A stretch of 60,028 nucleotides of DNA, counting the filler, from Globobulimina sp. (taxonomy: Eukaryota), in NCBI GenBank assembly GCA_003354225.1. It is 12 parts of 12 records of this genome, joined end to end, with 100 filler letters (N's around TTAATTAATTAA, not from the genome) between each part and the next. Parts side by side here need not be neighbours in the genome. Positions count along the whole stretch, not along the records: positions 45,112 to 50,018 come from PIVH01000852.1; 11 more parts are not named here. One strand, given 5' to 3'. Below are positions 1-60,028 of this stretch, piece by piece. Below the pieces are notes generated by a model. It was not told the DNA's origin. It was given only the letters and a program-made list of their open reading frames with translations, and did not search any database. Each line of letters starts with the position of its first letter. The first letter of the stretch is position 1. Position numbers and translations under genes: made by a program.

Positions 1-17
1 TACAAGAGACACAAACA

Positions 18-473
18 TTAATTTTTTGTTATACGGACAAAAGTCATAATGCATAAACAATTTAATTTATTAAATATATCATTTGTACATCCCAAATGTC
101 CTTGACAACCACCTTCTTTTAAGGCAACAGACTGTTCTGGTTCTTCATAGTTTGCTTCTTCAAATAAAAAACTCCATGAAATGTTAACGGACGATATTGT
201 TGATGGTAATTTTTTAATTTTAAATATATATCCAGATGTATCAGGTTGTTGGGGATGTGATCTAATAATATCACAGAAAAATACCACATCACCAACACCA
301 TATCTTTCTTGTTCATCCGGATAATTTGACAACAGAGAGACATCTAAATATGTATCATCACTATTAACATCATCAAGTTGTAATTCTAAAATAATGCCTC
401 CCTCTCCAAATTGCGCAGCCACTGCTAAACTCAGAGTGGTACTGATTGGACACTTGAAATATGGCTTAAATCC
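18..473 (-). pseudogene. Truncated ADP-ribosyltransferase (R-S-E / ARTC-like) domain fragment
   Basis: The open frame from 473 reads GFKPYFKCPISTTLSLAVAAQFGEGGIILEL...YLDVSLLSNYPDEQER, showing the STS-like (STT) strand and the E-x-E (EQE) catalytic motif. An in-frame TGA lies immediately upstream (474-476) and no ATG or upstream R-motif exon is evident. Confidence 0.55.
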
Positions 474-809
474 TCATTTGAAATATTATTATTATTAAAG
501 ATATTGATGACAGAGAAAGGATTAAATTACGATAAAATGGGCTGGAGAACAAATGGTAAATAATAATTAATTACAATTATAATAGTAAAACATGATGATA
601 TGAATATGATGCGTTTAATGAAGAAACAGAGCAATTGCAATCTACGGATGAGTCAGAGTCTCAATCGTCAGATTTGGCGTTTCATGTTTAAACTATACTT
701 TGTTTGTTTTTTTGTTTAGAAAAAGTGTTTTCATACAAAACTCTTGAAAGCATCCTTTCGTTGATCAGAGTCAGACTGTGTTTGTTGGGCCAAGAGTGCA
801 CTTTGAATA

Positions 810-3800
810 ATGGCCAACACATTGCTGGAATTCCCCCCGCAACAAACCTTGTCCATCAAAGAGACGATATCCACAGATTTACCTCAATTCATCCCTCATC
901 ATGAAGTCATATTTATGGGACTCACAGACTTATTCCAAAACAAATTAGGCTCACTCTCAGCCTCTGACCAATCCTATTTAGACTCTTTAAAATGCTCCAA
1001 CGACAACGACAAAGCGATTGCCTCGGAAATAGCCCGCTGGCACAATCAAATCGAGTATGCCAAGGACTGTGTGGCCGACATTGAAAACAATGCGTTATGC
1101 AAACGAATGCAATTAATATTATCCAACGTTGGCGAGGATAGAAAACAATTAAAAGACGCAGACGCGTTACCCTTTGCTGTCAACGATGAATATAAGTTTG
1201 TTTTGTTAGATTATAACTTGCAAACATTTCCCGGCGCCACTTCTGATTCCAACGCCATTGACGTTTTATTAAAAACAGGCTTACAAAACATGAAGAATTT
1301 AGTTTGTGGCGGCAAATGTTGCTGGCGATGGCACCTCATTTACGCGCAATTATTGTGCCGAATATCATTGGATAACAACGGCGTGGAACAGCAAATCAAT
1401 GCAGGTATATATTCTACAAAAAGCACTGCATCACATTGACATTGACATTGACATTGACAGCACAAAGCAAACTGGGCAGCGACGCAAATTCGCACTATGC
1501 ATATTTAGCATTGACAGGCGATTTATATGTCAAAATGAGGCAATTTGATAAAGCGCGCACTGCGTTGAGCAGAGCCTGCGGCATAATGCAGAATGATGGA
1601 TATTGTAGGACGAGACTGATATATTCATATTTATACGAAAAGGACTTTAATAAAGCGGCGCAAATATGGTCCGCCTGCTGCAATGATTTGAAATCAAGTG
1701 GCTGCGACACGGCGTTATTGGACAGCTACACAAATTACATGAATATGTATATGAGTTTGGACGATGAAAAGAATAACGAAGCCATAATGAGCTGGAGTGG
1801 CGAGGACAAATTGTCGTATCTTGGCACGGCGTTAAAGCTCTTTGTTTTGGCGTATAAGTCTGGGAAGTTTGTAGGTGATGATAAGTTTGGCATTGTGCAA
1901 GTTGCGGAGTTCGCCAATACCTCGGCCTGGACGGAGAAGAACAGCGATTTGGCGCAGGAAGCTACGCATTTTGAACGTATGGTGGCTTCGTTTATTAAGT
2001 TCTTTGTCGATATGTTTAGCAACGATGACATTGAGAACTGGGACATGCAGGGTATGCGTTAAAATATATTTTTAGAAAACATTCCTAGCTCTTTTGAGAA
2101 ATCACATTTTTACATGGCTACAGGCCCTGTATTGGACAACGTCTTTTCCTCCTTTCCGCGGCCAGTCTGTGACGACATTTTGGACGCTTTGAGCCTGGAA
2201 AGCTATTTGCTGGGAATGTTCAAATTGCGCTGGAAGGGCGATTGCAAGAATGCCTTTCGATTCAGCATAATCTGTAACTGCCGATTGAATATGAACTCGT
2301 ACATCGGCGAAGTGATTGGCTTTCAGAATGCCGGCAGCAGCGACATCGCCGTAGAAAAAATCAAAGAAATCCAGAAATTGGTTAACGTGGAAGCCTTGGA
2401 ATTGATGCCCATCGATGCAAAACGTATGAACCTCGACGACGAGAAGAACACAGACGACGCGGCACAGCAATTAATCGCAATCATTTCTAAAAACAACGAG
2501 AACTACGACGCGATGCTGGCCTTGGCCGACATCTATATTTGCGGTGGAAAGTGGCAGGCGGCGCTGTTGTTGATGCAACAGGCCGTCGAGTACGACTGTA
2601 AGGCATGTAACAAAAACCTGGAACTCCGCATGAAATGGGGCGTCATCTTGTTTTTCAACGGCTTTCTACCGCTCGCAAACCAAATATTTCGTGAATACGC
2701 CACCAAAGATTTCGAAGCCTCCGCGCATGGATATTATTGCGGCATCGCTGCCAATATTTTTTACGAATTGGGCAGGAACAAAGATTTGGATAAGATGGAG
2801 GCACAGGAAAAAATTAAAGGTTTTTTCTCATTTCTACACATTTTTTGTTTTTTGATTGGCTTTCCATAGGTTCCAACATTTGGAGTTATCGCTATTTGTG
2901 CTTTAAATATTGGGTGGAATTTTTTGTGAAAAAGAAAAAGAAAAAGAAGGCCAAACAGCCGAAATCTGGCGGCAAATCGCAGTATGACAAAGCCATCGAT
3001 TGCGCAAAAAAAATAATCCGATTGGATGAAAAGCACCCATTGGGACATGCGTTATTGGCCAGGTTTGTATGTTTTGTTTTGTTTGTTTTTTGATTGCTTG
3101 CAACAGAAAATCCCAACGTCGCATACAAAAAGGTCCAATATAGAATTGCTGGACACTGTGGATGGAATGAAAGAGCGTATCGTGGACTCCGTGGCGAAGA
3201 GTGTTAGTTTGGCGGATGCGTTGTTAGCGAAGAAGGAGATATTGGCGCGGATCTATTATGAGTGTCTGGTGCATTGCGGAGTGGCCATGTATCAGATTGG
3301 TGAGGATGGCGACAGTTATTACAAGAAAGCATGCCACGGAGCGCCGCACGGCGAGACTGTGCTGATGAAGCTGCAGCGGCAGCGGATTGTGAGTACAATG
3401 GACACGCAGCAGATCCGGGAGCTGTTGATTGAGATTCAGAGCAAGCATTTGAATATGAAAGATTATAAGAAGGCGCTGCCGTTGTTTGAGTTTGATGTGG
3501 TGTCATGCGTCAATGGTGCGGCGGCGTGGGACGTGTTTACAGAGAAAGGCGAGTTGCCGGAGACTGGCTTGCTTGGAATGAACATTACTAAGCCCGACGT
3601 GCAGCCGAATGGCGACAAAAAGCCGAAAAAGAAAGGTATGAATATGATACATGCAAATATAGCAAAGTGTAGCCCTCTTCTTTGCGTTTTACAGCTAAAA
3701 AGAAAGCAGTGCTGCCTGACACCGATGACGCAAAGGGATATATGCCGCCACCTGCACCGCCGGCAAAGTCGCGGGCATCGCCCGACGTATATGAGACAGG

Positions 3801-4917
3801 CGGGGTATGCATAGAAAGTGTGTTCAAATACGCGAATCTATGCAGCAATTCCTGGCCCGCCGAGCGGTTAACCTTTTCCTTGCCCTTTGACGATGCCATG
3901 CAAATGGGGCAAGCCTTGACCATGTTGTTACGGAAAGAGATGGCGAAGACGGATGGCATGGCACCCTCGCATGAGCTGGATCTGATTGGCAGACTGCATT
4001 GGGGCGGCGAGCAAGCATTGCAATACGTAATCGATGCCTGTCAGGGCAAAAGCGATGGTTTGCATTTGGGTTTAGCGAATTTTGCCTTTACGTACAAAGT
4101 GGAAGAGGGCATTGGCAGCGATGAACACAAAGCTTGTACCGAGAGTATGATGAATGTGACCAAGAACCTGTCGTATGAAGGCAAGGTAGGCTTTGCGGCT
4201 TTGCGTGGACTGCAATGTGTGTCGTTTGAGGCGGACGAATTATTCAAACAAGTGAGCACATTGAAGGACGCAGATGGCTCTGATTGGCTGTTTCATCGAC
4301 ATTATGGGCAATATTTGTTAGTGATAAAGCATGATTACAGCGCGGCGTGCAAAGCATTGGAAAACGCGTATAAATCGAATGCGAGGAAAGACCCAATGAC
4401 TGTGGGGTGGTACATGGCTGCTTTGAGCAAATGCAACGTAAATAATAATAATACTGCCGTTATGGAGCGGATATTTGACGAAATTGGCAAATACCACCAA
4501 GGCAACACGGATGCAGCGGTGATTCGCGCCGAGTTTCTACACGATTTCGACATCAAAACACCTGATTTGTATGACAGTTTATGCAAATCGGGGCCGACGG
4601 CCTTTATGCAAGCACGTAAACTAATATGCACCGCCAAATACGAGCGCGCCGCCATTGGGGCGGACATCAACAGTTTGTGCAAAGCCATCAAACCCAGCAA
4701 AAGCAACAACAAATTGTACCGCATATTGACTGCGTACTTCGCGAGCCAGGCACAGTACATTTACAACAACAGTTTGCGGCAATGCATCGAAGGTATGACC
4801 AAAGCAGGCACCATTTCTATGGATTGGACGCTGGGCAATGCGTTGACGGCCTATTGTTTCGCAAAGAAAAATGATTGGGAGTCGGCCATGAATTCGATAG
4901 ACCCGATTCCCACCAAA
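810..4917 (+). CDS. Large TPR/alpha-solenoid protein, multi-exon, 3' partial
   Basis: ORFs 810, 1436, 2114, 2845, 3026 and 3682 join in frame via GT-AG introns at 1405-1460, 2052-2075, 2820-2869, about 3067-3107 (uncertain) and about 3637-3694. TPR-like helices include ALTGDLYVKMRQFDKARTALSRA, AMLALADIYICGGKWQAALLLMQQA and YDKAIDCAKKIIRLDEKHPLGHALLAR. Confidence 0.7.
1435..1458 (+). repeat. (ATTGAC)4 microsatellite at the 3' end of intron 1 of the TPR gene
   Basis: attgac x4 directly precedes the AG acceptor at 1459-1460. Confidence 0.9.
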
Positions 4918-5017
4918 NNNNNNNNNNNNNNNNNNNNNNNNNNNNNNNNNNNNNNNNNNNNTTAATTAATTAANNNNNNNNNNNNNNNNNNNNNNNNNNN
5001 NNNNNNNNNNNNNNNNN
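4918..5017. other. Artificial contig linker N44-TTAATTAATTAA-N44 (first of 11)
   Basis: Identical 100-bp linkers with stops in all six frames also occur at 9934-10033, 14948-15047, 19961-20060, 24974-25073, 29984-30083, 34994-35093, 40003-40102, 45012-45111, 50019-50118 and 55026-55125. Flanking contigs are sorted by length. Confidence 0.98.
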
Positions 5018-5683
5018 GAGGTGTTGCCATGGCCAGGCATAGGCTTTTTGTCCCATGAGGCCGGGGCAGAGGGCGCGGCGCTTTTTTTTTGAATGGAAGG
5101 CCCGCCATACACGCCACGGGAACCAGAGCCGAATATGGAATTCGAAGCATTGGTGTTGGAGTAGGACGAGGAGGAATAGGCGCTGCCGCCGTCCACGCCT
5201 TTGATGCGGTTCTTAATATGGGAGGAATCGATGGTGGATTGTTGGAATACGGCCTGCATGGCGTCTTTCGCAGCTTTCCTGACTTGTTGATAGGGCGCAT
5301 CGCCGAAGACTGGATCGGGTGGGCCGCGAAATTGCTGCGCGTCGCGTAATTTGTCTGTGTTGCGTTGCCATGCCCGACGCCAATTTGGTGAGCCATTGTC
5401 GCATAAATACTTCACTATGCGTAAGGATTTGTATTTTATATATGGCTTACTTTTCGCTAATTTCTTGATCACCAAATCTTCGATGGTTTGGCATTCTGAG
5501 ATGGACATTGTTCGCGCTATTTTTGTTTGGTGTCATTTTAGATTGGAATGGTTTGTTGTGTGTCATTTTAGAATGTATAAGGACTAAACATGCTAATTCT
5601 TTCAATAAGTATCCAGATGGAGGGATTCTGTCATCTGTGGTCGCTTTATTGACCAGACTCTTTGTTTTTTCTTTTGATGTCAT
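5018..5683 (-). CDS. TEPSIN: Tepsin-like (AP-4 accessory) ENTH-domain protein, 3' partial
   Basis: MTSKEKTKSLVNKATTDDRIPPSGYLLKELA, intron 5517-5589, then SRTMSISECQ...KKLAKSKPYIKYKSLRIVKYL...FRGPPDPVFGDAPYQQVRKAAKDAMQAVF. ATTDD..P..GY and GPPDP..GD..Y..VR..A are tepsin ENTH hallmarks. Confidence 0.85.
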
Positions 5684-5765
5684 ATTAATTGTATAATGAT
5701 GGTCGAATGTTAGTGTAGGATTGTTGATAAAAAGAATTGAGTAAAAAACATTAATGTTATAAAGC

Positions 5766-6371
5766 ATGTCAGCTGAACTGAAACAAGAAGAAGAGAAACA
5801 ATCAGAGCTCGAAGTAAATGAAGCAGAACGTGAAGAGTTTCGAGATGCGTTTAAATTGTTTGACAAAGACGGGGATGGAGTGATTACCACAGAAGAGATA
5901 TATGAGGTTTTTATCTCATTGGGATTTCGACAATACACAAAAAAAGACATACAAAAAATGGTGGAAGCCATTGACATTGATGGTAATGGCACAATTGATT
6001 TGGACGAATTTATTGTTTTATTGAGACAGAAAAAGACTGGAAAATATGAGAAAATGACGTATGAAGATGAGTTAAAACAAGCATTCCAAATATTTGATGG
6101 TGATGGCAGCGGCGAGATAGACTCGAATGAACTATCGACGATTATGAATGCTTTGGGAGAAAATCTATCCAAACAAGATATTGAATTTATGATAAAATCA
6201 ATTGATATCGTTACGTGAACCTCGAAAACGCAAAATCGCATATTTCTATATTTGTTTTTTATAATATTTTATATATAGGATTCAAACGGAGCCAATGACT
6301 TTAAAGAATTTAAGAAAATGATGCAACTCGCTCCCATTCAACAGCCCAGCCAACAGATTCAAAACAAATGA
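5766..6371 (+). CDS. Calmodulin-like 4-EF-hand protein
   Basis: EF loops DKDGDGVITTEE, DIDGNGTIDLDE and DGDGSGEIDSNE. The fourth loop, DIDSNGANDFKE, is completed after intron 6210-6278. Stop TGA at 6369-6371. Confidence 0.9.
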
Positions 6372-6706
6372 TCAATGATATATTTTTATAAGCTTTATTT
6401 TGTGCATTTATGTGATGGTATTTTCTATTCAATATATTTTTGTGTTTGAACAATTTCACTTTTACTTTTCGGATTAACTGTATTTTTAACATTTGAAATG
6501 CGATGTTTTTGTCACAGAAAAACATAACAACTCAAGCTTAAGGAATAATTAACAGATCCAACCACATACTGTACATTCTAAGCGTTTTTTTCTCAGTTTA
6601 CGATCTGTCCCCCAAAATAGTAATTTTTACGATAAAGCAAAAATGTCTATTGTTTTCTTCCTATATGCTTGCATGGTATTTACTAAAAAAAAAACAACAG
6701 TAAATC

Positions 6707-9695
6707 ATGGAAACCAAACACTACCAACATGTCAACATAATACGTCTGCTGTTACTCTCAATATATTTTTCTATATGCAATGCATATTATTGTTGGACGG
6801 AATCCGAGCGACACGTACTTAAATTCATTAATAATCCAAACAAAAACATAACGCATCTACCAACAGTGAGACTTATTCAAGGATACTATCCATCACAGTT
6901 ATATATATTTGTAATTTCCTTACAATCAATGCGCAGAATATTATTACACAGATTTGCAATGCAATATGCCGCTTATGTCTACTTAACTGAACAAATGGGT
7001 ATTGATGTACGTGCCTGTTTATCTCATCTGTTTTCAACAAAATTAATATGCGCCAATGCACCATATACATGTTGCAGGTAACCTTTTTTCCAGACAACGA
7101 TCCAGATGCCATCTCCCAACGATATGATGGTTATGATGGTGATTGGTGTGGTTTCAATACATCTAACTCGTCAACATGCTCTCCACTGGCGCCATATCCA
7201 CGATTTTATTTTGAAGACATCAAAAATGATCAATATGACCTTTTATTTGAAATGTGGGATGTTATGGTGTTAAGTAACACAAACATTCAACTCATATATA
7301 TATTTACTATCAAATAAACTCACTGACAGGCGGGCTGGTGATGGTGCTGCATATTTCAAGGACGATTCAGTAACACACGGCGGCATATCAAACGTATATG
7401 GCGAAGGTACGTACTATGTAATGACCAGTGACAATGATTTCTAATCACAAAAACCAAAAAAAAGGCGGTTGGTTCATCCCCAAATATGTGTATGATGCAT
7501 CCCCGGAGTGGCTTTTACCTCAATACCTAAAATACAACGAAACACTGCGCCAAATATTTATTGATGCATATACGAAACATGCGGATAGAGATTACGTTGC
7601 CAGATGGTGGCAAGGATGGGGCTCGAAGCTGGATGATTATCATTCAAACTCTAACGCAGAGCCAAAATATGAGACACCAAACTATTCCAAACCAATTGTG
7701 TTTGGTTCCTATGAAGGATATGCAACCAGCCGCTATTCAAACGACTTGGTACATAACTTATTGGGTGGCATTAATTGGACATTCGCAGCATTTGGTTCTG
7801 AAGCAAATCTTACTGAATTTGTGGTTGATTTGTACTCCAAAGAGTTGCCGTTTATTGCTAGTTTGTACAGTCCCCATCAGGACTTCGCCACAAAATTGCC
7901 GGACAGCAGCGGTTATATGCAATTTGAACGGGTTGTGCTGCCAAGGAACCCCAACAATGATGTGGATGATGTATGTTATGAAAATGGACAATGTGCTTTT
8001 CCGTTGAGTCCTTTGTTGAAAATAGGAAATCCGAAATTGTTGGCACAGTTTGTGGAAATGTACTCATTCTTACTAGATTTTAAAATGAGTACAACCGACG
8101 TCAATGACATCATTGCGTATAATATAGAAGCCGGCAGTTACGATGGTTTGAGCAAACATGAAATGTGGATCAATGCAAGCTGTAAATGGTTGAAACAGAA
8201 ACAGGCGATCACTGATGAATGGTTTCAGGATATTGTCAGATATGACTGCATCTTTGACGATGTTAATCAAAGTAACTGTGGTTTTAACTATTATTACACC
8301 ACAATACACGATGCCATTGCCATGGATGAAGAGCATGCAATAATGCTACCATGGTATGGTAGTGTTGCTGCTAACTGTAGCAATTCAACAAACGAACCAA
8401 AATGCAATTGTTACAGTGACTATTTTGAAGGTTCCACATGTCGTGATTCGTGCCGTGGTGTCATTGGACCAATACAAGGAGAGTTTGATCATGGATTTAA
8501 CAATGAATCGATCATAAACGTTGGTAATTTTACTATTATTATTTGCAATGGCCATGGTATTTGCGACATGCGTCATAAAACATGTCTATGTGATGCAGGT
8601 TTTGGTGGCGATGCATGCGAAATTGTGTTCGCAGTATTTAGTTATTCTACAGGTTTAATCGTGTTATTTTGTATATTGTTTTTTATTTGCTTGGTTGTGT
8701 TATTTGTATCGATTTGGTGGGTTCATAATTATCGTCAATATAAAACCATTAAAGCATTATCGCCCAATCTTACGATATTATTTACTGTCGGTTTAATATT
8801 GTTATGTATTGGGGCTATTTTGTACTTGTTTCATCCGCTGAGCGATGTCTTATGCATATCACGAATGTGTTTCTATGGCATAGGCTCTATATTGACGATA
8901 ATGGCGCCATTGTGTAAAACATATCGTGTGGCGATTATATTCGCGCAAGCGATGCACTTGAAACGCATAAATATTCCAGATAAGAAATTGTTAATTTATT
9001 TATTGGCAGCAGTGGTGATTGAAGCAGTGGTCTGTCTGATTTATGCCATCGTGCATGAAATAAGTGGTGGTGTCGGGGTGATATATTGGAAGGAATTCAA
9101 TCGGGTTGAATATGTTTGTAATGATTTGCCGCAATATATTCTAGCTGCGAATTTTTTATATATATTTATGTTGATTGTAATTTTGTGTTTTTTTTCATTT
9201 AAAAATCGAAACACATATAAAATATTTAAAGAATCACGCTGTGCGTATTTTGGATCGTTTTTCGCATTGTTTGTGTTTGTGGTGGTGGTGGTTTTTAATG
9301 TGGTTGTTGATGATATTGCTATTGTTATAACCATGCAATCGGGAGCTATGTTAACTGCGTTATGTGTCATATGGGTGTTATTTTATGGCCAAAGAATGTA
9401 TAGATTTTATATGTATCCTGATGGCAGATCTACTGTGATTCTAAGTGCAGATAATAATACTAAAACAAGTAAAAATAAACACAATAATTATACTCCGTCA
9501 TTTAAGGAATATAATAAAAGTATACATTCAAGTGAGGAAATACAAGGAAGTGAAATGCCAAGTTATATTAATGAATTATATAAACAGAGAGGATTTGAAT
9601 CTACAACACCAACAAATAATAATCAAACGGCAACAATGAATGATTTGGCGGGAGAGACGGAAAGAAAGGGATTAATTAAAGTGGAGAATGACTAG
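6707..9695 (+). CDS. Class C (GABA-B-like 7tm_3) GPCR with N-terminal OpuAC-type solute-binding domain and EGF-like domains, multi-exon
   Basis: Signal peptide and about 4 short introns between 6899 and 7464. PBP2-like motifs: GISNVYGEGGWFIPKYV, FIASLYSPH, CAFPLSPLLKIGNP and ASCKWLK. EGF motif: CNGHGIC...CLCDAGFGGDAC. 7TM with class C motifs KTIKALSP, KTYRVAIIF and FKESR. Confidence 0.8.
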
Positions 9696-10033
9696 CTGAT
9701 TTAACATATTTTGCCATATCAACTCCGCTCTAACTGGCATAATTTACCTATATGTTTTTTTGTTTTGTGTGAAATCTGTCATCAATTTTGATTACATTCC
9801 AAGTATAATTATGCTTGTTCGTGAATCTAAAACGCATGTTTCTGACATGATTCGTCAGCGTTTTCACCACTTCTAGTTTTTAAACAGAAAAAATCAGTTT
9901 TTTCCCTTAGAAAATAGATTTTTACGATAAAGCNNNNNNNNNNNNNNNNNNNNNNNNNNNNNNNNNNNNNNNNNNNNTTAATTAATTAANNNNNNNNNNN
10001 NNNNNNNNNNNNNNNNNNNNNNNNNNNNNNNNN

Positions 10034-13000
10034 ACATCAGAGCCAAACTGTTTTGCCGACCAAGCATCGGCCGCATCATCAAATTTATCAAATAAGCCAT
10101 CATCCTTATTTTTCTTTTTCCGTTTAGGTAAATACCAATATGGTTTATGATATCCTTTGCTCTCCGAATTGCGCATCGATTCAATCAACCAATCATATAA
10201 CTCATTATCCGATGGACATTTTATCCCAATTCCACCAAAAAATTGTTTCCAATTTCGAATTTTCTTAATTCTTTTCACATTATTTTGTAATATTTGCCTC
10301 ATTTTAACAGTGGGCCGTCCATATAATTGATCCAATTTATTTTTCGTAATTTCAACCGATTGCAATGTTCCACTCCTTGCCGAATACCGAAATAACCGCA
10401 AAAATAATACATGAAACATACACAATTTGAGGGATACTTGACACGCAGCGAATGATTTGCTTAATCTTTGTTTTTGTGGCAAATTCTCATCCAACAATTT
10501 CTTATTTGCCTTCAAAATCCATTTTGCATTTCGGTCAAAACATTCTCGCAAATATGACTGCGACACATCATTCCACGAATATTTATTGCTCGTCGATAAC
10601 AATGCAATCCATTCACCCAATGACGACACATGTTTTTTATCTCTGTATACATTATTATTGGTTTTTAAATTAAATTCACGCAAATTTTTATCAATAAAGT
10701 CTTGTAAATAGGGATATTTGCAGATAAATGCCAATAATAAATGGTAAAACATTGTATATCCTTCCAATGCGACAATGCTTTCATGCAATTGGCCTTTCAT
10801 TGTACGTACAATCATTGTATTCATTAATGTTGGTATTATTTTGCAGATTGAATACGGATTAAAATCTGAGTATTCTTTGACATATCGCGGATCATTTAAA
10901 ATATCAGAAATGGATCGTTTTGCCCATACTAGTGATTTCTCGCCGTGCCGTTTGTTGATATAAACTGGCAACCAATGACTGAATGGTTCTTTCCATACAT
11001 TCATCCGAATGGTATATGAATTGTAGGATGTGGCTGATAATAAATCTAGTTTTGGTTCGATATCACAGATCATGGCACTGTTTGGGTACCTTTCGACGCG
11101 TACACCAAATCCTAAGATCTCCTCACGAAAGTTTTTCTTGCTGTGAAAACATTTCAATTCTTCAATCTCAAAACGTAAACCACTGCGAGTATCAATTATG
11201 CGTTCAAATAATTGACAACATTTCCTGTGTTAATATGTTTGCAAAATAATACAAATTATAATGTAAAAACATGTGTTGTCTGTTCATAAATTATAATGTA
11301 TATTATCAGCAAACCTCAATCTATGCAAATCGCCTCTATCTACAAACTGAAATATTAAATCATTGATATCATCCGATAACAATCCAAATATTGACTTATA
11401 AACAGCCACAGATTCATCAAAATCGTCCGGTAACATCAATCTGTTGCTTCTATTATGTTTAATCGCCAATGCATCACTATCAGCAATACGTACTTCCATC
11501 TTATTACGCTCCCAATTTATATTAGTAACCACCAATGACACTCTGTCACCAATCTCTATATTCGTGCTGCAATCGAATATAATGCGATTCTTAAACGTAG
11601 CTTCCAACGCAGTTTTATGTAAAAACGCATCCGCTTCACATCCAACATCAATAAACGCCGCATACGCCAACACACTGCGAACATGGCCACAAACCACATC
11701 GCCTTTCTTCAAATGTGACAATGGTCGAAACTGTGACAATGAAATCTCATTCACTGCGCAATCCACATCATACACATACAAATCACGCATAACATCGCCT
11801 ATTTTGATACTATCTCTCACCTGAGATATATGGCAACAATTTCGAGGCAAACTAAACGAACGCGGACGCTGATTGTCATAATACTGATTCTGCTGTGGTT
11901 TGACTGGTACAAATTGTGCTTGTTTAGCATTTTTGTGTCGTTTTTTCTTTTTTTTAGCAAATAACTCACATTCTTGTTGGTAACTCAATGTTTCTTGTTT
12001 GCAGCGCAAATACTCCTTAATTTTACCATCAATAATCCGCTGCGGACATTTAATCTGCGAAATATGCAAAAAAGCGAGTATGGACTTACCGTGTTTCTTA
12101 CAGCCAATATCAACATAAATGCCATAACGTATGATCTTCACCACGCGGCCAATGACTTTCTGTCCGAATTCAGGGAAATCAATGTCAACCACATCCAGTG
12201 TAACAGTGGAAAGATTATCCGTTGACGTCTGACGCTGCACTTTTTCATTCATTTCCCCATCATCATCATCGCTGTAATACGGCTCAGGTAAATGGTCCAT
12301 GGATAGGTCAATAAATGCACACCGACCGATATATTTATGTGGATCCAATACCTCACCGTTTTCATTCCATTGCCATGGTATAACCTCCGACTTTTCTTCA
12401 TCTTTCCACGGTACCTCCACTGCAGAAATATCACTGCCGACTTGGAGCAGTATCTCCTTCCATAATTCCTTGGTACTCCGCTGTTTAATGCACCTTTTTA
12501 TTTTGTATACAGTCTGATCGTCAATACAGCGGCATTTGTTACGCTCCACATTGATGATAGAATATTTATGGTCATCTCCGCGGATATATCCTTTGTAATA
12601 CGTCCCTTCAGACTTTATACGTAAGTCACGGATGTTTATCAACTCTGAATTCTTGTTTATATCTCTTCGCGTCGGCAATGGATGCACCACAATGACCCAT
12701 CGACCGTATGTATCTTGGAAACGGTTTAAAATCATGCACTTTTTGTACGTGTAGTCGGTGAATTTGTGTTTGTTGTTTTTGGAGGAATCTAATTTGTATT
12801 TTATCCACGTTGTCTTACCGGTGACGTAATGTGGGCCATTTTGCCACCATGACACTTTTTGTTGTTTGGTGCGTAATGGATTTATGCTCATTACACGCAC
12901 ACTGCCATCGGCACGACTGTATGGTTGGTATTTGGCCTTTTTCTCATCGTCAGACAGGTTTTTGTCGTGTAATACATGCCAGTGATACCCTTTTGGTTTG

Positions 13001-14476
13001 GTTATTATTCCATACTTCCGCCCGTTGGCAAATATATTGTTATCTAAATCTTGTTTGTTATCTGACTTTTTCTCAGATTTATGCGTCTTTTTATCGTTTT
13101 TCGGCTGTTTTTTCGATGATTTTGACTGTTTTTTAGCGTTTTTGTATTTTATCTCAACTAATTGTCCAGGTCGACGCAGATCAGATTGCCATCGACAATG
13201 TAATGCTTCAATTTGCTGTGATATATGTATCGGGAAATCAGTCCATTCATCGTCAGAGTTATTCTTTTTGTCTTTTTTAATCCATTGCCAATAGCCACGT
13301 TGTCGTAATTTATTTTTATTTGAATATGTATTATTGACCGCAATATCCACTGCGGATTCAATTCGATACATTTGTTGCAACATTAAGCCTTTATTTGGCG
13401 GTGCTTTTGGTTTTTGATTTAAATAAGTCACACATCGATTAATTAAACCTCGTATTACTTTGCACTCACTCTTCGCCATTGATTTTATACCTTTTTCCTT
13501 TTTAATATCTCGCAATAATATGTAGTTACTATCATACCATGGCAGCAATGTCCATGAGAAAAATGAGCCACATTCCAACGGCATTATCCTTGGCCATTCA
13601 TTGCTTGTTACTAAACTGTCTACAGACTCTAAAAAATTCCAAAATTCTTGTTTTGTTTTGGCGACATCGGCCATCTCTTTACTGGGTACCATATATCGCA
13701 ACCTATCACGCCAACATAATGGTTCTGGCCATGGCTTTTTACCGGAATGCTTGCACTCATTGCAACTGGTGACATGGTCACATGAAAGTGTGTGAAAAAA
13801 ATGTATGCTAAAAAAAAAGTGAAGCTACTTACTCAAACAATTTAGCTTCTTTGCGAGATCTTTGTGTGGTGGAGGTATAGCAATATTTTTCGGTGAGTTG
13901 TGCCCAAAACGTGGTGTCTACAGCGTCGAATAGAAACGCTTGTAATTGGACTAGTATAGATTGCATTGTATACGCTGGTGTCCAGCCATAACCGATGTCT
14001 TTTGTTGTTTGCGTTTTTCTATCATCCGGAATCCATTCGCCCTGTAACATATCGAGACAAATCCAGCGACCAAAAACGTTTGGATGTTCGAAGTAAGAAC
14101 AGATCTCAATTTTTGGTGCAGATTGGGGATAATTGCGTGGTACTTTGATTTTAAAATGAAAACAGATGTCTTCATAGGATGAGCCTGCTGGCCCTACCAA
14201 ATTTGCATGCCATTCCCATAAATTAGTATCTTCGTTAAGTGGTTCTGCTGAAATCATTGGCAATGGGTCTTTACGACATTCATATAAATCATATCCCAAA
14301 CGAAACAATGCAAATTTTTTGATAGCTGATGGTGATGTATCTGATTTGCCGGTTGTTAGTTCCATACGAAATGTACCGTCTTTTTCTTTTATGAATGAGC
14401 TCAGATCAGATGATGCAATGACTTCGTCGCTTTGTTGGGTGTCATCTGCATATCTTTGTGTTGTGACTGTTGCCAT
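10034..14476 (-). CDS. Multidomain ubiquitin-conjugating enzyme: UBC + WWE-like + 2x S1 + F-box-like + conserved C-terminal domain, 3' partial
   Basis: Three ORFs join in frame via introns 13766-13832 (KLFD-CNECKH) and 11225-11314 (LHRLR-KCCQLF). UBC with HPN motif and catalytic Cys: FEHPNVFGRWICLDML. WWE-like: WQW...EWTDFPIHISQQIE. S1: GDVVCGHVRSVLAYAAFIDVGCEADAFLH. F-box-like: LLSDDINDLIFQFVDRGDL. Confidence 0.85.
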
Positions 14477-14567
14477 ACTGTTGTTACTGTTACAATGCAA
14501 GAAGAATGGTGTCCTGATGTGAGTAGTTAACTTTAAGTTTTTCATCTATTAACATACATTAACTACC

Positions 14568-14947
14568 ATGTCTGCGGTACTTTTCATTATATCAACGTTA
14601 TTCGCCTTTGTATATTCCAAAACAATGCCCAGCAAAGTGGTAGGGTTTTATTTATTAATTGCAGACGACGGTGAACCAGGTTACACAACAAAAGGTATTT
14701 AAATGCTTTCGAATGGCAAAATTACTGCAGAAATGTAAATACAATATGGAAATATACATTGGATAAAAGATAATTGGCATATCCGTTCCTTGCCAATGGA
14801 TCCAACGTATTATGGACTGCGTTTCTCAATCCATCCATGGCAGTCCCACCAGCTATTGCGAATTTAGCCAAATGTCGCGGCCAAACAGGCTGTCCGCCCA
14901 GGTTATTCCGACAATACAAGGTTTAGTGTGGGTGGCGAAGGTTATTC
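14568..14947 (+). CDS. Secreted protein, possibly GH18/chitinase-like; partial, with apparent frameshifts
   Basis: Signal peptide MSAVLFIISTLFAFVYS, then VGFYLLIADD and a donor at about 14695. Downstream fragments YPFLANGSNVLWTAFLNPSMAVPPAIANLAK and FSVGGEGYS (SxGG motif) do not join cleanly in one frame. Confidence 0.4.
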
Positions 14948-15047
14948 NNNNNNNNNNNNNNNNNNNNNNNNNNNNNNNNNNNNNNNNNNNNTTAATTAAT
15001 TAANNNNNNNNNNNNNNNNNNNNNNNNNNNNNNNNNNNNNNNNNNNN

Positions 15048-18000
15048 GTTCGCGGGCTTGATTTGCATTCGGAGGTGTGTCGGTATTGCGGATGGCCCGG
15101 AGTTTCGAATCCCGGATAAACGCAAGAGATTTGAAGCCGAGAGACTTTGGTGATACGTCAGACCCCGTGGCAGAAGTCACAGTAATGAGTGCAAAAAAAT
15201 CAACACAAATACATAAAGAGTTATTATTACATATTACATATAATATATATATATATATATATTGCGATTGTGCGAGATAATATACTCAATATACTGAAAT
15301 ACGCAGGTCCTTAACGGTGATTTTTGATGAAAGACTAACTTTTGATTTTAAAAACTTAGAACCTCAAGAATTGAATCAGGGCAAATGTATAATCGAAGTG
15401 TATGATGCCAATTTAATCCGTAAAAATGTGTTAATTGGTTCCTTTGAGTTCGATTTAGCACAAGTTTATTACAAGAAACATCATGAATTATATAAACAAT
15501 GGGTGGCGTTGACCGATGTGACCGGCGATAATGAAGGCGTCCAGGGCTATTTGCAAGTAACTATCGTTGTTTTAGGACCCAATGATGAACAATATATCCA
15601 TCCCGATAGTGAAGAATTTGAGACTGAAGGTTCCTTATTGAATGTGATGATGCCACCGCAGGTGGAAACAGATCCCCATTTACTAAAAGTGTACATCCAT
15701 CAATTGGATAAGTTGATGATTATGGATAAGTTAACTAAATCATCGGACCCGTATGTCGTAATTAAATTTGCCGGCGTCGAAAATAAGACCACCACTTACA
15801 AAAAGAAATTAGATGTATTAATCCATGAAATGGTGACTGTCCCGGTGATGGAACCCTTATTGGGCAATACCATCATTTTAAATGTAAAAGACCACGATGT
15901 GGCCGCCAGGGATGATATAATTGGTACATATACCTACAGTTACACTAAAATCAAGAAACAAAAGAATATGCGCGTTCTCCCGCATTGGGTTCATCTGTAC
16001 GGCGCACCTTCAGGCAAACAGAAGAAAGGATTACCAGATAAGATGAACCAATCCATCATTGAAGGTACCACCTACAGAGGTTCCATGCTATTATCCTTTG
16101 CCGTGGAAGCAGAGCCAAACGACGATGAACTAAAACCCACCACATCGAAAGCGATATGGAACAAAAAAGAGTCGCCCAAAATCAAGCAATGGGCGTTGCA
16201 AGTTGACGTATACCAAGGCGTGGAGGTTGGTGACGGCAAAGGCAAATTTCAAATCAAAATGATGATTCGCGATCTAAAAATCAAAACGGAATTTTCAAAC
16301 TGCGCCAAAGGTGCCTGTGAATGGTATGAGATCCTGAAGTTGCCGGATGCGGACAGTAAGGAAGATTCCATCGATTTGCGCATGCCACAGGACCCCAAAC
16401 AATGCCCCGATGTCTTATTTTATTTAATTGAAAAGAAAACGGGCTTCGATACCTCGGATAATGTCATTTCCTATTTACGATTTTCATGGACGCAGTTACT
16501 TGCACTTGGCTTCCAATCCCCGCCCGAATGGTATACGTTTAAATCCTCGCCGGTGTTGCATAAGATGGGCGAAGAAGACTTCCCCGGTACCATATTATTG
16601 GGTATTCGCGCCGGATTGAAAGAGGATAAACCGCGCGATGTGGCGCCCGGTGCGCGACCATTTTTAAATGTGGATAATACGCAAACTTCGCTATTATTCG
16701 AGCCCGAAGAGGTGGAAGAGTCGACTACAGAGAGCAAGACCAGTGAGACCTTGCCATTGCTAAATGTGGGCAGTTTTAAACCGAAAGCAGCGGAGACTAT
16801 GGGTCAATTGTCGGTGACTGTGGTGAATGCCGCCAATGTGCCCGCCATGGACCGTGGTGGGACCAGCGATCCCTACGTCGAAGTTATTGTCAACGGAAAC
16901 TCCCAAAAGACCTCGGTGCAAAAAGATACGCTTAAACCAACCTGGAATGAAACGTTTAAATTTGATGGTATATCCATCCACGACTCAATCAACGTACAAT
17001 TGAATGGTTAATTTGTTTGTTTGTTTCTAAAATTAATAATTAAACAACCTGTAAAAAAATATTTAGATTGGAATAGGTTTGGTAAGAAAACTAGGATCGG
17101 TAAGGTAGAAAATGTGATATTAATGGGTCTGTTGCAAGAGGCGCGAGGTGCCCTAGGCGTAGACTTCAATTATACCAAAAAATTCTTCGTCTCTGAAAAA
17201 TTCACAAACTGTACCGTGACTATATCGATTACCTTTGATTTCGATGCCAAGCATGCGTATAAACGCGATAAGCCCAAGTCTTCGAGCGGGCTCTTTGGCA
17301 AAGTGGGCAAAGTGAAATCGTCGATCGGTGGCGGATCGCGTAGTGGCGGCAATGGCGGCGTGGCTATCATGGGTCGACCCTATCCGCGCAACTATAAGAT
17401 GGTGGTCTATGTGTATCAGGCCCGCAATTTAGATGCATTGGATGCTTCGGGTTTCAGTGATCCATATTTCGAGGTTACTTATTGCGGCAAACGGGCCAAA
17501 TCTGAAATTATAAAGAAAACGCTGAACCCGCAATGGATGGAGTCGATAGTGTTAAATGTGGACGTACCCCAACCTGCGGCGTATGCGCCAAGCATTCGGT
17601 GTTCAGTGTATGACTGGGATAGATTTAGCGGGAATGATTTGATCGGCCGCTTCTTCATTCCTTTTCTTGATGTGGTTGATATGATGAAAACTCGGAAACC
17701 GCGCTGGTATCATTTGTATTGTCATAAGACGGAGAATGAGATGGAAGGGAAAGTGTATATTGCTGTGGAGTTTATTGATGCCAATGATAAGAGAGAGCCC
17801 ATATTTAAGATTGATAAGACTGCGAATCCCTTTTATTTGCATTTATTAACCATTGGTGTACGTTCATTGAAATCGGCGTTGGGTGTGCATAAACCGCAAA
17901 TTGTATACACAGCACCGTTAGCTGGCAGTGTGGAGGAAATTGCCACTGATCCTTCGTCCAATCCTTCTGCGAAAAATGCCAATTTTTTGGTGATACAGAA

Positions 18001-19960
18001 GCTTCCCATCAAAATACCGATTGATTATGAATTAGCGCCGGTGATCAACATTATAGCGCGCGATAATTTGTTTGGTGGCATTGTAAAAAGATCGATTGGT
18101 TCCTCTTATCTCGATTTGCACGAATTTATGATACCGTTGTTATCGTCGGATAAGAATGAATGGCAAATCAAAGATAATCGTATCGAGATATTGAATGAGA
18201 AACAGTTAAAATTAGAGATTGTCGCCGAGGAAAGAGCGGAATGGCGCACTTTTAAAGCGGAGTCCAGAATGAATTTGTTATCGATTAAGAAATGTATTGA
18301 ATTATCGGAGGCGAGATGTCAAAATCGCGCCTTTAACAAAAAGGAGTTGTTACAGATTGAAGAGATTGGTAAGAATATGGTTGAAATTGAGAGTTCGGTG
18401 TCGTATCGCAATCGGTTATATGCCGAAGAAGATGAGTTTCGAAAAGAGCAAGAGGCCGAAGAGGAGCGCTTAAGAATGCAAATTGAACAAGAAAAAGAAG
18501 CACAGCGAAGGAAAAAAGAAATTAATCAACGAAAAGATGAAAAAGTAGAAGTGGATGACGATGAGGAAAATAAAGAGACCAAACAAGGAGAGACCAAAGA
18601 AGAGGGCGATGGCGATGGCGATGGTGATGGTGATGATGATGATAATTCGTCTTCCTCTGATTCGGATGGTTCCGAAGACGAAGAGATGAAAGAAGAGATT
18701 CCAAAAGAAAAAGAAAAGAAATTAAGCAAACGAGAGAAGAAAAAGAAAGAGAAAGCGAAAAAGAAGTCAGAAAAGGAGGCTTTAAAGGCGTGGGATAAAG
18801 AGAATGAAGAGGAATGTTTTGATTTGGACAGCAAAGTAACTATAAATCCCTCTGATTTTGAGCCGGAATATTTAAAAGGTCGACCACGAATATATGACGA
18901 ATTAGAAGATACCATCGATTGCAATCCATTTGAGACCATTTCGTTATAGACAGGCTCTCAATCCGGCGGCTTTTTGGGTATTGGAGGCAGGCGGATCACG
19001 AGCGTTATTAAAGGTTCATGGAAACTCCAGCAATCCTCGGATAACCCCTTTGGTAATGGCTTAAAAGCATTGGTACAGACCCGTACCATTGCGGTGCGTT
19101 TGTATATATTGAATGGTATAAATTTAGTATCGACAGATCGGGATAACAGCAGTGATCCTTATTTAATTATAAAATTAGGAAAGAATAAGGTATCGACCCG
19201 TAAGCGATACATACCCAACACTTTACAGCCTGAATTTCATGAAGCGTTTGAGTTTCATACTACGTTACCGGGACCATCGCATATCACCATTGAGATATGG
19301 GACTGGGACGGGATTGGCGATGACTTAGTGGGTCGGACCATTATTGATATTGAAGATCGATGGTTTAGTAAAATCTGGCGGAGATTAAAAGTGAAGCCAT
19401 TGGAGGAGAGAACTTTGCATAATCCGCGCAGTGCGGCTTCCTTTGGCAAACTTCGACTGTGGATAGATTTGCTGGCAAAAGATGAAGCGCGTAACATACC
19501 GATGGTTGATATATCGTTGCCACCCAAACAAATCTATGAATTTCGCCTAATTCTTTGGAAAGCGAAGAATGTGGTGATCAAAGATGAGCTGACGGATCAG
19601 AATGATTTGCGCGTTACTTGCAAAGTGCAATGCGATGATAAATACAAACAAGAGACGGATACGCATTGGAGAGCAAAATTTGGTAAAGGTAGTTGGAATT
19701 GGCGATGCATTTTTGACTTATCATTGCCTTTTAAAAAGAGGACGGCTTTGCATTTGTCAATGTGGGATCAAGATGTGTTTTCTGCATCGGATAGTATCGG
19801 GGAAATCAATTTTAGCTTAGATTTGTTACTGCGGCACGCATATTTGCATCGAGAAGATATTCCACGTATTATATTGCGAAAAGACCAGGAGAAGCGGTTT
19901 TGGCTCCATATGATGCACACAAAATGGCCGGGCGAAGTGCAAGGAAAATTGCATGTTTCT
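15048..19960 (+). CDS. Ferlin-family multi-C2-domain protein, partial at both ends, with one in-frame TAG
   Basis: Multiple C2 domains (DRGGTSDPYV, DASGFSDPYF, DRDNSSDPYL). Ferlin hallmarks: WVHLYGAP...GTTYRG, IDIEDRWFS, LEERTLHNP...GKLRLWID and QETDTHWR...GSWNWR. Introns at about 15220-15306 and 17007-17066. TAG at 18947-18949. Confidence 0.9.
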
Positions 19961-20060
19961 NNNNNNNNNNNNNNNNNNNNNNNNNNNNNNNNNNNNNNNN
20001 NNNNTTAATTAATTAANNNNNNNNNNNNNNNNNNNNNNNNNNNNNNNNNNNNNNNNNNNN

Positions 20061-20221
20061 GATATTGCCAGAAATGCTCAGAAAATAAAGATAATTGAGT
20101 ATCAGACTGAATGTGTATTGCCAGATATTGCCAGAAATGCTCAGAAAATAAAGATAATTGAGTAATCTGAGATCAGTCTGATTTCTCAGATTACTCAATT
20201 ATCTTTATTTTCTGAGCATTT
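20061..20221. repeat. Contig-end direct plus inverted duplication (probable template-switch/assembly chimera)
   Basis: A 41-bp direct repeat lies at 20061-20101 and 20124-20164. A hairpin with arms of about 38 bp (about 20135-20172 and 20184-20221) overlaps the end of the RNF213-like ORF. Confidence 0.8.
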
Positions 20222-23200
20222 ATTCCAAGCCATTTCCCATTCATTGATATCGCCCATTTATTGATTTGTGCGTCGTGCAATATGTCGGCGATGGTCATCT
20301 CGTGGCATTCATCCAAGGTCTTTTTGCGTAGATATCGCTGATAAATTAATTTCAACCATTTACTAATATATGGCATATATCTCAAACACCAAAATAAGGG
20401 CCGTGCGTGAATAATGCGCCATAAATTTGGATATAATTTCTCATTCTCGTTACAAATGTCGTTGCCGACGAAGGTAAAAAACGACGCCAAAGTCACCGAT
20501 TGACAGCGTAAAAACAAATGTGGCACATATTGCAATCTATAACGAGTATTCGATTTTAATTTTAAGTTTTTTTGTTCCAATATTTCGCTCATTAATAAGC
20601 GTAAATGTGCGGCATTTTTGTTTTCATTGCGGAACTTTAAAATGCTATTTTGTTTGCGATGATATATTAACTGTTTCTCAATAAACGCATTTAAAACTTG
20701 CTCAAATGTATCTCGGTCCGCTTCGTTTTTAATGTCATGTTTGGCGTCGATCGACGTTGCGAATATATTATTTTCCATCAAGTCACATAATAACAAATGG
20801 ATTCCAATGCAAACATCCTCCAAATTGGACGAGGTGATGGAAGACAACAAATTTATATCCGAACGGATTTGAGACCACAGAAATTTATTCAAATTGCCTT
20901 CTTTTTGATGGATTAATTCGCTTAAACCAGACTTTTGTGCACATGCAGAACATTGATGTAATAACATGGCCAAATGCATAAATAAACGCATACAGCGAAC
21001 CACGTAGGGTTTGCATTGGCGAAATGATTCCACATTCTTCTGTTCGTCGTCATTACCGGTTAACACATAGCCTTTGGGTGATTTTGCGATGTAATTATCG
21101 ATCGGCTTGACATTCTCGACGGGATTATGAGACTTTCCACCAATTAGTTCGCCGCAATGACACTTGGACTCCACAGTGGGTCGACCACACTCACCAATTA
21201 AATATGGATGGCCTTTCGGACATAGCCAAATGCGCGTTTTTTTGTTCTCGATGGCATTATGGACTAAGGCCAACATATCGGGTGGCATTGATATCAAATA
21301 AGCCTCCACAAACTGCAACGGATCGCAATATAATAAATACAATGGATTTGGGTGATTTGTCTGCGCCGTGATGCAGATAAATAAATGAATGGCTAATCGC
21401 ATAATCATGACATCTTCAATCGAGGTTTTTTTATTGTAAAAAAAAGCACCATTACGGGCATTAAATCCGTTTAATAATTTATTGATGAACTCATATTCAA
21501 ATGATTTGATGGTGCAATTTGCAAATATTTTGGAAAATAGCTGCGTAAACATCTTATCTTTGACTATCTGCAAACCGATTAATTCCCTTTTGTTGGCCGC
21601 TGGCAATAAATATATTTCGCTAAATAATGCCGCAATGACCGCCAATCGATCTCGTTGCGAATTTTCTTTGTACTCAATGTCAATAATTTGCTTTTTATGC
21701 GAAGCCAAATGAAAGGCAGAGGAATACATATAATATCTGTCCCCAATCAATGCAAAAGTATCCAGCGATGGTATGTTGGCCGAGGCCCTTTTTAATTGAT
21801 TGAATACTTTGGATTTGGAAAAGATTGGACAGGTTTCACGAACGCGTTTGTTGCAAATTAATACCTCGCTCCATTCCATGCCACGTAAATTATACATTTG
21901 CTTCAAAAACCAAATATGTAATGAATACTGCCAATCTTTGTCGGTGATTAGGTTTAATAAATAATTGATTTTCTTTTTAAATATTGTCTCTAATTTGTAC
22001 GTATCAAATATATCATCGATGTTCACCACATCCACTATAATATTGCTTAAATATTCAATAAAATACGCCAACTCAATCTTAATTTGGGCCAAACATTCCA
22101 ATTGTTTTAATGGCTGTGTTTTATTGGTTATCCATTCAATCTGTGCATTATTGTCACCTTCGCCCTTTTTATTGCTATTCTTTTTAGCATGTTTGCTTTT
22201 ATTTTGATGTCTTTCTTCAAATGCACGTACAATCAATGTATTTAAGTCGTGATCCCAGCCACACTCTCTTTTATTATACATAAACAAGGCTCCATTTATT
22301 AATTTTAATACATTGCCATTGCGGTCATAATGACATAAAGTTAATAACCGTCGAACTAACTGCAATTTGGCAATATCATTCCAGACCAAATTCCTTCCAA
22401 TCTCCATACCAATGATTTTTGTATGGCGCACAATCAAATCCAATAAACACGACGCAAAATCTAAATGATGTTTGGCTAAACTTTGAACATTTTCCATCTC
22501 ATCAATTAAGGACAAATAATCACATAATGTATTACTGAAGATTTTTAATAAATATTTATCCGTTACAATATTTCCATATTTATTGATTTCAAATAATAAT
22601 AATTTTAATATCTCACAAAAAGTGTCTTTATGTACCAATGAATTTGAATTTATTAATTCCGAAAAACGTTCAAACAAATTAACGCAAGAAATATCTTCTT
22701 TCACTTCTTCTTTTTTCTCTTCTTCGTCTTCCATTAATCCCGCAAATAATTTGCCAAATAATCCGGATTTACTTTCTTTTTTTCGGACCATTTTCTTTTT
22801 AATTTTATTTGCTTGATTTTTTTGCGCGATACGGATATGTTTAACCGCCAACATTTTTAGTTTTAAACATTTCCATTTCTTATTCAAATTATTAATAATA
22901 TGATCCAATTCAATTTGCGAAGGCAATGTATCGCTGTTATTGCTATCATTGGTCACTGCAATTAACCATTTATTTACTTGTGCCAATAAATACGGAATGG
23001 ATTGTTGCGTTTTCACCAATTTATCATATTTACTATCATTAAAGGAAGAATTTAAAAATTCCAATACAAATTGCAATGCATACAACAACGATGAACGCGA
23101 TGAATATAAATCTTTATAGGATAATATGCCATGGATCTTATCCAATTTATCCTCATCCAACAACGACGAAATGGTTAAAAAATGCATCAAAAACTCCGAT

Positions 23201-24973
23201 TGCGTCCATATAGTCGCTTGCAATTCGGGTATAGATATAAATGACTTCTCTTTTTCCACACTTACACCACTATGTTCCTCCTGGTTTTCCCGTTGTTCAA
23301 TGGCATCTTTACTCATATAGATCTGCGCCGGAATATCTTCATCGTCGCCTAAACTGTCCTGATGTTGCATAGCTTGCAAATCACCCAACGGCAATCCATT
23401 TGCATCCGCACCCGGCCCCGCTTCATCCTTCTCATTGCCCCCTTCGTTGGACACTTGTGTTTGTGGCTGTTTTGCAGCAAACTGCGATAAATCGGGTGGT
23501 ACGCCACAAATTGCAGCAGTGACCGTCATTAAATACATTGACGCTAATTTTATCAATTTCTTACTTGATAATTTATCGATTGGTAATTGTGTGTCATGTA
23601 ACCATATTAAATCAGTGGCATATAATTCGGATAAATTGTGCGGTAATTCGGTTAATAATGGCAATGGATCGTGTGAACCGCGCATAAATTGTTTCAAAAA
23701 ATCGCATATTTGTTTGGTTCGCTGTATCTTTCGATCCGTTTCTAAGTGCTTTTCCTTCTTACTCCCCTCCATCGAACCGGGTTCACTTTCATATTTCTCA
23801 TCCTCTTTGCCGTCATCCTCTTCTTTTTTCTCCTCATTTTCCCGAAACGAGCGTAGAAACGATTTCTGCGCAGAACACCATTGATTGATGGACGACGAAA
23901 ATGGAAATTGTGCGTTGTATTCATGCGGCACGTCCACTAAAATGGGCTTATTCTTTAATATCAAGGATATGGTGCTGCTGATGGTGGATATTTCCACTAA
24001 ATCTTTATTCGAAAATAACTGTATATATAAATTATGCAATAACTTATCTTTCTCATTTTGTTTGATATTTATGTTGAATAAAATGTCGAAATTGTTGTTG
24101 ATGTACACCGACCGCAGCACATTGGTCAAGGTCACCATCACTATCTTCTGCACAATGTCGCTAAACCGCTCATAAAAGGAGCCCCGCATCCACTGCCCGC
24201 TATCGTGGATATTGCGGACATTGTCCACTACCAAGCGCGCGATGGGAATATTTAATTTGTCCACCGACAACAAGCAAGCCATGCGACTTAATACGCCCTC
24301 TTGAAATAATTTATACTTTGTATTGGGGGCCAAGATGGCTAATAAGCGCTCAATCTCTTTTTGGGGCGCCACCGAAGTGGAAAATTGTAAATGGGACAAT
24401 GCCCGGCGACAAATGGACGATAATATTCCAATGCCTTCCGCTTCAAAGATGTCGCCAATGGACTGTGTGGCGATGGATTCTAGCTTGATGGCTGCATTCT
24501 GCTGCAAAGAATCGATGAATACCATATGCCATCGGCGCGAGAGTACCAATGGGAAGGACTCGGAAGGTGTGTCGCGACGCAGATGAACCACAAAGATGAC
24601 TTGATGTTGTTCGTTGGGGTCGCTTTCCGACTGATAATATGCCAATTCAATCATGTGTTTAATGTGAATGAAATGCTGCACGCCGGCACTGCCGTGGCGG
24701 TATTGCAATAATAAGGTTTTCTTTTTTTTATTGTCTTCTTCTTTCTCGTCGACACTGTGCGCTTTTTCCATGGATAATTTATCCATTTTAGATAATTTAT
24801 TATCATTCTCATTATTTATGGCTTCATCGTCGCCCAAACTGTCTGCTTTTATTAATCCTTTCATGTCAATCTCTGTCACATTGACATTGATTTTTTCTTC
24901 CTCTGCTTCTGTTTTTTGTTCTGGTTTCGGTTGTTTTTTATGTTTTTTTTTATCAATGGCGGAAGTAAAATGT
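20191..24973 (-). CDS. RNF213 (mysterin)-like E3 ligase, C-terminal region with RZ finger, partial
   Basis: Long intronless ORF, open to the contig edge. It carries an HQVIFVVHLRR motif and an RZ-type finger, CPKGHPYLIGECGRPTVESKCHCGELIGGKSH (21127-21222), followed by GY...R...RLFMH as in the RNF213 C-terminal E3 module. Confidence 0.8.
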
Positions 24974-25073
24974 NNNNNNNNNNNNNNNNNNNNNNNNNNN
25001 NNNNNNNNNNNNNNNNNTTAATTAATTAANNNNNNNNNNNNNNNNNNNNNNNNNNNNNNNNNNNNNNNNNNNN

Positions 25074-26839
25074 AAAACATGTGAAACATGATAAGAAATA
25101 TTCTTATTTTCAAGGCAATATTCATCTAATTTTTCTCTCAAATCATCAAATCCTTCATTCCAATCATTCCATTTTTCTTTATTTATAGGATAACAATGTG
25201 TGACTTTCAAATATTCCGCTCCAACTGTTCTCATCATACATTCATTCATTTTCGACCATAATTTTATATCGTTTTCGGGTTCACCATCATATTTCGATAG
25301 AATCAATTCAAACTCCGTAAAACATTTATGCTCAGCTAACCTATCGACCCATTGCTCAAATCTATGCTCATTAACTTCATTCGCGTCATCAAAAGATAGC
25401 CACAACTTCAATTTTGAATATTTGCATTTCCTAACAATGTGCTCATATAAATCCCAATCCATCTCGAATTCATGCCATATATTAACACCAGAATTGACTT
25501 CAATAAAATCAAGGCCATGCTCAAAATGATCGACCACATAAAATATATGTTGTAAAATATCACGTTTATGGTCCCACCCTTCAATAGACAGTGATTTTAT
25601 ATTCAATATGGCCGATACCGCCATGCTATTATAAGCGTTATCGAAAATTGCTGATCGTGGAACTGCGGATAAAATATCCCAAGAATCGCCTGGGAAATCC
25701 AAATATTTGTTAGTTTTGCCAGTACCTAATATCCCATAAAAGAGTGTCAGGAAATTATCAAATTGATTTTGCGAATAATGAAAGCAGTTTAAATGCACTG
25801 TGAATTTTTGTAATGCATTGAAGGGATATAAGAGTGGTAATATTTCAAATTGATAACATTTTTCAAAATCAAAAGTAAGTGATTTGACTCTTGAATATCT
25901 TTTATTTTGTGTATATTTATTGATGTGGAGGAGGTTATTAATTTGAATGAATGTTAAACAATTTGGATTTCTGGCATCTATAAAAATGCTACGGCATGTT
26001 TTTTCTAATGAATATATATCACATTCGTGTAAATATTGAAATAGATAAATTTTTAAATCAGATGGAATTTGTAAAAATGATAAATGTTGCTTGTTTGGGA
26101 AAGAATCATCATTATTTATAATTAACTCGAGTTCACTCAAAGTGATACTATCATTAATTTCTAATTGTTTTGTATCCGGTAATATTGATTCAATTTGCTG
26201 CAAAGTACTTATTTCTAATTTTGAATGCAAGCTACAAATCCCTTTTAACAATATATTCTTTATTAATTTAATTTGATCATAACCAATAAATATATCTATA
26301 ATTTGTTCACATAAAATTGCCTTTGAATACATTTGATTCCATTTTCTGAGAATTTCAACGATTGCTAACAACGATTGATTTGACACTTGGAAAGAATTCG
26401 ATTTGATGATATCAACAAAAAAGCTTCGACAAACTTGTAATAATATGTTTATACTATCTGTTTCGTTCAAAAATTGAAACACAAAAATTCGTAAATGTTT
26501 TGGAATTGTCTGTAAAAATGTACATGTGACTGGAGAGGCACTGGAATCAGTGGAATGATCATGGTTTGGTTCATCATTTTCAATTAATTCCGTTTGAGTG
26601 ATAGTATCATTGATGTCTAATAGTTTTGAATCCGGTAATATTGATTGAATTTGATTGAAAATATTTTCTTGTATTTTTGAGTGATAACAACATATTCCTT
26701 TTACTAATATCCCATTAATTCTCTGATTTTCAACCAATAAACGTGTGATTGTCGGAATAAGAAACTTTAATTGAGAAATCTCACAATGATTCAATTTGCG
26801 TGCTATTTGTATGATTAACAACAACGAAGATGTTGACAT
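25074..26839 (-). CDS. F-box-like protein with a tandemly duplicated N-terminal module, 3' partial
   Basis: Two copies of an approximately 150-aa unit, each ending in an F-box-like motif: FLQTIPKHLRIFVFQFLNETD...VCR and FLQIPSDLKIYLFQYLHECD...TCR. Confidence 0.7.
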
Positions 26840-27071
26840 GTCACAGTGCTACTACTGAGAACAAGAAAACTTACAAAAAACTTTGATGCTAAAATGAAAT
26901 GATGTAAAACCAGCCAATCAATAATATGATTATATGAACATTGAACACAATGTTATTTACAGATACTGTGAGATCCAAACGTTCTCAAGAAATATAATTT
27001 TTATACAATACAAAACAAGGAAAGAAAATTATAAAAACACAAAAGTTACATAACACAAAATAAAAATCAAT

Positions 27072-29983
27072 TTAATCCTCATCATCATCAGTGTGTGTAT
27101 CGTAATCATCATTATTCGGATCAACCAGTCCAAAATTATTCTGATGATTGCCGCCAACCATACTAAAAGATTCCTGTCTCAATCCACCCAAATTCTGTCG
27201 ACTACTCATTCCCACCGAATCATTGTCATCATAACCAATCACATCGCCACCACCACCACCGGCCATGCTAAACGATTGTTGATTGTTGTATTTATATCGA
27301 TTTTGTAACGTTTGAGTCTCATCATCGTCATATTCTTCTTCATCTTCAGTCAATAACTCTTCATCCGATTCATCGCCGGTACCGGTTTCATATTCCTCAT
27401 CATCAGAATCATAATCAGATTCGTATTCATCTTCGTCATCCTCTTCTTGTTGCTGTGGTTGTTCGTGTGGTACATCTACATATTCGTCATCATCATAATG
27501 GTCTAAAGCACCCCGATCATTGGTGCCAAGCGATAAAAACCCAGAGGTACCCATACCGCTTAATGGCTGCTGATCAGTCACCACTGTTGCTTCCACATTA
27601 ATTTTACCACTGTACAAACATCAAAAAGTGAGCAAAAGAATGTATGGAATGTATGTTTCAACTGCCTTCCATTTTGACATGATGCGGTTTAAGCTGATTT
27701 TCACTCAAAACCTTAAAATTCATGGCAGCTTGCAAACAATGCTCGCTTTAGCCATGGAAACAAATTCCATACACTTTGCACATACCTCACACCCATATAT
27801 TCCGCCTGCTTCGCCTCATACTCATCATCCGGCATAGTCGAATCAAACCGCGTCAAATCACGTTTATGATGAATATCGCCATGCATATCATCCTCCTCAT
27901 ACTCGTCATCTGTCTCTATATTGCTCTCCGCATCGTCGTCATATTCATCCGTATAAATCGTAGGTTTAATATGCTGCAATGAATGTTGCTGCATATCGCT
28001 ATATTGCCCATCCTCATCATCATAGTATTCCTCATCTTGCGAGTCAAAGGATTCTGATTGATTGGAAAATTCTGTATCATCTTCGTCGCCAGTTTCGTAT
28101 TCTTCGTCCTCTGTCCAATACTCCTCCTCATCTTCATCGAATTCATCCGGATCCTCATCCTCAAAATCATCCGCTTGCTGTCGTTGCCCACCGGCTAATT
28201 GTCGCGCTAATGTATCCTCGTCGTTTTGTATGGCATTCTCAGTGTTGTACGTATCAAATAAGCCCGGTATGGAGCTCTCTGATATCCGTCTACGTTTTAG
28301 GTGGTCCAATCCCAACGCACTGCTAATACTATGCCGACCTATTTTTTTCACAAATAAAAAATCGACAACCAATCAGATTTAGAAAAACCATTTTAAAATG
28401 TATTGAAAAATTAAATTGGTGAACCAATCAAAAAAATAAAAAAATCGCATGGGACCTGGTCGTGATTTGCGTTGTAACTCGTCGTTGATTTGGAACTTTT
28501 TCATTATTTCTAGTACGGACTGTAACTTTTCATTCAAAATGTGTTGTTGCTGTGATTGGTTCCCCATGGATATGGAGGCGTATTTATCAGTTTCTCTTTT
28601 TTTGAGATAAAATGCGCGCTCAAACTCGAGTTCGTCCTTTCTGATTTGCGGGATTTCTTTGGGTGCTTCGGGTTGTGTCTGTGTTTCAGGTGGCGGTGGT
28701 TGTGATTGTTGCGGTTTATCTTCGTCATCATCGGGTAGCTGATTTTCTTTCTTGTCCTGTTCTTTTAGTTTGAATAAGTATTCTTCTTTGCGCATTTTGT
28801 GTGGATCGTAGCTGTTTAATTCTTGATATTTCTCATCGGATAATAATAATTCTGAGATTGTGCTATCGGATACATTCCAATTCTTACACGGATTTATTAG
28901 ATCATAGGCATGCTGGATCACTTCATATTTCTTATGCGACTGATACCGTTGCTTCACGCTCCAAAACCATAAGTTATACAAAGCTGCGCGTTTCAATAAA
29001 TTCTTGATTTTCTCCCTGTTGTTATATTATCCAACACATGCAACAAATTTTAAACACAGAGAAAAAAAAACAGTTGACATGCAAACAGATTTCAACTAAA
29101 AAAAAACTTTTGAGCTTTAATACTTCAAAACATGTCAACTTCACAAAAATGAACACAAACACACACACACCTATACTGCGCTAAATATATCTCATTTGGA
29201 TCATAATTATTCCTCTTCAACGAATGGTACTGCTTACACAATTTATGCACGCTCATCGCTTCATAATAATGCTTGTTCCGTCTGGCAAACTCCTGCTCCC
29301 TCGGCGTCATCTCGCGCAAATCCTTGACATCGCTCTCCAAGATCTCCACCTGTTTGCGTGCATAAGCTACCTTCAATTTGGCATTGGCCACCCGGTGCTT
29401 GGCAGTCACGATATAATTTATCAGCGCAATCTGTCGATCATGTAACATTTTCAACTTACTCAGATTGTCGCGCAACTTTCCTTTTTTAGTCACAATGTTC
29501 CCGGCAATCGCACGGTTGAATCCCTCCCGAGTCTGGATCTCCAACCTCAACGTTTCCAGCAACTGCTTCTTCTGCGGAGTATATTCGATTTGCTGCTTCC
29601 GAATCTGTGCAAATAACTTATTAAAATGTGTCTGCGCTTTAAACTTGACCCAACCGGGCATGTATTTGCTCTCTGTCAGCTCCGCGCGCGCTGAAATTCC
29701 ATTTTTTTTTAGTATGGCAATCATGCGCAGATTTTCACGCACTTCGTGCTCCAAATTTAGCTTTTTGGAGATGAGCCGGTATTGACAAATGGGTAAATCG
29801 AAGCCATTGCCCATGGCCAAATGCCGCCGTCTCCAATGGTCCTCGGATGGATTGCGAGCCATTTCGCGTTCACAGTCATCGATTTGCAGCAAATCGCGAC
29901 TGATGAAGCCCACAAAGGAGCGGTGATAGGCGGTCCAACCGGAAAAGTCGTCGAATAATTGCGCGTCGGCGCCGCTTTGGGCG
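27072..29983 (-). CDS. Uncharacterised coiled-coil protein with very acidic low-complexity C-terminus, multi-exon, 5' partial
   Basis: Four ORFs join in frame via introns 29016-29170, about 28339-28455 and about 27610-27785 (YR-EKIKNLL; RPG-RHSISS; MGVS-GKINV). The tail is D/E-rich. Confidence 0.7.
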
Positions 29984-30083
29984 NNNNNNNNNNNNNNNNN
30001 NNNNNNNNNNNNNNNNNNNNNNNNNNNTTAATTAATTAANNNNNNNNNNNNNNNNNNNNNNNNNNNNNNNNNNNNNNNNNNNN

Positions 30084-30362
30084 ACAACGTGGTCTAATAG
30101 AGTTTTCCTATTTGACATTCATTTTGCTCATGATCAACTTTTTTTAATAATTTGTGAATTGTTAGAGAAAAAGCTTAAGTAAATGTTCGTCTCATCTTCT
30201 CGTCTCGAGTAGAAACTGTAAATAAAGATTGTACTGTATTATAAATAAGGATTAAACGAACATTTACTTAAGCTTTTTCTCTAACAATTCACAAATGATT
30301 AAAAAAAGTTGATCATGAGCAAAATGAAGGTCAAATAGGAAAACTCTATTAGACCACGTTGT
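30084..30362. mobile_element. Foldback / MITE-like element with 107-bp inverted arms
   Basis: 30084-30190 is the reverse complement of 30256-30362 with 2 mismatches. The spacer is 65 bp, AT-rich and non-coding. The left end is at the contig edge, so no TSD is visible. Confidence 0.65.
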
Positions 30363-30506
30363 GATGTTTTTGGGATCGACTATTTTGGGCTCTGCAGTCT
30401 AATGAAAATAATTACAAAAAAACACAAAAAACACAAATAACACAACATAAGTCCTTATACAATATATTACAACATTCTCATTCTCATATACATTCTCAAC
30501 AGAATA

Positions 30507-32183
30507 TCATATTCGTATTTTTTTTTCTATCTTTGTTGCTGAACTTGAATTGGCTATCATTTGCCTTGTAAAATATACACAACATTTATAACACCAATTA
30601 TGGCAAAAACGACAAATTGTTCGATATGCATCTTTATTAAATTTAGTGCTTAGAAATAAACAAACAACAATGCCGAGTAAACCAATGGATCGGGCCACAT
30701 AAATGCCTTGACTTAAATAGACGTCTTTTTCATAATATTCGTTTAATGAAAGACAATCCGCCACAAAAAAGAATTGAATAAACAATATGGCAAATCCAGA
30801 TAACACAGAATGGCGAGTCATCACTTTAATTAATTTGATATGATGGTTTTCCAACGAGGCCGCTTTTATATATCCACTCTCAGTTCTTCGTCGACCAAAT
30901 ATAAATGAATCAGTCAGTAAACTTGCGCTTCTATAAAACATTAAAAACAATTTCTCAAAAAAACAAATTTATATTAATATAATATACCTTAAACTGTCAT
31001 CGTCTTTAGTTTTCGATCTAGATATTGATATTTCTTTAGTTTTCACCACTTGATTGCTAATTTGTGGTAATGCCGATATGCTGTCGCCATTATAGCTGTT
31101 TTGAAGGCTGGCAATGCTCGCTATGGTTACAGCGGGAGCGGCAGTGTCATCGACGTGATCAGAACATTTCCTCTCTATATCCAAAATTGGTGTATTTGAA
31201 TCATAATTGGATGTAATTGATTGATAATGAGGCGAACCCGCAGAATTAGAGTGTGTTGAGGCCGACACAGATTGCGTTCTTTCTGTTTGCTGAGCAATTG
31301 ACTGCTGTAATACTGACCTTTTTTGCGTTGGTTTTGTTTTGATCACTATATGTTGTACGTGTTGTATATAATGTCTCTGTGGAGTTTGAGTGAATGCGGC
31401 GGACGCTTGCATTTGTGTATTGACCGTCAATCTGTCAGCTTTTGTTGGCGAATTGGGTGCAGAGTAAGATATTGTATGATGATTATTGTCTAAATTGACA
31501 GATTTAGCAATTAATTGACGTAATTTTGAATTGAATAAATAGATCAAAAAAAGAGAGATTATAAAATCAGACACCATGATAACTAATGAGGGATAATATC
31601 CGTATTTATCCTGTTTATTTTGATCACCAGGGAATATTATAAAAAATGAGCAATATACAAAACATGCAACGATTGCGACTGAAATTAAACATGTGAAAAA
31701 TGCCACTTTAATATTTGATAATGCATAAATTGTACCAACAAACTGTTATGTGTTATGTATACATAATGATGGGAGTTTAAACTAACTTATATACTAATTA
31801 TTAAACCATCATTATGTATACATAATTTTATTAACAGTTAGATAGACTCTACCAAATAAGATAATATTCAATAAATTCGATGCAACAAAATACCATAAAT
31901 CTGCAGCTATTTTAATTGTAGCAAATTTTTTGGTGTCATTTAACATTGTTACATCATCTGCATAAGCAAAATAACCATGAATGCAGTCAATTGCTGTGCA
32001 TATAATGGACGATGATATACAACCAATGTATGCTCCACGATAAAATTTAATTACTTTGTTTTGGGATTTGATGAGAGTATGTTCACAATACATTTTGTAC
32101 AACATTGACGACAACATCAGTACCATGAAAGCTGTTGATAATCCTAGCCATGATACTGCAATTATTGTGTTATCTATTGCCAT
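30507..32183 (-). CDS. Multi-pass (probable 7TM, GPCR-like) membrane protein with long S/T/Q-rich intracellular loop
   Basis: Three ORFs join via introns at about 31744-31837 and 30931-30987. Five hydrophobic helices precede a long loop and two follow it, ending in a Cys-rich tail (CRFCHNWCYKCC). Confidence 0.65.
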
Positions 32184-32347
32184 GGCTATAGCTTGAACTT
32201 CAGGAAGGAAAATAGGTTAAAAACGTTTTTTTCAATTTTTTGCAATTGACGCATGATGAAACATGAATGTTAATTATAAGGTATTAGTTTATCAGAAAAT
32301 GGAAATCTCGTTTGAAATCGGATCAGTACTTGTTTCCATAAAAGCAT

Positions 32348-33730
32348 CTAGTTTGACAGGTTACCTTTATTTCGTTTATCCGATGTTATCAAACTCATCG
32401 TGCTGATTACAGCTATTACAGAACAAACAATCCATACAATCTCAGCAATTTGATATTTATGGTCCATATTATCCAAATCAAGATCAACTAATGTACCAAT
32501 ACAAATAGGTGCAATTGCCATTCCTGCGGACAATAATCCTCTGGCGATACCAATAGCTTGTCCTAAAAACCTACTCTCTACAATAAATCCAAAACAACTC
32601 CATACAATACTTGGTCCAATTGCATATCCAATAGACACCAATATAATCGGTATAAAATATTTATCGTCAGACCCAGCACTATAAAAAATAATATGAGCTA
32701 ATAATAAAATTAAGGCACCAAACAGCAACCAATGTGCTCTTTTTCCTTTTAAATCAATAATATACGCAATTATTGGTCCTAAAATAGCAGGCAATAAAGT
32801 GACAATTCCAACATACATTCCAGCGATATCGCATGTTAAAGAAAACTTTGTTTCTAAATACTTAGGAGCCAAACCTACAAAGCCCCATGTCACCATATAG
32901 TTGAACGGTGTAATTAACACTGATAAAATCCAAAAATCAGATCCAAATTCTCGTAAACCTCCAATTAGCATATTCATCACTTCATATTCACCATCCGTCA
33001 CCGTAGTTGTTTGTGATTTAGTTGACGATTTTTTATTATTATCAATCTGAATATTTATGTTTTCAACAATCACATTTTTCATACATTTATTATCCATCAC
33101 CAAAATCCAAACCGCAGCTATTATTCCAATAAGCATGCATCCAAAACCTAATGTCATTATGATTGTAATAGAATCACCGACATTCATGAATTGCTTGAAT
33201 TGATTTATTAATTTCGGAGTTATCCAATAAGTGATACTTGCTGTTATTCTGCCAACTGAGCTGCTTGAACTCATAGCAACAAATACCTCCGCATTTTGGA
33301 AATACTGCGCAATTAATGATGTTGTTGCTACTTGAAACCCCTCACAGCCGATTCCATAAATCATTCGTCCAACAAGCATTAAGCAATAACTTTTGAACCA
33401 AACTCCAATTGATACTATAAATTGACCAAATGTTGCTATTATAAAAAGATATAATCTGCACTTAGCAAAACCATACTTATCACATAATACACCACTAATT
33501 GCGGTAAAAAGCATTGCTGGAATGAATACGATAGAAAAGAAGGTTGCAGTTTGTTTATGATTAAATCCAAAATCTTGATGGAGATGAGTCTCTAAGATTG
33601 AAGGCAGATTGACACAAATGTAATGTCCGATGGATGTAATATAACTAATAATCAGAACTTTCCATCGATTCGGGTTTTTGTGAACTGATGTGGAAGATTG
33701 ATTGATCAAGTTAGAATCCGTGTTGTCCAT
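32348..33730 (-). CDS. MFS transporter, MFSD1-like
   Basis: About 12 TM helices, with MFS loop motifs SGVLCDKYG, GRMIYGIGCE and IIDLKGKR. The likely start is MDNTDS at 33730. Confidence 0.85.
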   Translation of the reverse strand: MDNTDSNLINQSSTSVHKNPNRWKVLIISYITSIGHYICVNLPSILETHLHQDFGFNHKQTATFFSIVFIPAMLFTAISGVLCDKYGFAKCRLYLFIIATFGQFIVSIGVWFKSYCLMLVGRMIYGIGCEGFQVATTSLIAQYFQNAEVFVAMSSSSSVGRITASITYWITPKLINQFKQFMNVGDSITIIMTLGFGCMLIGIIAAVWILVMDNKCMKNVIVENINIQIDNNKKSSTKSQTTTVTDGEYEVMNMLIGGLREFGSDFWILSVLITPFNYMVTWGFVGLAPKYLETKFSLTCDIAGMYVGIVTLLPAILGPIIAYIIDLKGKRAHWLLFGALILLLAHIIFYSAGSDDKYFIPIILVSIGYAIGPSIVWSCFGFIVESRFLGQAIGIARGLLSAGMAIAPICIGTLVDLDLDNMDHKYQIAEIVWIVCSVIAVISTMSLITSDKRNKGNLSN

Positions 33731-33816
33731 GATTTGTTGTTGAGAGTGAAAATGTTTGTTTGGTTTTTTTAAAAATACCAAATAACATACTACATTAAAA
33801 TTAACCCTTCTCTATA

Positions 33817-34590
33817 ATGGGTAACAGTAACTCTTCTGAGTCTTCTCTTTCAGCAAAACACCAGCTACGATGTGTAGATGATCATGAAAAAATATTGGTA
33901 TATGGCTATGTAAGACTGAATATAGATGTTAAGATTCCAACAGAACTTATAAATATTTGCATTTTGTTTTATGGTCAAGGTTGTCAATCAAACATATTAA
34001 CAAGTAAAGAATGGGCATATTTGATGAATATTTTGTATGAACAAAAATTAAATGATTTAGATAATAATAGTAATAAATTTATCAAATTGGAACTGTTATA
34101 TGAATCAATTGCTTCTTCTGGATCTTGCCCAATATTTCATGACAAATGTGATGATAAAGGAGCAACAGTATTGATTGTAAGATCTCAATTTAATCACATT
34201 TTTGGTGGTTATTCAAGCATTTCATGGCACTCAAAAGATGGATGGAAGCCAATGAAGGATCAATATGCGTTTTTATTGCTATTACGATCACAATTTGATG
34301 AACATACATATGCATTGCCAAAAGTATGTAAATTACTAAAACCCGATCATAATTGTGCCGTTTATCACTACGGCGAGGAAAATGGCCCAGCATTTGGCGG
34401 TTATCATTCATTGATAATTGATAGCTGTTCAAACACATATACGAGTGGAGGAGGAGCTGAATATGATTTTATTGGAAATGAACTATGCGGTGGACACACA
34501 TTTCAGTCAACATCCAGTAGCTACCAATTTAAAGCTGAAGAATGGGAAGTATTTCAAGTAAACAATATACCGTTTGTTCTCCAAAACTAA
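33817..34590 (+). CDS. TLDc-domain protein with predicted N-myristoylation and F-box-like N-terminal motif
   Basis: MGNSNS start and LVYGYVR...IPTELINICILFY. TLDc motifs: FHDKCDDKGATVLIVRS, IFGGYSSISW, GPAFGG and EEWEVFQV. Confidence 0.9.
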   Translation: MGNSNSSESSLSAKHQLRCVDDHEKILVYGYVRLNIDVKIPTELINICILFYGQGCQSNILTSKEWAYLMNILYEQKLNDLDNNSNKFIKLELLYESIASSGSCPIFHDKCDDKGATVLIVRSQFNHIFGGYSSISWHSKDGWKPMKDQYAFLLLLRSQFDEHTYALPKVCKLLKPDHNCAVYHYGEENGPAFGGYHSLIIDSCSNTYTSGGGAEYDFIGNELCGGHTFQSTSSSYQFKAEEWEVFQVNNIPFVLQN

Positions 34591-34783
34591 TGAAACTTTG
34601 TTCTTCATAATATATATAATGGAAAAGAGAATCAATCATTTACCACACACAAATTATACATTAACAAAAACCAGATGATCAACAAAACAACAAAAATCGT
34701 AATAAAACTAAAAAAAAAAATGCAGGGAGTCAATGACAAAATAAATGAATGAAAACAATAATGAATGAGTCCAATAATGAAAA

Positions 34784-34993
34784 TTAAAATTGTTTATCCC
34801 AACCAGTACCATCATCCACATATTGCTCCGCATCATTCCTTTCTTGTTGTTTTAATTTTTGTTCTTGTTCATTATCATCGCCATTGCCATTATTTGCTTG
34901 TGATGGAGCCTCAAAATTAGATCGGTCTTTGCGATGTTTAATAACCGGAATGATCGGGGCTTTCATATTTTCATTAAACAACAAATCCCAATT
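34784..34993 (-). CDS. C-terminal fragment of an AGC kinase (PKG-like)
   Basis: NWDLLFNENMKAPIIPVIKHRKDRSNFE...DDGTGWDKQF* matches the AGC C-tail, and the GWDxxF ending is typical of cGMP-dependent kinases. Confidence 0.7.
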   Translation of the reverse strand, partial: NWDLLFNENMKAPIIPVIKHRKDRSNFEAPSQANNGNGDDNEQEQKLKQQERNDAEQYVDDGTGWDKQF

Positions 34994-35208
34994 NNNNNNN
35001 NNNNNNNNNNNNNNNNNNNNNNNNNNNNNNNNNNNNNTTAATTAATTAANNNNNNNNNNNNNNNNNNNNNNNNNNNNNNNNNNNNNNNNNNNNATCATCG
35101 TTCATCATTCATCAATATGGGCATCTCCTTTGTATCATTCATCAATTTTTTGTATGTGCATCAACAAATTCACTCTGGTGGGCTTTTTTATATACATTTT
35201 TTTAAATC

Positions 35209-38200
35209 ATGTCAACCTCTGTACAGAAAGTAAGTTTGTCTGTGCCTTTATTATCTGATGGAGAAGATATAGACACGAATACATTAAACGCATCGATATC
35301 ATCTCATACAAAACGGAGAAAATGGATGTACGAAAATATAGTAAGCACTAAATGGTATCAAGTTTATATATTAATAACAATATTAATCAATTTGTGCATT
35401 ATAGCCATTGACTCAATGGTATCGACATCATACCACATTACAAACATCATACTCTTATCATTATTCACCTTCGAAATCATACTGAAAATACTAAGTTTTG
35501 GTGTGATTGATCGGATCACTGCCAATCAAATACCATTTTTTCGTCATCCATATCACATATTCGATTTTTTAGTGATTGTAGTTTCATGGGTAACCTTATT
35601 AAAATTTGACATAACCTGCACAGCCCTACGTATTGCGTTCATTATTTTCTTTATCCCCATCCTCGAAATGGCAATGATCGTAATCTCAATTATAAAATCC
35701 CTTAAAAGTATAGTTAATGTTTTATTCTTTTTCTTATTATTTTACATAATATTTGGTGTCTTTGGTATATATTTCATGTCTGGAATATTACACAAACGCT
35801 GCTATCCACCACACATAAATTACGAGAATTATGCTACAATAAATATATCCAATGTATTATGTTCGACTGACAATGATTGCATTATGCAATCAAACGCAAA
35901 CAACAACACTTACACAAATTGTTTAGCCCTCTCAGAAAACCCCCACAATGGAATATTCTCCTTTGACAATATATTTTTCAGCTCATTGCAAATATTCATC
36001 TCATCCACAGGCCATTGGGCCATATTGATGTCATACATTGATTCCTGTTACACACACTCCGCGATCACCATTTATTGGCTGATATTAACATTTATATATT
36101 TCTTTATCTTATTGCCATTGTTATTAGCTTTCATCTCAGATAGTTTTAACGATATCAACCTGGCTAAAAACGCATTATATCTGAGGATAAAAAAGAACAC
36201 AATTTTTTCCTGTGCTACTGCAAATGTTATATTTTATAAATTTTCTACGTCAGACGAAGATAAATTGTATTATGCGCAGTTAAAGTCGACATCGCCGACA
36301 ATAAATCCATTGCTCAACGTACCCAAAAGCAACCGCAGAAAACACAAACACACCGACAGTGGTATTGAACTGCAGGAAATTACTCCGTCGCTGAGTGGTG
36401 TTGATGAGCGAGACACAGTGCAAAATATGCAACATGATCTTGATGAGCTGGACTTGGAAGAGCGTATGGACTCAAATCCAAAACGCAGAATGTCAGACTT
36501 TAGCGACGTGTCTGGGATCATTGCAATTGGCAGCTCTGATTTTAACATAAGGGATGAAAGCTTGGTTGCGATGATATTACGCAAATCGAAAAACACTTTG
36601 CGCAGTAAACACGAGTTGGAGAATACAAGTAAATGTAGACACGGCTTATACACAATTGTCAATTCAAATGTGTTTCAAACTATTGTCATGATATTGGTTG
36701 TTGCAAATGTGATATGTTTATCGTTAAAAAATCCTAAATTCTCTGACCATAGCAATAAAATGTTGGACTGGGTTAATGATGTTTTTTTATTTATATATGT
36801 GTCAGAGTTGTTGTTACGGATTTTGTCCGTTGGACTTGTAAAATATTGGCGGAAAACCTCCGTTTTTAATATTTTTGATGGGATACTTATTATATTTTCA
36901 TTCGTGATGTATTTGGTTTCCATATTGCATACAAATGATGAATATATCCATGGTTTAAGCGGTATGATATCGTTTCGATTGTTGCGTATCATACCATTTA
37001 TATATGTGATTAAACCGTTTCATAAACAGAAATTGTATAAATATTTTGAACATTTTAATCGAATTATTGTCATTGTAACGGACGCTTTCAGTCAAATGGT
37101 ATGGTTATTTTTGATATTGATATTATTTTTGTTTGTTTGTGGATATTTTGGGACGTCGTTATACAACAATAACGACAGAAACATCAGCAATGTCATCATT
37201 TATGATGAAACCCATTCTTTTAACAATATTTGTTTTTCTGTTTTAACAACTTTTCAAATTGCAACAGGACAGAATTGGGTCGATATATTAGCAAATACAA
37301 TATTGTTATTTAACAATTCAATGTGGAGTCTATTATACTTTTTAATTATTGTTATTTTCGGATTGTTTATCTTTCCAAACTATTTTATTGCGCTATGTAT
37401 CGGCTCCATCGATAAACATCAAAATGAAGATTCCGAAATATTACAATCCGTTTTGCCCAAAGCTCGACACTTTCGACAGAATCAAGACATCTCCGATGGC
37501 GATTTAAAGGTATTAATCGCGCGAGAAATTAACATGAAACGGCGGGAAATAATGGAACAGCGCATATATAATTATTTATTTACGCATCGTGATAAAACCA
37601 TAATGTTTGGCAGATCGTTAAAATGTTTTCTACCAAACAATGGTTACAGAAAAAGAGTGAATAAAATTGTGACCAATAAGTGGTACGTTTGGTTTATAGA
37701 CTTTTGCATAATTATCAATGCGATTTTATTTGGTATTTATAACATGAATGATTTAGCAAATGACACAAAAACCGGTGACATGGACGAATATTATTTGCTG
37801 TACAGTGTAGACATCATATTTGTGATAATATTCTCCATAGAAATTACGTTAAACATAATAACATTCGGCATCTCATCATCGTCGTCCTCATTGACCCGAA
37901 ATTGGAGCAAATTAATGGACCCAATGCATAAATCGAATTGGCGCATTCGCTGTTTACAAATCTGGAAATTAATGTGTCGCTATGATGCATATTACAATGT
38001 GAATGCAAATATCTATAGCAACGATTTGGGCATTTACGAGATTATAAAATCGCATAATGGCTTAGTAATCGTATGGTGCGTTGTGCCGTCCTCTGGATTG
38101 GAAATTAGAATCTTATTCAAAGAGGACAAATGGAGAACGATTTATTGTTGTAAGCAATATTACCAATCACAGATAATCACACAAAAAATGAAAAAAGATG

Positions 38201-40002
38201 TAGATGATATATTTCAGAACAGGGAAGATAGTGTGACTGCAAGTGTCAGTGTCATAAGTGAGATGGAGCAAAAATACGATGATAGCAACGACACAGAATC
38301 GATAGCAATGAGCTCGTCATCGGTACCAATTACACGCGCAGGATATGGCTATAATATTGGCAAAAAAAAGTATAAATTCAATAATAAAAAGAATTTATTC
38401 AAAAAAGGATTAAATAATGATGATGTTCGAAAATGGGAGAAATGGACATTGAAAAAGAGGATATTGTCGGAGTTTGATCATGAGAGCAAAGCGAAGTTTA
38501 TGATCGATCAAAGCGTGGAGCAATTATTGTTATCCGTATCACTCAATTACAAAAATACCAATTCCTTTGTATCCGATTATTGGAATATATTAGATTTTAT
38601 TGTCGTATTTTTCTCGCTAATTTCGCTATTTTTTAATCTGCGGTTTTGGTCCACATTACGTGCATTGCGGTTATTTCGTGTAATTATCCGACAAGATAAG
38701 ATGCGACAAATTTTCACTGCGATTCGGAAGTGTTTACCCTCAATGATCTCATTACTAATATTTATTTTTTTGTTGTATTATATATTGTCTATAATTGGTT
38801 TAAATCTATTTTATGCCACATTTGATAAATGTTCATGTAATGATATCTTAGCATCGACTATTAATACAAAGGCAGAATGCCAATCATATGGTGGTGTTGA
38901 ATGGAATATGATTGATGGAGAATGTGCATGTTACGACTCAATGTTATTAAATAAACAGCAATGTGACAATGAGAATAATCCAGCATTGGCGTGGTCAGCG
39001 CCATATTTTAGATTTGACGATATCTCATCGGCGTTGTTTTCTGTGTTTTTAATAGCGAGAGGTGCGCAATGGGACTATTTCTTGTATGAGTCATACAGCA
39101 TACATGGCGTTGGTGAGAGCACTCAAAACATCCACATCCGTGACACCGAAACTATTATTTCTGGCGGGACTTATTTTTTAGCCGTTGTATTTATTGGACA
39201 GTATTGCTTATTGTCGTTATTTATGGCCATTATCATCAGTAATTACATTAGATATTATAACGAAGAAAGCAAATTATTATTAAATTACAAACAACAGAAA
39301 TCATTGCAGCGCATATCTATATTCATCAAAATGTTCAATACCAAATATTGTAAAATATCGCCGTTTATCAACCACGATGACACTACGGATGAACTCATTT
39401 TTTTCATTCGTAATCTGTGCCATCGTATTGTGGATTCTTCATCATTTCATTACGTTGTATACTCAGTCATTATTTTAAATATATTAATTTGCTGCACTTT
39501 ACATTACACGTTCGAATATGACAGCTATTCCCCGTCATTTTCCAGCGGTGGTTTAACAGACAGACACTTTGAACTGTTGATCGATAACAGCACTATTATA
39601 TTTACTATATTTTATACAATTGAAATCATTCTAAAATTAACAGCTTACGGATTCAGATTTTTCTGGTCTTACAAATCATATCGATACTGTTGCATTATTA
39701 CATTTTTGTCGTGGATTGCTATTTTAGTTTATTTTGTATCTGAAAGTAAAAAACCTATTTTACCGATTACCACACTTATGCTGTTTAGAGCAGTTTTAAT
39801 CGTACCGTACTTAGAATCATTTTGGCAAATGTTAAAATGGAGCCATGTGCCACTGTTTTATTTGACTATCGTCGCATTTATATTATTATATATTTGTGGT
39901 ATTTTTGGTAAGTATATATTCGGCGATATTGATGAGAATGGACCAGCAGCACCCTCTAAATTCGGTGATTATATTGCTTTGTTACAATATCCATCGAATT
40001 TA
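35209..40002 (+). CDS. Four-domain (4x6TM) Cav/Nav/NALCN-superfamily cation channel, highly divergent, 3' partial
   Basis: Intronless ORF of about 1598 aa with four repeats. S2/S3 motifs: FTFEIILKILSFG, HIFDFLVIVVS, FNIFDGILII and WNILDFIVVFFS. Turret: NPHNGIFSFDNIF. Pore-loop Trp residues are present. Confidence 0.9.
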
Positions 40003-40102
40003 NNNNNNNNNNNNNNNNNNNNNNNNNNNNNNNNNNNNNNNNNNNNTTAATTAATTAANNNNNNNNNNNNNNNNNNNNNNNNNNNNNNNNNNNNNNNNNN
40101 NN

Positions 40103-41759
40103 AATAAACTGGAATTAGCACACTGACACAATTTGCAGCAGCAATCGCCACATTTCCTATCCACAGCTCATTGACACCGGTAAAGCCCGCATTTATTAGT
40201 GTCGAATTACTATAATAAAATATACTATTTATACCACTGAATTGCTGCAATATTTGCAAGCCGATTGCAATCGTAATTGCCCACAATAACATTTTATTAT
40301 TTTTCCATTTCGCTGTGCTTTCACTTGTATGTGGTACGGAAGTAATGGAACCGTAATCAGATTCTCTTGTCTTTTTCTGTTGAGATAAAATTAATTTCGT
40401 AAAATGAAGATGAATATCAACATTGCTGCATTGTCGCAGATATTGCAAGACTTTGCGTGCTTCGGTTTCATCATTTTTCGTAATTAACCATTTGGGCGAT
40501 TCTGGCAAGGTCCACAAAGTACAGATTTGCAACACCGGCAATATTATATTCAATACAAACAAAAAGGTCCATAACGTGGCTGTGCCAAATATCTGATGAT
40601 ACGCAAGTATTTCCGCCACGAGCAAACCGGCTGAGATTGTTAGCTGGGTCAAGGTCCCTATAGTCCCACGAATTAACGGCGGTGATATCTCACCCAAATA
40701 GATGGGTATTATTGCAGTGGCAATGCCTGCTCCAACACCACATAGAAAGCGACCAACGGCAAAGATTATAAACATATTCTGTGCATATCCAAACGTCAAC
40801 AGCCCTGAAATTATAAATAAAATATCAAACATAATGATGGCACATTTGCGCCCAAACTTATCGGCAATCTTACCGATGGATAGCGCCCCAATTAAGCCAC
40901 CTAAACAATAAAAAGATTGTAGGGATGAATACATGTTTTGATTTAAGTCACATTGACTGCGGATTATGCTGGAAGGCACATTCAATAACGAGGTATTGTA
41001 GCCGCTCAAAAAGGCACCGACCAAGGCCTGAAGCACTGCCATCATCAAATGAAAGGTATATCCCTCTTGCAACACGGATTCGAACTCTTTGATGGATGCT
41101 TTGTTTCTGGCACTCCGCCTGCTGTGACCGTCATGCTTCAATGCAGTGTATTCGTTGTGAGTGCTGATGCATATGGCAGTGGGTGGTATTGCCGAAGGTG
41201 CTGCAGATGGAGCAGTGGCAGATGGTGCAGATGGTACGTCTGCCGGTGAGGGTGTATCAAAAAAAGGTGAGGGTGTATTTTCTGCGATTTTATCCTGGTA
41301 TAACTTTATTTGTTGTTTTGTTTGTTGAATCCGGTTCATTTGTTGTTGTATGATTACGTTTTGTTGTTTTTGTAGTTTGGTTTGTTCGATGATTGCTTTG
41401 TCAATCATTGGTTTTAAATTGTCTGTGATGCCCATATGGCATTCCATGGGTAGATTTAGTAATAATTCTAACACAATGAATGGGTGATGATAATCAGATA
41501 AGTTCGTAGGTACTGTCATTATACGCTTTAATGAGGGTTTTAAGGTTTGTAGTTCATCCGAGATATTCAAATGTTTAATACTTTTTTCATGTAATAATTC
41601 TGCTTTGGGGGTTATAAGATCGGGGGCCGAGGATACTCGATGAAAGGATGGTGTCCGTGATACATTTGGTGTTGTTATATTGCCTGAAAGTGCATAAAAT
41701 GGCGACACCATTGTTTTTTGCTTTTGTTTACGTGGATCATATTTATCTATTGGCTGCAT
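40103..41759 (-). CDS. Sugar porter (GLUT/SLC2-like MFS) with about 235-aa N-terminal extension, 3' partial
   Basis: GAFLSGYNTSLLNVP, ADKFGRK, GRFLCGVGAG, YLGEISPPLIRG, LPESPKWL and LQQFSGINSIFYYS. Confidence 0.92.
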
Positions 41760-41833
41760 GCATTAACTCGATATATATACAGTTTTTTGAGAACTTAGTT
41801 TAAATTCAAATCTTTTATCTTTTCACTAAAGTC

Positions 41834-42727
41834 ATGGGATCATGTTATAGTTTGCGCAAAGAAACACATTTATGTACGCACTGTGCATCATCTCTTAAAC
41901 TGTACAATCATTGTTGTACACAACAATGTTTTGTGCATAAAGACGCGCAAAGACCTCAATTATTAAAATCGTTAAAAAAGTATACTACAAAACAAATTAA
42001 ACTTGACGATTTAATTAATTTAATTTTGGATTATCTGCCTGAAAATCAATATGAAATTCTCAAATTATCGCCAGCAATACACAATGGATATAATATCTAT
42101 CGTAATACGCCAGGCTTATTATGTCCTATTTGGTCCACATATTATCAGCGTAATAAATGTATTAACATCATAATATTAGGCGACAGAGGCATTGGCAAAA
42201 CATCATTAATAACCAGATTTGCTTCAGGAACATTTAGCGAAAGTTATCTTGATCCAACAGAAGATCATCGACAACATATAATTGTAAATAAGCAAAAATA
42301 CTGTCTCAGTATCTCCGATTTTGCTGGCCAAGAAATGATATATCACTCAATAACGGATGATTTATTTCGATGTGGACAAATATTTCTGTGTTGTTTTTCA
42401 ATTAATTCACAGTTATCCTACGAAAAAGCCATTAATCAACGCGAGAAAATATTGCGTTGTAAAGACGACGATAGTGATTGGGCGATTTTATTGGTTGCAC
42501 TCAAATGTGATCTCATTCATACAACTGATTCAAAAGAGAAACAGAAAACATTTGTAAACTCAAATCGAGTGATCGAAAAGGCAAAAGAATGGAGAATCGG
42601 TTATATTGAGACGAGTGCTAAGGATGATATCAATGCAAAGTTTTTATTTGAACAATCTATTTTGGAGTATTGGATACAATCACAACGGCATCAATGTTGC
42701 CATATAAGTGATATAACAGAGAAATAA
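41834..42727 (+). CDS. Ras-family small GTPase with N-terminal extension
   Basis: G1 GDRGIGKT, G2 YLDPT, G3 DFAGQE, G4 LKCD and G5 ETSAK. The N-terminus is MGSC and there is no CAAX box. Confidence 0.88.
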   Translation: MGSCYSLRKETHLCTHCASSLKLYNHCCTQQCFVHKDAQRPQLLKSLKKYTTKQIKLDDLINLILDYLPENQYEILKLSPAIHNGYNIYRNTPGLLCPIWSTYYQRNKCINIIILGDRGIGKTSLITRFASGTFSESYLDPTEDHRQHIIVNKQKYCLSISDFAGQEMIYHSITDDLFRCGQIFLCCFSINSQLSYEKAINQREKILRCKDDDSDWAILLVALKCDLIHTTDSKEKQKTFVNSNRVIEKAKEWRIGYIETSAKDDINAKFLFEQSILEYWIQSQRHQCCHISDITEK

Positions 42728-43022
42728 TTCTATTTTGTTATTGTAGAGCGACAATTAACAGCGTGATATAGTCATATAGACTGTTAATACACGCTCTAAC
42801 TATACACTAATGCACTTATAATTAGTTATAAAAGTGTTACTCAGATATTTTTAATTTTTCATCTTATTTATCTGATTGTTTTTGTGCTGTTTTCTTTACA
42901 TGTATTTTATGTTAATTATAGTATGAAAGAACAACGTAAAACAGCCTTAAACGTTGCGCGTCACGGTACCGGTTAGTAACTTCTGTTTGTATCACTGAGA
43001 AAAACAAATTTGCAGTTCCATC

Positions 43023-44357
43023 ATGGGTAATATGTGTAAATCTAAGAACAGATCTTATCCAATAAAGACTGAACCACGTGTACCAATTTTAGATGATAGT
43101 AAATCTGGGAGTGATGGTCCTGATGAAGAACTGAAAATAAATATTGATGCAATTGAATATGAAATAAATGATGATGGTTCTGTTTCATTTTACCCATCAC
43201 CTCATTTACAACAAAAAGATTTAGGAACTACGGCATTAAACAAAACGACATTTCTGAAATCACAAAAATTGAAAGATATTAAAAACAAAATTAAATGGCG
43301 CGAATTGGAGGCAGTTTATGATTTTGACGCAGAATTAGTTGTGGATAGCACCAGCAATATTTGTTCATTTGTCCTTGCTGCGTTGAGAGCTTTTAATCAG
43401 CACTTTCCATTTAAAATGTCGCCAAATCATATTTTTCTATTAATATTACAAGCCATTGCAATCAATGTAGATAAAAATGCAGAAAAACTACGAAATGAAT
43501 ATGTGACGCATGATGGCAAAATGACGTTGTCAGTAATACGCGATTCACGGTATTTCAAATTACGACAACAAAACAGAAACAATGATTGGAATTCTGTGAT
43601 TCAAGAATTTGTTCAACAAATTAACGCAAACACAGTGGCTCAAACTAGCAAGTTAATGGAAGCAGACTTTAGTGATAGTTCTATTGTTGATATTATTGCA
43701 AATAAGATCTGCGTAATGGATATTTGCAAAAACTATTTTGACTATGAATTTATTTGTGTTCCCGCCTGCGGTTTCCCCAAAATAACATTGAGCGGAACTA
43801 AAGTTGATTGGATTAAGTTGAAGCAGAAAGTCAATGCATTATTATCGCATAAAGTGGATAAGAAATGGGGCGCAAATTGGAAAACAGCATTGTTGCCATT
43901 ATTGGATCGATTTATTGAGTCATTTGATGGTAAAATTGACGGTTTATTCTGGAACAGTATGATAAAATATGGTGTAACAGAACGTGAGTTGGAAACAAGT
44001 GGTGGAGGCGCTGTGTATTGTCGTCGTGAATGGTTTTCCGGATGGTTTAATATTTTATTTCCATATATTTGTAAAGATGATGGCAGGTTTGTTGATAATG
44101 GATATTGTCAACGATTTACAACATGCAAAGATTATGCACAAAAAGTAGATTGTCCAGGACATGAAGGAAATGATATTAAAGTTTATCCTTTGGGGCTATC
44201 ATCTGCTCCATTCAAAACTGTATATATTGACGCTGAAACTAGGAAAGAATATAATTTTTCAATGAAATTTATTTCTGGTATTATTGGTTATTCACAATGT
44301 CCAAAAACATTGGAAATAGAACCTGTAACTGGATGGATGATTGCTTATCAAGATTAA
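43023..44357 (+). CDS. DUF4419-family protein
   Basis: FVLAALRAFNQHFPFKMSPNHIFLLILQ, YVTHDGK, ADFS, CGFPKITLSGTKVDWIKL, FWNSM, SGW...LFPY and PLGLSSAP. Confidence 0.85.
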   Translation: MGNMCKSKNRSYPIKTEPRVPILDDSKSGSDGPDEELKINIDAIEYEINDDGSVSFYPSPHLQQKDLGTTALNKTTFLKSQKLKDIKNKIKWRELEAVYDFDAELVVDSTSNICSFVLAALRAFNQHFPFKMSPNHIFLLILQAIAINVDKNAEKLRNEYVTHDGKMTLSVIRDSRYFKLRQQNRNNDWNSVIQEFVQQINANTVAQTSKLMEADFSDSSIVDIIANKICVMDICKNYFDYEFICVPACGFPKITLSGTKVDWIKLKQKVNALLSHKVDKKWGANWKTALLPLLDRFIESFDGKIDGLFWNSMIKYGVTERELETSGGGAVYCRREWFSGWFNILFPYICKDDGRFVDNGYCQRFTTCKDYAQKVDCPGHEGNDIKVYPLGLSSAPFKTVYIDAETRKEYNFSMKFISGIIGYSQCPKTLEIEPVTGWMIAYQD

Positions 44358-44520
44358 CAAAACGCAGTAAGCATGTTGTGTCAGTGTGTGTGACGTGTTT
44401 CATAGCAGCAAGACCTAAAGCGTCACAGTGTAACTTTGTTTTTTGATACGTCACATCATTTGGAAATATGATACGACTTTGGAAAGTTTTAATTCTAAAA
44501 AAAAAAAAGCAGAACCAAAT

Positions 44521-45011
44521 TTATTCCTTCGAATTCCATCCATGCAAAAGATGAATAAGTCAAATGATGATATCTTAACAGACATTGAAATGAAGCAATC
44601 TGAGTTATATGAAGGTGGATCTCGCCACACTAGATTGCCCACAAATTCAATGCAACAAAATGGTTACAGTCATGTGGATTCAGCAAGGCAACAACCACCA
44701 ATTAATATGAGTAAAGTGTATTGCAAAGCCATTTATCAAGTTTTACTTCATTTAATTATTCTTTATTGATGGTTGGTGTCACTTATGTGATATTTTTTGA
44801 TGCAAATAAGGCAGAAATAAGTACAAATGTCGCAAATAAGCAAAATGTTACAGTAATTACAGTTGAACCAACAACATTAAACCCATCATTAAATCCCTCA
44901 TTTTCACCAACAGTGTCTGTTACTGATCCCCCCCATCACAACACCACAACCAACAACTGATTATTCCGTTTATGAAAATGCCATTGGAGATTATAAAATA
45001 ACGGCGCGAAA
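44521..45011 (+). CDS. Hypothetical type II membrane protein with P/T/S-rich stalk, fragmentary
   Basis: Two overlapping short ORFs encode a cytosolic N-terminus, a TM segment (LLMVGVTYVIFF) and EPTTLNPSLNPSFSPT. The frames do not join cleanly. Confidence 0.35.
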
Positions 45012-46105
45012 NNNNNNNNNNNNNNNNNNNNNNNNNNNNNNNNNNNNNNNNNNNNTTAATTAATTAANNNNNNNNNNNNNNNNNNNNNNNNNNNNNNNNN
45101 NNNNNNNNNNNAAATAAGTGAAACATAAACAAACAGATTGGATAAATGAATATGCTAAAACTTGAGGGTGTATTGATAATAAATTCATATATTGTTTTTA
45201 TTGGATTTGTGACTTAGTAACTAATTGCGTCGAACATAATGTAGAATTTCTAACGCAAATACAGTACCAAAAATTAGTACAAAAATGTTTGATAATAAAT
45301 AAATGATATATTGTTTAAATTGTGGCCATAATGTAAATCAATCGATATTGAATTGCGACTGAGAAATAAGTGACACGGGTCACGGGTGATGAATTTAATT
45401 AGTTTTAATTACATAAATATGATATTAATCACTGCATCCATTCAATTGGGTAACGGATGTAAATATTGATGGACTGCGTGGTTGGTATTGTATCATTTGC
45501 CAGATACATAGTATCGTGTAAATTTTGAAATATGTTTTTTATTTTGATTTGAATTATCTGGATCTGGGCACCTTTTTTGCTGAACATAAGTGTGCATATC
45601 TGGGCACCTTTTGTAGTTGTGGCTGGCTGCATATCTGATTGCCTGGCTGTCTGACTGTCTGACGACATTATTAATCACTGTGATTTTAAATTGATAATCA
45701 TTTGTTTGTGTGTCTGTTTCCTCAATCATGCCATGTACTGCTCTCTGTAGATGTGAACAAAAGTCCTTACTTCAACAAAATCTTTTTTTAATCAGCAATT
45801 CAATGTCACCATCGAATGTGTTGAATGAATTATTGAATGGACCATATGCATTGAATAACATCTCAATTGCAAACATTATATGTCCACATAGCTCAATTAG
45901 AGCACTGTTTTAAACATGATACAGGTTTAAATCCTGTTGTGGACACTCTTGTGCTGCGGCACCATAGGTTTGTACATCTATTATGCACAACAAATATGTA
46001 TTAGACACGATCCAAATAAGACTGGCATTCATTTCATTTATTTTACAATTTTATATTGAATGGATTTGAATAGGAATTAATGGATATGATTGGGAATGAC
46101 TTGTA

Positions 46106-46320
46106 ATGAATGATAATGAATGGCATTCATACCCATTGCGCGTTGGTTAGAATTTGTGAGATGGTCTATTCATTGAATAAGCCCATATGTATACAACCAG
46201 TCAATCTTTGAATGGAACCAAATGACTTTGAATAGAATTGACTGACTGACTCAATATGAATGAATTTGAATGAAATATTGAATGACAGTCTGACTTTGAC
46301 TGACTTCTTGAATGCTTTTT
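46106..46320 (+). repeat. Left inverted repeat (visible part), built of TGAA(T)/TGAC sub-repeats
   Basis: Pairs with 49804-50018 at about 94% identity. Confidence 0.95.
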
Positions 46321-46390
46321 GAATGTTTTTTAATTAAAATAATGAAACATTTTGCAGCTAAGACAATGACAACTTAACGAAAGCGTTATT

Positions 46391-49300
46391 TCATCGGAAG
46401 TCATGATTAATCCATAATGGTTCATTTGTATAAACAATTGGTTCGAATAATTGCCAATGACCACAAATATCTGTATTTTGACAATTAATTAATGGATTTG
46501 CAATACATTGATTACATTTGCAATCTAATCGACGGCGATATATTTTTGAGAGAGATATAATATTAAACTGAAAGTATTTAGTGATATTTTTCATCGCTGC
46601 ACAAAGGTCACCGCGTTTTATATGATTGACAGCTTTGCAATCAATATCAAAATATCTACGATGTTTGACAGACAAAGCATTATACCATTCATTAATAGAA
46701 ATTAATATATTTTGCAAATATCGAATTATTGTTTGCTCATAATTTTCATTGGAAGGATCATAAACAATTTTACCATCATTTACACCCTCACAAACTGCTG
46801 TTTTTATGTAACTACCGCATCCATCACATTTTGATTTGCCGTGCTCAGGACATGTAAATGTCCATATCAATGTATCTAAACCTAAACGTTTTTTTATTAT
46901 TGCTAAACCAACAAGAAATCCAATACAATTACATTCCCCGCGATCAGAATATCCATAGAAAGATGTAAGTTTATGATGAAGTACATCATCAAAATATATC
47001 TGCATATTTTTAATGTGCTGTTCTATAAAATAAAGAGTTGCGGGCCAGTCATGCTTTGGGTCAGATGAAAAATACGAGTATGCAGACTCAGCAGTAATTG
47101 GTTTGGATATATAATCTTTCTGGTCATCATTTTGTATGTATTCATCCATCAAATATCTGTTTATTGTACAAAGTAACGCAATTCCATCACGGTTTGACCA
47201 ATCCCCAGCTGTTCGTTTCTGTGATTGAGGTTTGATATTATTAATCCAATCAATATGACAATAAAGTGATCCTCGAGGTATATTTAATTGTGATTTATCA
47301 ACGAAGTCTCTTCGTGTACGGAAATTATTAATGTATGTAATATGATGCAGACAAAATTGACTATATTGTTTGATATATTTTTGAATGAAATCTGGCCATT
47401 TAAGACAATATGGTTTATTGCCAGTATCATGATTTTTTGAGTTTGGATTGTCATATTTCCCATACAGTGTGAAATGAATATCAATGTTTGATGGAACTCT
47501 CAGCAATGGACATAATTCTCCGCTAAATATTCGCTGCAAATACTTAGCTCCGCAATCAGGTTTATTACAATTGGCATTGATACAAGCAAAGTTTGGATAT
47601 AATGGATGATTATTTTGGCAACAAATGCGTTTGATAAACTTAGTGAGCGACAAACTAAATATGCCGTTGCTTATTGGACAGTTTACACAGTTTGAACAAC
47701 AACAAACTGAATCATTATTATGTTGTGGATAATTTGGACATTTATCAGTTCCACAGAAATGATATTTTTTGGACTTAATGTGAGTCAATAAAACTTTATG
47801 GATCATTTCCCAATTGCCATGTTTGGAACAGTGGCTGAAGTCTTTGTCATTATGTTTATAAATAAAACATGGTCGCCTGTTAAAAAACCATTGTTTGCAA
47901 GGAATGTCTTTGTTATGTGTCTGGCAGATTGTTTTTGTTGTTTTATGATGTTTCCAATCTTCATACACAGAGTCAAACGTTGTATAGCATATATGTTTTG
48001 GCTGTTTGTATTTTATTTTTTCAGCATTTTTCAATGTTCTTGTTTGACTAGGATTTGGATTTGGATGCGTGGAGTCTAACCAAAAAGACTCAGCCTGCTT
48101 ATATAAAGATGGAGGATAAAATGATTTAGTTGCTGTTTCAGTGGAAAATAGCAAATTATGAGGGTCACAGTTAAATGCTGTTTTGTATTTTTTAATTTTA
48201 AAATGTGAATTTGATTTAAAAGTTTTGGTGCATACATTATTCACAATGGTTTTATTTAAAATTTTATCAGAGACAGTTAACTTGGTGATGGCTGATAATA
48301 ATATTTGTTTTTGTATCATATGATTATGTGTGGTGAGAGATCTGATACTGTTTAAAACATTGGATATTTCATCTACAGTCTCAATCTGTTCACCCAGTGG
48401 ATATTGAGTCAAAGTTTTTGGTAAATACTGGTTGTTTGAAACAATGTTCAATATTTGTCTAATATTTTCTTCAGAACTTTGATATAATAAAATATTCGCA
48501 ATCTTGTTTGCTTTTTGTTGTTGCACTTCAGGGGAATCAATTTTCCTGAATTCAGGTGGTTTATATTCATCATCATCAAACGCTTTCCTCTGATATGTTT
48601 TGTAAAAGCGATTTTTAATGTCTGTATCTGTCAATTGACAATTTGAGGTCCGAATAAATGCTTCACATTTACTGTATATTTTCTTTTTTAAATATTTATT
48701 TTTATTCTCAAAAATGAATTGATACATTCTCTCTTCAAACCAATCATCTGCTGAATATGTAGATTGGTGATAGTTACCATGGTAGTCCTCACAACTAACA
48801 ATGTATATATTTAGTCATGTAATAAATTATAACGACAAACAAACAAACTAAACTACTCACCACCACTCAAGTTTTGTTTTGGTTTTTTATTTGGGGGTGG
48901 TAAAGTTTGCAACTTCGCCTCATCCGATGTTCTTTTTTTCTTATTTTTCTTTTCCTCTTTCTTCTTTTCAATATCAGCAATGATATCTTTTCTTGTGATG
49001 TCCCAAATCTTACTCACAACATCATCAATATCTACAATTCCTACACCTTTTAATTCCTCAATGCTCCGTATTCCATTTGATATTTTTCCACCAATAAATA
49101 CACTGCCCGATATTTGGAAATATGTCTGACTTTTCATACTAAATAAATTATTTTGTTCCAATACATTATATACATCCAATAATTTCTTCTTTAAATACTT
49201 GTTTTTCGCTGCAAATTTTATAGTTGTCCTATTGGTTCCGCCTTGTTCCAATACTGCTTTTAAAATAACCTTAAAACATATACATTTAACTCAGTCAGAT

Positions 49301-49585
49301 CTGTCTGATTCACAAAAAAAAACGTTTCTAACAAACCTGAAATTCATACTCAGTCAGATTTGCACTTTCAATGGTTTTGTCATACACTTTTGGGGGGATT
49401 TCTATTTCCTTTTGTTTTATTGGTGTTATTGGTTTGGTGGACGTTGTTGGTGTGGGAATAAGTGGCGCAGTTATTGCTTTTGTTGCGGGTGGTACAGATG
49501 TTGTAGACGTTGTATGTGATATCATAGTTTGTTGTTGTTGCTGTATATGTTGTTGCTGTATATGTTGTTGTTGAACTAAACACAT
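46391..49585 (-). CDS. Sola2-like DDD transposase, spliced, about 1000 aa
   Basis: Exons about 49585-49337, 49269-48861 and 48750-46391 join in frame via introns 49270-49336 and 48751-48860. Motifs: HCSKHGN, HIDWINN..QSQ....W, SSDPKHD, YSDRG, WTFTCPEHGKSKCDGCGSYIK, and C-terminal RRLDCKCNQC. The true start may be the ATG at 49755, which is in a different frame. Confidence 0.8.
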
Positions 49586-49803
49586 TTTGAAGCCGTTTGA
49601 GAAACCATCGTCATATCCACGTTGATATTGTGCGATGCTGATGTTATTGTATTTGTTGGTATATTTAATGGTGGTGGTATGGTGAAAGTGAATGGTTGAT
49701 TGTTGTTGTTATTATTAGTGTTGCTAGTGACTTGTTTAAAATTGTGTGTCGCCATATTGTCGCAAGTTGCGACTTGGTAAAAACAGCACTAACTTTCATC
49801 TAA

Positions 49804-50018
49804 AAAAACCATTCAAGAAGTCATTCAAAGTCAGACTGCGAATCAATATTTCATTCAAATTCATTCATATTGAGTCAGTCAGTCAATTCTATTCAAAGCC
49901 ATTTGTTTTCATTCAAAGATTGAATGGTTGTATACATATGGGCTTATTCAATGAATAGAGCATCCCATAAATTCTAACCAACGCGCAATGGGTATGAATG
50001 GCATTCATTATCATTCAT
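49804..50018 (-). repeat. Right inverted repeat (truncated by contig end)
   Basis: Reverse complement of 46106-46320. Confidence 0.95.
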
Positions 50019-50118
50019 NNNNNNNNNNNNNNNNNNNNNNNNNNNNNNNNNNNNNNNNNNNNTTAATTAATTAANNNNNNNNNNNNNNNNNNNNNNNNNN
50101 NNNNNNNNNNNNNNNNNN

Positions 50119-51962
50119 GTGACAGGCAAGACATTTTAAAGAGATGTTCATTGATGAAAGTAAACCGCATAATCGGTCAAAATACAAAATCATTATCAGA
50201 TATATTAGAATGGAGGCATCATATTTATGAAAATTGTTATGATGTTCGCATTATAATTGAAGAAAATGAATCTTTACAATCAATCAATGAAAAAATAATA
50301 AATATATTATCAAATAATGAAAATTTATTTGTGTCAACAAGAGATTATAAACACGAAAGGTACGAGACATTATCAAATGTAATATTAGCAGGTTTGTCGT
50401 CGTCCGATGGCGGTTTGTATATTCCAAATAATTTCGCAGCAGCACTTCATAAATTCAGTGAAGGAGAATTGCGCAGAATTTGTAGAGAAGATAGTTACAA
50501 TGAAATTGCACTTCGTGTTTTGGAAACGTTTCCGTTGGATCACAATTTAACGTGTTCCAAATTGCGAGAAATCATAAATTCTGCATATAAAACCTCTCTA
50601 TTTTCAGATGAAGAAAATATAATTCCTTTAAGACAATTAGTGGATGACGGTGATGGCGATGATAATAAGTTATTTTTAATGGAACTGTTTCATGGAAATA
50701 CGGCTTCGTTTAAAGATGTAGCTTTGCAATTATTTCCAAAATTATTTCTAAATTGCTGCGATAATGATAACGCAGAACAAAAGTTATTTATTGTAGCCAC
50801 ATCTGGTGATACGGGGTCAGCGGTTTTGAATGGATTTAATGAATTGGGCAATGACACAAATATTGCAATTGTTATTTTATATCCATTGAATGGGATATCG
50901 GGCATTCAAGAAATGCAAATATCTCAATATGAAAAGGAAAATGCGAATAACATTTTGGTTTTAGGTGTGGAAGATAGTGATTTTGATTTTTGTCAAAATT
51001 GTATCAAAGACATATTTGAAAATGAGGAAATCTTGAAAAAAGATTTATATTTTGATTTTTGTTTGCAATATAAATTATGTTCTGCAAATTCTATAAATTG
51101 GGCCAGATTATTGCCGCAAATTCCATTTTATTTTTGGGCCTACAAACAATTAGCACAGCAACCGTTTGATTTATGTATTCCGACCGGCAATTTTGGGCAT
51201 GTTTTGGGTGGAATAATTGCAAAAAGAATGGGTGTTCCAATCAGGAAATTAATCGTTGCTACAAATGAGAATTGTGTTTTATATGATTTTATAGATAATG
51301 GCATGTTTGATAATGTGAATAGGACATTAAATAAAACATTGTCACCAAGTATTGACATATTATTACCCTCCAATTTAGAAAGATATTTAGATTTGATTTG
51401 CTATGGAAATGATCATGAAACAAATGAATTAATGAATGATTACAAAGTTAAAAAACAATTTAAGATTTCACAAAACATGAAAGAGATAATTGAAAATGAT
51501 GGATTATTGGTAGGTAAATCAAATGATAAGCAATGTTTAAAAATGATTCAATATATTTATGAGAAATATAATATTAAAATTGATCCGCATACTGCCATTG
51601 CTATGGATGTGACGCATTCATTTATGGAGAATGCAGACAATGTGCCGATGGTTATTGCGTCGACAGCGCATCATTCAAAATTTCCAGAAACGATATTAAA
51701 TGCATTGACATTGAATGATAAAATTAAATATGATGTAAATAATATGGAATATACTCAATTATTTGATATTTTAGAAAATAAATTTAAATCAAAAAATGGC
51801 ATTCATCCACAGATTAAAAGTTTAGTTTATGATAAATATGAAAAGAATACAATGGAAAACCAGCAAGGTGTTCAGCGATGTGATGCGAGGATAGATTCAG
51901 TGGCTGATAAAATCAAATCTTTTTTGAAAAAACGAGAATTTAATATGATAAAAAAATTGTAG
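50119..51962 (+). CDS. THNSL1: Threonine synthase-like 1 (shikimate-kinase-like + threonine synthase), 5' partial
   Basis: The contig begins in the kinase-like domain: DILKRCSLMKVNRIIGQ..SLSDILEWR..YENCYDVRI. It continues with FVSTR, GLSSSDGGLYIP, ELFHGNTASFKD (PLP Lys), VATSGDTG, SANSINWARLLPQ, IPTGNFG, SPSIDILLPSNLER and DPHTA. Confidence 0.9.
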
Positions 51963-52058
51963 CTTGTTATGCGACCACCGCTGTTAATGAAACTTATTGA
52001 AATTGATTTCTTAGTGTTTTGAAGAATAATTTGAGCTGAAAAGTTTTTTTGAAAGCTC

Positions 52059-54778
52059 ATGTTCACAAAATATTGTAGTCTTTGGCGATCTTATTTTCTT
52101 TTGTTGGCATTTCTTTCCTGGATATGCTATCAGTTCGTTATTATCCATGAACATGTTGTATATGCTCTAACTAGTAATCCTCGCAGATTTGCAGAAAGAT
52201 TTAATGTGATTGGAATCAGCAGAACAAATCTACACTCAAAAACATTAGAATATTGGCTGGATTGGTTTAATCATAAAACAAGCCAACAAGTTGGAAATAC
52301 AACATTTACTTTGTTACATTTTGATTATCATTCAAATTATGACATAACACATGATGCAATACATACATGTTCGCCTTCGCAATTAATTTATTACCATCAA
52401 TTAGTTGAACAAGTTAGGTCTGAATATTACATGATAAATACAAACAAGTGTACCACAAAATCTTTTGTTTATATATTAGACTTTTGATTCAATTGATCAT
52501 TTATTTGGAGCAAGAAACATTAGTAATATATCACAATATATTTATCAATATGGCTATATCAATCAAATAATATGGATTTATCCAGATCATTGGATAAATT
52601 ATACACAATTATTCATTAATGGTCTTAATTATCATCGATTCCGTAATCTTATATCAAATATGACATATTACCTAACACCAATTGCAAACGACAAATATGA
52701 ATACGCATTTTCTACAAATGGATTAACTACGGATGAAATAGAATTCTTTCAAACAAAACTATCATTTTCAAAGATTATAACACCACACTCCAGTCATACA
52801 AGCCATACATATGACAGTGCGACGTCGATTAGATTTCGTATTCATGCAATCCCGTTGTCGGAATTACAAGCTCTCATTGTAAACAGTAAAATATTTGAAA
52901 ATAACAAAGTTATCTTAGATGTTGATTTGGATTTTTTTATTTGTCAGTCACCGTCAGAAACATTGAAGGATTATTTCAATTGGAATCAAAATGAAATGGC
53001 AGATCTATTCAATACATATTTATCCCATCATCAATATGCTCCGTCACATATTCATGCTGAAGATCTCCAGTATGCAATGATGGTGTTATTGCATCAATTA
53101 TCAGCTGCGGATAAACCGCACCAAACTGCACATGCATTGGACGAATCAGTGTCAAAACACAAAGATAAAATGGAAGCGGATGTGCCTCAAATAGCAGATG
53201 CGATGCAATATGCAACTGAATCTCATTTAAGCCCTTTAGAGTTAAGAGCTTTGTTGTATCATTTATATAGATTTCATTTAGAAATTGGTGATGCAGAATT
53301 TGTGAAACCAATGAGCGATTATATAGAAACCCACCAACATTTGGATAGTTATTTATTTTCAGTCAATGATAATGATTCTTATGTTGTTGATCATCATACT
53401 TTGCATAACAAAATTGCTGAAACAATGCAGATGAATCACATGAATGATATTTTATACAATGTGTCTTTGAATGAATTCGGTCAAATAAATGATTTTAATC
53501 ACCACTCAAATTATGCTGAAATGGCGCAATGGATTGAAAATCATAAATTAATCTCTGCAGAAGTTGAAGATCAAGATTTAAATGAAGTGGATGAAGCAGA
53601 ATTTATTTCGAACTGGCTGAAAAATGTCTGTTTCTATTTATTAATACTTATTAATTAGCCTTAAATTTAACATTATTTTGAAAAGTTGCGAAAGGATGGG
53701 AGTATTTACAAGTTAACACCGAATTTGCTATCAGATATTGTACATAACCTAACTGCAGAACAAAATTATAATTTGTCACTTTGGACAGAAATTGTTAGAC
53801 ACTCAGTTTTGTTTAATATGTTTTTTGAGTGTATTTTGTGAATATTTGTAACGAACATAACAGAGCTCAATAAAGAATATTTCTATGTGGGCACCAAATC
53901 ATGTCCAATTTGTCCATTCATTGGAGCAACAATATGGTATCGATCAAGTGCATGATGATTATACGACATATCCTGAATCATTGGAACAATTAAAAGTGAG
54001 TGGAGATTATCTGTATTTTGAGTGGCAACATATACTAAATCATCACGCCAGAAATAGCAATGCATCGTGGATCAACAGGTATGTTGGCGGGAAAAATACA
54101 ACTCCGCATTTGGAGGATCATGCTTTAGACGGAAAAAGTACATTATCTGCACATAATTTATCAAATCTCCTTCCATGGGATTCATTAGATCCAATTCAGA
54201 AACATTTCCTACGAAAAGGAAATCATAATTTGTTGGAGAAATTTATATCATCACTCAGCAAACATCAAAGAAAGTTTCTAGACTGGCTTATTTTTTGTCA
54301 CTTACATGGTGATATATGTGAAAATGGACATTCTCCAATTGATTTATTGGGAGAATCCAGTGAAACGTATTCTAAATTGCAAAATGTTGACTGGGAAGAT
54401 ATTAATGAATTACCCGCAATAATATCTTCCGAGAAACATAATGATATGCTACAATTTACGACTGTTTTTCACTCATTTGAAGCAGCTGATAATAAGCCTT
54501 CTCAATTGCAGTATGTTGACTATGTCCCATCAGTTGACGAGATATTGGATAATATTTATACGATACAAAATATTTTGATTGATAACAAAGTATCCATTAT
54601 GACAATTGGTATAGAAATGTCATATGGTCATATTCCAAAAAATATACAACAATGGTTAGATTGTCAAGTTTCAATTTCATTATATAATGCTCTTCAAAAC
54701 GAATCACAGTTTGTGAGATTTCAAACATTTGACAAAGATAAACAAATTTTAAACAATGAGTGTTTTGATGAACTGTGA
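52059..54778 (+). CDS. UPF0489 (C5orf22-like) domain protein with N-terminal signal/TM, multi-exon
   Basis: Motifs LLHFDYHSN, INQIIWIYP and VILDVDLDFF. The first intron is about 52413-52479. Further introns between about 53625 and 53865 are not fully resolved. Confidence 0.65.
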
Positions 54779-55294
54779 TAAAATATATTCAACGCAAAAA
54801 TCAATAATACATTAACATATATATATATATATTTGAACTTAATTAATATGTTTGTTTTCAACATGTACAACTTAATCACATCAAAGAAATCGACTACGTT
54901 TTGAAATTTGAACCTGGTGACTGGTGAACGACCAACAATAAAAAACTTTTCGAACTGCTAAATTTTCAGTACATATCGGAAAGCCCTTAATTTCACGATT
55001 ATGTATCAAATTAAATGGGACGAGGNNNNNNNNNNNNNNNNNNNNNNNNNNNNNNNNNNNNNNNNNNNNTTAATTAATTAANNNNNNNNNNNNNNNNNNN
55101 NNNNNNNNNNNNNNNNNNNNNNNNNTTAGTGCAAATAATGAGGTGATTGATGAGACTGTGATTACTATGATATCAAACTGGTCGAACGTGTCAAACGGCG
55201 ACATTGTTCAAAGTTTATTTAAAAACATCTTAAATAAATCTTTTGAGTGCGCTAGCGGGAAAAGAGTTAAATATCCGAAACAACGTAAAGTTCA

Positions 55295-56932
55295 ATGTCG
55301 TGGCTAAATGTAGTGGATTTTTTTGCATTATTTATGGTTCCGATAACCATTATTATGTTGCTGATGATTTGGTTTTACCACGCAAAAAAACATGACAATA
55401 TCTTGACACTTCCTGATGGATATCAACCAATAATTAGTCATTCACATTATTTTTACCAACAAATATTTGTGAATAATAATGAACACGATTGGATGCATAA
55501 TATATTGAATAATAGCCATAAACATTCTAAATTATTATGTTTAACGTTTCCATTCAATACAAAACATATATTAATAAATGATATGAAAATTATTGAATAT
55601 TTATTTGATAGAAAAGAAAAAGATTTATTCATAACCAAAAATCAATTTGATTGTTATAAGGATTTATTAGGAATTTCAATTATTAATGCAAATGGGGCGC
55701 CGCATAAAGTAGATAAAACAAAATCAATCAAATTCTTTGAAGATAATAATAATAAAACAACATGGAATAAGCATTTTGATGCCACCTCAAAATTAATGAT
55801 AAATAAAATGAATGATAATGCATATCACAATATAAATGAGTTATTATTACGTAGTTGTTTAGCATCCTTTTGTTTAATTTATATTGGAACAGATTTAAAT
55901 TTATTGCAATCATATCCTAATCACCATCCATTTTTAAATGCATTCAATCAAACATTGTATTATGCAAATCGAAGATTTTATAAATCGTACTGGAAAGGTT
56001 TAAAATATTTTAGTTTGGGCACTGAAAATATCATCAAAAATGGCATTATTTTAATGGATAGTATTTTAGCGATAGTTTGTGAGTCAAAGAAATCGAAAAT
56101 TAATACCACTCAATGTATTAATCAAAGATTAAAAGAAAGAAAAAGAACAAATAAATTAAAAAAACATGCCAGTAAAACTCAACAAAAATATATCAATAAA
56201 AATGATGGAAATATGAATGTGCAAAAAGAAAATGAGAGTTCAGGTATGGAATCAATAGAATTTATTGAGTTGGCACAGGATAATTTGATTGATTTTTATT
56301 TAATGAATGATGATACCATCGAATTACAAGAATTGCGAGATAATGTTATGAATTTCTTATATGCGTCGCGAGATCATTTGGCATTATTAATGTCGTGGTT
56401 TTTTTATGAAATTACATTGGATGAAAACAAATCGGTTTATAATAAATTAATAGCGGAAATATTAGGTGTTGACAAACAGAATAAATATAATATAAAAAAA
56501 TTAAAATATTTAGAAAATTGTTTATTTGAAACCTTGCGATTACATCCGGTGAAACCATGGATTATCCGGCAATGTATGGCCAATATTAATATCAAAACAT
56601 GCGACAATATTATTAAAAAAAATGATTATATTGCAATTCATAATTATTCCATTGGCAGATCAGAGAGGATATGGAATCAAGCAATGAGATTTAAACCAGA
56701 AAGATTTGAGGATTTGAAGAAAAAAAATAATGACTTTATAAGTACTTTTTTTGGGATAAATACGAGGTGTTGTATGGGTAAACAGTTAGCTATAAATGCA
56801 GCGAAAATATATATTTTTAATGTATTGAAGGATTATGATGTTATACCAAAGCAAAATCAAAAGGTAAAATATGCGCCCTCTACGGTATTGCATATGAAAC
56901 ATGGATTTTATGTGAAATTGGTGAAACGATAA
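55295..56932 (+). CDS. Cytochrome P450 (CYP86/704-clan-like), atypical motifs
   Basis: N-terminal TM anchor, I-helix NFLYASRDHL, K-helix ETLRLHP, FKPERF, and heme motif FGINTRCCMG. Confidence 0.9.
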   Translation: MSWLNVVDFFALFMVPITIIMLLMIWFYHAKKHDNILTLPDGYQPIISHSHYFYQQIFVNNNEHDWMHNILNNSHKHSKLLCLTFPFNTKHILINDMKIIEYLFDRKEKDLFITKNQFDCYKDLLGISIINANGAPHKVDKTKSIKFFEDNNNKTTWNKHFDATSKLMINKMNDNAYHNINELLLRSCLASFCLIYIGTDLNLLQSYPNHHPFLNAFNQTLYYANRRFYKSYWKGLKYFSLGTENIIKNGIILMDSILAIVCESKKSKINTTQCINQRLKERKRTNKLKKHASKTQQKYINKNDGNMNVQKENESSGMESIEFIELAQDNLIDFYLMNDDTIELQELRDNVMNFLYASRDHLALLMSWFFYEITLDENKSVYNKLIAEILGVDKQNKYNIKKLKYLENCLFETLRLHPVKPWIIRQCMANINIKTCDNIIKKNDYIAIHNYSIGRSERIWNQAMRFKPERFEDLKKKNNDFISTFFGINTRCCMGKQLAINAAKIYIFNVLKDYDVIPKQNQKVKYAPSTVLHMKHGFYVKLVKR

Positions 56933-57005
56933 ATCATGTGACAGTATAAAAACTACACTCAAACAATAAAGTCCGCGAAACGACGTAAAACACTTATTTA
57001 TTTTG

Positions 57006-58528
57006 TTATTTTTTAAAAAACGGAGAGTGTCTTATTTGCGAATTCCCAAATCCGTAATCATTTGTACAATCATTATAATTTAAATTAATCTGCCATTCCC
57101 ATATTCTTTTATCCAGACAACACTTTGGTACTAAGTCCCATCGCTTCATTCCTTCATTAAAAAACTTCTCAAATTGATCACTTAAATTCTCATTTGCCAA
57201 TTTCAACTGACATTGAATTCTCTGTCTCCTTTGTTCCTTTCTCTTATTCTCACATTCTAACCGCCACATTTTATCCTCGTCGCGAAACTCCTTTGTTTCT
57301 GGATATCCATTCACTCCATTTATCACTGACAATTTACAAATATTTTCATATTCCTCTTTCTCTTTTTCTTTTTCCCTCTGTTTCTCCCTCTCTTTCTCCC
57401 TCACTTTCTCTCTCGACCGCTGTTTCTCGCAATCATCCTTTGTTTGTGTTTGTGTTTTTGATTTCGATTTGGAGCGAGACCGGGAGCGCGACCTATTATT
57501 CCTGGAAACAATATGGTTATTTGCTTGTGTCTGATAAGAATTATATTCGTAGCGAGCTCTGCCTCTACCTCTATCTCTGCCCATTCCTCTCATCCCTCTC
57601 AATCCTCTGCCTCTGCCTCGTGGTGCTATATACTCATTGCCTCCGTATCTATATTGATTCATTTGATTCATTGGATTGCCACCATAATATTCATTATACC
57701 CTCCTCTGTTATCTATAGCTCTGTTGCCCCGGCCATAGTATTCATTATTATTGCAATTGTTATTTTTATTAAATGTAGGCGGTAATTGGATGTACGATGG
57801 TGTCTGATGAATATTATTCTTGTTATTGTTGTTGTGGTTGTTGTTGGTATTGTTGTTAAGGAATTCATTTAAATTTGACGGTTCTTCCCAATCCTCTTCG
57901 TTTAAAATGCGAATTGATTTATTATTTAGGTCTTTTAATACATTCTTTAAAACAAATGTTTTCATGTCACAAAATATATTTTGATTAGACCATGACTCAC
58001 ATATTTTTTTTATGCCATCGTATTGCGATTGAACGGCTATGTTATATTTTAAATATAATTGGTTTATAATTAGGTGCAAGGAGTTGGAGTTAAAATTATT
58101 ATAAATGTATGATTTATACCTGATTTGCATGGAAATACGAGATTAAATATTAATGAATGCAATTTTGGCGCAACGTAATCACGTAATTTTTGACACAGTT
58201 TGTTCATATTTGATAACTGATTAGTATTTATGTCATGTTTTGAATTTTTGGAATGATAATAATTGTTTGGATTATTAATTAAATGGGATAATATTAAAAA
58301 TAATTTGTATCGATTGTGATAGTCAATGTAATAGGATGTGGCGGAGGCAGATGGCTGATATTCATTCAATAATGATTCAATCAGTTCAAATATACAGATT
58401 GGGCTTAATGATAATTCAAAAAACAAATAATAATGAATATCTAATGATTTCAAGCTTGAATCGAATGTATCCTCTGACTCCAGTAACGTTGTTATGTAAT
58501 TTCTTAGTTTTTGTGTTGGTGAAGACAT
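57006..58528 (-). CDS. CID-like (RNA Pol II CTD-interacting) protein with RG-rich, RS and RE regions
   Basis: Two ORFs join via intron 58037-58119 (FPCKSA-VQSQY). Helical CID-like region: RYKLFLILSHLINN...KKICESWSNQNIF. Low-complexity tracts: RGRGRG, RSRSRSRS and REKE. Confidence 0.65.
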
Positions 58529-58563
58529 GATACAAAAAGTTGTTTAGTGGAGTTTAGAGAATC

Positions 58564-59461
58564 ATGAAAAGTTTATTACGGCTGAGATCTCCAAAATCAA
58601 TACATTCTATAATTACTCAACATAACTTTTTTATTTCACACTGCGTGTTTCATAGTGCTATTATTGCGGAAGATTATTACAAACAAAGCAATAGATTTGA
58701 TTTTGATAGAATAGATAAATCGGATCAGTTATCAGTTTTAGATCAAATAGATTATGACAGCACTGTTCGCGATCGGAATAATATGCAACAATATAGTGAA
58801 AGGAAGAAAATTAGGAAAAGAAAAACGGAATTACGCAATAAAAATGTGTACATAAATCAACTATTTGAACATCGCGAATATTATGAATCAAAGAGTCAGA
58901 TTCTCAAACAACAAATTAAATGCATTAATGATTATATTGAGCAGTTTGAGCTTAATTCTTTAGATTTTGATTTGGAAATAATAAGGAAAGAAATGCTGCG
59001 TTTTGATGTTTCATTGAAATTAAAAGTATGAAATTTCTATAAATTTCAATGACTAAAATGAATTGCAATTGAAATGGAATTGAAACATTGAGGAAATACA
59101 CAGAGTGTTGGACGAGCATTCATTTTGCAGAGATAAAGTATGTACAGATGGTCAATCAAAGGAAGAGTTTGCAAAAGCTGTAGTTGACGGGACTTACAAT
59201 AAAGTTTTGGCAACACAGACTACTCAATACTGGCGGTCACAAATCATGAAACGGGAATACTTTCGTGGCACATTTGAAGCAAAACAGCGGGTAAAATTGC
59301 AAAATATGCAATCAGAATTGGACAGTGTGACAGAAATAAGTGGCAGACAAAGTGTGATGTCGGTTGAAAGGAAAGAAAATGAGCAGAAAAACCAAGTGTT
59401 ACAATCTAAATTAAGTTGGCTGAGTGCATTGCAGAGAAGGGAAAATGTTGTGTATCGGTAG
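58564..59461 (+). CDS. Hypothetical coiled-coil protein(s); exon structure uncertain
   Basis: ORFs 58564-59031 and 59105-59461. A GTATGA donor lies at about 59026, but no clean in-frame acceptor was found. Confidence 0.45.
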
Positions 59462-60028
59462 CAAAACAATTAAATTCCACTGACAACAATTCAGTCAATT
59501 CTCAACTGGCATGAAATAATTCCAATAAATTCTTCGAACCAATATGTTTATAAATATCATGAATTATCATATTTGATGATAATACTCGTGTTTTAATTAA
59601 ACAATTTATTTAATTCCAACCATAAAAACTTGCAAGTTCTGTGTCTGTGCGTGTAGTGTGCATCAGTGTATACTGAATATTTGATAATGTAATATAATGG
59701 CAAAAATATGTAAAATGAAAATTATTATATTGAGTTCTGTCATATCCACTGTTACTGAAAAACCAGCTTATTATAAAAAACGGAAAACTGAAAAATTATC
59801 AGACCAGTCTCACTGTCTCATCACACACCTGTTGAAATAGATAATCATCTCATCATACAATTTTAATTGAAAATCAAAAGAAAAAAAAGAATTGACAAAT
59901 ATGAATCACTTATTACTAATAATTTTATCCTTATTTCTAACCTGTACATATATTGTGTCCCTTTACCATTTTAATATTAATGCGAATTTGCGTCTATAAA
60001 TAACCACATATAAATTGACTAATACACA

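Follow-up and report, generated by a model that had tools for sequence, protein, structure and literature searches.

Mariner transposases and retroviral integrases work by cutting the ends of an element and joining them to a target, a reaction that uses two metal ions. Mariner employs a DDD triad in which the second and third acidic residues are spaced by 34, and Sola transposases reportedly use DDD as well. Majorek 2014 mentions the group once and gives no motifs, and the Repbase paper deals with it as a matter of classification only. A further paper reports Sola2 elements in dictyostelid amoebae, where the DFa/PPa elements carry terminal inverted repeats (TIRs) of 12-21 bp and the Sola2 target-site duplication is 4 bp and AT-rich (PMC3627910). 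These amoeban examples contradict an earlier sequence-only reading of the present locus, which took Sola2 to be described mostly from animals. In addition, another paper describes Sola2 as being without a Pfam model (PMC5751038).

The window analysed here, 60,028 nucleotides from Globobulimina sp., is made up of 12 contigs, unlinked and each about 4.9 kb long, joined by N-TTAATTAATTAA-N linkers, and the element lies on a contig of 4907 nt (positions 45,112-50,018, PIVH01000852.1). We consider it probable, at roughly 80%, that 46106-50018 holds a single class II (cut-and-paste) DNA transposon copy from a eukaryote that is AT-rich and poor in introns. The family to which it belongs is ordinary in mechanism and divergent and uncurated in sequence.

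The locus has the order of a class II TIR element, a gene (46391-49755) framed by inverted repeats and occupying the space between them (46321-49803). The left arm (46106-46320), on the gene's 3' side, abounds in TGAATG and TGACTG sub-repeats. It pairs with a right arm on the gene's 5' side (49804-50018); each is 215 nt long, and the two are 94% complementary, with 13 mismatches (E 1.9e-91 when the contig was compared by BLAST with the whole window, a search that gave no second copy of the element). Within 46026-46320 and 49804-50018 lie 20 of the contig's 26 TGAATG/CATTCA hexamers, whereas base composition leads one to expect about 3 over all 4907 nt. This bears out the inverted repeats (215 bp or more) and the TGAA/TGAC sub-repeats described in the sequence-only reading. 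The right arm is cut at the contig end (50018), the N linker starting at 50019; because it stops exactly there, 215 nt is a lower bound, the termini and the target-site duplication are out of view, and mobility is something that we infer. The left arm may extend outward over 46026-46105, where more TGAATG, TTGAAT and CATTCA occur (hexamers at 46026, 46056/46057 and 46066); the partner of this uncertain extension would lie past the contig end. A sister element, L001, which is 47% identical in exon 3, is framed in the same way by inverted ends of 122 nt (1-122 and 4021-4142, 99%).

Five motifs named in the earlier reading were found in the 807-aa main exon: HIDW, YSDR, KCDG, CSKH (CxxH) and CKCNQC (CxCxxC), at residues 520, 622, 662, 329 and 765, respectively. 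The predicted product opens with a low-complexity and basic part encoded by exons 1-2, followed by a helical stretch, then a module rich in Cys and His, the compact RNase H-like core that carries a DD39D triad and, at the C terminus, a CxCxxC cluster. The Cys/His-rich module (47525-47830, minus strand; residues 329-430 of P0001) precedes the core and probably binds zinc; among aligned relatives, 25 of 27 share C329 and 22 of 28 share H332. The catalytic core spans 46655-47335 (minus strand; residues 494-720) and contains the triad codons D522 (47249-47251), D624 (46943-46945) and D664 (46823-46825), and the C-terminal CxCxxC...C..G.W cluster follows at 46454-46522 (minus strand; residues 765-787).

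An AlphaFold model of the 807-aa exon, made with 101 aligned sequences (pLDDT 83.4, pTM 0.72), gives the succession b1 516-527, b2 545-561, b3 568-583, a helix at 590-612, b4 618-623, a helix at 631-643, b5 648-653 and a helix at 662-679. In this model, D522 lies on b1, D624 comes right after b4 and D664 stands at the start of the helix following b5, a predicted placement that agrees with membership in the DDE/D class, as does the RNase H-like fold itself. The triad is conserved among aligned relatives (D522 in 39 of 48, D624 in 70 of 79, D664 in 63 of 67, with Glu replacing the third Asp in 2). A fold search of 48,161 chains returned 16 at Z>=8 (9.8-8.0), with matches over residues 494-720, headed by retroviral integrase cores (Z 9.8-9.1), Metnase (9.5) and Mos1 (9.0) and including IstA (8.4). 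Foldseek against the PDB yielded no matches at E<=1e-3 and weak ones to Argonaute PIWI, pAgo, PFV integrase and UvrC, and when solved structures were searched by sequence and by profile there was no match. The expected RNase H-like fold and Asp triad are supported by model, fold search and conservation and, together with the inverted ends, uphold the view of the locus as a TIR-bounded DNA transposon.

Given the fold and the triad, a reaction pathway can be proposed. In this model, the TGAATG-type arrays are the likely transposase binding sites; the enzyme would bind the sub-repeats and then pair both ends, and the three Asp would hold two metal ions for end cutting and joining to a new target.

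The mariner/Tc1 (Mos1, Metnase) and retroviral integrase cores, the best structural matches (Z 9.8-9.0), share with the present protein a compact RNase H-like core that has no insertion domain, and the spacing of the second and third acidic residues is short both in mariner and here, where it is 39 residues. However, there is no sequence similarity to these proteins and no Pfam match to DDE_1, DDE_3, Transposase_1 or rve; furthermore, it has roughly three times their length, with a large Cys/His-rich module before the core and the CxCxxC cluster after it. The transposases of piggyBac, the other large DDD superfamily, which targets TTAA, are similar in their DDD triad and C-terminal Cys-rich or PHD-like domain (a PHD finger is present in 7 of 101 relatives here), but there is no PF13843 match, and in the present core no insertion domain separates the second Asp from the third. 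Among the superfamilies with Pfam models (piggyBac, Tc1/mariner, hAT, MULE, PIF, CMC, KDZ and rve-type), none gave a match to P0001 or to 101 relatives. A link to ISAzo13 transposases (PF07592) was rejected, hhalign of the family alignment against 7 bacterial members giving a probability of 0.2%; a literature search on ISAzo13 and Sola returned nothing relevant. Pfam searches with P0001, P0002 and P0003 produced sub-threshold noise only.

The nearest clusters by language-model features are eukaryotic, mostly animal proteins with DUF7869 (PF25273). The best three unfiltered matches score 0.96; among the 30 unfiltered matches, 19 fall in one cluster set, that of the top match, where DUF7869 is present in just 12% of members; the other 11 have no common family. 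When named matches are taken, 30 of 30 carry DUF7869, at scores of 0.93-0.91. Yet membership in DUF7869 had to be rejected, HMMER finding no PF25273 match in the present protein, in 0 of 101 relatives at E<=0.01, in 0 of 10 at E<=10 and nowhere on the L001 element. A literature search for the name DUF7869 gave no paper.

Affiliation with the Sola2 group is plausible, the chances being about even, on the basis of motifs. The order D-x-[IS]-N-N, S-D-x-x-H-D, Y-S-D, H-G-K-x3-D-G around the three Asp fits the Sola2 pattern. The residues themselves are altered: D-W-I-N-N replaces D-F-S-E-N, and the G..Q-Y/F-K-N of Sola2 after the second Asp is missing. A text search of the literature for the Sola2 motif string returned nothing relevant. 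The DDD triad of Sola2 is present, and further likenesses are a transposase of about 900-1100 aa in a eukaryotic TIR element, AT-rich amoeba-like hosts and the lack of a Pfam model.

The strongest competitor accepts the transposon as described and assigns its transposase to a separate, unnamed lineage of superfamily rank rather than to Sola2; we hold this to be possible and on balance unlikely. It would agree with the absence of any Pfam family from the 101 members at E<=0.01 and from the 10 tested at E<=10, with the departures from the Sola2 motifs that the sequence-only reading itself had noted and with the lack of an informative name among 20 relatives looked up. These 20 include no annotated dictyostelid protein, although PMC3627910 reports Sola2 there, and the TIRs here, 215 bp or longer and bearing sub-repeats, differ from the 12-21 bp of the DFa/PPa elements given in the same paper. 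The motif order and the DDD triad point toward Sola2 instead, and the eukaryotic, mostly animal nature of the DUF7869 look-alikes also speaks against a separate lineage. If the Sola2 link is true, the group is widened in protists and gains a long-TIR form; if it is false, the family is a candidate new superfamily.

For the family, 98 relative clusters were found at E<=1e-3, 18 of them at E<=1e-30; the relatives come from a foraminiferan transcriptome and many metagenome clusters. Labels among the 20 relatives were limited to one organism (EukProt, Bolivina argentea, P0061) and one "hypothetical protein", and a word-based homologue search added 3 close proteins only, all without a name. A search with a 7-sequence alignment found one locus in genome contigs and none in metagenome or viral contigs. 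A scan with P0015 reached only its own 3776-nt contig, which runs 76 nt past the ORF and shows no element ends. Since there is no Pfam match and no informative name among the relatives looked up, standard annotation would miss this family. The present work brings in a DDD transposase family with three exons and a confident fold but no curated profile; with a profile made from the 101 sequences, repeat annotators could spot it in protist genomes.

The three minus-strand ORFs of the sequence-only reading are all present (49328-49708, 48853-49290 and 46391-48814), and the gene is spliced. Exon 1 (49337-49755, minus strand) starts with an ATG at 49755-49753, is low-complexity and N/Q/T-rich, and contains a GY..GF..GF motif. 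Intron 1 (49270-49336, minus strand; 67 nt, GTTTGT..AAG), placed there in the earlier reading, is confirmed by contigs of the public runs X2, X3 and X4 (two studies), in which exactly these 67 nt, with minus-strand GT..AG borders, are skipped; the library type of these runs is not on record, and the contigs could be DNA. Most of exon 3 is uncovered in them, a gap from which nothing is concluded. Exon 2 (48857-49269, minus strand) has a basic, lysine-rich end and weak similarity to exon 2 of L001 (26% identity, E 6e-4); a model of its domain from a 2-sequence alignment reached a pLDDT of 54, too poor for a fold search. Exon 3, the main transposase exon, occupies 46391-48794 (minus strand), including the TGA stop at 46391-46393.

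The second intron had been placed at 48751-48860 (GTGAGT..CAG). This position is in frame, but it deletes a motif conserved in five relatives and is unmatched in L001, and it was rejected. From the layout shared with L001, intron 2 should instead be 48795-48856 (minus strand; 62 nt, GA|GTAGTT..GTTAG|T, phase 2), with an in-frame TAG overlapping the donor. L001 has the same three exons, with both introns at matching positions and phase and a spliced ORF of 1157 aa, and a single BLASTP alignment joins residues 63-1043 here to 135-1138 of L001 at 40%. In the present copy, the spliced frame is 1062 codons, and the full product would be about 1060-1080 aa. The earlier reading was right that the gene is spliced and wrong on the position of intron 2. 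In this copy, one base is absent beside 49649/49650, and the frame of ATG 49755 stops at 49576-49578; other versions of exon 1 have indels of 3, 3 and 12 nt in total, as well as the one extra base that puts ATG 49755 back in frame. As this ATG is out of frame with the remaining exon 1, the gene of this copy is not intact. The right end is lost as well, where the contig stops at 50018. Recent activity, suggested in the earlier reading, is not supported: exon 1 is frameshifted, and neither an insertion polymorphism nor a target-site duplication was visible.

It could be argued that the element contains two genes, a small spliced one ending at the TAG at 48853-48855 and a transposase ORF translated alone. 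The stop codon does lie right at the intron-2 donor, and one contig each in X2 and X3, with intron 1 gone, reads through that donor by 47 or 31 nt (ending at 48809 or 48825). Some transcripts might retain intron 2 and end at the TAG, although the hint is weak and transcript ends are not deducible from contigs. Furthermore, neither here nor in L001 is the conserved [DN][YF]HG...Y[ST].D.WF motif of the exon-3 frame preceded by an ATG, so that exon 3 needs upstream exons, and a phase-matched GT..AG intron unites the frames in both elements. We therefore judge two genes improbable and retain a single transposase gene of three exons.

A broader proposal, which we regard as doubtful, is that the family is a distinct, unnamed protist DDD lineage of superfamily level, not Sola2, whose hallmark would be a DD39D core of mariner size with a Cys/His zinc module fused ahead of it. 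Its elements may also control themselves through intron 2 retention: the stop codon overlaps the intron-2 donor in both elements, so that translation of unspliced RNA would end early and yield an N-terminal fragment which, by analogy with the P element, could be a repressor.

That the gene is a domesticated or host gene lying by chance between unrelated repeats is very improbable: it is single-copy in the window and its exons 1-2 are spliced in contigs of other runs, but it fills the space between the arms, it is frameshifted, L001 is framed by inverted ends of its own, and run X1 holds diverged versions of parts of the contig (93 pieces, 24 at 95-99%, 24 at 90-95% and 22 below 90%). It is just as improbable that assembly or amplification created the inverted repeats as an artefact. 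Although the right arm stops where the contig does and the closely matching L001 arms do so on both sides, the arms here have 13 differences and are separated by 3483 nt, unlike fold-back chimeras, and an independent assembly of run X1 spans the left arm's outer edge (46021-46162) with one difference.

L001 is single-copy in its genome, where its TIR has no further copy either; this single copy, like the one in the window, counts against the transposon reading. Its record is labelled as a gammaproteobacterial MAG, and eukaryotic mobile elements thus occur in records filed as bacterial bins.

The element at window 46106-50018 is a real, TIR-bounded and spliced copy of a DDD transposon from a divergent, uncurated family. 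Its two arms (46106-46320 and 49804-50018), which the sequence-only reading had put at 215 bp or more with 13 mismatches, are indeed 215 nt each and 94% complementary with 13 mismatches (BLAST E 1.9e-91), and they are the sole repeat of their contig found within the window. The 4907-nt contig has 26 hexamers of the TGAATG/CATTCA type where about 3 would be expected from base composition, and 20 of the 26 fall in 46026-46320 or 49804-50018. Those at 46026, 46057, and 46066 fall outside the matched left arm; consequently, this arm may extend outward beyond 46106, its partner perhaps lost past the contig end. The right inverted repeat stops exactly at that end. "Near-complete" was a fair description, although the right end is cut.

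The surroundings of the element are limited to a single contig (45112-50018, GC 0.318). Eleven N-TTAATTAATTAA-N linkers, against 0.08 expected by chance, divide the 60,028-base window into 12 contigs sorted by length (4917 down to 4903 nt; GC 0.30-0.43), and given these linkers, the adjoining contigs are unlinked to the transposon. Genes for a Ras-family GTPase, a sugar transporter, a cytochrome P450, and a THR4_C-containing threonine synthase lie on AT-rich neighbour contigs, all in long uninterrupted frames, which fits an intron-poor eukaryote; DUF4419 is also among the eukaryote-type proteins encoded. Other contigs have packed ORFs at a bacterial-looking gene density, and as a whole the record resembles a mixed bin of bacterial-style and eukaryote-type contigs.

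The three minus-strand frames and every motif quoted from them by the sequence-only reading are present. For the 807-aa protein of exon 3 (P0001; 46391-48794, minus strand), neither Pfam (E<=1) nor the sequences of solved structures gave a match. Exhaustive HMMER searching across 1.84 billion representatives yielded 98 relatives at E<=1e-3 (56 of them at E<=1e-10 and 18 at E<=1e-30), and the top one shares 47% identity over 780 residues. Of 101 aligned family members, seven carry a PHD finger and none has a match to a Pfam transposase family. AlphaFold with the family alignment gave a model (pLDDT 83.4, pTM 0.72) in which residues 516-679 follow the RNase H order b1-b2-b3-a-b4-a-b5-a. Foldseek returned weak matches only (best E 7.8e-3), all of them RNase H-like folds. 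A complete structural comparison against 48,161 chains gave 16 with a Z of at least 8, all over residues 494-720; the top matches are retroviral integrase cores (Z 9.8-9.1), and the list includes IstA (Z 8.4) and the Metnase (Z 9.5) and Mos1 (Z 9.0) transposases, the latter two aligned over 175-176 residues. The model places D522 on b1, D624 immediately behind b4, and D664 where the helix following b5 begins, and from this topology the three would cluster in space. Among the sequences covering each column, the Asp is conserved in 39 of 48, 70 of 79, and 63 of 67, respectively, and the resulting DDD triad has a spacing of 39 residues between its second and third members. Given this fold and the conserved triad, the transposase reading stands: an RNase H/DDD fold, rather than its absence, is what the model shows. 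Fold and triad together point to ordinary cut-and-paste chemistry. In the seven relatives with a PHD finger (P0005, P0007, P0039, and others) this finger is C-terminal, after the CxCxxC cluster (best E 8.2e-09); the window protein stops short of this position.

The superfamily is less firmly assigned. The motif order agrees with what we take to be the Sola2 pattern, on one source rather than two; we give a Sola2-like affiliation a probability of about one half, and the label is a lead. That the family is instead a separate lineage, outside Sola2, is possible though rather unlikely. Language-model look-alikes point to animal DUF7869 (PF25273) proteins: the best three unfiltered hits score 0.96, and all 30 named look-alikes carry DUF7869 (scores 0.93-0.91), although in the cluster set of the top look-alike (19 of the 30 unfiltered hits) only 12% of members have this domain. 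HMMER found no PF25273 match for 101 members of the family (E<=0.01) or for the sister element, and the literature searched contained nothing under the DUF7869 name. A link to ISAzo13, a domain carried by one DUF7869 look-alike cluster, was rejected when comparison with a profile of seven aligned bacterial ISAzo13 transposases gave a probability of 0.2%. PMC3627910 describes, from dictyostelid amoebae, Sola2 elements whose duplications are 4 bp long and AT-rich, whose TIRs measure 12-21 bp, and whose transposase has 888 aa.

The sole related locus fetched, L001 (PIVX01000082.1, 4142 nt; 47% identity in exon 3), is filed as a gammaproteobacterial MAG contig. End to end, it is a eukaryote-type spliced transposon, single copy in that genome and probably foreign to the bin. 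Between inverted ends (1-122 and 4021-4142; 122 nt, 99%) lie an ATG-initiated exon 1 with the GY..GF..GF motif of the window element, intron 1 (793-910) with the same GTTTGT donor, an exon 2 weakly similar to that of the window (26% identity, E 6e-4), and intron 2 (1438-1535; donor GA|GTAA, acceptor TTTAG|T, phase 2). Removal of both introns leaves a single 1157-aa frame. The exon-1 G-[YF]-x-x-G repeat, at window 49590-49640 (-) and L001 385-480 (+) (QRGYDDGFSNGF and GYKRGHETGFNSGYASGHGVGFNSGF), gives weak, sub-threshold Yae1_N matches (E 0.041 and 0.23).

Intron 1 was correctly called at 49270-49336. Contigs from X2, X3, and X4 (three public runs, two studies) skip 67 nt between 49266 and 49334, a cut that can be shifted by 3 to exactly these positions, where the ends read CT..AC on the plus strand and hence GT..AG on the minus; library type is unrecorded, and the contigs are either cDNA or intron-less DNA. 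The intron 2 previously proposed (48751-48860) is in frame but would delete CEDYHGNYHQSTYSAD, which is conserved in P0004, P0013, P0026, P0061, and P0077, and it was dropped. Matching sites in L001 place the proposed intron at 48795-48856 (donor GA|GTAGTT at 48856, acceptor GTTAG|T at 48795; 62 nt, phase 2 as in L001). The window element then reads 1062 codons from 49708, and its residues 63-1043 align to L001 135-1138 in a single BLASTP alignment (40% identity).

The intron-2 donors of the two elements each overlap an in-frame stop (GAG TAG, 48853-48856; GAG TAA, L001 1436-1441), and thus a message retaining this intron would yield a protein of exons 1-2 only. Two contigs without intron 1 run past the proposed donor, one from X2 (862 nt) by 47 nt to 48809 and one from X3 (469 nt) by 31 nt to 48825. 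This is a weak hint against a single product, as contigs cannot reveal transcript ends, and a separate small product of exons 1-2 is improbable. The exon-3 frame of either element has no ATG upstream of the conserved motif; consequently, exon 3 is not translatable in full alone.

The window copy itself has a frameshift (or a one-base assembly error) and a truncated right end. The frame from ATG 49755 ends at a stop (49576-49578); what remains of exon 1, along with the motif that L001 shares, is read in a different frame. X2 and X4 contigs, like those of X1 (which represent a second, diverged copy), have one extra T behind 49649, which restores the frame through to the intron-1 donor. The remaining exon-1 indels of these contigs (3 nt, 3 nt, and 1+1+10 = 12 nt) leave the frame intact, the pattern expected where selection acts on coding sequence. 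The claim of recent activity is not borne out for this copy; the sequence-only anatomy was right overall but missed the true intron 2, the contig break, and the frameshift.

Among the 20 relatives looked up, one (P0061) belongs to the transcriptome set of a foraminiferan, Bolivina argentea, in EukProt; the rest are unnamed metagenome or assembly proteins. A scan of viral contigs found no relative, and neither did one of JGI metagenome contigs that used close-relative patterns. In P0015, a distant relative at 27% identity, the 1040-aa frame is uninterrupted; upstream of it, locus L024 holds a large palindrome with two nested pairs of arms (22-151 and 381-510, 85%; 175-233 and 316-374, 86%).

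A tRNA-like sequence at window 45882-45945 (+), 160 nt beyond the left arm, scores 45.9 bits against Rfam tRNA in permissive mode (E 1e-07); ARAGORN called no tRNA there, and a default-filter Rfam scan of the whole window listed nothing. Sequences 79-80% similar to it occur on three contigs of G001, in two cases at the contig end. Many other contigs share sequence with the left flank and arm (repeats, the tRNA-like piece, and TCTGACTG arrays), and over 45604-46259 the summed X1 contig depth, which is not copy number, is 64-243 versus 5-10 over the transposase exon.
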